64,000 nt of DNA. Origin: Kondoa subrosea (Eukaryota). The notes below the pieces were generated by a model. It saw nothing but the letters and a program-made list of their open reading frames with translations. It was not told where the DNA came from and searched no databases. The translations under genes and the position numbers were made by a program. Location of the stretch: assembly GCA_039545335.1 (NCBI GenBank), contig BCIN01000001.1, forward strand, positions 1,534,604 to 1,598,603. Reading direction: 5' to 3'. This document shows positions 1 through 64,000 of the stretch, piece by piece (the stretch's first letter is position 1; every line of letters begins with the position of its first letter).

Positions 1-972
1 GCGAGAACTTACTTCTTGGAATACGGAATCGAACACATAAACCGATTGGAAAAGTACGACGAGAGCCATAGAGTCCGTGATGCGACCTGTGAGCAAAGCA
101 AAGCACTAGTAAGCTCGCGAGAGCTATTACAGAGTCACCAGCTCACCTATATCAGTGTATTGCTTTGCAGCCATTGCGATATCGATAATGAACCATAGGA
201 TCATGCCAGGACGAAGCTCATTGAAGGATTTTATATCGAACGAGCCAATTCGAGGGTTCAGTTCGCGACCAATGAACCACTACTTATTGACATGAGCTAA
301 TTTTATGATCAATCGCGCAAAGATTTACGTTATAGAAGTGATTCTTCGTATCTCCTCCTTCTGCTAGCATCTTTCTATTGCCATAGCTCGCGAAATGTAC
401 ATAGCAGGCCTATTTTGAGCGTCAGATGTGCAGACGATGTTGAGCTGCTTTAATTTACCTGTATAATCGAATTGAGCAGACTGGCAGTAACAAGTCCAGT
501 CCAATGATCATAAACGAAAGTGAGAGGTTTGATGCCGAAAGCAGCTGTTCCGCCGATCAAGAGTAGAACAGTAAGAACGAAAGTTGGAAAGGCTTCAAAG
601 CAGAAGTTAGCTCTACGAAGGTCGATGGATTGATGAGGATGGAAGCTCACCATTGAGCTTGTACTTGAGTTGCTTTCCATCCCTTAATTTGACACCTTCG
701 ATCCATTTACCAGGCAAGATGAACCAGCAAACGACACAGAACAGATACCACAGAGCATAGACTATAGCTGCTTCTGTATCCCACAGTGAAGCCCAACCAG
801 CTGCCGTACTGTATTTCTGCAAGCCTTCACCAAAAAACTCGTTCAAAGGTCTTGGTGTGCATCCAGCTTCTGAGCAGCCCAAGGCAAAGAAATAGGAGAA
901 GTAGGCGACTGCGAGAGAGATTGCTAGAGTTCCTGTTGGTCCAAAGAACTCGTACTCGTGCGAGGAGCCCAT
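1..972 (-). CDS. ERG24: C-14 sterol reductase (ERG4/ERG24 family), 3' end runs off window
   Basis: Spliced translation contains [28 protein letters not shown] and [33 protein letters not shown] is typical of Erg24/LBR-type enzymes. ATG at 972. Confidence 0.88.
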
Positions 973-1125
973 TTGACTGGACGACACGCGAAAAGGTTGG
1001 CAAAATGATCAAGTATGTAATAATGTTAAAATCGTCCATCGCGCATGCCTATGTACCTATATAGTAATGTACAGGTGTATTTACAGATCAACACGATCTC
1101 TTTTGCCTCAATCCATATATTCCGA

Positions 1126-2037
1126 TCAACTCAAAGTGCTTTCATCGGTAGTTGCTGCACTTGGGCGGCGAAGAGATATAGCGTCGCTGACCAAAGGCTG
1201 AGAGAGTGACTTCCTGATGATTGTAGGCCTGTTGATTCTTCTGTCGAACGAATTCACCCGGGCCAATTCTGCTTCCTCTTTCTCTTGCAGTTGTTTCCTA
1301 TAAGTGCTCAACTTCATGAATGACAATTTCCTCGGCCTCATCTTAGGTTGCGAGTCTTTGTTGAAGTGCGAGGATGAAACAGGTGAAGGTGGGGCAGATT
1401 TGACAGCAGAGGGATATAAAGGGTTGCCTGAAAACATTTCCTTTGTCTCTTCTTCTTCTGCCAACACTTCTTCTTCTGTTGTTGTTGGTAAAGGTTTGTT
1501 GATTTGCATAGTGAGCAAGTAGCAGGAAATAGCTTCCTGCAATAAATTATGTCGATACCCAGCGGAAGGTGTTCGAGCCAGTGGTTCAAATTCTTCTTCT
1601 TCAATGGGTTTCGAAACAGAAGATTGTCTGCTGTGAGAAGAGGTAGCAGGAGTGGAATAGGTCGCTTCGCTTGCAATAGAGGAAGAAGCCAAGGAAGAAT
1701 CCGAAAAGGATTGTCTGACTCTTCCGAAAGTACTAGAGATTATAGATGGTCGGCGACGAAGCGATGCGCTCCTTCTGTGGGCGAACATCGTTCCTGTTTC
1801 ACTTTGATCATCTTCTGCACTTGCTATTGCGAAGTCTTGTGCAGTTGGACAAGAAAAGCTTCTTGAATGACCTGGACTAGCGTGAGCTCTAGTTGAGTGA
1901 CATTGATCAAGGGAGGACAGACCACCATTGAAGTGAGTTTTGGGAGGTAGACTGGGAGGGATTTCGAACGAGAATGATAGATCAGGCGAAGTTGGTTCTT
2001 CTAAACTTCTGAGCCAAGATTCGTTGGTGCTGGCCAT
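1126..2037 (-). CDS. Hypothetical Ser/Pro-rich, probably disordered protein (single exon)
   Basis: Uninterrupted ORF of about 300 codons with many RRxS motifs. No recognisable domain. Confidence 0.6.
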   Translation of the reverse strand: MASTNESWLRSLEEPTSPDLSFSFEIPPSLPPKTHFNGGLSSLDQCHSTRAHASPGHSRSFSCPTAQDFAIASAEDDQSETGTMFAHRRSASLRRRPSIISSTFGRVRQSFSDSSLASSSIASEATYSTPATSSHSRQSSVSKPIEEEEFEPLARTPSAGYRHNLLQEAISCYLLTMQINKPLPTTTEEEVLAEEEETKEMFSGNPLYPSAVKSAPPSPVSSSHFNKDSQPKMRPRKLSFMKLSTYRKQLQEKEEAELARVNSFDRRINRPTIIRKSLSQPLVSDAISLRRPSAATTDESTLS

Positions 2038-2801
2038 TTGCAATTGTTCAGTCGTGGTATACGGAAGAGATCTGCGCCGGGTCCGCGGCGACTACTTGAA
2101 CGGCTAGGTCAGCCATGACTCTGGATGGGTCCATGATGAAAATTGGCCTCGGCTTACCTAGCAGAGGTTCCTAGTGTAATCCAGGAGATACTAAATCAAT
2201 AGAGTTGGTGCAGGCCAGTCGTCTGTCACATTGCATGCAGCATTTCATGCGCATTACCGTAGTCAAAAACTTAGCTTGCAGATCAATGTCTCGCCCTGAT
2301 TTCAGCGAGAATGTGCGCGTCGGAAGAACAGTGCGCGACTTAAGTGATCATCGTCTGGGAAAAAGGCAGAGGATCCTGCGGATGGTTGTGCTCCATGAGG
2401 TCAAGAAAAGCATCATCTGAAACACGGAAGAAGATTCGCTGAAACCGCTGTCTCTTTACAGCTCTCGTTCTGCTGAATATCTCCTCGGTCTTCCAGGCAT
2501 TTACAAGCACCAAGTTCTGTCCTACATTATGTTCACAAGCGCAAATCACCTTTCCCCAAAGACTCAGTCTGACCGCTAGTACAATGCGACCCTTCTCTGC
2601 GGTTCTATCATCATTCCCGGGCCGCTTTCTCGAACGAAGACTCCTGGCAGACCAAGAGCTGGACGAACTTTGTCCAATTTGAGAAAGGAGAAGGGAATTT
2701 GGAAAAGAGAGATTGACTTCGAACAGGCTGATGTTCGCTATTATAGAGGACTTCACTAGCTTGATTTGATGGCGGTGTTGGGGTATCGATCAGAAATCAT
2801 T

Positions 2802-7006
<4,205 letters not shown>

Positions 7007-7134
7007 GGGCTATTCTTGACTGCTACAGGTTGACCTAATACTTTCGAAAGCTGTTCTGTACTGCTCCCTTATCTCTCCTTATCTCTTGCTATCTCTCTAC
7101 TCACTTGCATCTGTTCCAAATTCCGAGCTCTTCC

Positions 7135-8051
7135 ATGCGCAGTTTCTTCCTTCTAGCAGCAGGTCTGCCTATATTTTGGGCTATTCTCACTTCTCGGAGG
7201 CTACTCGACCTGCTCGACGACTTTCATACGAAGCTCCATCAACCTTCAGTGACCAATGAAGGGACGATTGCAACCGCCCCTCGCGCTGAAGTTTTGACAT
7301 ACACGTTGCGGGCCAAATGTGAGGCTGTTTGCAATCTTCCTCTCTTCTCGCAATGAAAGTTATGTTAGCGTCTCCCACTAGCGCAATTCGCTTGGCTGGT
7401 CTCTCGCTCGAATCCAACATCAAAGCTGGCGCGGCTTCTTCTGTCAATCTCAGCTTTATCAATACCATACCTATAGATGTAAGTCTCTGCAAGTCTTGTG
7501 CTCATTAGAGCTGAAGGAGTCCTCTTCAGGATGACATAGAAGTTTCAACTAAGGTTCGGATAGGCAAGATTGCTGTTTTTGAACAACCGTACTCCCTCTG
7601 TCTACTCCTGTACGTCATTCGCACTGCGGAAAACAGCTGCCTCGCTGACTCCTCTCTTAGGCAAGAACATAGTGATTTACGATGTCCTCTTCCGGAGGGA
7701 CAACATAAGCTGTCTTTCAGCTTACTTCTGCCCAGAGACACAATACCAAAAGGTCAGTAGATCTGTTCTTGTGCACGTAGTAAATTGACCTCTGACTTGT
7801 TAAAAGCGAGGTACAACGTTGAAGTCAATATTGAGACATCATCAGACCATCAAAGCTTGCTGGCATTCACGGTAGACGCCAATTTCCTTTATCCCGGCAC
7901 TTGGCTAGAAAGCTTCGAGAACTGGTCTGTGAGAATACGGAAAAGGCAAACTCAAATACTCTTTGCGCCGTTGGAGAGATGGAACACATGGAGAGAAGGG
8001 ATGCTAAGCAGGAGAAGAAGGAAACTAGAGCAAAAATATAGATCAAGCTAG
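7135..8051 (+). CDS. Hypothetical protein with hydrophobic N-terminus, multi-exon
   Basis: Starts MRSFFLLAAGLPIFWAIL, followed by plus-strand ORF pieces at 7570-7788 and 7785-8051. Exon structure is uncertain. Confidence 0.4.
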
Positions 8052-8155
8052 GATCTGATGAGTTGGTGATGGACAATGTCGATGCTTTGATATAAGAGTA
8101 CAATCGTTCTTGTTGTGCAATCCCAATGTAATTTCACAATAGCACCTGTGTCAGG

Positions 8156-9136
8156 CTATACTTGAAGTGAGATTCAGCGGGACAGGTACATGCGAGAAGA
8201 ACTAACCGAATCTTCCACCATCTATGACAGACAGAAATAAACGGATAGACTCGCTGATTTTGAAGGAGTCCCGACATACCTACTCTGTACGCTGATCCTG
8301 TGCAAAATGAAGACTTGGCAGACAATAGCTGTCCCTTGTGTTAGCCAATATTGGCAGAGTAAGTGGACAAGGACTGACGAAAGAAGCCATGTCAGCAATC
8401 TCAGATGCTAGACCCCATCGTCTCTGAGAAACAAGCCAATCTGGCAGTTCTTCATCAACGCTTGACATGAGCTGTATGAAGGTCTTAGCCTTTATCAATC
8501 TGAATCTACAGATTCACGAACTGCAGCAGTCATGTTTGTAGCAATGCCTCCGGGCGCTATGCAATTTACGCGAATGTTGACTTTCGGATCTCCGTTTTCT
8601 TTCGCCAGACATTTCGTCAGCGTATCGACAGCTCCTTTACTTGCTGAGTAGACTGGACAAGCAGGAACTGGGTGTTGTACCATGAAAGAAGTAGTATTGA
8701 TAATGGAGTAACCGCTCTTGGGTGGATTGCCTTGTTTTCGCATTTGCTTGATACATGCTGCGTTGAGGTGTATCGTACCAAATAGATTGACGCCAATTAC
8801 TTTCTGCATATCTTCCAAAGATTGCTCGTGTAGAGGCTTCACTTCCCCTAATATTCCTGCCATATGTGCCAAACCATACAGAGGACCAAGCTTCTCCACT
8901 GATTCATCTACCATTTGATGAACAGCTGCTGAATCTGAGATATCACAAGCTCTTGCAAAGACTTTGCCCTTTCCTTCGCTAGCTTCGAGCTCTTTAGCAA
9001 CTGCGTCCAGCTTGTCCTGAAATAAGTCGACTAGAGCGACAGAGTAACCTTCAGAATGGAGTTGCTTCGCTACTGCATTGCCCATGCCGCTTGCAGCTCC
9101 AGTCACGACCACTAGATTGCGTTCGGTTGAGGCCAT
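8156..9136 (-). CDS. Classical short-chain dehydrogenase/reductase
   Basis: TGAASGMG Rossmann motif, catalytic YSASK, IRVNCIAPG and terminal exons TGSAYRV-DGG. Confidence 0.9.
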
Positions 9137-9505
9137 ATTGATGATTCGGGCAAAACGATGAAACGAAAGCAAAATCAGTCAATCGCGCCTGACGTTTTAG
9201 GACTCGAGTCAGAATAGGAGTGCTAAGGAGACAGACGACACGGAAAACAGCAATTAGGGAAAAGGTGAATAAACAAAAGGCAGAAGTGTTGAAGCAAGAA
9301 CGTCCGAGAGGGAGGGATGCGAAGCACAATAGCAAGGAATTATTGGCAGGCGTCTGGCGAGTATGGCCAGTACGCGCAGTACAAGCTCAAAAGTACAGCA
9401 TTGCGGTTCGTTACGAACGTCCAAACGAAATTTCGCAAGCAGACAATTGAGCTGCTTTCAAGGCGTGCGCTGTGCTAGAAGGGTTGCGTGGTCGATGCAG
9501 GAGAA

Positions 9506-10966
9506 ATGATCAAGCGAGAGCATTACAAGATCAAAGCAAGGCAACAGCCGTCTCATTTTCCATTTGGAGCTCTGCCTGTCGAGCTGCAGCTTTGTGTGAT
9601 CGTTCATTATGGGCTAGACTTGCTAGAGGAGTATATAGGCAAGCCAAGACACCTTCTACACGGCCAGGCAATGCTGAGACTCTTGTCGAAAGCCAACAAT
9701 TCACCAGAAGAGTATTTGATCGTTCCCAGGCGTTACAATGCGGTCCTACTCCCATCTTTAATCGTCAGTAAAGTCTTCTACAAGGCACTGTGGCCCCTTG
9801 TCTACACGCAAGTAAACCTATTCGGTTGGAAGCAGATGCAGAAGTTCGATACTCTGTTGAAGATCAGCCCACACTTGCTGCAATCTACAAAAGAGCTCTA
9901 TGTGGAATTTGAGCTTGAAGATATGGGTGAACAGCAAGTAATCGATCTAGTGACGGCTATCATTGGTCAAATGCATGTCGTAGACCGAATATGCATTGCT
10001 GTTTCCGCGAGCAAGCAAGATGGTCAGCCATCACCCGTTGTCGAGTATATGGCGGGATTAAAAACGCTACTCTCCAACGCAAGCGTGCCCTTCGAAATCT
10101 ATCACCATGGATTCCAACGGCTATACAAAGACGTATTATCTACAGAGCCGCCTTGCAGGACCACAGAGTATCTCACCATTCTCCACCCTTTTGCAAAATC
10201 CACCCAATCGGAAAGCTGTGTGTACCTGAACAATCGGTATTACAAGATCTTGGACGATTTTGTGGATTTGAATCTACTGCCGGTATTGTCAGATATTAAG
10301 CATGTCAGGATCATCGATCAACTGCCTGCAGATAGAGCTGCGGCCAAGTATCTAATCACCCTGGCGCCGCAACTTTTGTTCATTGATCATTACCTCTATT
10401 CAGATTACGACGATAACATACCCCTTGTCCTATATACAGCACTTTTTCCACTCTGCTCAAGCCTTCGGTGCCTCAGGATCGACTTATATCCCCAGATGTG
10501 GGATTCTGCGAAAGTCCTTTCGTTTTGGCTTCTTTTGCCGCCAAGTCTTGTTACCTTACATCATGCTCGAGTAGATCATCCGTCGCTTTTTGAGACGTTC
10601 ATTTCCCTACTGTCCAATGGCAACAAGGAGGAAATCAGAATTTTACCGAACTTGAAGACTCTCATTTGCGATCTGACCGAAGATTACTGGGAAGAAAATT
10701 TTTATCAAGAGTGCGATGACCTAAGAGCATGGGATGGTGTTGATGATTGGGGAAACCAGAGAGAGCTACCCGACGATTGGGATGAGGGCGACGCAAATGA
10801 CAGATATTTCGAGCAACTGAATCAACAAGCGCATGAAGAATTGGATGAGTATATCAGAGTATTGGTGCGCTATGACATCAAGTGCACAGGCAAGAATCAT
10901 GCATATGCGCTCGCTCGAGAGATTGACGTGTGTTCTCATTTCCTTCAACCGGTCTCGCTCGTCTGA
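9506..10966 (+). CDS. F-box-like / LRR-like hypothetical protein (paralogue 1)
   Basis: Long ORF with the F-box-like start FPFGALPVELQLCVI…LIVSKVFY, LRR-like LxxLxI segments and an acidic C-terminus. Confidence 0.65.
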   Translation: MIKREHYKIKARQQPSHFPFGALPVELQLCVIVHYGLDLLEEYIGKPRHLLHGQAMLRLLSKANNSPEEYLIVPRRYNAVLLPSLIVSKVFYKALWPLVYTQVNLFGWKQMQKFDTLLKISPHLLQSTKELYVEFELEDMGEQQVIDLVTAIIGQMHVVDRICIAVSASKQDGQPSPVVEYMAGLKTLLSNASVPFEIYHHGFQRLYKDVLSTEPPCRTTEYLTILHPFAKSTQSESCVYLNNRYYKILDDFVDLNLLPVLSDIKHVRIIDQLPADRAAAKYLITLAPQLLFIDHYLYSDYDDNIPLVLYTALFPLCSSLRCLRIDLYPQMWDSAKVLSFWLLLPPSLVTLHHARVDHPSLFETFISLLSNGNKEEIRILPNLKTLICDLTEDYWEENFYQECDDLRAWDGVDDWGNQRELPDDWDEGDANDRYFEQLNQQAHEELDEYIRVLVRYDIKCTGKNHAYALAREIDVCSHFLQPVSLV

Positions 10967-11266
10967 ATTCAGGCAAGCAGAAAGAGACACAACGATCACT
11001 TATCACGGATTATTTTCAGCCGTGCCGTGCAGCTGAAAAGTAGTATCTCACTCTCAAGAGTATCGTTTGCTACAATAGTATTCTCCTTCTGTCAGAGGGA
11101 TCGGTCGAATGTAGACTATTGTTGTCTGCTCCCTTCTAAGCGTCGGTGTGCTGTAGTGTACATTAAACGCGTTTCTGTAGAATTGCATATTGCGCTTACT
11201 AATCGGTCACCTCAATCTCCTGCGGTGAACTAATTGTCTGCTTGTCCCATCACGGCCATTATCAGT

Positions 11267-12812
11267 ATGGACAAGTACATACAGAGGACAATCAAATTGG
11301 ACAGCAACGCGAGGCGCTGTAAGCGCAAAGTTGACAATGCAACGCGAAAACAAGATCAAGCGAAGCCCTTCCCTCAGTTTGCCCTTTTACCAATGGAATT
11401 GCAGATGCTGGTTGCTAGAGAGTGGGCGCAATGCATGCGTGCTGATCTGACTGGTACGTAGCCTGAATAATCCGAACAATCGTTTGACATTCAAACTACA
11501 GACAATGAAGATCCAGCACCATTCTCCATTGTGCCCTTTGGATACAATCGTATTATTCTGAACTCTCTGACGGTCTGCAAGACGTTCTACTCTGCTCTTC
11601 TTCCCCTTCTTTACACTCGCATCTCCTTATACCATTGGCGCAAAATACGCAGCTTCCACCGACACGTCTTGGATGGGAGACCTTCGCTTCTCCGACACTG
11701 TAGCGAGCTTCTGCTGTACTTCGATCTGGAAACAATTTCGACAAATGATCTGCAAAAGGTCATTACCCGCTCGCACTCGTTCGCGAAGCACATGGATCGC
11801 GTGGTCATAGCCATCACTGAGGAGTATTGCTGCAGTGAAGATAATCTCCGACGTATCTTGCAGCATTTCGCAAAAAGTCTCACAAAGCAGAATATACCCT
11901 TCCAGCTATTCTATCTTGATGAACTAGCTCTGCACCAACCCTCAAATTCTTATGGGCTACTTCAAAGTGCAATTCAATGCAACAGCAGTAGTACTCTTAC
12001 GATCTTATCACCGGACGTCTCTATGGATCCAGGCAGCGAGTTTCACAGCTGCTTCTGCGAAGACACATATATCGGGGACTTGCCTGATGATGCAATCTTC
12101 GCAAAAACCGCTCTGGTCAAACACGTCCAATACCTCACTATCTTCAGGCAGAATTGGCATTCCAAGATGTTTCCCCCGTTTGTTATCGCTTTAGCACCTC
12201 AACTCCTCTCTTTTCAATACCATGATACAACAGAGTGCGATGATACACCAGATCCAGCAGCAAGAGCATTACCGGCTCTTATCGAAATCCTGCCGCTATT
12301 CAACAAGCTCAGATCACTCAAGCTGAATTTACATTTCGTTCGCGATTTGAGGGAAGCTCGGCTTATATGGCATTCCTTCCCTCAATCTCTTCAACAATCA
12401 ATCTCAGAGTCTCAGATATCTGTGTCTTGTGGGCTCTAATCAATATATTGGGGCACAGAGGAAATAATTCCCGAACAACTTTCCTTCCTCATTTCAGACA
12501 TTTTGTCTGCCACTTGGACGAAGAATTTTGGAACTACTCTCGCGATGACCATATTTTCCAAAAAAAATGGAACCATGAGCAATGTGCTTCACCTGGTCAT
12601 TGCGAATTAAATGCAAGTTCTTGTCGAGAAGTCGAAAAGGACTTTTTCGACGTTATGCTCGGTACTTTGGCTTATTACAAAATCAAGTGCACGGGAGATA
12701 GACACGAAGGCAACGTGAATGTCAGTCTATCTACATGTATTCTTCAAAATCGCGCTGACCTTTGTTTGCTCAGCGTCCATTAATCACGAATTACTTCCCA
12801 ATCAAGGGATGA
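11267..12812 (+). pseudogene. F-box-like paralogue 2 with an apparent 1-nt frameshift near 12390 (pseudogene or sequence error)
   Basis: FPQFALLPMELQMLV…LTVCKTFYSALLPLLYTRISL aligns with paralogue 1. Homology switches frame after FPQSL and resumes at LPHFRHFVCHLDEEFW…IKCTG. Confidence 0.55.
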
Positions 12813-13489
12813 TCTATATCGATACACACTTCCAGAAGCTAGGTCGAGGAAGGCTGGTGTCGCGACGCATTAAGAGTATTTCAGCTTGGATCTGACTCTG
12901 CGTCGTTAGTCTGCTCCTTTTCCCGCAGCTGAGTCCAAGAGCTGACTAGCATCTACAGTTCTACCTATTCTTGCCAGACAGGCAACTCAAGGGCGGATGT
13001 GTGAACCCGAAGGGAAGCAGTGTCAAAAGGTCGTCTCGTCTCATCAGACATTGCTCAGGCAAGAGAACGCAGGAAAACGAGCGCATAACTGGTGTGCGTA
13101 GATGCAAGCAAGACTAAATCTGAGCTAGCGCTACTAATTGCCTCCGACCGCATTGAAGATTCAGTCCACTATGAAGCCTTTCTTGCTACCGCACGAATAC
13201 CTGATATGATTTCGACTGGCCATATACCCTACGCACGCAGATAGATTACAATTATCTAATACTCATCTACGCATAATCGAAATGCAGGCTTTCGCTGTCT
13301 GAACTCACAAAATCTTCTACCAAGGCTTCAGCTGAATTGCGCGAAACATACACGGCAGTACGCAGACCAACGTATTTGCACAGCATGTGACTGTTCTGGA
13401 AGGGAAAGCAAGCAGACTGGCGCTTCGTTCCGCTTGTCCGATCTGCATCGCACCCATAGTGACCTCACGAATATCTCTTGCTTTTTACC

Positions 13490-13586
13490 ATCGTGATTGA
13501 CTGGAGTCCATCTGCCGTGTTATATCGCATACACCAATCGTGATTGACTGGAGTCCATCTGCCGTGTTATATCGCATACACCAATC
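13490..13586. repeat. Perfect 47-bp tandem duplication just upstream of the esterase ATG
   Basis: ATCGTGATTGACTGGAGTCCATCTGCCGTGTTATATCGCATACACCA occurs at 13490-13536 and 13537-13583. Confidence 0.97.
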
Positions 13587-13589
13587 ACC

Positions 13590-15297
13590 ATGAGCAGCTC
13601 TCATCTCTTCACGCATCCAGCACTTGGTCAGATCAAGGGACGAGTGCTATCAAAAGATCTGATCCAGTACTGCAGTCTTCCATACGCGTCTATCTCACAG
13701 CGCTTCGCTCGATCTACACTTCTCTCGCGTCTACCTTCTAATCCATTCGATGCTACCAAGATTGGTCCGACAAGCATACAGCCGTTTGACGCAGTCAAGA
13801 TCGATTGCAAAGGCAATCAATTCCCTTCTGAAGGACTGGAAGAAGAGGATCAAGCTGAAGATTGCTTGTCTCTTAATGTCTTTGCGCCAAGAAATGTCAA
13901 ATCAAGTGATAAGCTTCCAGTTGCCGTTTTCATACATGGCGGAGCATTCTTTTTGGGCAGCGGGACCAGGCCTTACTATTATCCTCAAACTTTCTGCGAG
14001 CGAGCAAGAGCACGAAAGTCGCCTTTGATTCTCGTCACCATCAATTATCGACTGGGCGCATTGGGTTTCTTTCATTCGCCGGAAGCAGCAGATTTGATAC
14101 CTGCAAATAATGGCTTACATGGTGGGCATCACATCGCGATATCTTGAATCTTGAGCTTTAGCTCAATGTTGGACAGATCAACTACGAGCTCTCGAATGGA
14201 TCAGAGAAAACATCAATGGTTTCGGCGGGGACAAGGACAATGTAACGCTCATGGGTCAATCCGCAGGAGGCGAATCCGTGTCTCTTCATACCTACTCTCA
14301 AAGCAAAATATCGCTCTACAAGCGGGCGATTGCATTTTCTGGAAGTCCAGTCACCATGCCCAGCAAAACATCTGAAGAACATCAAGAGAATTTCATCGAA
14401 CAAGCAAAGAAGTTGGAGATCAGCGTAAAAGGGAGTTCGAGCAAGGAAATAGCGGAAGAAATGATCAAAATCAATATTGGCAAGATTCGAGATCTTTCTT
14501 TCGTAGGCGCACCTTGCAGTTCGAGTGAAATCCTGCCTTATGAAAAACCAAACATGGCCAATGTACTGAACGGCACATTACAAGCACCCAATTGGCTCGA
14601 ATCAATGATTGTTTGCTCATGCACCTTTGACGGAAGCATTTCATATTTACTCACATTGCAAGATGAATCGAAGAAAGATCACGCAAAGACGTTCCGCCAT
14701 GTGGTCAATGCCGTTCTCCAAAACCCACAGGAATTACTGGACATCTATGACATGAAAGAAACGGACGATGACCTGAATGCATTGCAGAAGATCTGTCAAT
14801 TCGAATCCGATATTGGTTTCTTTGCTGGAGCCTACAGTATGGCTGAAGCTCTCCCAGATAAGACGTACTTCCAACTCTTTGATCTGGGCAATCCTTTTGA
14901 TGGTCCGCTACAAAAAGATAGGTTTGCAAGTCATACATGGGACATTGTAGCTCTCTTAGGTATGTCTCGATTCTTTTCGCTGTAGTCTTTGGCTTATATC
15001 GGTGGTCAAGGTGCCTTTGAAGACAAGCTTCGCCCAGAATTAGTCAAGAGCATTCAATTTTGGCGAGACAAGATTATCGATTACATAGTCAGCGGTCAAG
15101 CACCTGTAGCGAAGTTCGCAGACGAAGGGAGAGCTTTGCTGGTTGCTCAGGATAGAGTTGCCGTTATAAGCAAGAAGGAGTACATGCAAGGTCGTCGGGA
15201 GAGATTGTTTGCCTTGGCCGAGAAAGAAGCTGGATCAAATGGAAGGGATCTACTTTGGGAAGGTGTATGTCGTCGCTGGCTTATGGCAGGCAAATGA
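13590..15297 (+). CDS. Type-B carboxylesterase (alpha/beta hydrolase), no signal peptide
   Basis: EDCLSLNV, FIHGGAF, INYRLGALGF, nucleophile motif GQSAG and His motif SHTWD. Two introns. Confidence 0.92.
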
Positions 15298-15438
15298 AAG
15301 CACGACTTCTTCACACGTTTCGCGAACGCGTTTCATGAGAAAATTTGTTTGTTGCTCTTTACCAATAACTGCATTGTCTGGTATACCTGCTGCGAATTTA
15401 GACATATCCTGTCTCTTGCTTGATATACCTTTTGGAAT

Positions 15439-18400
15439 ATGGAGCATTCACCGCTGATCCAGCTGTTTGATGCGACTTTCAATGCAGACGCTTCCGTCAG
15501 GCAATCTGCAGAGCAAGAGTTTCGCAAGGTGCTTGCTAGCAATTGGCAGCTCTCGGACTAGTCTGATCATATTTCTGAGCTAGAACGAAGCCCACGAAGG
15601 ACTGTTATCTGCGGTCTTACAAATTATAGCAAGCAATGAATGCAGTCTTGGAACAAGGCAGGCAGCTGCAGTTTTCTTCAAGAACAGGATAACAAAAGCT
15701 TGGACATATCAAGAGAGTCGCGTGCATATAGCACCTATTGCGGATTCAGACAAGCTGTACATCAAGCTGAATATTCTGTCGACTCTGTGCAATGTTCCAC
15801 CTGTTCTCAAATCACAGCTCAAGGTCGCTCTTGGTGCTGTTGTCATTGGTGATTTCCCTTCACAATGGCCAGAGTTACTTTCCTTGGTTATGGCTGGCTT
15901 GCAGAGCGGAAAAGAGAATGAAATGGAAGGTGCTTTGCTTGCTATTACTGAAATGTTTAGGGCATACAAGTACGTTGATTGGGGACCTAATCTGAATATG
16001 AATAACATTCAAGCGATAGGTTTCAACTCAGTGATCGAACTGTTCCAAATCAGCTTTCCGACCAAATGTTACCTGTCTTGCACCAGCTTGGTACAACTAT
16101 ACTTCAGCAGACACCACAACCTGCAGCTCCAAAGGCTGTAGGCCGAATCTTACATCTTATATTCAAAATCTACCGCTCGACTATTGCAAGTGGGCTATCT
16201 GAATACCATCAAACTGCAGGCATTGTTGCATGGGGCACGCTGTTCTTGCAAGTCGTCAACCGATCTCTTGATCCTGCAGATCTGCCTGAAGATTCGGAAG
16301 AGCGGGAGAAATCATCATGGTGGAAAGCGAAGAAATGGGCTTACTTTTGCGTATGTTGAGCTTCATTGCTGCCGAACTTCGGATACTGACATGTCATGTA
16401 TCAGCTTAACCGACTCTTCTCCAATTATGGTTCTCCGAGTCAATTAGCGAGTAACCAGACACAATACAAAGCTTTCGCGGCTACTTTTGAAACTCAATTC
16501 GCGCCAGAAATCTTCAAGGCGTATCTTAGACAAATTGAGCTCTATATTGGCCGTCAGATCTGGCTCAGTAGAAGATGTGTTCGCTTGACCATAGATTTCT
16601 TGGATGAATGGCAAGTTAGCATTTGAGAAGTGTGAAGCTTGACTGACAATTGCTCAATAGTATCAAACCCAAATCAACTTGGGCACTACTCAAATCACAT
16701 ATGATGCAACTTGTCGAACACTTTCTTTTCCCTATTCTTTGTCCAGATGAAGACATCGAAGAATCTTTCCAGGACGATCCGGTTGGATTCATTCGACTCT
16801 ATATATCCGACTACAGAGCAGATTATTACTCCAGACCTGAGACTTCTGTGCTGAACCTCATGGAAAGTTTGGCTTCGTCTAGGAAGAAGACGGCTTTGCA
16901 ACCTTTGTTGGAATTCGCTACTGGTATTGTGGCAGGGTAGCTTCTGTCGTCCTAAAACTTCTTGCATAGACTGAATGTCTTAGGATAGATATCCTGCTAA
17001 GCGATCTGCAAGAGAGAAAGAAGGTGCTTTGAAGTTGATTTCGACATTAGCTCCAGCGATTGTGAAATCAGTCAGTCTGGACCCACAAAGAACATTGAAA
17101 TCGAGTAATAGTCATACAGAAAGCTTTTGGCACCAAAATGGACGATTTCTTCCTGCATTATGTTATTCCAGAGTTCTCAAGTCCCAATGGATTATTGCGA
17201 GTACGAGTGAGCGACCACATGTGCAGGTGGAGAATCCAATTGAAGTATGTGATAGGCATGCGAGATGATAGCGCGTTTTGAAGGTTTGCTTTCTCATTTT
17301 TGCCGAATGCGAGCGAATACTCAAGACGAGACAGAGAACAATATGACCTGGAAGGATGAGTCAAATATTGAAAAATTGTTCAGCTTGTGCACCAAGTGTA
17401 TGTCGGACCCAGCTCTTCCGGTGCGAGTACAAGCCGCTCTAGCCTTGCCCGAATTGGTACGGTATCCGCAAAGTGAGTACTTGTCACAAGTGTCTTAATG
17501 ATGTTATCTGAATGAGACCGCTAGTCCGTGGTGTTGTCGCCGCGAATATCGGCCAAATCATGACGGAAATGCTCAGATTGAATTCTGATATTGATATTGA
17601 TGCCTTGGTCGATACATGTCGAAAATTGGTCGAAGACTTTTCAGAAGAATTGATACCTTTTGCTGTCAACTTAGCCTCGCAACTCAATGCGTCCTATCTT
17701 CGAATAATGCAGGAACAATTGGAGGCACGGTCAAATGTTGGTGAGGACGAAGTGCTGGAAGAGAAAACGATAGCAGGTGCGTGAAAAAGTATTATCTACC
17801 TTGGTCCTTGCTCAATACAATCATAGCAATGGGTCTGCTCAGAACGCTTGATCAAGTCATCTCGTCAATCAGCGAGAAACCGGAAATACTACAAGCAGCC
17901 GAAGTCGCTATTCTACCATGTTTACAATTCACTCTACAGCATCAATTCACCGGTATGTGTTACCGAAGCTTATCGCATCACACAACTCATGCATTGTCGC
18001 CGCAGATATGTATGATAACATTTTTGAGCTTGTTGATGCTTTGACTTTCCATCAAAAGGCTATTGGGCAGTCCATGTGGTCTGTCTTCGAGTTGATCCAT
18101 AAGACATTCAAGTCAGAAGGTCTTGATTTCCTTGATGGTAAGTATATGCTTTTGGCGCCTCGCGAAAGCTGACACAATGTATAGAAATGATGGGTGCTCT
18201 GGATAATTTCATTTCTTACGGAAGCGATGTCATAGCTAGCAATCCTCAATACCTTGCGATGCTCATGGACATCTTCGATACAACAATGACAAGCACCAAT
18301 CTCGGTAGGTGGCGCTTCCTACTGGGCCATAGGATGATGCTGACAGAGGACTAGGTGCTGTGGACCGTGTTGCAGCAATCAAAGTCGTAGAATCGATACT

Positions 18401-19504
18401 CCTTAATATGCGTGGCCGGGCTGATTCGGTCGGCGTCCCTTGATCCTGCTTCAGTATACCTCTATTGACAGTCAAACAGGTCTTGCCAACAATCATACAG
18501 CATGCAATGTCGGTAATCACGCGGACTGACACCGAAAAAGAACCAATCGTCACTTCTGCCTTATTTCTGCATGCTCTTGAATTGCTTGTGAACGCTCTAT
18601 ATTACGACCCAGTCCTCACAATATCTATTCTAGACTCGCACAACCAAACAGCAATCTTCTTTACCAAGTGGTTCAGCAAAATTTCTTCCTTCAAGCGTGT
18701 ACATGATCGAAAGATCGGTATTCTAGCGATTGGCAATTTGCTCTCTGTAATACCGAGCTCTGTATCTCATCTCACATCAGAAGCTGTGCACCTAATTCAA
18801 GGCGCGCTGACACTCTTCAAGGATCTGCCGAAAGCCATAGCATGTAAGTAATTTCGAGTACCTGATGCATGATGCTTAAGTATGCTTCTCAGTACGGGCG
18901 CAGCTTGAAAAGGAACTCGACGACCCTGAAGACGACTTGGATAGCGAGGATAATGTTGAGGTCGACGACGATGAGGTCGATCAACTCGGTATGCGAAGAT
19001 ATATACTGATCAAAGAGGCTGTCACTCATTATTGCGATCAGAGGACGATGCGGACGTTGCAAATGATGACGATGGGTATCTGAAGATGCTTCAAGATAAG
19101 ATAGTTCGTCCAGCTGCACTGTCCGTTGCAAGCCAAACCTGAGACTCTCCGTGACAGGCTGAAAAGATAGCAGGCAACAAGGCACGGATCAACGCTGACG
19201 ATGATGATGATGACGATGAATTTGGTGGCTACTCAGACACTGGCTCACAAGAAGATTTCGAGGAAGAAGAACTTGGCTTTGAAAGTCCTTTGGACGACTT
19301 AGACGTCTACGAGCTTTTCAGCTCAATGCTACAATGTTAGTCATGGCTAAAGCATAAAATAGTCTACTAATACTCTACATAGCCATTCAAAGTAATTATC
19401 CACCGTTTGCGCAACACTTGATATCCAGTCTAGATGATAACTCAAAGAAAGCTCTGCAGCAAGTAACTCAGCGAGCGACAGAGGGAGGCGAAGGGAAGCC
19501 TTAG
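15439..19504 (+). CDS. Importin-7/8 family karyopherin (Nmd5/Sxm1-like), many exons
   Basis: IBN_N start (VRQSAEQE…RQAAAVFFKN), DFPSQWP, WWKAKKWAY-LNRLFSNYG, LPVRVQAALAL, RVHDRKIGIL and an acidic loop. Confidence 0.92.
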
Positions 19505-19552
19505 ATGCATATGCTAGAGCTATTATACATTCATATTATACACATCAAATGC

Positions 19553-22500
19553 CTAATTAGCATCTATTTCCATTCCCCCACTGGCCTCTTTCCTCTTCGC
19601 CTTTCTTTCAGTCAAGAATGCTTCGATCTGAGCTTTCAACTCAGTGTCCGGTAAGCATTCTTCGATTGTGAGCGGTGTAGAAGTGAAAGGGCAACGAGGA
19701 TCTAGCATGGCGATCAGCTGCGTATACTTCAGGTGGGTGTAGAGACTCGCCTGACAGCAGATGCTGCACAATACTCGAGCGGTCGATGGATTGTTTGGCT
19801 CGAGGTAAGATAACAGGATCACGCATGAGAGAATAAGTCAGGGGATCTGTGCGATCTTAGATCAGCCATAACGTTGCGATTTAAGCCAGACATCTGCTCA
19901 CCCAAGAACTCGTCGGGAACATCACCCGCTTCCTCGTCGGCGATATCCTCAGCCCTGATGGTTTCCACGCTTTCAATCAACTTGACCAGGCGCTGGATCT
20001 CCTCTTCGGACTTGATGGCCGTGCGACGAGCGATATTTTCAGCTCGATCGAACAGTTCTTTGCTGTAACTTCGACCCTCTCGAGCAATGGCTTGGTGGAA
20101 ATCGGAGAGATTGGCCAGATTGAGATAGATAGAAAGCACATCGCTGAGTAGAACCTTTGGTTGCCAGCGATATTCTTGCATGTTATCGACTTTGAGATCT
20201 TGACTTTGAGGTCCCGCAAGCAGATTGACGTTGTAATTGAGCATAGCAGCCAGACGATCGACAATTTCAGGTCGAGCGAAAGGTGCGCTAGTTTCCTCTG
20301 TCAAGAGCTTGAGAAGACGGACAGTCTCGTTGCAGAGGTTGATGTCCATCTTCGCCGTCCGTTCTGCTTGTTTCAGTTCTGATTCTCTGTCCTTCTTCTG
20401 CTCCGCGTCCAGAGCGTTCCATGCCGCCTGATCGAGCTTCAAGCGTTGGATGGTGCGAATCTTCTGAAGGTTGGTCAGTGATTCGTCGAGTAGGTAGGTA
20501 GTATCGTTGATGAGTAAATTGATGAATCGAACGAACTGATCAACTCGATCAGCTTCTTTACGCAAAGCTTCAATATGCGTTGCATTAGTCCAGAGTACGC
20601 GGAAAACCATTGCGATATAGTAGCGGATATTGACTGTACTGGAATGTCAGCTTCAGCCAACAAACAAAGGGCGACACGAACATTTGTCACTGTAAGTGGA
20701 GACGACACCTTCAGCCATCATTCGGTAGATGAGTGCGCTTTACTCACTAGAATTGCGTGTGCGAGCCGGTCGTTTCGATGTCTACGGAGAGCATCGCTTA
20801 ATCGTTATTATGTAGGCGAAGAAGCAGACTCACCGACGTAAATGCGCATTAGAGCAGGCATGAGGTATTTCAAAGCCAATGGATTAGTATTGATGATATC
20901 GCCGAGAGCGCCTTGCGAGTTGTCTCTAGATCGACGGGTATTATAGAAGAGGATCTCGACGAATTTGCCTTTAATGTAAGGGTTTTTGAGGTATGGAGTA
21001 GAAAGGAAGACTATAAGGAAGGTCATGAGATCATTTAGTGGTTGAGCAGCTAAGAGGGTAGGATCCATCCTGGTCAATGTTCTGAGCCTCCATTGAATGC
21101 TAGTGGATTTGGCAACTCACTTAGAAATAGTCTGGAAGAAACCAATCACATCCTCGAAGATGAATTCAGGTAGCATATTGAAAGCAGCAGGAGCTTGTTC
21201 AGGCAATGGCAAAACGATAGGTACTTGTGGGTGTTTTCCAACTGGATCGACTGCTCTGACAAGCCAAGTCATCAAGAAATTGGAGAAGCCAACTTGAAGC
21301 GAGACGAAAGCTGGATCGAGAAGATGTGTCTGGATGGCCATCATGTCACCCTCGAAGCGCTCCTTGTCCTTTTTGATCTTTTCAAGCTGAGCCCGTACCG
21401 CAGGTTCTTGAGGTGTCTGTGCCAGAAGAAGCGAGCAACAGATCAGTCATGAAACTAAGAAGTTACACGCTCCACGCACTCCAACCCAAGATTGATCAGC
21501 TTCAATCTCTCGAATATGATCACCGTAATCATGGAAACGCCTATTGAGCTTCTCAATCGAATTGGCAGCTGGCATATATCCTAGATGTAAGGACCAAGCA
21601 GCAAGGAAGAAGATCTCCGAAATGAAATTTGGCGGTGAAGCTGTGCGAAAGCGCAATTGACCTCAGGGCTTGTGCTTGGAAAGAGGAGCGTACGATTGCT
21701 TGGAGGCTGAGCAGCATACTCAAGCCATTCTTGTCTCGTAGCATGTACTTTTGTTTCGTCCGCCATATCTATTCTTTGCGATTTCCGGAAATAATCAATG
21801 TCGACTTTATCAATCTATTCGCAACAACACATCACCCAAATGTCAAACAAAAGATATCTAAGAGAAGAATGTTGCACGAACCTTTGAATATGAAGCATCG
21901 ATAAAAGGTGTAGCCAAATTCAGCAGAACTGATTGTAGATTGACCATGAAACTATCGCTAGCCACAGTCCTCGAATCGACCTGTCAGGTCACAAGAGTCA
22001 ATGAAGCTCTTGACTGAGCAATTTGATCTTATCCGGCTGACCTGCATTCCGCTACGTTTAACATTCATTCCCATTACTTTAGCAAAGTATTGCAAAACCG
22101 CTTCTCTAGCTTGTGGAGAAGATCGAACGATATTGTTGAACATAGCAAGAATGATTTCTTGATGCGCTTTAATACTTGCTCGTAATGTATCCATAGTACT
22201 TGCCATATTCTGAGGAGATGTTTCCGATGGTAATGGGAACCAAGTTCTAGCTACATCGGGCTGTCAAAAGTAAGACATCAAGCATCAGCAGCACATCCAA
22301 AGAGTATATGTATAGAATGCCACTGGGACTGACAAAGCGATCTGGAAAACAACCTAATCGAATAACAGGACCAAGAAAACTAGCCAACTCGAATAAAGCA
22401 GGATGAGTGTTTGGACTCCATTCGTTTAATTCCGTCATTAAACTAGCAAGAGGTTTCATTTCCGTCAAACCAGCTAAAGCTCGAACCGGTTCTTGCCAAT

Positions 22501-23793
22501 CCATTGCGCTCATTGTTAAATTTCGTTTTTGGATTTCGCCTGCGAGTCCTGAAATGGTTGGACCCAAAACATCCACTAAAGAGTTTTCGTCTGGGTATTC
22601 AGTTGATGGAGTAAAACGTTTGCAAAGATCGGTCAAGAAGGAATTGAGCAAGTTTGGTGGGATGAGATCTGAGGGAGATTGAGTTGCTGCGGAAAGAATA
22701 ATTGGAGTGAGTTCTTGAGATCCGAGGGGTTTCCTGTCAGATACAGCTTTCAATCAGCGCTATTGTACTATTCTGGAGCTTGACTGACCCTTCCGGTTGA
22801 GGAAACATAGAAGGTTCTTGTAAATTCAAGCCAGTGTAAGAGATGATCAAGCTTCGAATGGCTTCAAGGGATGCCAGTCTCCGAGTGACTTCTTTTGGAT
22901 CCGCGTTCTGTCAGTTACCAACGTTCAAACAGAGGCCTTCGCTCTGATAAAACTTTGCACTGACCTTTCGACCAAGAATCTTTGCTCTTTCAGACCAGCA
23001 TCGTTTCCAGCAGCCAATCAAGTATTCAAAAGCAGTTTCTTGCATAGGTAATCCAGCCAGAACAGTCAATTGCACAGGATCATCTGGACTTATTGAAGGA
23101 TCAAGAGAAAGACGAGCTATAAGTAATCGATCTGCTATAGATCCAGAAATTTGGGTGGAAGCTGTGACATAGCAAGAGACGTTGATCAGCCGAAGCTGAA
23201 CGGCATATATCTCGCGACCCACTCATTTCTTCTTGCAGTTCTTCTTGCAAAGATTTGAGCCAAACTACTTCCCATGACGAATCTTCAGCCTTCTTGCGCT
23301 GTGAGTGACACGTTCAATATGAGCGACAAGAGGTGGCACAGGCGTATTAAACTCACATCAAGCGTAACATTCAGTACTCTACCAATAGCTGCAGCTTCCC
23401 AATCTTCAAACGAATCAGGGAAAGGAACAGGACCGTTCAATGCAAGAGGAGTAGCAGCGGCGGATTGAGGTGTTCCATTCGATACTGAACGAGAAGTAGA
23501 AGCTACAGGTTGAACCTAGTATAGGGCACAAATCACGCTTGAGCCTTTGTCAATCGCGTTATTGGATAAGTCAGACGCACAACAGGTTTGGGTTTAGGAG
23601 TTACTGGTACTGGAGCTGGTGAAGCTGGCTTAGGTGTGCTTGCTGCTTCAGAGCTAGAAGGTGTAGCAGAAGCAGAGAGTTTAGCAATCCGCTTGAGACG
23701 AATCTGTCAGTCAACGTAGCCATCAGCGGCTGCCCAGCATGGGAGCAGGGGTAAGCTGACCTTCTCAGCATCAGACAGAGGTGTATCGCTCAT
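19553..23793 (-). CDS. UFD2: Ubiquitin conjugation factor E4 with C-terminal U-box
   Basis: DAEK-IRLKRIAKL start, PNFISEIFFL, YLKNPYIKGKFVEIL, FVRFINLLINDTTYLLDE, VPDEFL-DPL and CPFTSTPL. Confidence 0.95.
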
Positions 23794-23897
23794 ACTTGCG
23801 GCTCGCTGATCAAGACCAAGATGCGATTTGCATTGTGTCACTCATCTTTTGCCAACATCGACTTGCTCACAGATACCACACAGAGAACAGTATTGAA

Positions 23898-25350
23898 ATG
23901 ACCACTGCACCAGCTATATCCGTCGAGAAGGCTAAAGGCGACGGATTTATGAAGCGAGCCGAGTACAAAGCAGCTGCTGCAGCATATACACGAGCAATAG
24001 CAGGCAAAGATACATCGGATGCAGTGTACCTCAACAGATGTCAAGCTTACGTGAGTCAGTCATTTCTTTCCCCCTTCGTTTGCTGTACTTTGGACATCTG
24101 ATGAATAATGTTCCACAGCTTCGACTGTATGAATACGTCAAAGCGGAACAAGATGCTACAGTAGTACTCAACAGACGACCGAATGCGAAAGCATTCTATA
24201 GAAGAGGTCTAGCAAGGAAACAGCTAAACAAATTGGTAGAGAGCTTGCAGGATTTGGAGAAAGCACAAGAGCTGGACTCTTCAAATCAAAGTATCAAGGA
24301 TGAAATCAAGAGCTTGCGAGAGATCTTACCTTCTCCGAAACCTGCTCCTACCGTCAAAGCACCCAAAGAATCATCGCAAGCTACAGAAAGTAAACCTGCA
24401 CCAAAATCACTAGAGCCTAAGCCTGCTGTCGAGATCCCTTCTTCTCGGCCGACCGCTCCACAAGTCGAATCACTGAGAGAGGAGTCACCCAACGAAGCCA
24501 AAACTCGGAAGCTGAAAGCAGCAGTCTCATCAGTTCCGCAAGATGATGAATCAGGCTTGATGAAAGCAGTCTCGACTCGTCGAATAGCACCCGAAAGTAA
24601 CTCTACACCTTCTTCTTCCTCAGTAGCATCAAGCTTTCAAGCCGCAAAAGCTGCTCGAACATCCAGATTAGCTAGCGTTGAACCGATCCAAAGAGTTCGC
24701 TCACCACCTTCTACTCCTTTGGATCCTCTACCATCGATGGTAGCGACTAGCACATCGAACGCCTCTTCTTCTTCTGCTCTACCCGCTTCTTCCAAAAGCA
24801 TTACAGAATCGCAAGACTTTATTGCTGATGCCAAATCTTCCATATCAACACTTCCTCTGACAACACCTCTGCCAACAATCAAATCAGCGTTCGAATTCAC
24901 TCGAGCGTGGAGAGAAGCAGCTGTAACCGAATCCAAGAATTCTTATTCAGCTCGATGGCTCGTTTTACTGGTATGTTTGCGTATCTATTTGGTTTTCATG
25001 GATTGACCTTTTCATGTGCAGAGGTTAGATGAAGATTTGAAAGCTGTGTTTGGGAATAGTTTAGAACCGGAAATGGTTTCTGATATTCTTGGGTGTTTGG
25101 AAAACATGTACGTCTCCGTACAAGTCGTTGGCTGTACATTAGCTTATGGCTTGAATGGGTGTACAGTACGCAGAAAGAATTGAAAGCGATACCGAGAGCT
25201 AGCCAGATCTTACTCAATTTATCAGCTTGTGGGAGATTTGACATGATTGCTATGTTTCTGGAAGAAAAGGAGCAAGCGATTGTCAAGCGGATATTAGACG
25301 CAGCTCAAGTGTCGAAAAAAGACAGTCAAAGGGTAGCGTGGGGCCTCTGA
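23898..25350 (+). CDS. TPR co-chaperone with RPAP3/Spaghetti-type C-terminal domain
   Basis: TPR with carboxylate-clamp-like residues (KAKGD…YLNR…KAFYRRG), a long disordered linker, then SAFEFTRAWR…VFGNSLEPEM…GRFDMIAMFL. Confidence 0.8.
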
Positions 25351-25385
25351 ATCTGAACATTATATTACAAACTGAACCAAAAAAA

Positions 25386-27987
25386 TCACTGCAAGGCGCC
25401 TTTGCCGACCAGTACAACCTCATCTAATCGTGTATACCTTGAAGTATATTGTCTCCGTCTATGCTTCTTCCAATCTGTTTCATCTGTTGTCATTCCAGCA
25501 GCTTCCTCTTTCTGCTCCTCCGCGATAATCTCTTCTATCACTTCTTCTAATGTTTCACCGCTCGCCTGTTCTTCAGGCTTTACTTCCTTATCATTTGAGC
25601 CGTCGTCCGGTCTAGCTAGACCTTCATCATTGATTTCATCACTAACAAATTCATCTTCATCTTCCGTTTCTGGCGAAGTGATTTCTTTCGATACTTCAAT
25701 CTTGCCAGGAGTACCAGAATCATTCGTACCAGTCTTTTGAGCAGCAGCAGCACTAGAAGAAAGAGATGCCCAAACTCCATCATCTCGATCTCCTTGACCA
25801 GAACCATCGAGTAACTTGTAAGTAGAGATAGTTTCGCCCCAATCGGATAAAGTGAAAATTCGAACTCTTCTGTCGAAACCTCTCATTCCATATCCAGAGT
25901 AAGAAGAACCACCAGACTGTCGCAATAGAAATAATCAGTACCCTCTTTTCTCCAAAAGTGGGATAGGAAATATACGAAGCACATCCAAATCCCTTTGATC
26001 CTTTCGCAAGCGTCGCGAAGATGAGAATGACCATGAGCGATAACTTTCACTTCGGGTAAAGGACTAGCGGATTCGAATTCGTCTAATTCGTCCATTTTGC
26101 CCACTTCACTCTGCGCCAATAGCGCTTTGGTGAAGAAACCAGAATTGGCTAGAAAGATAAAATCAGGCAAGATTGGACAAGAACAAGTCGTAAAAACTTA
26201 CTTCTAGGTGCACTGTATTCTTCCAGATCTGTAGTCCCGATCGAAAGCGGTTCACCAGAAGAAGAAGAAGTATCAGGCGTGTCGTAAGCTTCTGGTAGAG
26301 GAATATGGAAGAAAGCCATTGCGTTTGGTTTCTTCAATTCCTGCATGACCAACTGACGTTTCCCAGATTTTCTTCTTCTCTTGTTCATCTTTCGATCGTT
26401 CGATAAAGCGCCATTGAGTGTTCCGAGCCCTTCGTGAAGAATGTTAGGTATTCCGAAAGCGACATCTTCGGATGAGAGATCTGTTGGACCAGCGTAAGGT
26501 CGAAGAATAGGTTTGACGGTATTTGAGATGGATTGGAACCAGCGAATCTGAGACTCCTTGATCCAATCATACTCGTAACCTGAGAAAAGAGAAGTTTTAT
26601 GGGCGGAATGCGAATCGACAAAGTAAAGGGAGAAGAGGGCATCGCTATTCGGATCAGGACCTTTGATAGGGAGGTAGAAGTTAGAGACACCGTCAACTTC
26701 TTCAGGAGATGCTGATCCGAGGAAGTAAGGAAATTGTTGCATGAGTTGCATTTGAGTTCTCCGATCGAGATCGGTGGCCTCCGAATCGTGGTTCCCAAAG
26801 ACAGCTGTCCAAGGTATTTGACGACCAGCGAAGAGAGTGTTTACTTTATATAGTACACTTGCAGCGTCCCAAGAAGTCTCTTGACCATTAAGCTGATCAC
26901 CGCTCAATACAATAAGACCTGGTTGGACTTCATCAATCAGCTCATTGAGCCATTGCAGAGTCGATTGATCCGAAGCTTCAGGCGAAGTTGGACAAGCTGT
27001 GAGATTAGCAATGTCCTTGCATTTGCCATCTGAGACAGAGAAATGCAGATCCGCAATCTGAAGGATAGTCAGGTTACCGGAGCGATCAAAGTGTAGATCT
27101 GGCGTAGTTTTATTGACAGCTGCGATCCCATGAGTCACGGTCTTTCGATTCACGAGACTTCACTGACGAGAACCTCTCAAAGCCTGCAGTTTTACAGGAT
27201 CTTTTCCCTTGACATCGCTGATCTTGCCAATATCCTCCCACTTTTCTGATCTGAAACCTGAATTGCCATAGACTACTTGAAGATCCGTGATCGCTTCACC
27301 AGCTATATTCGTCTCAAACCAAAGATTCAAAGCAGGTTCTCGCCAAATTGCTCCAGTCATTGATTCTCCTTCAGCTTTCTTCCATCCGCCTTCTCTTAAC
27401 TCCTCGCTCATCTCATCAGCTTCAGCTTCTTTAGGTGAGAGCAACTTGATGTCTGTTATAGCAGGTAAAGGTGATCCCTTGATCCGCCTACGGAAGAAGA
27501 TGTAGGTGTACCAAAGTCCAACATGCTTGTTAAGATCTCGATTCAACATAATCCAAGGTCCTCTGACAGCATCTTCAGCAGGTGTACTTGGAGGTGCGCA
27601 AATATCCCATAAACCAGGGGGGAAGGTACAGGATTGTACTGTCAATTATTGAGTTGAGTTCCAAGACATACAGCTATCTGATTACTTACTATAGATTTCC
27701 GTTAGTGGCGATACAGAAGAGTCGGTCGAAATGGACAGATCTACATCTTGGTTCGTGGAATTGCTGAGATTCAACGCTGCTTGTTGTGGCTGTAGCTGAC
27801 CGACAGATTGATCATGCTGCCATCCAATGGTTGATGCTACTTCAGGTCCTAATGGGATTCCCTTGAGAAGCGAATCGCGAAAGGCCAGTAGAATCGTTAT
27901 GAGGAGCACGACCGTCAAGAAAGACACAGTATTGCCGCGACGTGAGCCAAAGAAGCTGGACAGAACAGCAGCATTGCGCCGTCTCAT
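25386..27987 (-). CDS. Dcr2-like calcineurin-like metallophosphoesterase with N-terminal membrane anchor
   Basis: ILQIADLH, LSGDQL, FGNHD, FFHIPLPE, GHSH and GGSSYSGYG…RRVRIF. One N-terminal TM helix. Confidence 0.88.
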
Positions 27988-28817
27988 GCTCGCATGTCAG
28001 AAACCAGGCCAAAGGTCGGCTCTCCAGCTCAATTCAGCGAGTAGTTGCTGCGTGATGTGTCAAGGCGAGGAGGACGAGTACGATAAGCTCAAGCTAGCTT
28101 GTATTGGCCGTTACTTAACGAAGTAGCGCCCTCTGTCGAATCGCGAAGCAGCTTGCTCTTGACCGTGACTGCTGTGTCTGCCTTTAGGTTTCTCGTCTCT
28201 CTAGAATTTGCAATCATATCAGGTCTATCATGCTTGCAGCCGTCTCCAACTCAAACCTGTAGATTCTTCGATTTCCAGTCTACGCAAGAACGGCGCAACA
28301 GTCAAATCGAAACTAGCAGCTTCTGCGCTAGCGGTGCCCCTCTCAGACGCTCGTCTGCTTACGTCTGCTTATGACTCGGACCAATTTCAATGAAATATCT
28401 ATAATCACTCAGCAGACCTAAAACGCCTGGACAGCAAAGCTATGATCCGATTGACAGTGATTGATGATGGATCTTGCTGGGCTTTGGCTGGCGAGCAGTA
28501 GCGTCTGCTCGCGTCTCAGTCTCTGTGCTACAATGTTGTATTCCTCTTCCTGACCTAATTGTGCCTGTTGGCCTTTGTCTTCTTGTGGTCCGGCGCCTAG
28601 TGCTCAGTCGAGAGAGCGTTGCGTTGTTCGCTTTCACGCAGCCTCCTCCGTGTCAACGCCGGTCGACGGCGTCGCGACCGTCTCCCGATAACCGTGATCA
28701 ACCGTTTGATCGGCATCTATGATACTGTATTCACAACAAAAGCCTTCAAGTTTCTAATTCTGGCTGCTTTTTGGCTTACAATCGTACTACCATCGCCATG
28801 TCACACATTTCGAACAA

Positions 28818-30169
28818 ATGATGTCAATCATGTACAACTCGCTTGATGAAATCAAGATCAATAACCCTAATGAGCCGGTCACTTCTCCCTCTTACTTCGC
28901 TCAATATCTCGCTGGTCAACTCGTCTCTGTATTTTTGGCTGGTGTCGTGATCTGTCAATGCTCTATTTATCTACTATTCCGGACAAAAGATCGCAAACTG
29001 TTCAGAACAGTCATTGCAGTTGCTTTGGCATTACAATTGCTCCACACTGGATTTACTGTGACTGATAGCGTTTACACCTGTCAGTACTCAAGATACAGAG
29101 GAATTCTACGTTCGAAAAAAGCTAAAATCGTACATTTATGATTTAGTTGGATTTGGCTTCGCGAATTACGACAGAGCCAACAATTATAGTTTCGCCTATT
29201 GTGCTGGAGAAATAGTCGCTGGACTCATCGCTGGAACCATTCAATCTTTTTATGCTTATCGATGCTGGTACGTAACGAGTCAAGCAGTGGACAAAATCTT
29301 AAACCCTAGCTTATCGTCAATTTGACATTAGGCGAATGCTCAACAACCAACACTGGATAGCAGTTATCTTTACACTCCTCATTATTTGGGTAGTTCTGTC
29401 CTGGTAAGCTATTATTTCCACCGGTGTACGGACAACGCTAATTACATATGTAAAGGGTATGGGCAGGTATTGGAACGCTCTTGGATCAGTCCTTCGTCAC
29501 CGGCTTCATTGGCTCGTGCACTCTGGCGTATATGGCTTCAGCTGTGACCGATGTATTGCTTTCCGGTGTAATGCTGTATGCGCTTAGAAGATGTGGACAT
29601 GCTTCTTTGAGGGACGGAGTTGGAAAGAAGCTGAAGAAGCTGGCTTTGCTTACAGTGTGAGTGTATCCCCTCGTTGTGTCAGATATCAGGCTCATAATAC
29701 GGGAACAGCACGACTAATTCGTATGCTTTTTAACCCACCTTTCATTATTTGAGAGTCTGACCTTCGATCGCAGTGTTACTGCTATTCTCTGCTTATTTCA
29801 GCTGAGCAATGTATACACTGGACTAGGAGCAAGTGAGTCTCCACATCAGCTCACCCTGATTCTAGCTGAAAAAATGGTTCAGTCAATGTCCTGGACCCCG
29901 TTATTCCCTGTTCCTACATTATTTGCCTGTGCTCGTGGCTACTGGTCCGCGAACGCACAAAATCGATGATCCAGCAGGAGGAGGTTCGATTTGAAGCAGA
30001 TCCGCATCACATCAAAGCAAGCACGCAACGACCTGTCATGCTATCTAGGCTTTCGATTAAATTTCCGGAAGATTTGGACGAAGAAGAAGACGAAACAGAA
30101 GGGGACAGCCACAAGAACACTAGGGAAAGGCAGTTGTCTCGATCATATGAGAAGTATGCGTATGCATAA
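28818..30169 (+). CDS. Multi-TM fungal membrane protein (DUF6534-like), multi-exon
   Basis: Hydrophobic exons LAGVVICQCSIY…DRKLFRTVI, TIQSFYAYRCW and AVTDVLLS, with a polar C-tail. Confidence 0.7.
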
Positions 30170-30540
30170 ATGTACAATGTAAAATACAAGTTTTGGGTGT
30201 AATCCTGTTGGTCCATTGTGATCTTGTGTACCTCTATGCCTTTTTGGCAGCTTCTTACAAGTCACTGGCGTTTCTCTTGATGAACCTACTCCTGATTTTC
30301 ATCCCGGAAGGCTGGAAACAACTTAACCACAGACCAGCAAGGTCAAGCCAGTGAAAGGACGTACTGACTTCTCAGCTTCCGAAGGCTGATTAGATATTTC
30401 CTATCACTTTATGACAGCTCTTTATGGTATAGTCGCATCTTGCTATAACGTTCATCTTGAAGTCCTCTCAAACTGGCATCAGATCCGACAAGCTATTCAA
30501 ATGTCTCAGACGAAAGCTGGTCTGACCCTACTTTGAACGC

Positions 30541-31986
30541 TCACAATGTCTTTAATCGCTCCCATCTCTCCTTTAGCCTGTCACCCAATCCAACCTTGAA
30601 ACACATCATCATAATCAACAAGCAAGGTAAATGAACCACGCTAGCCCAGAAAGCCCATTTCGCTTCCTTGTTCCTACTTTGCTGTTGTTTCGCTTGTTCT
30701 TCAATGGTTCCTCTTTTATTGACTACATCTGCTGTTGATGCCCAGAATCGGTAGGAAGTCCAAACGAGTGCTGCATTGGGTATAGCACTGAAGAAAGTGA
30801 ACCATTGACTTGTTAATCCAAGAGCTGGGAATGCCGCGCATATTGGAAAGAAAGTTAGGGAATAGCGTAATCCAACTCGAGCGTTCAATAATGGGTTCGT
30901 AACGGACATCATCCTATATCCTGCTCGAGCATATTCTCTTCGAAGTGTATGAGCCAAAGGGTTGAAATGAGGAAATTGCCATGCGAAGAGTAGAGCGAAT
31001 AGAGCCCATGCGCCTGGTTGAGTGATTGGATCTATTGATCCTGTACATGCTGCCCAACCCATCATTGGCGGAATTGCACCAACCACAGCTCCGACCCATG
31101 TGTTGACTATATGTATTCGCTTGAGAGGAGTGTAGATGAAAGAGTAAAGAATGATGTTGGCCAATCCAAGAGACGCTGTTAAAGGATTGACCAAGGTCCA
31201 GAGTATACCTACTCCGGCCACACCACTTATTGCTGCGAAGCCAAAAGCGTGAAGAGGTGTAAGCAAACGACGAACCAGAACTCGATTGCGAGTTCGAAGC
31301 ATTTGAGCGTCGTATGGTACTTCTGACATTTGATTGAAAGTATTTGCTGAACATATACATAACAGAGTACCAACAGTCGTAGATAAGAGAGTAGGGAGAG
31401 TAAGAGAGTAGACAGAAGTGGCTGTCGAGGGAGTCGAATTCAATGCCAGATCTGTTAGATCGACTCCACCAGGTAAAGAGGCGACGAAAGCTTGTAACGC
31501 ATTGCAGCTGAGCGCAGGATCCACTGGACATATTGCATAGCCAGCCATAGTAGTCAGAACCACTAAAGCTGCCAGCTTCGCCTTCGATAGAGCCATATAC
31601 ATCTTGAGCAGTTCTCTAGCTGTATGGGTCCGTGAGATCGGTCTCCAACCATCCGCTATCAATTCCTCTGTTGTCCTCTGTTCTGCTGCCTTCCTCAATG
31701 TCGCTTGCTGCTCTACAGGTTCGATCACACTTTCCACTATCTCTGCTTTCTGAGCCTCTTCTACATCAGGTAAGAATTGCTGTGTTCTCTTCCTGAATCT
31801 TGCAGCCAACGGTGCAGAGAAGAAGGTGTCCCATTGTGTTGCAGGCAAAGATTTTGATGAGTACGCGGAAGCTGCAAAAGTTGCTGCAGTTGCAGTGTTA
31901 CGGGATATCAGCCTGCGCGGTATCTTTCTAGGGGTTATCGATCGCAGCAAAGCAGTGTTGCAAAGCGAACATCGCGCTGTTGGCAT
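30541..31986 (-). CDS. COX10: Protoheme IX farnesyltransferase (heme O synthase), mitochondrial
   Basis: Arg-rich presequence, LSKAKL, SANTFNQ-E-YDAQMLRTRNR, YTPLKR, NTWVGAVVGAIPPMMGW and WQFPHFN. Intronless. Confidence 0.96.
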   Translation of the reverse strand: MPTARCSLCNTALLRSITPRKIPRRLISRNTATAATFAASAYSSKSLPATQWDTFFSAPLAARFRKRTQQFLPDVEEAQKAEIVESVIEPVEQQATLRKAAEQRTTEELIADGWRPISRTHTARELLKMYMALSKAKLAALVVLTTMAGYAICPVDPALSCNALQAFVASLPGGVDLTDLALNSTPSTATSVYSLTLPTLLSTTVGTLLCICSANTFNQMSEVPYDAQMLRTRNRVLVRRLLTPLHAFGFAAISGVAGVGILWTLVNPLTASLGLANIILYSFIYTPLKRIHIVNTWVGAVVGAIPPMMGWAACTGSIDPITQPGAWALFALLFAWQFPHFNPLAHTLRREYARAGYRMMSVTNPLLNARVGLRYSLTFFPICAAFPALGLTSQWFTFFSAIPNAALVWTSYRFWASTADVVNKRGTIEEQAKQQQSRNKEAKWAFWASVVHLPCLLIMMMCFKVGLGDRLKERWERLKTL

Positions 31987-32136
31987 TTGCGTTGGTTCGC
32001 GGAAAAGCAGTCAATTTGGTCAATAGGTTACAGTTGCATGCTCTGGAGCAAACAATCTGCTGTACTACTTCACTTAGACGAATTCATTTCGATTGCTTAT
32101 TCATTTCGTGTACTCAATGCCCGTTTAATTGGGTCC

Positions 32137-33538
32137 TCACAATTTCCTGTCATGCATGAAGCCCAGCAATCAGCACAAAGTCAGATCCCGAGTCTTGCTG
32201 CACTGACAACCTACGCTTGAGACTTGGTGTATCGGTCAGAAGCCTCAGAGAACTGTATCTAACATCAGCAAAATTCAAGAACAAGTTTTGGTAAAACATA
32301 CGTTGATGACACTCCAGATGGCCTTCAAGTAATCAGCCTTGACGTTCCTTCGCGATTATGTCAGCGACAGGGACCAAATACTAGCGACAAGCTTACTTGT
32401 ACTGAACAAAAAAGACTTTTGTCAGATTATTGACAAATACAAGAGAACGAGACACACCTGCAAGTAGAAGGCGTGCTCCCAGATGTCAACACCGATGATA
32501 GGCTTGCCAGCTGTAAGACCCAGCTTAGCAAAGTCCATACAAAATCGTTTGAAGTGAAACTCACAAGTAACTGGATCCTGGTCCTTAGTAGTTTCTATTG
32601 AAAGCTTTCCGCCCTTCGAAACAACCCAGCCCCAGCCTAGTAGGACACTTAGCCAAAGGCCGAATGTTTGTATGCAAAGTTCCAACCTGAACCCTGGATT
32701 CCAGCAGTAGCAGCATTGAACTTGGTCTACGAATTTTTGCTTAGCCTTCATCCCTTCGGAGATCGCAGAATCGAGCTCACCTTCATCTCATCGAGAGAAC
32801 CAAAGTCGCGGTTGATGGCATCGCTGTGCAAAGAATCAGTGCGGTACAAACACACCCTAAAGTGAAACCTACGCCAAAGCACCAGGTTGAAGCTTGGTCT
32901 CGTTGGATCCAGTAGGAGCCAAGTTCTTCCAGAAGAGGGAGTGGTTGCTGATGAAGAACGAGTTCAGGACTGTGCAAAAGAATGTCTTCACAAACGGAAC
33001 TTACATGTGTCCTATTAGCGAGACATTCGTATTAGCTTGTATTAAGACGTGCAACGGACAACGAACCTCCTCCGTGGAACTTAAGAGCTTGCTGAAGTTC
33101 AATCTTCTTTGCGACATCACCGCTTGATTCAGCAGCAGCATAAGCCTCTTCAGCGGCGTTCAAACCATTGACATAGCTACAACCAAGAATGAGTGTTTGT
33201 ACCCAGCGTATTGACGAGCAGCCTACACTTGGTGATGCTTGTCGTGGTGAAGCTCCATGATCTCTTTGCAGATCGCTGCATGTCAAAGCATAAGAAATAA
33301 GTAAGGTCAACGTAAGCTCGACCAACCTGGCTCAAGAGCCTGTACTAGAGCATCAGCATAGCTCTGTTATGACAGCACATGCCAGCGACCTACATCGTAT
33401 GCGTAAGGAAGATCTGGAAGTGTGTCTGTTCATTTGAGTCAGCATGAATTCAGCGCGACGAGATCCTGTTGGCCGTACGTTTGCCTGAGAAGCAATCAGC
33501 CAGATATCACTCTGTTCTGCAAGCAGACACTTACCCAT
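32137..33538 (-). CDS. Mn-type (Fe/Mn family) superoxide dismutase without mitochondrial presequence; predicted C-terminal PTS1 (AKL); 16 exons
   Basis: Spliced translation [18 protein letters not shown]…ELHHDKHHQ…KFHGGGHINHSLFW…IQGSGWGW…[15 protein letters not shown]…[10 protein letters not shown]. Confidence 0.92.
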
Positions 33539-33732
33539 GATGAATCTATGTCGGTGCTATGAGAGAAGGCCGCAAGATCTTATGTCATGCAAGCACCGGT
33601 CAAGTCGCGGAAATCAAGAGGGTCTGCAAGTCGCTTTCTATGCTGCCTTTCGATGCATACGCTCGTTCTTGTGTTGCGTATATGACTCCGATAGCTTCTT
33701 CAAGCTCGAAGCTTGCGAATCAAGTCTTCCAC

Positions 33733-35082
33733 TCATAGCTTGTTCAATCCATCAGCACTAGCTCCATCTGATCCTTTGTTTGCTCCTCCTCCACCAAAGA
33801 ACTTCTCCTTCACAGCAGCTTGTCTTTTCTCGGCTTCACTTCTAACATGCTTCGTATGTCTTTGCAAACCTTTGAGATGATCTTCAACTCTACTCCTTTT
33901 CAATTCGACTTTAGGTTTGATAGTCAATTCAGGCATGAAAGGTTCTTCAGGGACGGTTTGAGTGTCGACAGATGCTTGAGCTGCTTCTTTGACTTCTTGC
34001 GAGACAGAGAAGTTGGAAGGTAAAGTGAGTTGCAGTTGATGATAGCTGGTATTCTGCAAAGGACCAAGGAAGTCGTTTGGGCACCTATGGCAGTAAATAA
34101 AGCAAACGCGTTAGCGAAAAAGTCAAGGTATGCCAATGAAGAAGCTCTTAACATACTCTGGGTCCAGCTGACACAGAGCTGACGTGAATTCGGTGATGCA
34201 GATACCGTGGGAAGTGCAGACAAGGTGCACGTCTTGATCAGTAGAGAGAAGTAACCCTGCAAGAAGTACGTGAGCGAGGAAAGGACGCGCGAACCTGTTC
34301 ACTTTCAAGGTTTTACAACAGCTTGGATGAATTTGCTGACTCCTGAGAAAACAAGCATAAGCACCGAGAAATTACTAGATGGAATGCTCACTTCTCCCAA
34401 CATCATTCAAGGTCTCTCCATTTGGGAAAGTCTTGTCGCGCTTCAGCAGAAGGTGAGCACACACTTATATGACAGTATTCGGTACGTACTTGCGTCAATA
34501 TGGATGGATCAGCATAAATCCCTTCATCCCAAGCTCCGCCTTCCGCATCACCGAAATACTGTTCCCGTAATAACTGTGTCGTGACGGGTTTCTTCAGGCC
34601 TGAAGTGTATTCTCGTAGCACAGGGGCTGAAGCAGCTTCGTTACCATCAGATATTGTATCTTCTTCTGCACTTTCTAGATCTTGACCATTGTAGTTGTAG
34701 ATTTGCTCTGCCATCAAACATTGCCGATCAAAACAAAGCTATGAAGCCGGTCGAAGTCGCGACGTACGACCAGTCCAGTGTGCACGAAGTAGATCTGACG
34801 AGCTGGAAGGGCACATGTCACTCAGCTCTTCTTTTGTGTTGGAGCCGGTTTTGAGCTCACTAAAGTGCGGTAATCTTCTCGTCCTTGAGAGCAAAACCTA
34901 CTCTCTTGGCTTGATTCATGCCATGATTCGAGAGATTTGCGTTCTTCCATCCAGCCCAAGTAGCTGGATGAGAACCCAAAGAATCAGCACGGTGTTACTG
35001 TTGAAGTGCCCGAGTGCAAGCAAACACCTAGAAGATTGTCTGTGCTTTCTCCATGCCGAACAAGTGATAATAACAGAGGCAT
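33733..35082 (-). CDS. Histidine phosphatase (phosphoglycerate mutase-like) protein
   Basis: LVRHGESTDN, LSNHGMNQAKRV, SSDLLRA, LREQYFGDAEG and TSHG. Confidence 0.88.
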
Positions 35083-35429
35083 CTGAATATGGGAGACAGC
35101 AGATCTGGGGGGACTATTGACAGATTAATGACGAGACTAGGAATACGGAGGACGGCGCAGGCCCCTGACAGGCAAGCAATACACACTACAAGTGGACAAG
35201 AGGCAAAGCCACAAGCGATAGACACGGTCGAATGCCAAACAATGACTCGGCTCAAAATCGAGCTGCTGCAAAGATGCAACTCGACTAGGACAGATCACGA
35301 CGAGAAGAGAAGGATTGCTATAAAATATATTTTCATTTGTTCCGATCGCGTACACTTTTAAGAACCCATAACCGAATTAGCTTCCAGACAGTGTCCGCAT
35401 CTTTTCTCCCTATGAACCCGAGCCGTTGC

Positions 35430-38100
35430 TTAAGCATTGGCCTTGCATCCGAAGGCAGTACTGAAAAGAGAGCAGATGCGTGAGCAAAAGTTTAGGATAA
35501 GCAAGGTATTGAACATACCCTTGACCGACTTCGAAGGCAGTCTTGATGGATTCACCAGTACCATACATACCAAGACCTCCGCAAGCGATGCAAGCAAGAG
35601 TAAGTAAAGCGAGGAAGAGTTTGATCAGGAATTGGATGGAGCTGCTGCGACCATAACGAGTGAGGCTAGCTGGGAGTTCGCTTTCGCCTTCTTCCTCTCT
35701 GGAGTAGGTACCGAAAATGGCTCGCTTCCATCTGGATCCACTAGACCAAGAATCATTTGCGCGGTATTCTGTGCCGTAACCACTGTAGGCGACATCGCCT
35801 TCAGAACCGTGGACTTTGAGCTTGTACATGAGAAGAAGAAGAGGTGGGAAAGTGTAGGAGAATTGGAAGATGCAAACAGCTCCGATGACTGCAAAAGCGC
35901 GAGTGAGCTAATGCAATGACGACCCAGAAATATTTACTTACGACCGGTCATAGCACCAAGAGCTGGAATAGAGTTGGCAATAACGAATGCGATAGCCCAG
36001 TAAGCTGGAATCATGCAGGTCCAAAGAATGCGTCCCTTGCGCGAGTTGATTTGTGGACCCTTGAACATATCTTGGACGACGTTGACATAGATGACCTTGA
36101 CACCAATATTTCCATACAAGCAAGCAGCACTGCACCGAGCGTCAGCGATCGTTTGTGATACTAGTGGTAGACATACATCATACCGCTGACCATGTTCAGA
36201 ACGTTACACAATGTTTGACCCCAGTAAGGTGAAAGACCTTGGAAAGCGTTGGCTTGAGTCTGTGAAAGCACTTAGAACAGCATACATCAAGCGAGCTTTT
36301 GACTCACGTATTGACCAGCGAACGAATAGAAGAACACTGGCAATCAAAAGCATAGACATTAGCAAACGTTATCGCATTTGAAAAGGCTGAGGAGGCAAAC
36401 CTCCGTAAAACAGGTAGCAAACCATGATAAGTGAGTCAGCGCAGACCAGACCTAATAGTAGAAGTCAGCATAACGTATTTGGAGACGAAATGCGTCACTA
36501 ACCCTTCCAGAAATCTTGTGGCTGAAAGGTATTGTCAGAAAAAAGAAGCGTGCTAGCACACTGCGACTTACTCTACGCATTTCAGAGATCATCTCAGGGA
36601 AGATCATAGCACCTCCGTAGGCTAAAGAATAAAATGAGCCCAAGATTCAGGTAAAATGCTTCCAAACGCACCGAAAACCAAGTTGAACATTCCGTTGATC
36701 TACAACGAGAAAGCATGTCAGCCATAAAGGTCAACTCGTGGAGAAAGGTTATTCACCTGAGCCTCCAAGTTACCAGAAGCAAAGGCTTCAACAACAACAG
36801 GTCCGTAGCCAAGAGTGTTGTCTGCAGCGTTGGCTACAGCCTTGTTTGGAGGACTGTGAGCAATGACAGCCATGGAGATGATGATAATAGCGATGTTGAT
36901 GAAGACAGCCGATTGAGCGATCAAGGAGAAGTTACGAAGGGATCTGATTTGACCAACCTGTCAGAATCAGAAATGTCAGATCGATCTCCCGGGCAGCACA
37001 AGCAGGATGTGGAACTCACGATCATACCAATGATAGCCCAAATGACGACAGCAACGGAGAAGCATGGGTGGTTGTGAGCGACTTGGTAGAGAGATTGACC
37101 GGAAGAGAGACAGATCAGACCGACATTGACGACCAATTGTATACTTTGAAGAATGGCGCAAACGTATTTGAAAATGGGGCCTAGAATCCTCGTCAAAAAT
37201 AAATTCCTCGATGAGAAAGAAAAGAACACACCTCCCAAACGATAAGCGATATCACCAAATGTGCGGACTGGATAACGATCACTGTCCAGTTTGCAGTACA
37301 GGTGACCAAGAATGAAACCAGTAAATCTGATCGAACACGAAGTCAGTCAATTTCAAATCGATCTCATTACTACTCACGAAGCGATAAAGCCGAAGAAGAC
37401 ATAGCAGCAGATACCAGGCACCAGACCCATGTTTGCGACTGAAGGATTTGGGTCAGATCGAGCATGAACCAGGCGAAAACTTCACTCACTAGCATATGGC
37501 GCATTGAAAGGACCTAGGATATCGGTAGTGATAAGCTGTCGGGAACGCAAGATTAGAAATAGGATGATCTGACAATTAGCGTTTACTTACGAAAAACATC
37601 ATAGACCAAGAAGCGACTCTCAATTGTCTGCGCATATTGGCAGCTGCCCTTTCTTCTTCACTCATACCACGAAGCTGATCGATACCGACAGCAGATTCGG
37701 TAACAGTGACACCGTGATTCTTCTCTCCGTCGTGAGACTTCTTTTCCAATTGCGCTTCTTCATGGCTAGGTGTTTCCAAAGGTGGTACATGACCTCCCTT
37801 CTTGAGGAAAGCCAAAGGCGAGCGACGAGTAACTATTTCGAGGGAAAGGAAACAAAGTCAGTGGGCAAGATCTAATCTTGGAAATGTAGTGTAGAACATA
37901 CTGAGAGTGCCTTCACTGTTCTCACCATTGCCCGAGACTCCTTCTACTTCTTGAGCTCTCTTGACTCTTGCCCAGTATCTGTACTCTGATAACGTGGGTT
38001 TCTTGTTGTAGACATCAGAGTGTTGAATGGGAGCCTCCGACAATGGCTCTGCATCGGTAGGATCAGAGCCCGCTAAGTTTGCAATGCCAACGAAAGCCAT
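35430..38100 (-). CDS. Amino acid/auxin permease family transporter (Mtr-like neutral amino acid permease)
   Basis: ASWSMMFF-LITTDILGPFNAP, LDSDRYPVRTFGD, YGGAMIFPEMISEMRR, LYGNIGVKV and many TM exons. Confidence 0.88.
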
Positions 38101-38723
38101 TGGACTAGAAGATAAGAGATGAGAGGTGGTATGGGAAGAGAGAGAGAGGAAAGAGTAGCCCCGCAGGATACAATCGAAGCTACACAAGGTAGGGTGCTTT
38201 TTATAGAGAGTTTGCTATTTAGATGACCTCGCGATCACTTCGGACCTGAGAAAGTGGATCAGCCGCGCCGAGAATGATTCAGGACACATGACTCTCGATA
38301 AGGAAGGCATCCCTTTTCACGTGAGGCAAGATAGCAGCGGTAGATTAATATAGCAGAAAAGATAGAGAGCTGGAGTATACACAGATAGGACAAGGCACTA
38401 CGCTGGGCCGGCCAGACGGACGAGCAACAACAGTCACAGAACCAAATACCAGACTGGAAGGAAAACGGCTCTTGGTTGTCGCTTGCAGGAGCAGCCTGAA
38501 GTTTCAAGATCCATCTCTGAGTAGCAAGCGATGAAGCAAACCTGTGTAGCAGCCAGAGCCCGAGCAGAATCGCCGTTTTGGTGCACCCTTAGACATATCA
38601 GAAGCAATTTTGCACAGATACTACGAAGACTGAGCTCGGTCCAGCATCGTACCTGCCATGAAATAGAGCTACTTGATAGCACCAGATTCATTCAGAGATC
38701 CTCTCACACTTTGTCCAGGCCTG

Positions 38724-38760
38724 TTCTCGAAATCTCTCGAAATCTCTCGAAACCTCTGAA
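38724..38760 (+). promoter_or_regulatory. Putative heat-shock element (TTCnnGAA plus GAA units at 10-bp spacing)
   Basis: TTCTCGAAATCTCTCGAAATCTCTCGAAACCTCTGAA, 60-95 bp upstream of the AN1 gene ATG. Confidence 0.55.
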
Positions 38761-38819
38761 GTCGCAAGCTCCAGCCAATCTAGCTTGCGGCGCCTGTTCC
38801 TGCTCTTCCTTCGCTCACA

Positions 38820-39961
38820 ATGGCTTCTCTCCCTTCCTCTCGTTCGCTACCAGCCATGGAAATGATGGATTTAGGCGCTCATTGCTCGGCCAAAGATTGC
38901 AATCAACTTGACTGTTAGCAAATGCGTTCTTCTTGCTATCCTTCGCTCATTCCATGATCTAGTCCTACCATTCAAATGCCCTTGCTGCTTCTCCTTATTC
39001 TGTGCGAACCATTTCAGACCTCAAGAAGGCCATCAGTGTCCGAAATATGATCCTTCAAAGATGGATAATCGGATACCAGCGTGTCCTCTTTGTAAGAAGG
39101 GCATCGATATCCCTGCTGGACAGGACCCGAATATTCCAATGGATCGACATTGTAAGCTTATCCGTTTGCAAACAAATCACAACCGAACAACTCTCTTGAC
39201 AGTAACAACTTCATGCCCCGTCCTCTCACCGAATGGGCTTGCGAGAAAGAAAATTAAACCAGCCAACTGTTGCAAAGCTTCGAGATGTCGAACCAAGATG
39301 ATCCAGCCAATCAAATGTGACAAATGCAAGCAAAACTTCTGCCCTCAGCATCGATTCCCAAGCGATCACGCCTGTCCTTCCACTCTTCCTTCAGCGACTA
39401 AACTGCCCCCTCAGTCTACATCAGCTACTTCTTTCACATCGAATGCTGGTCTAGCAGCTATTAGAAGAGTTCGAGCCAAAGCAACAGCAGCCATGACTTC
39501 TTCTTCCACTTCTACTGCACCTAAGTCGAAAGTTGTAATTGAGTTATCCGATTCATCCTCAGAAGACGAGGTCATCGTTTCCAAACCTCTCTTACCTAAA
39601 TCTACTGCTACGACTTCAAAAACGAAAGGCAAAGCGAAAGATGATGGTGATTCGGATATTGAATTCATTTCTACAACTGTACCGGACAAGAAGGTATCGA
39701 AACCAAAGATGGCTATTCGATTGAGTGCGGAAGAAAGAGCGAAAGCGAAAAGGATCAAAGCGGAAAGACAGAGTGCTTTGAAAGCTTTGCATGTCAGAGC
39801 TCAGAAGGGGTGAGTTCTACTTTGTTTCATTTGTTGCGGGGTGGCCTGATGAGAAAACCTATAGAATATTGAGTGAGAAGGAGAAGTTGGATTATGCGAC
39901 ATTGAGAGCCGCGGAAGCGAGAGATGGGAACAGTGAGAGTGATGGGTGTAGTATTGCATAG
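38820..39961 (+). CDS. AN1-type zinc finger protein (Cuz1/ZFAND2-like) with C-terminal CaaX
   Basis: DLGAHC…CNQLD-LPFKCPCC…FCANH, CPLCKK…DPNIPMDRH and a second AN1 finger CDKCKQNFCPQHRFPSDHAC. Last exon ends DGCSIA*. Confidence 0.9.
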
Positions 39962-40079
39962 TAACACAATAAGGATTATACCCCTTATAAAGTTGCATTC
40001 ACAAACTTGCAAAGTATCTCGCTGGACTTCTGCAGCACAGATGGCATCATCAATCTAATCAAGTCGAGTGGGCAACATC

Positions 40080-40760
40080 GACAATACAGCAGAGAACGTA
40101 TTTGTCTAGCAACAGACCTGCCGCCGGAGAAGAGCAGGAGCAAGCAATCAAAAGCCAATGACAAGCGAAGCGAGTCGATTGATGGTACTCTCGAGAAGGT
40201 TGATTGTTAGACTGGGCACTGTGAAGCAGGCAACCAAGTCTCGCCCTGTTCGATTCAATCTAGTCTTGAGCAGGTCTCCAGCAATCAGGAGCTGCCATCA
40301 GATAACTCTATACCCCTCTGCACGGAAATGCAGAAGACTAGGAAGAGCATAAGATATTAGAATCAAAGGAGGCCGTTGGAATTGAAGACTTTCTGAGCTG
40401 AAACGATTTGAAAGCTTGAGTGATATTGAGGTAGTTGATTTAGTCGCAAAAAGTCGAAAGTTGAGTCTTCGACTTGGGCACTGTGTTTCCAGCATGCAAC
40501 CTAAGCCCCGCCCTGGTCTGATTGCCCTAGTTATCAGCAAACATCCATCAATCAGGAGTTGCTTTCTAAACTTCTCGCTTCTGGGCACCGAAATGCTTCC
40601 AAGCGAAAAGAGCAGGAGGAATGCAATCAAAGGAAGGCTGTCGGACCGAATATTTGTAAGCTGGAACAATTTGGAGGCTGAAGTCGCGGTGAAACCAGAG
40701 CGAAGCTTGGAAGCCGAGCTGAAGAGTCAATGAGATAATACGAAATGACTAGTGTGTCGA
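40080..40760. repeat. Diverged tandem copies (~260-310 bp unit) of the element at 40765-41124
   Basis: Anchor TGGGCACTGT at 40213, 40475 and 40781. Collinear motifs CTAGT…AGCA, GGAG(C/T)TGC, GCAC(C/G)GAA and AGCTG(G/A)AAC recur in each unit. Confidence 0.75.
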
Positions 40761-40764
40761 AAAA

Positions 40765-41124
40765 AGGCGATCTTCAAACTTGGGCACTGTTTTTTAGGCA
40801 GGCAAACCAAGTTCTTGCCCTTGGCTGGACCATCCTAGTTATGAGCAAGCATCCAGCTGTTGGAGCTGCTTTCAAAACTTCCTGCTTGAGGCACCGAAGT
40901 GCTTTCAAGCAAGAAGATCAGGAGGCATATTGGTCCAGGGGAGGTTGTCGAGACCGAACACTGGTGAGCTGGAACGATATCGATAGCTGGCTCCGGTTGT
41001 CTAGGGCGTAGAGCTTGAAAGTCGAGTTGAAGAGTCGATGAGATGAGAAGAAAAGGAAAGAGAGAAAAAGCTGAAGGTCATTCGGAAGCAGAAGAATAAC
41101 ATAGTCTGAGACTAGGAGGCTTGA
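40765..41124. repeat. 360-bp direct repeat, left copy
   Basis: Near-identical (roughly 90-95% by eye) to 44241-44600. Confidence 0.95.
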
Positions 41125-42692
41125 TGAATCTATGACTCGAAGATTTGTACAAGCCCTCCAGAACGAAAATTGGAATACTGGCGCGCAGCGGCAAGAACTC
41201 GACAAGGCCAGTAACGCGAGACACAGGAGAGTAGAATACAGAGCATCACATTCAATCAGTTCATAGAGTGGCATAACATCATTGGGCTTGATGGGCTGTT
41301 CCGCGCGAAGAAGGCTGTTTTTTTGAACTTTCATGCAAGAACCTGATACCCCAACAGAGCTGGTGTATACCTCTGCGCGCGTGCTCTGTCATGGCTTAAC
41401 CCAGCTGCGATCACCTTGCTCCTTTCAGTCGCTCCGTCTGGAAGCATGTGTAGTTCTTTCGCCAATGTTATGCTGCTCTCGCTAGACAAGCCCTTGGAGC
41501 GTAATCTTGTACTGCTCATATTAATTTCGCTCGGCCGCAATTCACCTGGGATTGGAACCCTGAACAGCTTGAGAGCCGAACTATTACAGCTGCTTCAAAA
41601 TGGCTGCGCTAGCTTTCTGCCTTGGCAGCCCTTCCATTCACTGTACTATAGGTCAATGAAATATACTCTGCTCAACTATGCGCTGTCAGGCTCCACTCCT
41701 GCATTTTTCTGATTTGCTGACAATAAATGCTGCATCAAAGGTGAGACTATTCAAGAAATGCTCCTTTGGGCAGGGCTCTGTCTGTAGAGATAATAGGCCG
41801 ATCTCACTATGCTCTTAAAGATCTACAAAGATACTTCTGCTTGTAATGAGTTCACTCAGGTTCGGCTAACTTGACCAGCTTATATTGTATCTGTGCTGGT
41901 AGATCTGTTTCCTTTTGTGAAGATAGCGGCACAATCAAGAGGAAGACCTCTCGATAACCATTGGAGCTCGCAAGGCAGTGAGCATAAGCGGATTGAGGTA
42001 AGTGCCAGGTTGTTGAATTACACGCGAGGTACTGACAGATTGCTGTAGGTGATGCCTTAGATGTATCCTTGGGTTGTAAAATGGTGCGAGCAACTGAAGA
42101 CTGAAGTAGTATCGTGTGAATGAGCAAGATTCGTCAACCTATCTCAACCCTGTCTGACATTCAGCTTAAAGATTGGGCAAGTCGTCGAGCAGCAATTCTA
42201 GTTGCTTACTCTTGCCTCTTTAAAGCATTCATGTGCTGTATCGCCAAGTGTATTGCTGCTCCAACGCGTCACCCTAATTTTTCCCTTTCTTTTGCCTCTC
42301 GAAGACCTGCACTCCCTCTCCCTTGTTGACCTTTATCCTCTCAGTATCTGTATCTCGACCCTCGTAATCTCTAGTGGTCCAGAGCCTCTAGAACGTGCAT
42401 CCCCGTAATCGACCCCTATTGCCTCGTTTCTAGCGTTTCACCTCTTCTTTCGTTCTTCTCTGCTCTCTTCCTTTCGCTCTCACCCTTTACCGACCATCAT
42501 TCTGAAAGAATACATCTCTCCCCTCCTTCACGAATAGCACAGGCGGAACTCTTTTGAACGCGTTCGTCATTTGAGAGGTGTTAGTCATTCTGTATACATA
42601 GAGATTTGTGAGCTGATCTTTGTTCTGAACAGCTGTACTGAACAGCATCCTTTGTCTTCTACTACTGGCTCTTCTTTCTCTATATCTACAAC

Positions 42693-43822
42693 ATGAATGC
42701 TCCTACAACACCTACTAGAGCTGCTCCCATGCAAACCCGGAAATCAAGTCCACCTCAAAACAAGACCGGTCTCTCTTCTCCCTTCAAGAAATGCCTGACC
42801 GACCAAGAGGTAGCAGAATTAGAGAAGACACTATTCATCCCTGACAAGATTTCTCGCCCGAACTCACCTACCAAACATGTGGAATCAAATCATGTTCAGC
42901 CAGCTACTCTTTCGCCTGGCGAACTTTCGTGGTCTTTGATCAAAGTCGCTTTTGGGGAAATCATCAATCACAATAATGTTTCAGATGCTCCCCGCTTCAT
43001 TTTCAACCGCCTACTAAACCTAATCGCACCCAACGATGGCACAGTAGTCTTTATCCCTTTGACTGCAAGAGTCGACGTACTTCAACTACTTCTACGACGC
43101 GGTACTGCTGCTATCTATCAGATATGGCTTACAGCGCGCGATTGTCGCGGAGCTCGGTTGTGGGCCAAATGGTTAGGTGATGCTACTCTCACCATCAAAC
43201 GTCTTATGGAACAAACGGGCAACATGAACCGAGTCACATTGAACGCGTGTCATACAATTCTGCTTACATCCGTCCGAGTGAGCAACATTTTCGTGGTATG
43301 GATCACACTGATGATTCTTTGAAGATCATGTCAAGAATTCCTGCTCCGGATCTCAAAAGCTCAGCAACTATTCTCAAACTGGCTGATATCTTCGGAATGA
43401 TTATGGCAAACCCTGCTTTCTATGGCGAAGGTAAATCACCATCTTCTTCAGTATTGAGCGGTCTGATCTGTTTTCGAAGAGGAGAAAAAATTCATCAAAG
43501 CATACCGCAAGCCAAAGAAAGCGAAGAAGCCAAAACAAGCAGTACTTGAGCAGGAAGCCAAGAGTAGTCCAAGCAAGCGAGTCGCTCATGTCATAGCTGC
43601 CTCTGGTGAGTAAGTCTCTTCTCGCTTGCTGGCCTTGCTGAATGACCTGTATTGCCTTCAGGCTCATCGAAAAAGCAAAAGACCGAACAAGACGGGAAAG
43701 CACTGGAAGCAGCTTCCTCTTCATCTCCCACACCTGGCGCTTCTTCTAGCTCGATCCCTTCCAACTTAGATAACAAACCTGCTTCTACTTCTGAAAGAGC
43801 TAGAGCAAATGCAAAGCCTTAA
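42693..43822 (+). CDS. Orphan hypothetical protein (4 exons), Lys-rich C-terminal part
   Basis: ACAACATG start after a CT-rich leader. Three GT-AG introns join the ORF at 42693-43322 to KPKKAKKPK and SSKKQK exons. Confidence 0.7.
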
Positions 43823-44240
43823 GATGAAGATGATTGAAAAGGCAAGGACGGGTTTCTGTAATAGTGATATGATTGGGTCATCAATAGTTAAATTAGTATC
43901 TTGAGAGTCTAGTAGATCGTATCTGTCATAATCCACTCTAATACATTTGTCGCTGTGATTGCCTTGTGTTGACTGTACTACTCATAGAGATAGCAGTAGC
44001 TGCACAGTTGTGCTTAACGTTGCACGTATATACAATGCAAGCCGTTAATACACCTCTCTTGACAACAGCATAAAAGACTTGAGCGAAATCATGTTTGGAT
44101 TTGAGCAGGACTGCTTAACAACATTCATACTCAGAGTGTATCAAGATCTTTTTGATGAGGACAGACCTTAATGAGTAGCTGCGAAACTGCAAGCCAGAGC
44201 GCGATCGAAGCGGCTTGAAATGGACTGACTGTCGAGAGTG

Positions 44241-44600
44241 AGGCGATCTTCAAACCTGGGCACTGTGTTTTAGGCAGGCAAACCAAGTTCTTGGGCCCTG
44301 TCTGGACCATCCTAGTTATCAGCAAGCATCCAGCTGTTGGAGCTGCTTTCTAAACTTCCTGCTTTAGGCACCGAAGTGCTTTCAAGCAAGAAGGCAGGAG
44401 GCATATTGGTCCAGGGGAGGCTGTCGAGACCGAACACTGGTGAGCTGGAACGATATCGATAGCTGGCTCCGGTTGTCCAGGGCGTAGAGCTTGAAAGTCG
44501 AGCTGAAGGGTTGATGAGATGAAAAGAAAAGGAAACAGAGAAAAAGCTGAAGGTCATTCGGAAGCAGAAGAATAACATAGTCTGAGACTAGGAGGCTTGA
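44241..44600. repeat. 360-bp direct repeat, right copy
   Basis: Near-identical to 40765-41124, same orientation. Confidence 0.95.
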
Positions 44601-45071
44601 ATCCAGCCTCTGCGCTAAATCGTTCGAACACGAATATAAAAAGGGCGCAAGCGGAGGAACACGTAAGACAACAGCACGCTGCAGACCATACACGAGACAG
44701 AGCAGTTGTGCAACAGCAACACATAAAAGACGCTTCAGGTCTAAATGCCGATGCAAGCGAAAACTCAAGCCTTTATTGCAATTTAAACTGAGCAATTTTG
44801 GCAAGGCGATGAGGTGCCTCCATATTGACAGTACGGTAAAGTAGCATAGTCAGCAAGCATATATCTGTCGCATGTAATTGAAGCTGGATTGCATGAACTG
44901 TACTTTTCCTAGAGTTTGACCAAGATAGCTCGATATTTGGGTACTGATATTAATGAAGCTGGTAAGTGATACTGAACTTTACTGAGACACTGATTGAAAT
45001 AGTTATTTTATGATGATATTCCGGCTGAAAAGATTTGAGTTTTGTAGTGTTCGAGTTTTAGATTTGCAGAA

Positions 45072-46867
45072 TTATCGCCGACCACGTCTTCTGGCAGTCC
45101 TTCTATGGAGCTCATGAGATAATATCCAAAGCAGAGAGGGAAAAGCCCGTACCCTTGGTAATTCTCCTCGATGTAGTCCTGCACATCGGGTCGGCCGCAA
45201 GCGCAAAGAGGGCCAGTAGCTCCAGCTTCGATCGCTTCTTCATAAAGCTCTACGGCTCTTCTGTCACAATCCGAGCGTCTTCCCTCCCACCTGGAGAACC
45301 ATGAGTCAGCTTTTAATATTGTTCTGCTTTACAAGCAAAGCGCACTCTTCATTGAACAAGCCTTTGTTGTAGTGCCATGTTTCATGACCACCAATAGCAT
45401 AAGAAGAAGGACCACCAGTGAGTTCATATTGATCGTATAGTTCTGCTCTTGCTTCTTCCCTCAATTGTTCAACGATCGAATGCTCAAAAGCAACGTGCAT
45501 GTGATCCATTGTATTGACGATCGAAGAAACTTCTCCCATCCCATACTCGAGGAATTGACTGCATAGGTTAGAATCGCTCCTCAGTTCCAATCCTCTGTTT
45601 TCGAGGGCTTCCACCAAATCGTTCCGACGTTGAATCTTTTGCGCAACAGCAGTAGCGATCTCTTCTGGTTTTCCTTTCCCAGTTCGAATGTATTCAGCAC
45701 ACAGAAGAGGTTCATCATCTTGAGTCAATCCACTAGCTGAAAGAGCTGCATCCAATCGAGTAGTTCTACCAATCTTTGGGTCTTTACGAGGTGAAGCTAA
45801 TTTGGCTGATAGAGTAGTGTTCTTCTTTGCCCATTTCTCATCCGAGATAGCTCTGATTTGAAGCACAGAGTATAATCTCATTGGGGCTGCAGAGCGGTAG
45901 TGAGGATTAGCTTTAGAGATGAAGTCCAGATCGGCAATTTCTTTGTCATTGACTGCAAATATCATCAGGTAGGGTCAAAGAGAAGCTTGTCAAACTTACC
46001 TTTGTACTCTTTCTTGGCTCTTGTAACGGTAATGAGTTCACCACAAGAAGGACATGCTATCAGCAGTATGAGAATAATCGTAAAGGTGTATTTGCATTGA
46101 GACTAACCATCTTTGCCTTGAATTGAGCAATGCTTCAATTCCTGATCTGGTTCTTCGCAGATTTGACACATAGTGGTCATCAATTTGTTGACAACGACAG
46201 CTTTGCTGGACGCCGCAGCAGACATAGAGTAATGCTCAGATATGTACGTAGCGAAGAAACGTTCATCACAATAGGCCTACAACAAAAGAGAGACCGGACT
46301 GAGCGAGAGCGAACGAGTTGTTAGCAATTAGTTTATCGACATACCTGAAGTCGCTTGCAAAGAATGCTCGCTCGAAGCACGCTGAGCGGAGAGCGCAATT
46401 GCATAAGAATGCTATGAGCTGCATGAATACAATGCTGAGATCACGTCTGGCTAAAAACTCACTTGTGAATCAGTTCCTTTGCGTCTGCTTAGTCAGCAAA
46501 GTTTCGAGATCATAGCTTCACTCAATAGCTCACATTTGGGAGATCAGCAAAGCTAGCATATGTGCCAGGAGCACTCGAGCGATTGATGACGGATTGAGGT
46601 GTAGCAGGTTGCACGGGTCGCTTAAGCTTGATCTTTAGGCTCTTCTTCGGTGTCTTAGGCGTTGACGGCACATATTCATCTTCTCCTCCTACATCAGCTG
46701 GAGGTGTTGTGGCTTCTGTCAGATCCACACGAGCTGCAGTCGGACTCTGTAGAAATACGTATAAGTATTCAAGTTTATCACAGCTTCAACAGCAAAGGCA
46801 GCGAGATGCAGCTCACAGCTTCTTCGGCTGCTACTTCTCGTCTGCGTCCAGAACGAGTAGTCACCAT
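45072..46867 (-). CDS. F-box protein fused to an XPA-like C4 zinc finger/DNA-binding subdomain and two ~45-aa repeats
   Basis: Spliced: FADLPNELIHNILMQL…SILCKRLQ; CQIC-x17-CPSC; LITVTRAKKEYKVNDKEI…NPHYRSAAPMRLY; RRNDLVEALENRGLELRSDSNLCSQFL. Confidence 0.75.
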
Positions 46868-46992
46868 GTTCGAGATATGCTGGTCAAGAGCAACCCGATT
46901 ACGTATATTCCGCGGGCATGTCCTGGAGTACTCAGAGGCTGCCAGCTCGCGGCTTATTCTTTGCGAAGGGCAATGTACAACCACCATTAGCT

Positions 46993-49609
46993 CTAATCAA
47001 CGCTACTACTTCCAAATGCACCTGCTTCTTTCCTCCTATTGATGCCCGACCCAGATCTCAGATCCGTATGACTTGAATTCCGACTTAACGGCCTCATTGA
47101 GCTTGTTCGACCTAACAAAGATCCATTGCCAGATAGTTCTGTTGTTTCTTCACCAGCAAAACTATCTCCTTCGTCCAAATGTTCTTCCGAAAGTGTTCGA
47201 TCATGAGATAAAGCTGTACTCTTTAATGAATTGCGACTTGATTTCTTGCTCAACGTTCCGCTTGTGAAACCTGTTCGAGTTCGAGGACTTGAGGGAGGAG
47301 AAGAACCGATACCAAGCTGGTATTCAGGTCGGGCGCGAGGTGTAGATGTACCGTTGTTGCTGAAAAGCGACAGAGCTGCAGGCGCATTTGCTCGATTGAA
47401 AAGCACGGGAGAAGACATGACTTGTCTCAAGCGAGGTCGAGGAGGAGAAGGTTCTGTAAAGGTAGAACGGAAAGCTACTGGAGGTGAAGAAGCTGCGGAT
47501 TTGTTGCCAGAGCGAGGGAACAAGTAACGTAAAGATCTTGGAATGATAGAGCGGAAGAAACTTCTGTTACTGGTGCTGCGGTCGGCTTGCCAGGGATTGC
47601 TACTTGCCGAATCATCCGAGCTACTGTATTCTCCATTCCCGTTGATTCCGCTACCCTCTTCCATTGACAGTAAGCCAACATCCACATCCGACCGCCGTCG
47701 AGATGGTGCGAAATATCCGCCAAAGGCTTTCATACGCTTGCCTTTGCCAGCTTTAGTACAGAAGAGCCACAAGAGAAGAACGAAAAGGACACCTCCGATG
47801 CCCAAGAATGGTGAAGATGAGGGAAGAGAACCAAGAGTAGAGCGAAATGATCTTCCTCCTGGCCAAGAAGGCGGCGGAACAGCACCGAACCAATTGATGG
47901 CTGGACCAGTATCTGCTTCTGCTGCAGGGATGGAATTAGAAACTTCAAGCACCATTTTGCCCAATGTCCAGCTGATGGCCACATCTCCAACTTGTTCAAC
48001 AGACTGGAAGTGCGCCGGACCTTTATGTACTTTGACCGCATCGTCCGCTAAACCTTTCTCGTCGGCTTTGAGTAGAATATCTTCAGTCATGTTCCTTCCA
48101 TTGCCTTTCCCGCCTAAATCACCAATCCGAGGTATCCCAATTCCCTCATGCAAGATATTGATGATCCAAGCAGCTTTGAAGCATTGCATTTGTAAACGAG
48201 GTAAATCAACTCTTGAATTCCATCTAGCTCCAGCAGTATAATCTTTCAAGATTGATTCCCATTCTTGTCCGCAATAGTTTTTAGCTTCTTTTTCAAATTC
48301 AACAAAATCATACACTCCACCAGCAGCGTCCCAAACATCATGTGTTGAATACCAATATTCTGATATCCCTATGAATTGATTGACGGAGAAATCAATTGCT
48401 GGCACGTGGACACCGTTGAAAAGACAAGGTTCATCCAAACATGGTGCATCTTTGTTGAGAAGCGGACTTGTTCGAGACACGCATTCTTCGAATTCACCTG
48501 TTCCTTGTAACATATAACCCTGGTGACGGGATTCGGAAAGTAAGAGAGATTTAGGTAGACAAGGATCTTTGACTATTTGGGTTGAGGTTTCTGCTGAGGT
48601 AGAAGGAGTGGAGCCGTGAGTATTTGCGAGAGAAAGATCATCTTGGGTTGATTTGTACAGATCTATCTCGTTCGAGACGTAGCGTTCTCGAGCTTTGTTC
48701 GTACCATACCCCAGCCAAGTGGTAACGAAAACAGGATGAGCCATAGTTCGACCATTGAGATGTCGAAGGTTGACTTCGACTAGATTGTCAAAGTGCTTGA
48801 CGCGTTCAGACGCGGAAGGTTCAAAAGCGATTTGAGTGGAAGCGCCACCCATATCTAGAAATCCGAAAGTGGAACTCGACTTGTCATCTTCTGCGTGATT
48901 GTGTGTTCCGTCTGGCGATGTATGAGCATCGAAGCCATCCATGAGGTAATTGACAGCAACCCAGCCAAAGAGACCTTCTTCTTCGCCAGAAATGATCCGG
49001 ACGTTTTGTGAGCAATCCTTGAGTTTGAAAGAAGAGTGCGATTTGATATAAGAGCAGGCTCGAGAGAGCACAGCAGATTGTTGTTCGGGCGGAAGAAGAC
49101 GCATGCCAGCTGTAGCGAGCAAGTATATAGGTGTGTCTGCTAGCTTGCTTGGCGGTATTAAAGAGACTGCATGATCCAGCAGTGGCTTCAAGTAGTTCTC
49201 CACTCCTGCAGGATTAGGGCCCAGAGCAGAGATGCCTGATGTCCATCATCAGCAACTGTTCTTTACAGGTCCAAAACGCATAAACTAACCTGGTTCCACT
49301 TTCAAATGCCAACCATCCCCAGACTCTACGCCTGTTTCGACCTTTGGCAGAGCAGCCAAGGACTTGCCTTGCTGTTTCCGTAGATCTCTGGCCAAGTCAT
49401 GCTGCAACCATGAATACACTTGAATCCGCGAACCAGAGCTTCCAGCATCTATGACAATTCCAAATTGTCTTGTACGTGTCCTTTAGCATCGCAATCAGCG
49501 CGACAGGTGACCGGCCTCACCTGCCCTGAGCCCAATTTGTTAAAGTTGCTCTTTTGCGCTTTCTTGACAGAATCTCCGTCTCTTCAGCCTGTCGCTTGCC
49601 CGTAATCAT
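46993..49609 (-). CDS. YND1: Golgi apyrase (GDA1/CD39 NTPDase) with C-proximal TM and long cytosolic tail
   Basis: IVIDAGSSGSR, LLATAGMRLL, ISGEEEGLFGW, LDMGGASTQI, SWTLG and a TM helix. Confidence 0.93.
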
Positions 49610-49783
49610 AACTTATCGTTTGCAGGTCATTCACTAGCATCCACAGCCCCTTCACTGTGTGCTTCGAGTTTCTTCTTCTGAATTTCGCGCTTGGTTGTCT
49701 ATTGACGAGCACCCAAACGAGAATATCCTCAAGTACCCAGATACCCGGAGGAACACATTGCTAGATACCCACTGATTTGGATC

Positions 49784-52299
49784 ATGCAAGAGAGTACTTT
49801 GGCAGATCTGACTGCAAGTGCCAGGCGTACAAAAGCGAGATCTGTTCATGATATCCCACCTCCTTTGGGTTAGCTCCTCGCCTGCTGCATTCTGCATCAA
49901 CGTACTGAAGACACAGTGCAGTCGGCGCATCAACGACTATAGTCAAGAATAAGCTATACGTGTTTGGCGGTAGAAGGGTTCCCAAGCGCATATTGGAATC
50001 AGATCTCTATGTGTTGGATCTGGCTACGCTTGAATGGGAGAGATTATGGCCACCCTCTGGAAGCGCAGAGAAGCGATCAAATACAGGCAATGAAGTTGTG
50101 GAAGAGCTAGATACTGGCGACATGTCTGCTCTGGATCAACAGCGAGGTCCTGAACCACGCTATTTTCACTCTGCGGACGCTGTTGGAGTATGTTGGACTC
50201 GTTTCCTCTGCAAATTTGTAGCTGATGCAAATATAAGGACAATATTATTTACTTTGGCGGCATGATCTACAAACCAAGATCTCGCTCTCACTCTCCAGCA
50301 AACTCCATATCTTCTCGCACATCTCAGAACTCTCGAACTTCCAAATCATCGCGAGGTTCTCGAGCCCAGCAAGCTACCGACGGAGGAGAAGAACCAGCTG
50401 AAGTTGGCTTTTCAGTCTCTTCTGATCTCTTCGTCTACAATACAGTAACGCACACATGGTCTTTCCCTACTCCTTCAGTCCTTCCGACTTCTTCCACTCC
50501 AGCTTCACCTTCTTCACCATCACCTATGATCAGCTCATCGTCTGTACTCGGTCCTTCACCTAGATATGCACACCTCTCTTGCGTCACCAATAATTGTCTC
50601 ATCATTCTTGGTGGTCAAGATATGTCTAATCGCTACTTGCAAGAAATATCAGTACTTGATTTGGATCGGATGGTATGGATCGAAACGCGAAAGTTTGAGG
50701 GGCATTGCGGAACTTATCGCTCCGTATGCTGTTCACGACCAACGACAGTCCATTCACCTCCTGATCCTCTTGCTTCCTCTACATCACCAAGAAAAAGAGG
50801 CATGTCTCGCTCAAGTTCAGATTCACCAGAAATGTCTCGCTCCAACTCTCAATCCCAAACACCTGTAATCACCGAACGTTCATCTTCCCGTCGATCGAGT
50901 ATCGATTCACCCATTATGTCACAACTTAGCTATTCAGCTTCACCTTCTCGAGATTCACCAGAACCGATTTGGCTCTTTTCCAATTTCTCTTTCGCCAATG
51001 TCAAGAGAGCATTGGATATGGTTTCTGCTCCAAGATCACCTAATTTCGCTTGTCCAGTAACGCATTGTTCTCACTTGATGAGTTCAGGACCAAATCTGCC
51101 ACCCGGTTTAAGGTGCGATGAAATTGCAACAGCTTGGGATTTTGCTCATGTCGTGTTGCTCTCATGTACAGATTCCCAACTGGCGCAGTTATAGGTCATC
51201 ATCTAGTCATAGCCGGTACTTTCCTCAGCAACACAACAAGTTCATTCGCCATCTATGCTTTGGATATTTCAGCTCAACCAAGGGGTGGGAAACTGAATTG
51301 GCAGAAAGTAGACCCAGGAGCAATCACTTCTAATGGAGCGAGTTGGAACAAAGCTGTTTTCTCTGGAAATCAAGTCATTGTTATTGGAGATCGGGATAGA
51401 GAAATTGCGGCGGATTACGATCATAGGCAAAACAATTTCGTACATGTTGCTTTTGTGGATCTGGAGGTGGGTGATCGGTATCATTTAGCTAGCTTCTTAG
51501 CTGATGATGTCGGTTAATCCATAGGCTTTCGGTATTTATCAACCACCGCTCAGACTGGTCGAACCTGTAGCACAAGAATTCGGTCTTACTTGCTTGGCCA
51601 GCTCAGCAATGAACGACTTTGAGATTGTCTGCTCAGATGGAAACAGACTAGGCTGTAATCGAAAGATGGTAGAACAGCGTTGGCCTTGGTTTGCTCGAAA
51701 ATTGCAAGAATTCAGAGAGAAAGCTAGAGTAGCTCTTACTAAACTCCAAACTCAAGCTTCGAGCAATGGAACATCATCTATCGAAGCGATTGATGGACCA
51801 TTACAAGCTATTTCACTTAATGCACCTCCGATCAGCGATTTGCGAACATCACCAAGAACTCTCGAAATGCCTGAATCCTCAGCTGTCGTCTTCGCAGCTC
51901 TTCAATACTTCTATACTCTAGGACTATGCACACCTCTACAGCATCAACTGCCTATCCTGATTGGCCTACTTCTCTTCAGTCGAACTTACGATATCCCCAA
52001 TTTGCGTGCTTTGGTAGTCCATGCCCTTCACTCGACTCTCAGCTCAAGTACTGGCGCTGCTGCTGCTGCTCAAATATACGAAGCTAGTACTCTAGGTGAG
52101 TACCAACTCGACAATAGCTACAGGTAGCTAATTCTCTCGTGGTTCTTACAGTTGGAGCAACAGCTCTACAAGTACGCTCGCTCAAGCAGATGATGAGTAT
52201 GGCAGCTCGGTAAGTCATCGATGATGATCACTTCCGCGAATTGGAATTCATTTGATGAGCAGGAGTTCGAGGCGACGACCAACAGAGGGATCAATATGA
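49784..52299 (+). CDS. Kelch-repeat + BTB protein (Ral2/Mds3-like)
   Basis: PPPLVGASTTIVKNKLYVFGG, PEPRYFHS, PSPRYAHLS, PPGLR-FPTG and BTB NDFEIVCSDG…RWPWF…LQYFYT. Confidence 0.85.
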
Positions 52300-52436
52300 C
52301 TTAGTAGCGAAGGCGGGCTGTAGAATAGTGTACAACAGGCAATGCATTAATTTATTCATGCTAGGTTATTCCTTAACTCCAAAACTGACTGAATTATGCT
52401 TCTGAATTATTTACAAGTACAACAAGATCAATCAGC

Positions 52437-55400
52437 CTACATGTGCATCGTTCTGTGTCTTCTAGGTGGACTTGGTGTTCTGTCATCTTCGCTCAGGTCA
52501 GCAGCGAATTTTTCGAAGTTCATGCTTGCAAATGAGCTGGTAAGGAGCGAGAGACCAGCTTCTTCCTCCAACAAACTGGGTAACTCTACTTCCTCTAGAC
52601 CTATGGAGCTGCGACGTCTTGCTAGCTTGTCTGCTTCCTCCTTCATATGTTGGAAGATAAACTCTTCCAGTTCTTTCGCTCGCTGTAACGTATTGTATGT
52701 AAGTACAATTCGTGAGAATCTAGAGCAGCGTACCTTCCGCTCGCTCGCTAGTTCTTCATTAGCTCTTGCCTCGCTTTCTTTCCGCGCGATCATATCTCTT
52801 TCCAGCTGCCTAACTCTCGAACTCCAGTCTTTCTCGACTATCCGTCTTTCTCGTTTAGCTGCATCTTCAGGGTCATTGTTGCGTATGACGACTTCTAATT
52901 CGCGTATTGTCTTCTGCTGATCAGCTATCACTTGATCTTTGACTGATTCCGGTGCATCTGGTGAAACAGCTGGGCGAAGGACTAATTCATCTTCAGCTGT
53001 TTGCAATTCCTCTTTGAGTTTCGCAACTTGATCTTCTAGATCCGCGACCTTTTCTTGCGAATCCGCTAGCTGATCTAGGAGTTGTTCAGGATCCTTCTCT
53101 GGAGCAATGTCTTTAATTAGCGATAGAGGTCGTACGGGCAACTCATCCTATCATGAAGCTTAGACATAGGTCGAGATCAGAAAACCGCACTCACCCGATC
53201 CATGTCTACATTCTTTGAGGTTAAGAAGAGTGTTTGAAGAGTTTCAATTTGACTCTTCAGGGCTTGAACTTCCGCTTTGCTGCGCGTAGACTACAATGCG
53301 GTGCGTGAACTTGATGTAGAGAACAAGAAGAGTGGCACGCACCGATTCTCGAGCTTTACCAGCTGTTGGACCTCGAGGTGTTGGAGGTATAGCAGCAACT
53401 TCAGCGGCTTTCTCGGCCAATTGAGCTTGTAATTCTGCGATCTATTGAAACAAAACATCAGTGAGAGTACTTGAACCGAAAGTATGAGAGCTCACTTGAT
53501 TCCGGTATTTGTTGAGGAGAGCTTTGTCATCAATAATCTCATTCCTCTCAGCAGCGACCTGAACTTTCTTGACTCTCGAAGCGAATTTGAGTGTGGATTT
53601 AGACTCTTCTATCGCAGTGACAGAAGGATTGATTGTGCAGATCACGGCAACTTTAGCTGTTCCGGATAAAGAAGGTTGCAGAATCTGAGTAAGCTTGGAG
53701 TCACGGTATGGGATATGCGTTCTTGGTTTGTCGTCCGTCAGTGCAGCAACGACTTTCTCTAGCGTTAACAAACTAAGAGGAGATTGTCAGAGATAGTCGC
53801 TTTGCGAAGTGGAATACAGAAGCCTACCTCTTGTTGATGAAAGCACCTTCTACTCTTCGTTCTTGTTGAGAAGTAGCTTTCTCACTACCCGCCAAATCAA
53901 TGAGACTCTGTTCTCATATGTCAGCGCTTTATACTTATCAATTTAGAAGGGGGAACTGACCAGCCGACTTATTTTGACTGCTCCACCTCCATTAGCAGCC
54001 AACCTACTTCCATTCACTCCCATACTAGTCCCAGGTCTTACACTCGCAACTTCCGCAGATCCAGCTTCTCTACTCTCAATAATCATTTGAAAGACAGTAT
54101 GACTTCTTGAACTTCTAGCATTGTAATCCGTAGAACCAGTATGTCTATTCGCTTCACCTCTTAACAACAAAGCAGCAACTTGTTGTTCACCAGTAACTAC
54201 TTCTTCTCTTAATGGTGAAACAAAGAATTTCTTGGATTCGTCTTGCCTGATTTTTACTAGACCTTGAGTTTCTGGTGCTAGCAAGTCTTTGAGTTGTTCG
54301 TTGTAGATTTCCAGATAGGACGCTCGTAGAAGAAATTCTCGATGTGGATTCTGTTTGTGTAATATGTTTTAGTATGAAGCGTCCTGGCCACATAAAGATG
54401 GAGACGAACGGCTCGAATGTAAGCAAAGATATCGGTCACTGCTTGAGGAATAATACCAGGATTCATTTGAGTACCGGTCTGTGTCCTTCGTTTCAGCTTG
54501 TCAAAGACCAATGAGACAGGGAAAACTCACTAAAGTGAACGTCTTTCCTGATGCTGTTTGACCATAAGCGAATATCACAGCATCGAAACCTTCCATGCAG
54601 GAGGTGATGAGTGGTTTTCCAGCACTGTGGTAGACTTGAGTGTTGCCAGAACCAGTAACAACGGCATCTGTGCATTTCCATGAAACTTAATCTCGATAAG
54701 AGAGTGACGGGTAGAAGTAACGCACCGAATCTGAAATCAGTACTTGCTCTACCTCCTTCCAATAGGGAAACAGTGCCCAATCTTTGATCTGCAGCCCAAG
54801 CTTCTTCAACATATCCTGAAGTATTTCTAGCTCCTTGAGCAGTTGATAAAGCAGCTGGTCGTATTCTATTCCGCAAGCCTCAGGTCTCACATCGTACATG
54901 GTCTACAATTGGAACACACCGAACGCAAACTAGAACTGTATCCTGTTTACCAGATGATCGAGTAGACATGGCCATGACATCTGGTTCTGTTGATGAAACT
55001 GGTACTGTTCTTCTTGGTGTTTCCGGTAACAAGGTAGCAGCAGAAATAGGTGCATAAGTATCAAAAGAACTTTGTGGTCTTAATGGTCTGGAAATAGTTG
55101 CAGTAGTAGTAGGTTCAGAGACATAAGTTGGTTTAGCAGGAGTAGATAATCCTATTCGTGGTTGACGTAAAGTAGGCGTATCAGCTCTTTCTGCTCCTGG
55201 GACTGTAATCTTTTTCTTGATTGGTGCTGCATTAGGTGTGACTTTCGCTCTGACTACAGTTTGCTGTATATTGCCTAATGAAGCCAGGTTTGATGTTGTT
55301 AAAGGAGATACAGAAGGACTAGAGTGATCTGGTGAATCGTATTGCTGCCTGAGTCGAGCTACAGCTCCGTTTAGTGCTGGAGATTCTCGTTCAACAGGCG

Positions 55401-55455
55401 TAGAAGGTTTGACTGGAACGAAAGGCGTCCTCGCTACTCTGGGTGAGCTGGTCAT
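52437..55455 (-). CDS. Kinesin-7 family motor (Kip2/Tea2/KipA-like)
   Basis: VLVCVR, FAYGQTASGKT, YLEIYNE, NARSSRSH, LIDLAGSE, HIPYRDSKLTQILQPSLSG, disordered N-terminus and coiled-coil tail. Confidence 0.92.
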
Positions 55456-55672
55456 AGTGAATCGATGGGTATGTACGAAGCCGAGGTATTGTCCAATCCA
55501 GTGTCAAGTGCAGAGACGAGAGTGACAAGGAAAATCAAAACAAGACTTGGAGGCGGGCATGCCCGATCGCGTCAGTAAGGGCTGAGGTCTCTCTTTTTCG
55601 TAAGCGATGCTCTTGACTCGATCTTTGATACCTCTGACAGTCGCTTTCTTACCGATAAGAAGTTTAGCAACC

Positions 55673-56838
55673 ATGTCTAAGTCATTTTATGATCTCAAAG
55701 CAGAAACTGCAACTGGAGTAATGGATTTCTCAAGCTTGAAGGGCAAGGTGGTGCTGTAAGTAGTGTGCCGTATGTTATCCGATTGGATACTGAACGATTG
55801 CATGCAGAATAACCAACAGTAAGCTTGATTCCAGTGTACTGGCTTTACATAGCTCAAGCCTCCTGATGATAAAGCTGCCTCCAAGGTATGCATGCATAGT
55901 TCTGTGCACATCCATCCTGCTGATATTCATGATCCTACAGTGCGGCTTCACACCTCAATATAAAGGTATGTCAGTCAAAAGCTGACTAATGTAATTTCGA
56001 TTCACGTGCCCCAATCTAATTCATTGGTCAAGGATTGGAAAAGCTCTACAAAGACTACAAGGATAGGGACTTTGAATTACTTGGTTTCCCTTGCAATGTT
56101 AGTCCAATCCTTGCTTGAGCAGTGCAATTGGCTGAATGGGCTGATATAGCAATTTGGCGGTGTATGTTCTGCTCATCACTAACGATTCATGAGAAGCTAA
56201 TGAGACTACAGCAAGAACCAGGAACTGATGCTGAAGTTGCCCAATTCTGTGAATTGTAGGGTTCCAGACACAACTTTCTATTTCTGTTTGACTGACGCTT
56301 CCCCGATCTTCTACAGAAAACATGGTGTTTCTTTCCCTCTGATGAAGAAGAGCGATGTCAATGGCGATAACACAAATGAGGTAAGGCATTCAATCGCTGG
56401 GGAATGTATTTGGTCTAATCTGGTCAATCAGGTCTTTGCTTTCTTAAAAGCACAGAAATCAAGTCTTGGGATGTGAGTTTCTCCCATATCCTATGTTGAA
56501 CGCCGCTAAGCGTTTCTTCCAGGTCTCGCATCAAGTCAGTCTATTACTTCTTGCCTCTTTGCGACCGCTCGGCTGATTGCTTGCTTCCTGGGAAGATGGA
56601 ACTTCGAGAAGGTAAATTTCGTGCTTAGCAATGCTTCCTTGATACATGTCTGACCCTGTTGATTAGTTCCTGGTAAATAAAGAAGGCAAGGTGGTACAAC
56701 GTTATACCTCAGTAAGAGCATTCGGCTGTTATCTTTCCTAATCCTAAAGCCTGAATCTGCTAGGTCACCACACCCGAAGCGATCGCCAAAGATATCGAGC
56801 CATTATTGAGCAAGCCAGCCTCCAAAGCGGAGCTGTGA
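55673..56838 (+). CDS. Cys-type glutathione peroxidase (Gpx/Hyr1-like), 13 exons
   Basis: Spliced MSKSFYDL…[24 protein letters not shown]…LGFPCNQFGGQEPG…IKWNFEKFLV. The active-site codon is TGC. Confidence 0.93.
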
Positions 56839-57030
56839 TCTCGGCCTAAACGCGAGTATATCAGATAATCGTTATATATTAGATCATTATAGTGCCCGTA
56901 TCAACATTAATAGTATCTGCTCTAGTAATAATACTATTCTCCAAATGGCTCTTGTCCGCTTCCTAAATTTCGACATTCAACCCCGCATTTTTCTTGTCCT
57001 GCACAACCATTCATTGGCCGCAAAGTTATA

Positions 57031-58749
57031 ATGACTGATCCAACTCTCGTATGGCCAACGTGGTCATACGCAAATGAAACAACGACGCAAGAAAGACCAA
57101 TGCGAACTATTAGACGCTTGTCTCAGATTGGCAATACATCTTATGAAGAACAACGTTTCTATAGCACTGCCGCTACTGCTGCTGAGCAGGATAGCAGCAG
57201 TAGGGAACCAGGAGGACAAAGGAATACAAGAGCGTATAGATCACCTGGTTCACGAAGACCTACACGGAATAGAGAAGTTATACCTGCTTTGCTGGATGTG
57301 AGCGATACGGATTCGGAAGAAGCTTTTACGAGTACTATTCAACAAGGACATGTTGCTCGGAGAAATCGAGGGAGGGAGGAATCAACTGTTGGTAGTGGTA
57401 GTGGTGCAACAGTAGAGAGTTTGGCTACTTCTGCTAATGCTGTTCATTCTCAATCGGGTTATTCGAGATCTTGGAGAGCTAGACAAGCGTTGGCTGATTC
57501 GCAAGATGATTGGCTAGATGGTGACCTAGCTGGCGCTGCTGCTAATGCTGGTGAACTTGCTACTTGGCAACCTAAGATTCTGAAGGAAACGAATGATGTT
57601 TGGGAACTGAGGTGTAATAGCAAGAACTGTGATACGCTGGTTTGCTCTAGAGGCCAAGTGTCTAGATCAGTCGCTCTCTCAAGATTTGTCGATAAAACAG
57701 TCAAGGCTATCAAACTATACGTTTCGGATGCTGCACCGCCCGAAGACGTCATAGCCTTACCTGAAGCGGCTGGAAGTGAATTCGATATCAACGACAAGAG
57801 TTGTACTTGTACGAAACATACAATAGGCTGTCGATGTTGGTACGCCATATTTTGGACCGCTTAACTCAACGTTTGCATTGATGCAAACTTTGTGTACAGC
57901 GGTTCAACTTTAGGCTACCATATTTCCGATCTATGCATGTATTGTACTCGATACTCTCAACGTCGGGTAACGCCATTTCCTTTTGCTTTTTATGAACAAG
58001 CCGTTTCCGCTTCAACAAGAAGACAACCGCATTCTTCTTCGCTCACTTACGCTTGGGATGAAATACCTACACTGAAAGAAGATTACGCTGCTGGTCTTAT
58101 TGGTGATCCTTGCGATTGGCTCTTTACTTCTTCTTCCTCTTCGAAATCTATACCATACTGGTTACCTTATCGAAAACCGATTTATACTACTACTACAACC
58201 ACTATAACTCGAACAAGCGATCAAGAACCGGAAAGACCTTTCATCCGTCGGCAAGCTGGTGTTTCAGTGGCATCAAGAGAAGCTGGAGAGGACGAAACTT
58301 GGATGCCTATTCCTCTATACGAAAGGCATCCAGAACGATCTGCTTCTGTAAGAATACCTATACTTGGACGAGGGTCAACAGAAGCAGAACCGGATAGTCC
58401 TTGGGGTAGATTGAGAAGGAGAGCTAGGGATTTAGCTGAGGAAGAAGAGTTTTCGTGGGAAGAAAGGGTGGCTAATACTAGAAGCAGTGATGGAGTAAGA
58501 AGGATAAGACGAAAGACTGAGGATGTTGGGATAGAGAAGAAAGAAGAAGCCTCAAACTGGAATGACCCAAACGGGAATGTGAGTTCCGAATATTGCATTG
58601 AGGCTGATCATCGATCAAAGCTGACTCGGTCATAGGAGATCTACTTCTGGATGCGAGACCGAGTTCAATACGGAATGCTCTCTTCAGAAGAACCGGTAGA
58701 AGTCAAATCGTCGCAAAGTCGCCCGCCTGCGGATTTCGAGAATCGGTAG
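57031..58749 (+). CDS. FAM72-like Cys-rich domain protein with disordered flanks
   Basis: VWELRC…CDTLVCSRG…KA…SD…CTC…IGCRCCGSTLGYHI…CMYC…FYEQAV…W matches the FAM72 Cys/Gly pattern as I recall it. Confidence 0.65.
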
Positions 58750-59115
58750 CACCTGTACATGGAATGAGAAGCATTGCAACTCGTAATCTTTTGCTTCCTC
58801 GGTAGTAGCTATGACGAGCTATCTTTGAAGGATCATCTGTTTCGGTAGCTAGTATGTATGGCATCCATTGCGTCGAATTAGTTGTTTATGCTGTATGTCT
58901 GTTCCGAGCGCAATAATGAACCTATTTTATAAGTCTCGAGTCTCACTGCGTTAATCTACCTCTCTTCTGGCAAAGCGAAAGCCGACCAAAATTGACTTTA
59001 CCTTTGACTCGTTCTTCTTGGCTTATGTAATCGCTGAAAGATGGTTGATCCATTCATCCTTGCTTATTCTTGTAATGTTCGATCTCTTGTGCTGGCAGCC
59101 ACAACAAACTCAACA

Positions 59116-60213
59116 ATGTCTTTTCAATACAAAAAGGTCTTGGTGATTGGAGCGACAAGTGGAATTGGGAAAGCCCTGGGCGAAACATTCATTAAGAATG
59201 GCTCTGCCGTCATCGCTGTCGGTCGAAGGGAAGAAGAGCTACAAACCTTTGTGAAGGAGAATGGAGACAAAGCCTCAAGCTACACATTCGATAGTAAGCT
59301 GCCTTGAACATCTGCAACTCGGTGCTCACAATCCCCATAAAGTCACAAAGCTGGCCGAGATCCCAGCTTTTGCACAAAAGGTGCTGCAAGAACATCAGGA
59401 TCTAGACTGTTTGTTCCTAAACAGCGGTATCCAACGTGGATTGGACTTCTCCAAGCCTGAGGAGATTGATCTGGATGCTGTTGAGCTTGAGACTGTAACG
59501 AATTACACATCGTACGTCTCGACGTGTTCAGGGCCAGACAAAGCTCACCCAATATAGCTATATTCATCTTCTCAAGGCTTTCCTGCCTCATTTGATCGCG
59601 AGTCAATCTGCAACTTCTGTGATTTTCACCACTTCAGGTTTAGCTCTCGTTCCTTTGGTCAGATGCGGCAACTATTGTAGCTCCAAAGCTGCTCTGCACC
59701 ATCTTATTTTGACTATGCGCGAGCAATTGAAGCCATCCAATGTCAAAGTCATCGAGATTTGTGAGCAGACTCCTAGTGGTGGTGTCTCTCACTGATCGAA
59801 AATGCTCTAGACCCTCCAGCGGTACAGACAGAATTGCATGGTAATTCCTTCTTCAGTAGCGGTTTCCTTCATTCGCTCATATGTGTACTTCGCGACCGCT
59901 ATAGACGAAAAACATCGTGAGTTGCATCGCTTCGGAGTGAAACTAAGCTAAAACGGAACGGATAGAACCTGATATCAAGAACGGGTGAGTAGATAGTAAT
60001 TACAGCGCGTTTGCTCGTGCTAAGCTACGCATGCGCATCTACAGTCGTCAAATTGGTATTCCGCTCGAAGACTTCGTTAAAGAGAGCTGGCAAGGATTAT
60101 GCGAAGGCAAAGAAGATATTCCCGTTGCCAACGTCCATAATTGGTTCAATGCCGTGGAAAAGCCGCGCAGAGAAGCGATGCAGAAGATGATCGAGATGAT
60201 GAAATCGCAGTAA
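59116..60213 (+). CDS. Short-chain dehydrogenase (DltE-like), with 12- and 19-nt microexons
   Basis: IGATSGIG, NSGIQR, TTSGLALVP, YCSSKAALH and PPAVQTELH. Confidence 0.9.
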
Positions 60214-60280
60214 GGGAAAGGCACAGATATGCAATGCAATGTAATGTATAGACAAATAACGAATAACATCCCTTTTTGCA

Positions 60281-63200
60281 TCATTTCTTGCGGGGCATTG
60301 GCATTGCTTGGATGGTCGAGCCTTTGGTGCTGGACTTTGCCGTAGATTTGCTAGGTGCTTTCTTCTTGCTAGTCGAGACATTCGAGGGATTCAAAGGCGC
60401 TCGATTATATGCGAAAGCTTTGGTCAGATCGCCGGACTTGAGACTGTTTGAGCGGGATCGAGCAGCAGCCGGACGGGGTCTAGCGGGTATCAGCTTCCTG
60501 CTTGTGCTGAAAGAAGGCTGTCATACCTAGACTCTTGAGAGCTTGCGATAGCCTTTTTTGCAAAGCGTTGGCAGACGCTAAGTAATTCGCACATTTCGGT
60601 GTCGATGGATGCAAGATCCTCGGTGATTTCTTGAAGACAATCGAGCTTCCAGAAAGCAGGTTCTGAAACGCGCGAATCAGCATCCGGCGACCGAAACACA
60701 TGTAGGCCTTACGACTTGTTGGCAGGATCTAGAGGCAGAGAGTTATAAGTCTCGTGTAAGGAGCGTCTACATTGACTTACCAAAGCCAAGGTCTGCAGGA
60801 CAGAGTCAGGGATGATGCTGGCAATATTCGATTTTTTCTAAATCACACGTTAGTTCGTGCTCTTCCAGACGAGAGGCTTATCACTGACGAGATTTGTACC
60901 AATCTAATACAGCAAACATCAGTATACCGTCGATATGCGGCTAAATACAAAGCACCTTCTGTCGGCAGGATAAAAGCTCTTTGTAGCACGCTTCTTGCAT
61001 ATCCATGCCGTCTGCATCCTCTTCAATTTCTTCTCGAACAACGCGGCTTTTCGCTTTTGGTCGGTTCGGCGGCCAGATTTGAGAGATCTTTTCCTCTTCA
61101 TCATCATTCAATGCATCCTCTTCATCGTCGCTGAAACCATCAATGGAGTCGTCGACTTCCTTCTGCGCTCTGCTAGGAGCTTTGGTCTTTTTGGCGGGGA
61201 GTTTGGTCTGCTTCTTGCCACAACCTTTGCTTAGGCTCATCTCGACGAAGACTTCTCCTTTCAACACGACGTTTGCCTTCGGTCCAGATAGGATATAAGC
61301 ACTCGTCTAGAGCGATACAAGAATAGTCAGAGGTGATTCGAGTCTCAGAAGCGCGAACGCACATAGCCAGAAGCATTGGTTTCACTCTTCTCCTTCAGTG
61401 CTTGAATAAGACACAACTGCTGGAAGAGCCGCTCGACATCGCCACGCTCCATATTTGCTCCAGCTCCGTAGTGAACTACACGATCATGACCTTTGTCGAC
61501 AATCTACGACCATTCTAAGACTAAGTGAGACTTGATGGGTGAAGATGCCTACCTTTCTCATCTTGCTACCGCGAAAGACATCCACACAATGCAGAAGAGT
61601 GACATTCTCGCCATCTGAAAGAGCCTTGACTAAACTGATAGCTTCTTTCGCCAATTCGGTCACATCCGTCTTAGGTGAATTCTCTCCCTTGACGCAATTA
61701 TCGCAAGTAGCATTACAGAGACTCTCTGCAACAAATATCAGTCTCTCTCTCTACGGTCTTTCGGCAATGGCATACTATCAAAATTCTCACCAAAGTATTG
61801 TAAGATTTGTGTACGTCTGCAATCCGTCGTGTTCATACCTGCTCATCGGGTCAGCAGAGTAGGAAAGGGAGAAGAAGACTTACAGTATTGTACGACGCCA
61901 CGCAGATTGTCCCTGTTGCGATCCTTCTGAACTTGGGTGCCTTCACCACTTTCGATCAAGCGTTGAATTAGATGCGTGTCTCCATCTGTACTGCGATTAG
62001 GTTGACTATAGAAGCAATAAAGACGCTTACAAGCATAGTAGAGAATGCAGACGGATTGCTTGCCATCTCTGCCAGCTCTGCCCGTTTCTTGATAATATCC
62101 TTCGAGAGAAGAAGGCAAGCTGTAATGAATGACATAACGGACAGCAGCTTGATCAATCCCCATACCAAAGCTGTAGGTAACACGCAACGGCATCAGCTGA
62201 AACGAGAAAGCTGAATCGGCATAAACCTACGCAATGGTCGCGCAAATGACATGAATTTTGCCAGTCTGCCATTCCGTTTGGGTTCTTGTCCGATCGCTCT
62301 TGTTCATCCTGAAAGGGCATTAGGCTATATCACCAGCTAAATGTGAAAGCACTCACCCAGCATGATAATGGTGTGCCCGAATCTGATATTTATCGCGAAG
62401 AGCTTGAGCAGTATTCTCGCATTGAGCTTTTGATAAGCAATAGATGATACCGCATTCGCCCGAATGTTCTTCCTTAATGAAATTAGAGATATCTTCTAGA
62501 ACGCCCTTTTTCTTCGGTCGGATCTCATAAGTCAGATTGGTTCGATTGAAAGATTGGGTAAGGACGGTGCATCCTTTTATGCCTAAGTTAGCCAATACGT
62601 CTTGCTTGACTCTTTCGTTTGCAGTTGCCGTTAAAGCGATAATAGGCGTTTTAGGGAATTCGACTTTGAGCTTCCCAAGTTGCTTGTAATCCGGTCTGAA
62701 GTCATGGCCCCAACTACTCATACCTGTTGCACTGCATAAGCCCCGAGACGATCGAAAGCAGAAAAGGCTTACAATGCGCTTCGTCGATAACGAATCTCGC
62801 CAATCTACCTCTGGCGTACAACTCCTTCATGACGTTCTTGAACATACCACTCTGAGCCAATAATTCAGGAGTAACGTAAACCATTGCCAAAGTACAATTC
62901 GGTCTCTTCATTTCAGCAATAACATGATCTTTGTCTCCTTTTGCCATGTTTGAATTGTAAGGGACAGCAATCACTCCTTTACCCATCAAACTTGCTACTT
63001 GATCTTGAATGAGTGATAGCAAAGGTGAAACGACTAAAGTGATTCCTCGAGTTTTACCAGATTGCACAACTGCTGGTAATTGATAGCAGAGCGATTTTCC
63101 TCCTCCAGTAGGCATGAGAACGAAACAATCTTTTCCCGATAGTGTTGTGTTGATGGCTTCGAGTTGATTTGCTCGGAAACTTTTCAGTCGAAAGACTTGA

Positions 63201-64000
63201 TACAAGAATTTGCGAACTTCTTTAGACCAAGGGTAAGCATTGTCATCGTATTGAGCTAAAGCAGGTTTTGTTATTACCACAGTTCTGACTTGTTCAGCAG
63301 GCTCTGTAGCTCGACCTTTGCCTTTGGATGAAGGTGCACCAGCCTTTTGAGCAGCAACAGGAGCTTTGACGATGGTTTTAGTTGCAGAACGTGATCTTGT
63401 GCAGATAGGCTTATCATCTTCATCTTCCGTTTCACTGTCATCGATAGTCAATGGTGCAGCTTTATGACCTGTTGCAGGTGTAGGAACATTTGTTTTCTTA
63501 GCTGGTGGTGCAACAATCTCATAGGCTGGAGGAGAGTCTTCAGGAAAGATTTCATCTGCCAAATCAGTACGAGCTGGAGCTTGAGGAGTTAAGCGAGAGG
63601 TTGATGCGATTGATGCAGCAGTCCTTGCTATAGGTGTAGGACGATTCATAGTGGTGGCAGAGGAAGAGGGCTGAACACGATTGAGATTGACCGAGCTTGA
63701 AGAGTGCTGCAGCGCGAGGGGCGGTTTCGCTCCAGCAAGAGGAGAATTGCTTCGATAATCTTCGGAACCGTCTCGATGCGTTGTAGGTCGCAAAGAAGCT
63801 TGGTGAGGTGCTCTTTGTGGTTGAGCTGTGAAAGTACTTGTGCCGGCGATTTGAGCTTTCAGAGATTCAATCTGTTTCGCATAGCGAGCGCTAATCAAAG
63901 GGTCAGCGATGTTGTGCCGATAAAGATATAGACGTACATAGAAGCTTTGACAAAGTCTAGATCCATCCCATCGTCTGTCCAAGTTTTGTCGTTCATGATC
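60281..64000 (-). CDS. SGS1: RecQ family DNA helicase (Sgs1/BLM-like), 5' end off window
   Basis: [61 protein letters not shown] cysteines and an HRDC-like tail. Confidence 0.93.

Follow-up and report, generated by a model that had tools for sequence, protein, structure and literature searches.

A presequence-less manganese superoxide dismutase gene of Kondoa subrosea with a candidate peroxisomal targeting signal on a probable 10-nt terminal exon

Peroxisomes generate superoxide and peroxide, and the way in which fungal peroxisomes are supplied with superoxide dismutase (SOD) is poorly documented. Fungal manganese SODs (MnSODs) have been found in mitochondria, in the cytosol and in the "peroxisome" according to the accessible text of PMC3261187, the last location being taken from the Heterobasidion annosum study of Karlsson et al. 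(2005)—the one citation for a peroxisome-assigned fungal MnSOD that the literature text searches gave. The review of reactive oxygen species in Basidiomycota (PMC10512322) predicts mitochondrial and cytoplasmic forms of SOD2/3, a peroxisomal MnSOD being unmentioned in its accessible part, and reports the Wallemiomycetes, Ustilaginomycotina and Pucciniomycotina to be without homologues of the Cu/Zn enzyme SOD1. MnSODs without a presequence are known from the ascomycetes Candida albicans (Sod3) and Beauveria bassiana (Sod2); both are described as cytosolic in the portions available of PMC3261187 and PMC10512322, which do not mention a peroxisomal targeting signal of type 1 (PTS1) on either. Concerning signals hidden at gene ends, the introduction of PMC4207609, citing Freitag et al. 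(2012), describes peroxisomal isoforms of fungal glycolytic enzymes that arise by alternative splicing or readthrough, and the precedent invoked by an earlier, sequence-only reading of the present locus is thus in place. The main text of two papers on peroxisomes of U. maydis (PMC11842775, PMC9133605) does not mention MnSOD as a cargo, and the literature text searches gave no account of a SOD whose PTS1 depends on splicing.

The window analysed here, a stretch of 64,000 nucleotides from Kondoa subrosea, carries on its minus strand a real Fe/Mn-superoxide dismutase gene of the Mn type, the product of which is presequence-less (Table 1). The exons, joined by coordinates, give a 603-nt coding sequence (200 codons) and a spliced product that starts MGKHTLPDLPY and has TKSQAKL as its C-terminus; an in-frame TAG lies 21 nt 5' of the ATG. 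The model is, over its full length, 86% identical to P0002, a protein of 204 residues from a 956-bp environmental contig that has no space for introns and is therefore mRNA-like. P0002 is colinear with residues 1-198 of the model, with a single 6-residue indel, and this colinearity verifies, free of gaps, 14 of the 15 junctions, including those of the 5-, 6- and 7-nt exons. An alternative first intron that omits the 6-nt exon and leads to the start MDTLP was rejected, MGKHTLP being the start that matches P0002. The intron density of the gene is extreme, with 15 introns per 603 nt of coding sequence in addition to such minute internal exons.

Table 1 Coordinates of the SOD gene, of the elements at its 3' end and of other open reading frames (ORFs) in the window
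Feature	Positions	Strand	Remarks
Mn-type SOD gene, ATG to TGA	32137..33538	-	16 exons, 15 introns; exons joined by coordinates
Exon 1 (ATGG)	33535..33538	-	sequence reading; start of P0002 (MGKHT) agrees
6-nt micro-exon GCAAAC	33479..33484	-	completes Gly-Lys-His; required for MGKHTLP start as in P0002
7-nt micro-exon	33005..33011	-	GGGHINHS motif intact
5-nt micro-exon TACAA	32397..32401	-	YLQYKNVK intact
Exon 15	32215..32252	-	encodes 12 residues and GC of the Ala codon
Terminal (15th) intron, 68 nt	32147..32214	-	predicted from sequence; phase 2, donor GTAGGT, acceptor ACAG
TAG within donor	32211..32213	-	stop of unspliced mRNA; protein then ends SQA
Branch-site candidate GCTGAT	32169..32174	-	its A 24 nt from acceptor; AG-free in between
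Last exon GAAATTGTGA, 10 nt	32137..32146	-	third base of Ala, Lys, Leu, stop; TGA at 32139-32137
RPAP3-like TPR protein ORF	23936-25003	+	
Calcineurin-like metallophosphoesterase ORF	26152-27159	-	Pfam
COX10-like UbiA-family protoheme IX farnesyltransferase ORF	30544-31986	-	PF01040, 182 bits; Atlas 0.97
ORF directly upstream of SOD gene	33733-34110	-	no Pfam family, no Atlas match; stop 33733-33735
AN1/ZFAND2-type zinc-finger protein ORF	38875-39810	+	Pfam

With regard to the identity of the enzyme, the assignment to Mn-type SODs made from the letters alone is upheld by the Pfam matches and by the identity to P0002, which itself matches solved MnSODs at E 6e-73. The C-terminal alpha/beta domain (PF02777) is recognised already in the raw fragment 32458-32634(-), where it scores 32.4 bits (cut-off 20.9), and the N-terminal alpha-hairpin (PF00081), in a raw fragment consisting of one exon of 36 residues and intron read-through, scores 23.1 bits, below the cut-off of 27; P0002 carries both domains. 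The motifs LHH, GGGHINHS, QGSGWGW and DIWEHAFY are all present in the model, at residues 26, 70, 124 and 159, and their His (LHH), His (GGGHINHS), Gln (QGSGWGW) and Asp/His (D-x-WEH) are what we take to be the metal ligands and the residues of Mn specificity. No mitochondrial presequence is seen, the LPxLxY motif beginning at residue 6, and the start of P0002 is identical. The best matches are, P0002 excepted, all from Basidiomycota, with at most 70% identity; an in-frame read-through fragment used as a protein-search query matched two proteins, and none of the proteins of this window was among the protein-search matches. The enzyme shares with the mitochondrial MnSOD (SOD2) of Basidiomycota the fold, the catalytic motifs and 64-70% identity, whereas the latter has a leader of about 25-35 residues in front of LPxLxY and no PTS1. 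The lack of a presequence is also what it shares with Candida albicans Sod3 and Beauveria bassiana Sod2, neither of which is among the best matches.

At the 3' border of exon 15 the minus strand reads ACC AAG TCT CAA GC, then GTAGGT...GCTGAT...GACAG, then G AAA TTG TGA. Translation after splicing ends TKSQAKL, and translation without splicing, through GCG at 32216-32214 into the TAG at 32213-32211, ends TKSQA, so that the sequence described for a predicted 68-nt intron at 32214-32147, with these two alternative ends, was confirmed to the base by reading and translation. The donor hexamer is found also in introns 3 and 8 of the gene and the motif GCTGAT in three of its other introns; TCTGAC, a second possible branch site, is found at a distance of 35 nt from the acceptor, which is the first AG after both candidates. 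Branch motifs of the CT[AG]A type (GCTGAT, GCTGAC, GCTAAT, GCTAAG, ACTGAT or TCTGAC) occur in 10 of the 14 other introns, 12-21 nt from the acceptor, and against this range the 24 nt of the terminal intron is an outlier. The terminal intron is also the longest of the gene, with 68 nt vs 49-57 nt in the other 14 (mean 52.2, SD 2.8). Eleven AG acceptors are available 30-230 nt 3' of the donor, only the one giving the 68-nt intron yielding a PTS1 by the regular expression used below; the 10 alternatives were rejected, their tails being non-PTS1.

Against the weight of its unusual length, however, intron-like matches of 60-75 nt are common across the window. A loose intron pattern, defined by a donor, a CTRAY-type branch site and the first AG within 45-75 nt, has 63 matches on the minus strand and 38 on the plus strand, whereas 40 dinucleotide shuffles gave 27.3 +/- 5.1 for each strand; the chance of such a pattern at a given position is then ~4e-4 (~27 chance matches per 64-kb strand). 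Any base after GC gives Ala, and for the three codons that follow, the probability of [KRH][LM]stop is 10/64 x 7/64 x 3/64 = 8e-4, a figure obtained by simple arithmetic assuming uniform codons. Judged from these sequence statistics, from the single PTS1-yielding acceptor and from the agreement with the ends of related presequence-less MnSODs, the coincidence of intron pattern and PTS1 lies well beyond chance, and the predicted terminal exon of 10 nt is probably, with good confidence, genuine.

The regular expression printed in PMC4207609, as given in the accessible part of that paper, served as the criterion for a PTS1. The AKL of the spliced product fits its element [SATPCVNG]KL and the SQA of the unspliced product falls outside it; the earlier description of AKL as a consensus PTS1 therefore holds, the signal being present solely after removal of the terminal intron. 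The last nine residues of the spliced protein include no acidic residue, and the extension past the usual end of the family amounts to only two residues. As a proxy, the AlphaFold model of P0166, a relative that also ends AKL, has its last helix extending to residue 199 of 202 and the last three residues in coil, the final block having a pLDDT of 55. With an extension of two residues and a proxy helix that comes near the C-terminus, accessibility of the signal is not assured. Pex5 is not among the neighbours of the gene in the window, the TPR ORF there being RPAP3-like.

Protein searches, one started from P0002 and one from a short-form profile, gave 167 full-length basidiomycete MnSODs besides P0003, which were split by the starting position of LPxLxY into 21 presequence-less proteins (the short forms) and 146 others, the latter including two proteins with 11-13 leading residues as well as the 5'-cut P0162. 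The PTS1 regular expression fits eight of the 21 short forms (SKL in three, AKL in four, SNL in one), nine more have the PTS1-like ends AQL, ASL, AAL, ARV or AHV, and the remaining four—P0002, P0022, P0069 and P0168—have no C-terminal extension. Among the 146 others the only fit is P0162, itself a truncated member of the short clade, which leaves none in 145. The mitochondrial forms end six residues past a conserved Arg in 94 of 144 cases; this is the column of the exon-15 border in the window, where the unspliced product would terminate and where P0002 ends with exactly SQA. The four extension-less proteins all come from contigs of ~950 bp and stop at that same alignment column; P0022, P0069 and P0168 may be retained-intron transcripts. 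The ends of all four are compatible with retained phase-2 introns having GTAA, GTGA or GTAG donors and equally with a plain ancestral stop.

As far as these sequences tell, basidiomycete MnSODs without a presequence recurrently end in a PTS1 or a PTS1-like tripeptide, which makes it most likely that the AKL of the window is meaningful, and the comparison favours a genuine PTS1 in the SOD studied here. The sequence-only reading had put forward a peroxisomal Mn-SOD and had called this unusual for the family: the former part stands as far as the Mn type, the lack of a presequence, the AKL and the PTS1 ends of relatives are concerned, whereas the latter is overstated in view of those eight strict and nine PTS1-like ends and of the peroxisomal fungal MnSOD cited in the accessible text of PMC3261187.

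Two sets of relatives deserve a closer comparison. The presequence-less Agaricomycete MnSODs ending SKL, AKL or SNL include P0131 (Hohenbuehelia grisea), P0135 (Collybiopsis confluens), P0163 (Panaeolus cyanescens), P0166 (Marasmius crinis-equi), P0153 (Ramaria rubella) and P0112 (Serendipita vermifera). The window SOD resembles the Agaricomycete short forms in being leaderless and of the Mn type and in having a short extension past the family end that finishes in a PTS1, but it is ~62-66% identical to them and belongs to a separate clade, and its extension has two residues vs three to five in theirs. The short MnSODs of Ustilaginomycotina (P0004, P0034, P0006, P0057, P0091 and P0087, from Acaromyces, Tilletiopsis, Pseudozyma, Tilletia and Violaceomyces) form the nearest clade; they too are without a presequence and carry an extension with a hydrophobic last residue, although their ends AQL, ARV, AHV, ASL and AAL, unlike AKL, are outside the PTS1 regular expression. 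Across this clade (P0004, P0006, P0015, P0034, P0057, P0063, P0087 and P0091) the non-canonical ends KAQL, KARV, KAHV, KASL and KAAL are conserved, and several of the members are annotated as "precursor".

The evolutionary trees, calculated with FastTree for 168 rows and with IQ-TREE ("quick") for 75 rows and core columns only, show the short forms clustered together, with 4-5 label changes vs about 19-21 in shuffles. The Agaricomycete short clade holds both SKL and AKL forms, the extension-less P0069 and P0168 being nested inside it, and the other members of the clade of these two end AQL, SKL, AKL or SNL. The short clade of Ustilaginomycotina is supported by 97-98 (starred values), and the window protein is grouped with P0002 with a support of 98-99 (also starred), this pair adjoining the Ustilaginomycotina short clade in the core-only tree (SH-aLRT 93, not starred). 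The trees are compatible with one as well as with several origins of the short MnSOD type. In a separate search for loci on metagenome contigs, 80 loci were listed, the best of them 64% identical; neither the contig of P0002 nor any multi-exon match to the SOD model was among those listed. The loci L001 and L002/L003 were rejected as counterparts, being mitochondrial-type fungal MnSODs that end FIEAV and VAAKQ.

The reading preferred here is that of a presequence-less MnSOD whose PTS1 arises only by splicing of the terminal intron, to which, as a prediction from sequence, a probability of roughly 0.6 is given. Removal of the 68-nt intron would produce a SOD of 200 residues ending AKL, which the PTS1 receptor (Pex5) would bind for import into peroxisomes, probably as a folded oligomer, to remove superoxide there. 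An intron-retaining mRNA would stop at the TAG of the donor and give an intact enzyme, two residues shorter and cytosolic; the ancestral stop position would now lie inside a splice donor, the 10-nt exon supplying Lys, Leu and the stop. Translation of both forms of the mRNA gives a complete enzyme, all the catalytic motifs being upstream of the terminal intron, and with the stop placed within the donor, incomplete splicing would accordingly divide the SOD between cytosol and peroxisome. We infer splicing of the intron, function of AKL as a PTS1 in this context and the existence of both isoforms; a peroxisomal isoform of this SOD is plausible from its predicted C-terminus. As with the cryptic PTS1 of glycolytic enzymes of Ustilago (GAPDH type), the cytosolic and peroxisomal forms of one gene would differ in a few C-terminal residues, here by prediction. 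Unlike the glycolytic enzymes with cryptic signals, the enzyme of the window is an antioxidant one, the stop of its short form is situated inside the donor and its extra exon has only 10 nt. A PTS1 on a presequence-less MnSOD and a splice-encoded cryptic PTS1 are both of already known kinds; the new element is the predicted dependence of the former on splicing.

A rival to splicing of any kind is that the protein truly ends SQA, the TAG being a genuine stop, the 68-nt GT...AG stretch an intron-resembling part of the 3'-UTR and the product a purely cytosolic MnSOD like Sod3 of Candida albicans. That is the end of P0002, the sole close relative, the transcript-derived P0022, P0069 and P0168 stop at the same column and, as this column is the usual C-terminus of mitochondrial MnSODs, a true stop there would be the family norm; the terminal intron is moreover atypically long for this gene, and intron-like patterns arise by chance not rarely. 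The joint chance, ~4e-4 x ~8e-4, is nevertheless very low and the AKL outcome agrees with 8 (strict) to 17 (loose) of the 21 related short forms, while P0069 and P0168 lie nested among extension-bearing MnSODs, so that their own short ends may be retained-intron reads; a genuine SQA end is accordingly considered unlikely. Doubtful, yet deserving somewhat more credit, is a plain peroxisomal PTS1 MnSOD in which the terminal intron is constitutively spliced, so that there would be neither a switch nor an unspliced isoform of any importance. Its donor, its branch site and its acceptor each belong to types seen in the other introns of the gene, and many relatives have the PTS1 fixed in the annotated protein. 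The ORF of P0002, however, stops at the border though its contig is without the 14 other introns—if the gene of P0002 has the same intron, it was the unspliced form that was assembled—and the terminal intron is the outlier described above in both length and branch distance.

In fungi, retained introns are often no more than noise without regulation, which counts against a further reading, namely that splicing of the terminal intron is regulated, e.g., by growth on fatty acids or by oxidative stress, and switches the SOD between cytosol and peroxisome. Either isoform would be a complete enzyme and the terminal intron is unlike its 14 neighbours; P0002 is compatible with a retained form, albeit ambiguously, and fungi are known to make peroxisomal isoforms by alternative splicing (PMC4207609, in its accessible part). 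A switch of this sort is nonetheless given little probability. Just as improbable is a spliced, AKL-ending protein whose signal would sit too near the last helix for Pex5, leaving the enzyme cytosolic. The two-residue extension and the proxy model, in which only three residues follow the helix, would be in line with a signal obscured in this way, as would the longer Gly/Ser-rich linkers of the Agaricomycete short forms, e.g., GSSKL; the tails of P0166 (ANAKL) and P0135 (NGAKL), on the other hand, are similarly short and have kept AKL, and the low pLDDT at the end of the proxy model suggests flexibility.

A wider reading would take the stop-in-donor phase-2 intron, situated in the sixth codon past the conserved Arg, for an ancient device that the presequence-less basidiomycete MnSODs have conserved, which is a rather improbable generalisation. 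Retention (XX, then G with TAA, TAG or TGA) would then restore the ancestral C-terminus and splicing would add the PTS1, an extrapolation that is to be taken with the same reserve. It would also turn P0002, P0022, P0069 and P0168 into retained-intron mRNAs, a conjecture of equally low standing. If such a device were real, a single gene would supply cytosolic and peroxisomal SOD in lineages reported to be without Cu/Zn SOD1, the ratio of the isoforms being set, and perhaps regulated, by splicing; the importance of the present locus could increase if the stop-in-donor intron is conserved.

Returning to the splice-dependent PTS1 predicted for the window SOD itself, use of the terminal exon would place an antioxidant enzyme among the few fungal proteins that reach peroxisomes by a splice-encoded cryptic PTS1. 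The comparison suggests that presequence-less MnSODs ending in a PTS1 are common in Basidiomycota, yet they are routinely annotated as "mitochondrial" or "precursor". A terminal exon of 10 nt and internal exons of 5-7 nt are easily missed by gene callers, and localisation predictions for such genomes will therefore be biased.

As to the surroundings of the gene, the COX10-like ORF just 3' of it, with 481 codons apparently uninterrupted, is on the strand of the SOD gene and has its first ATG only ~150 nt past the stop of the latter; a 3'-UTR, a promoter and a 5'-UTR would have to share this scant space. On the other side, the ORF that directly precedes the SOD gene has ADGLNKL as its C-terminus, and NKL also fits the PTS1 regular expression.
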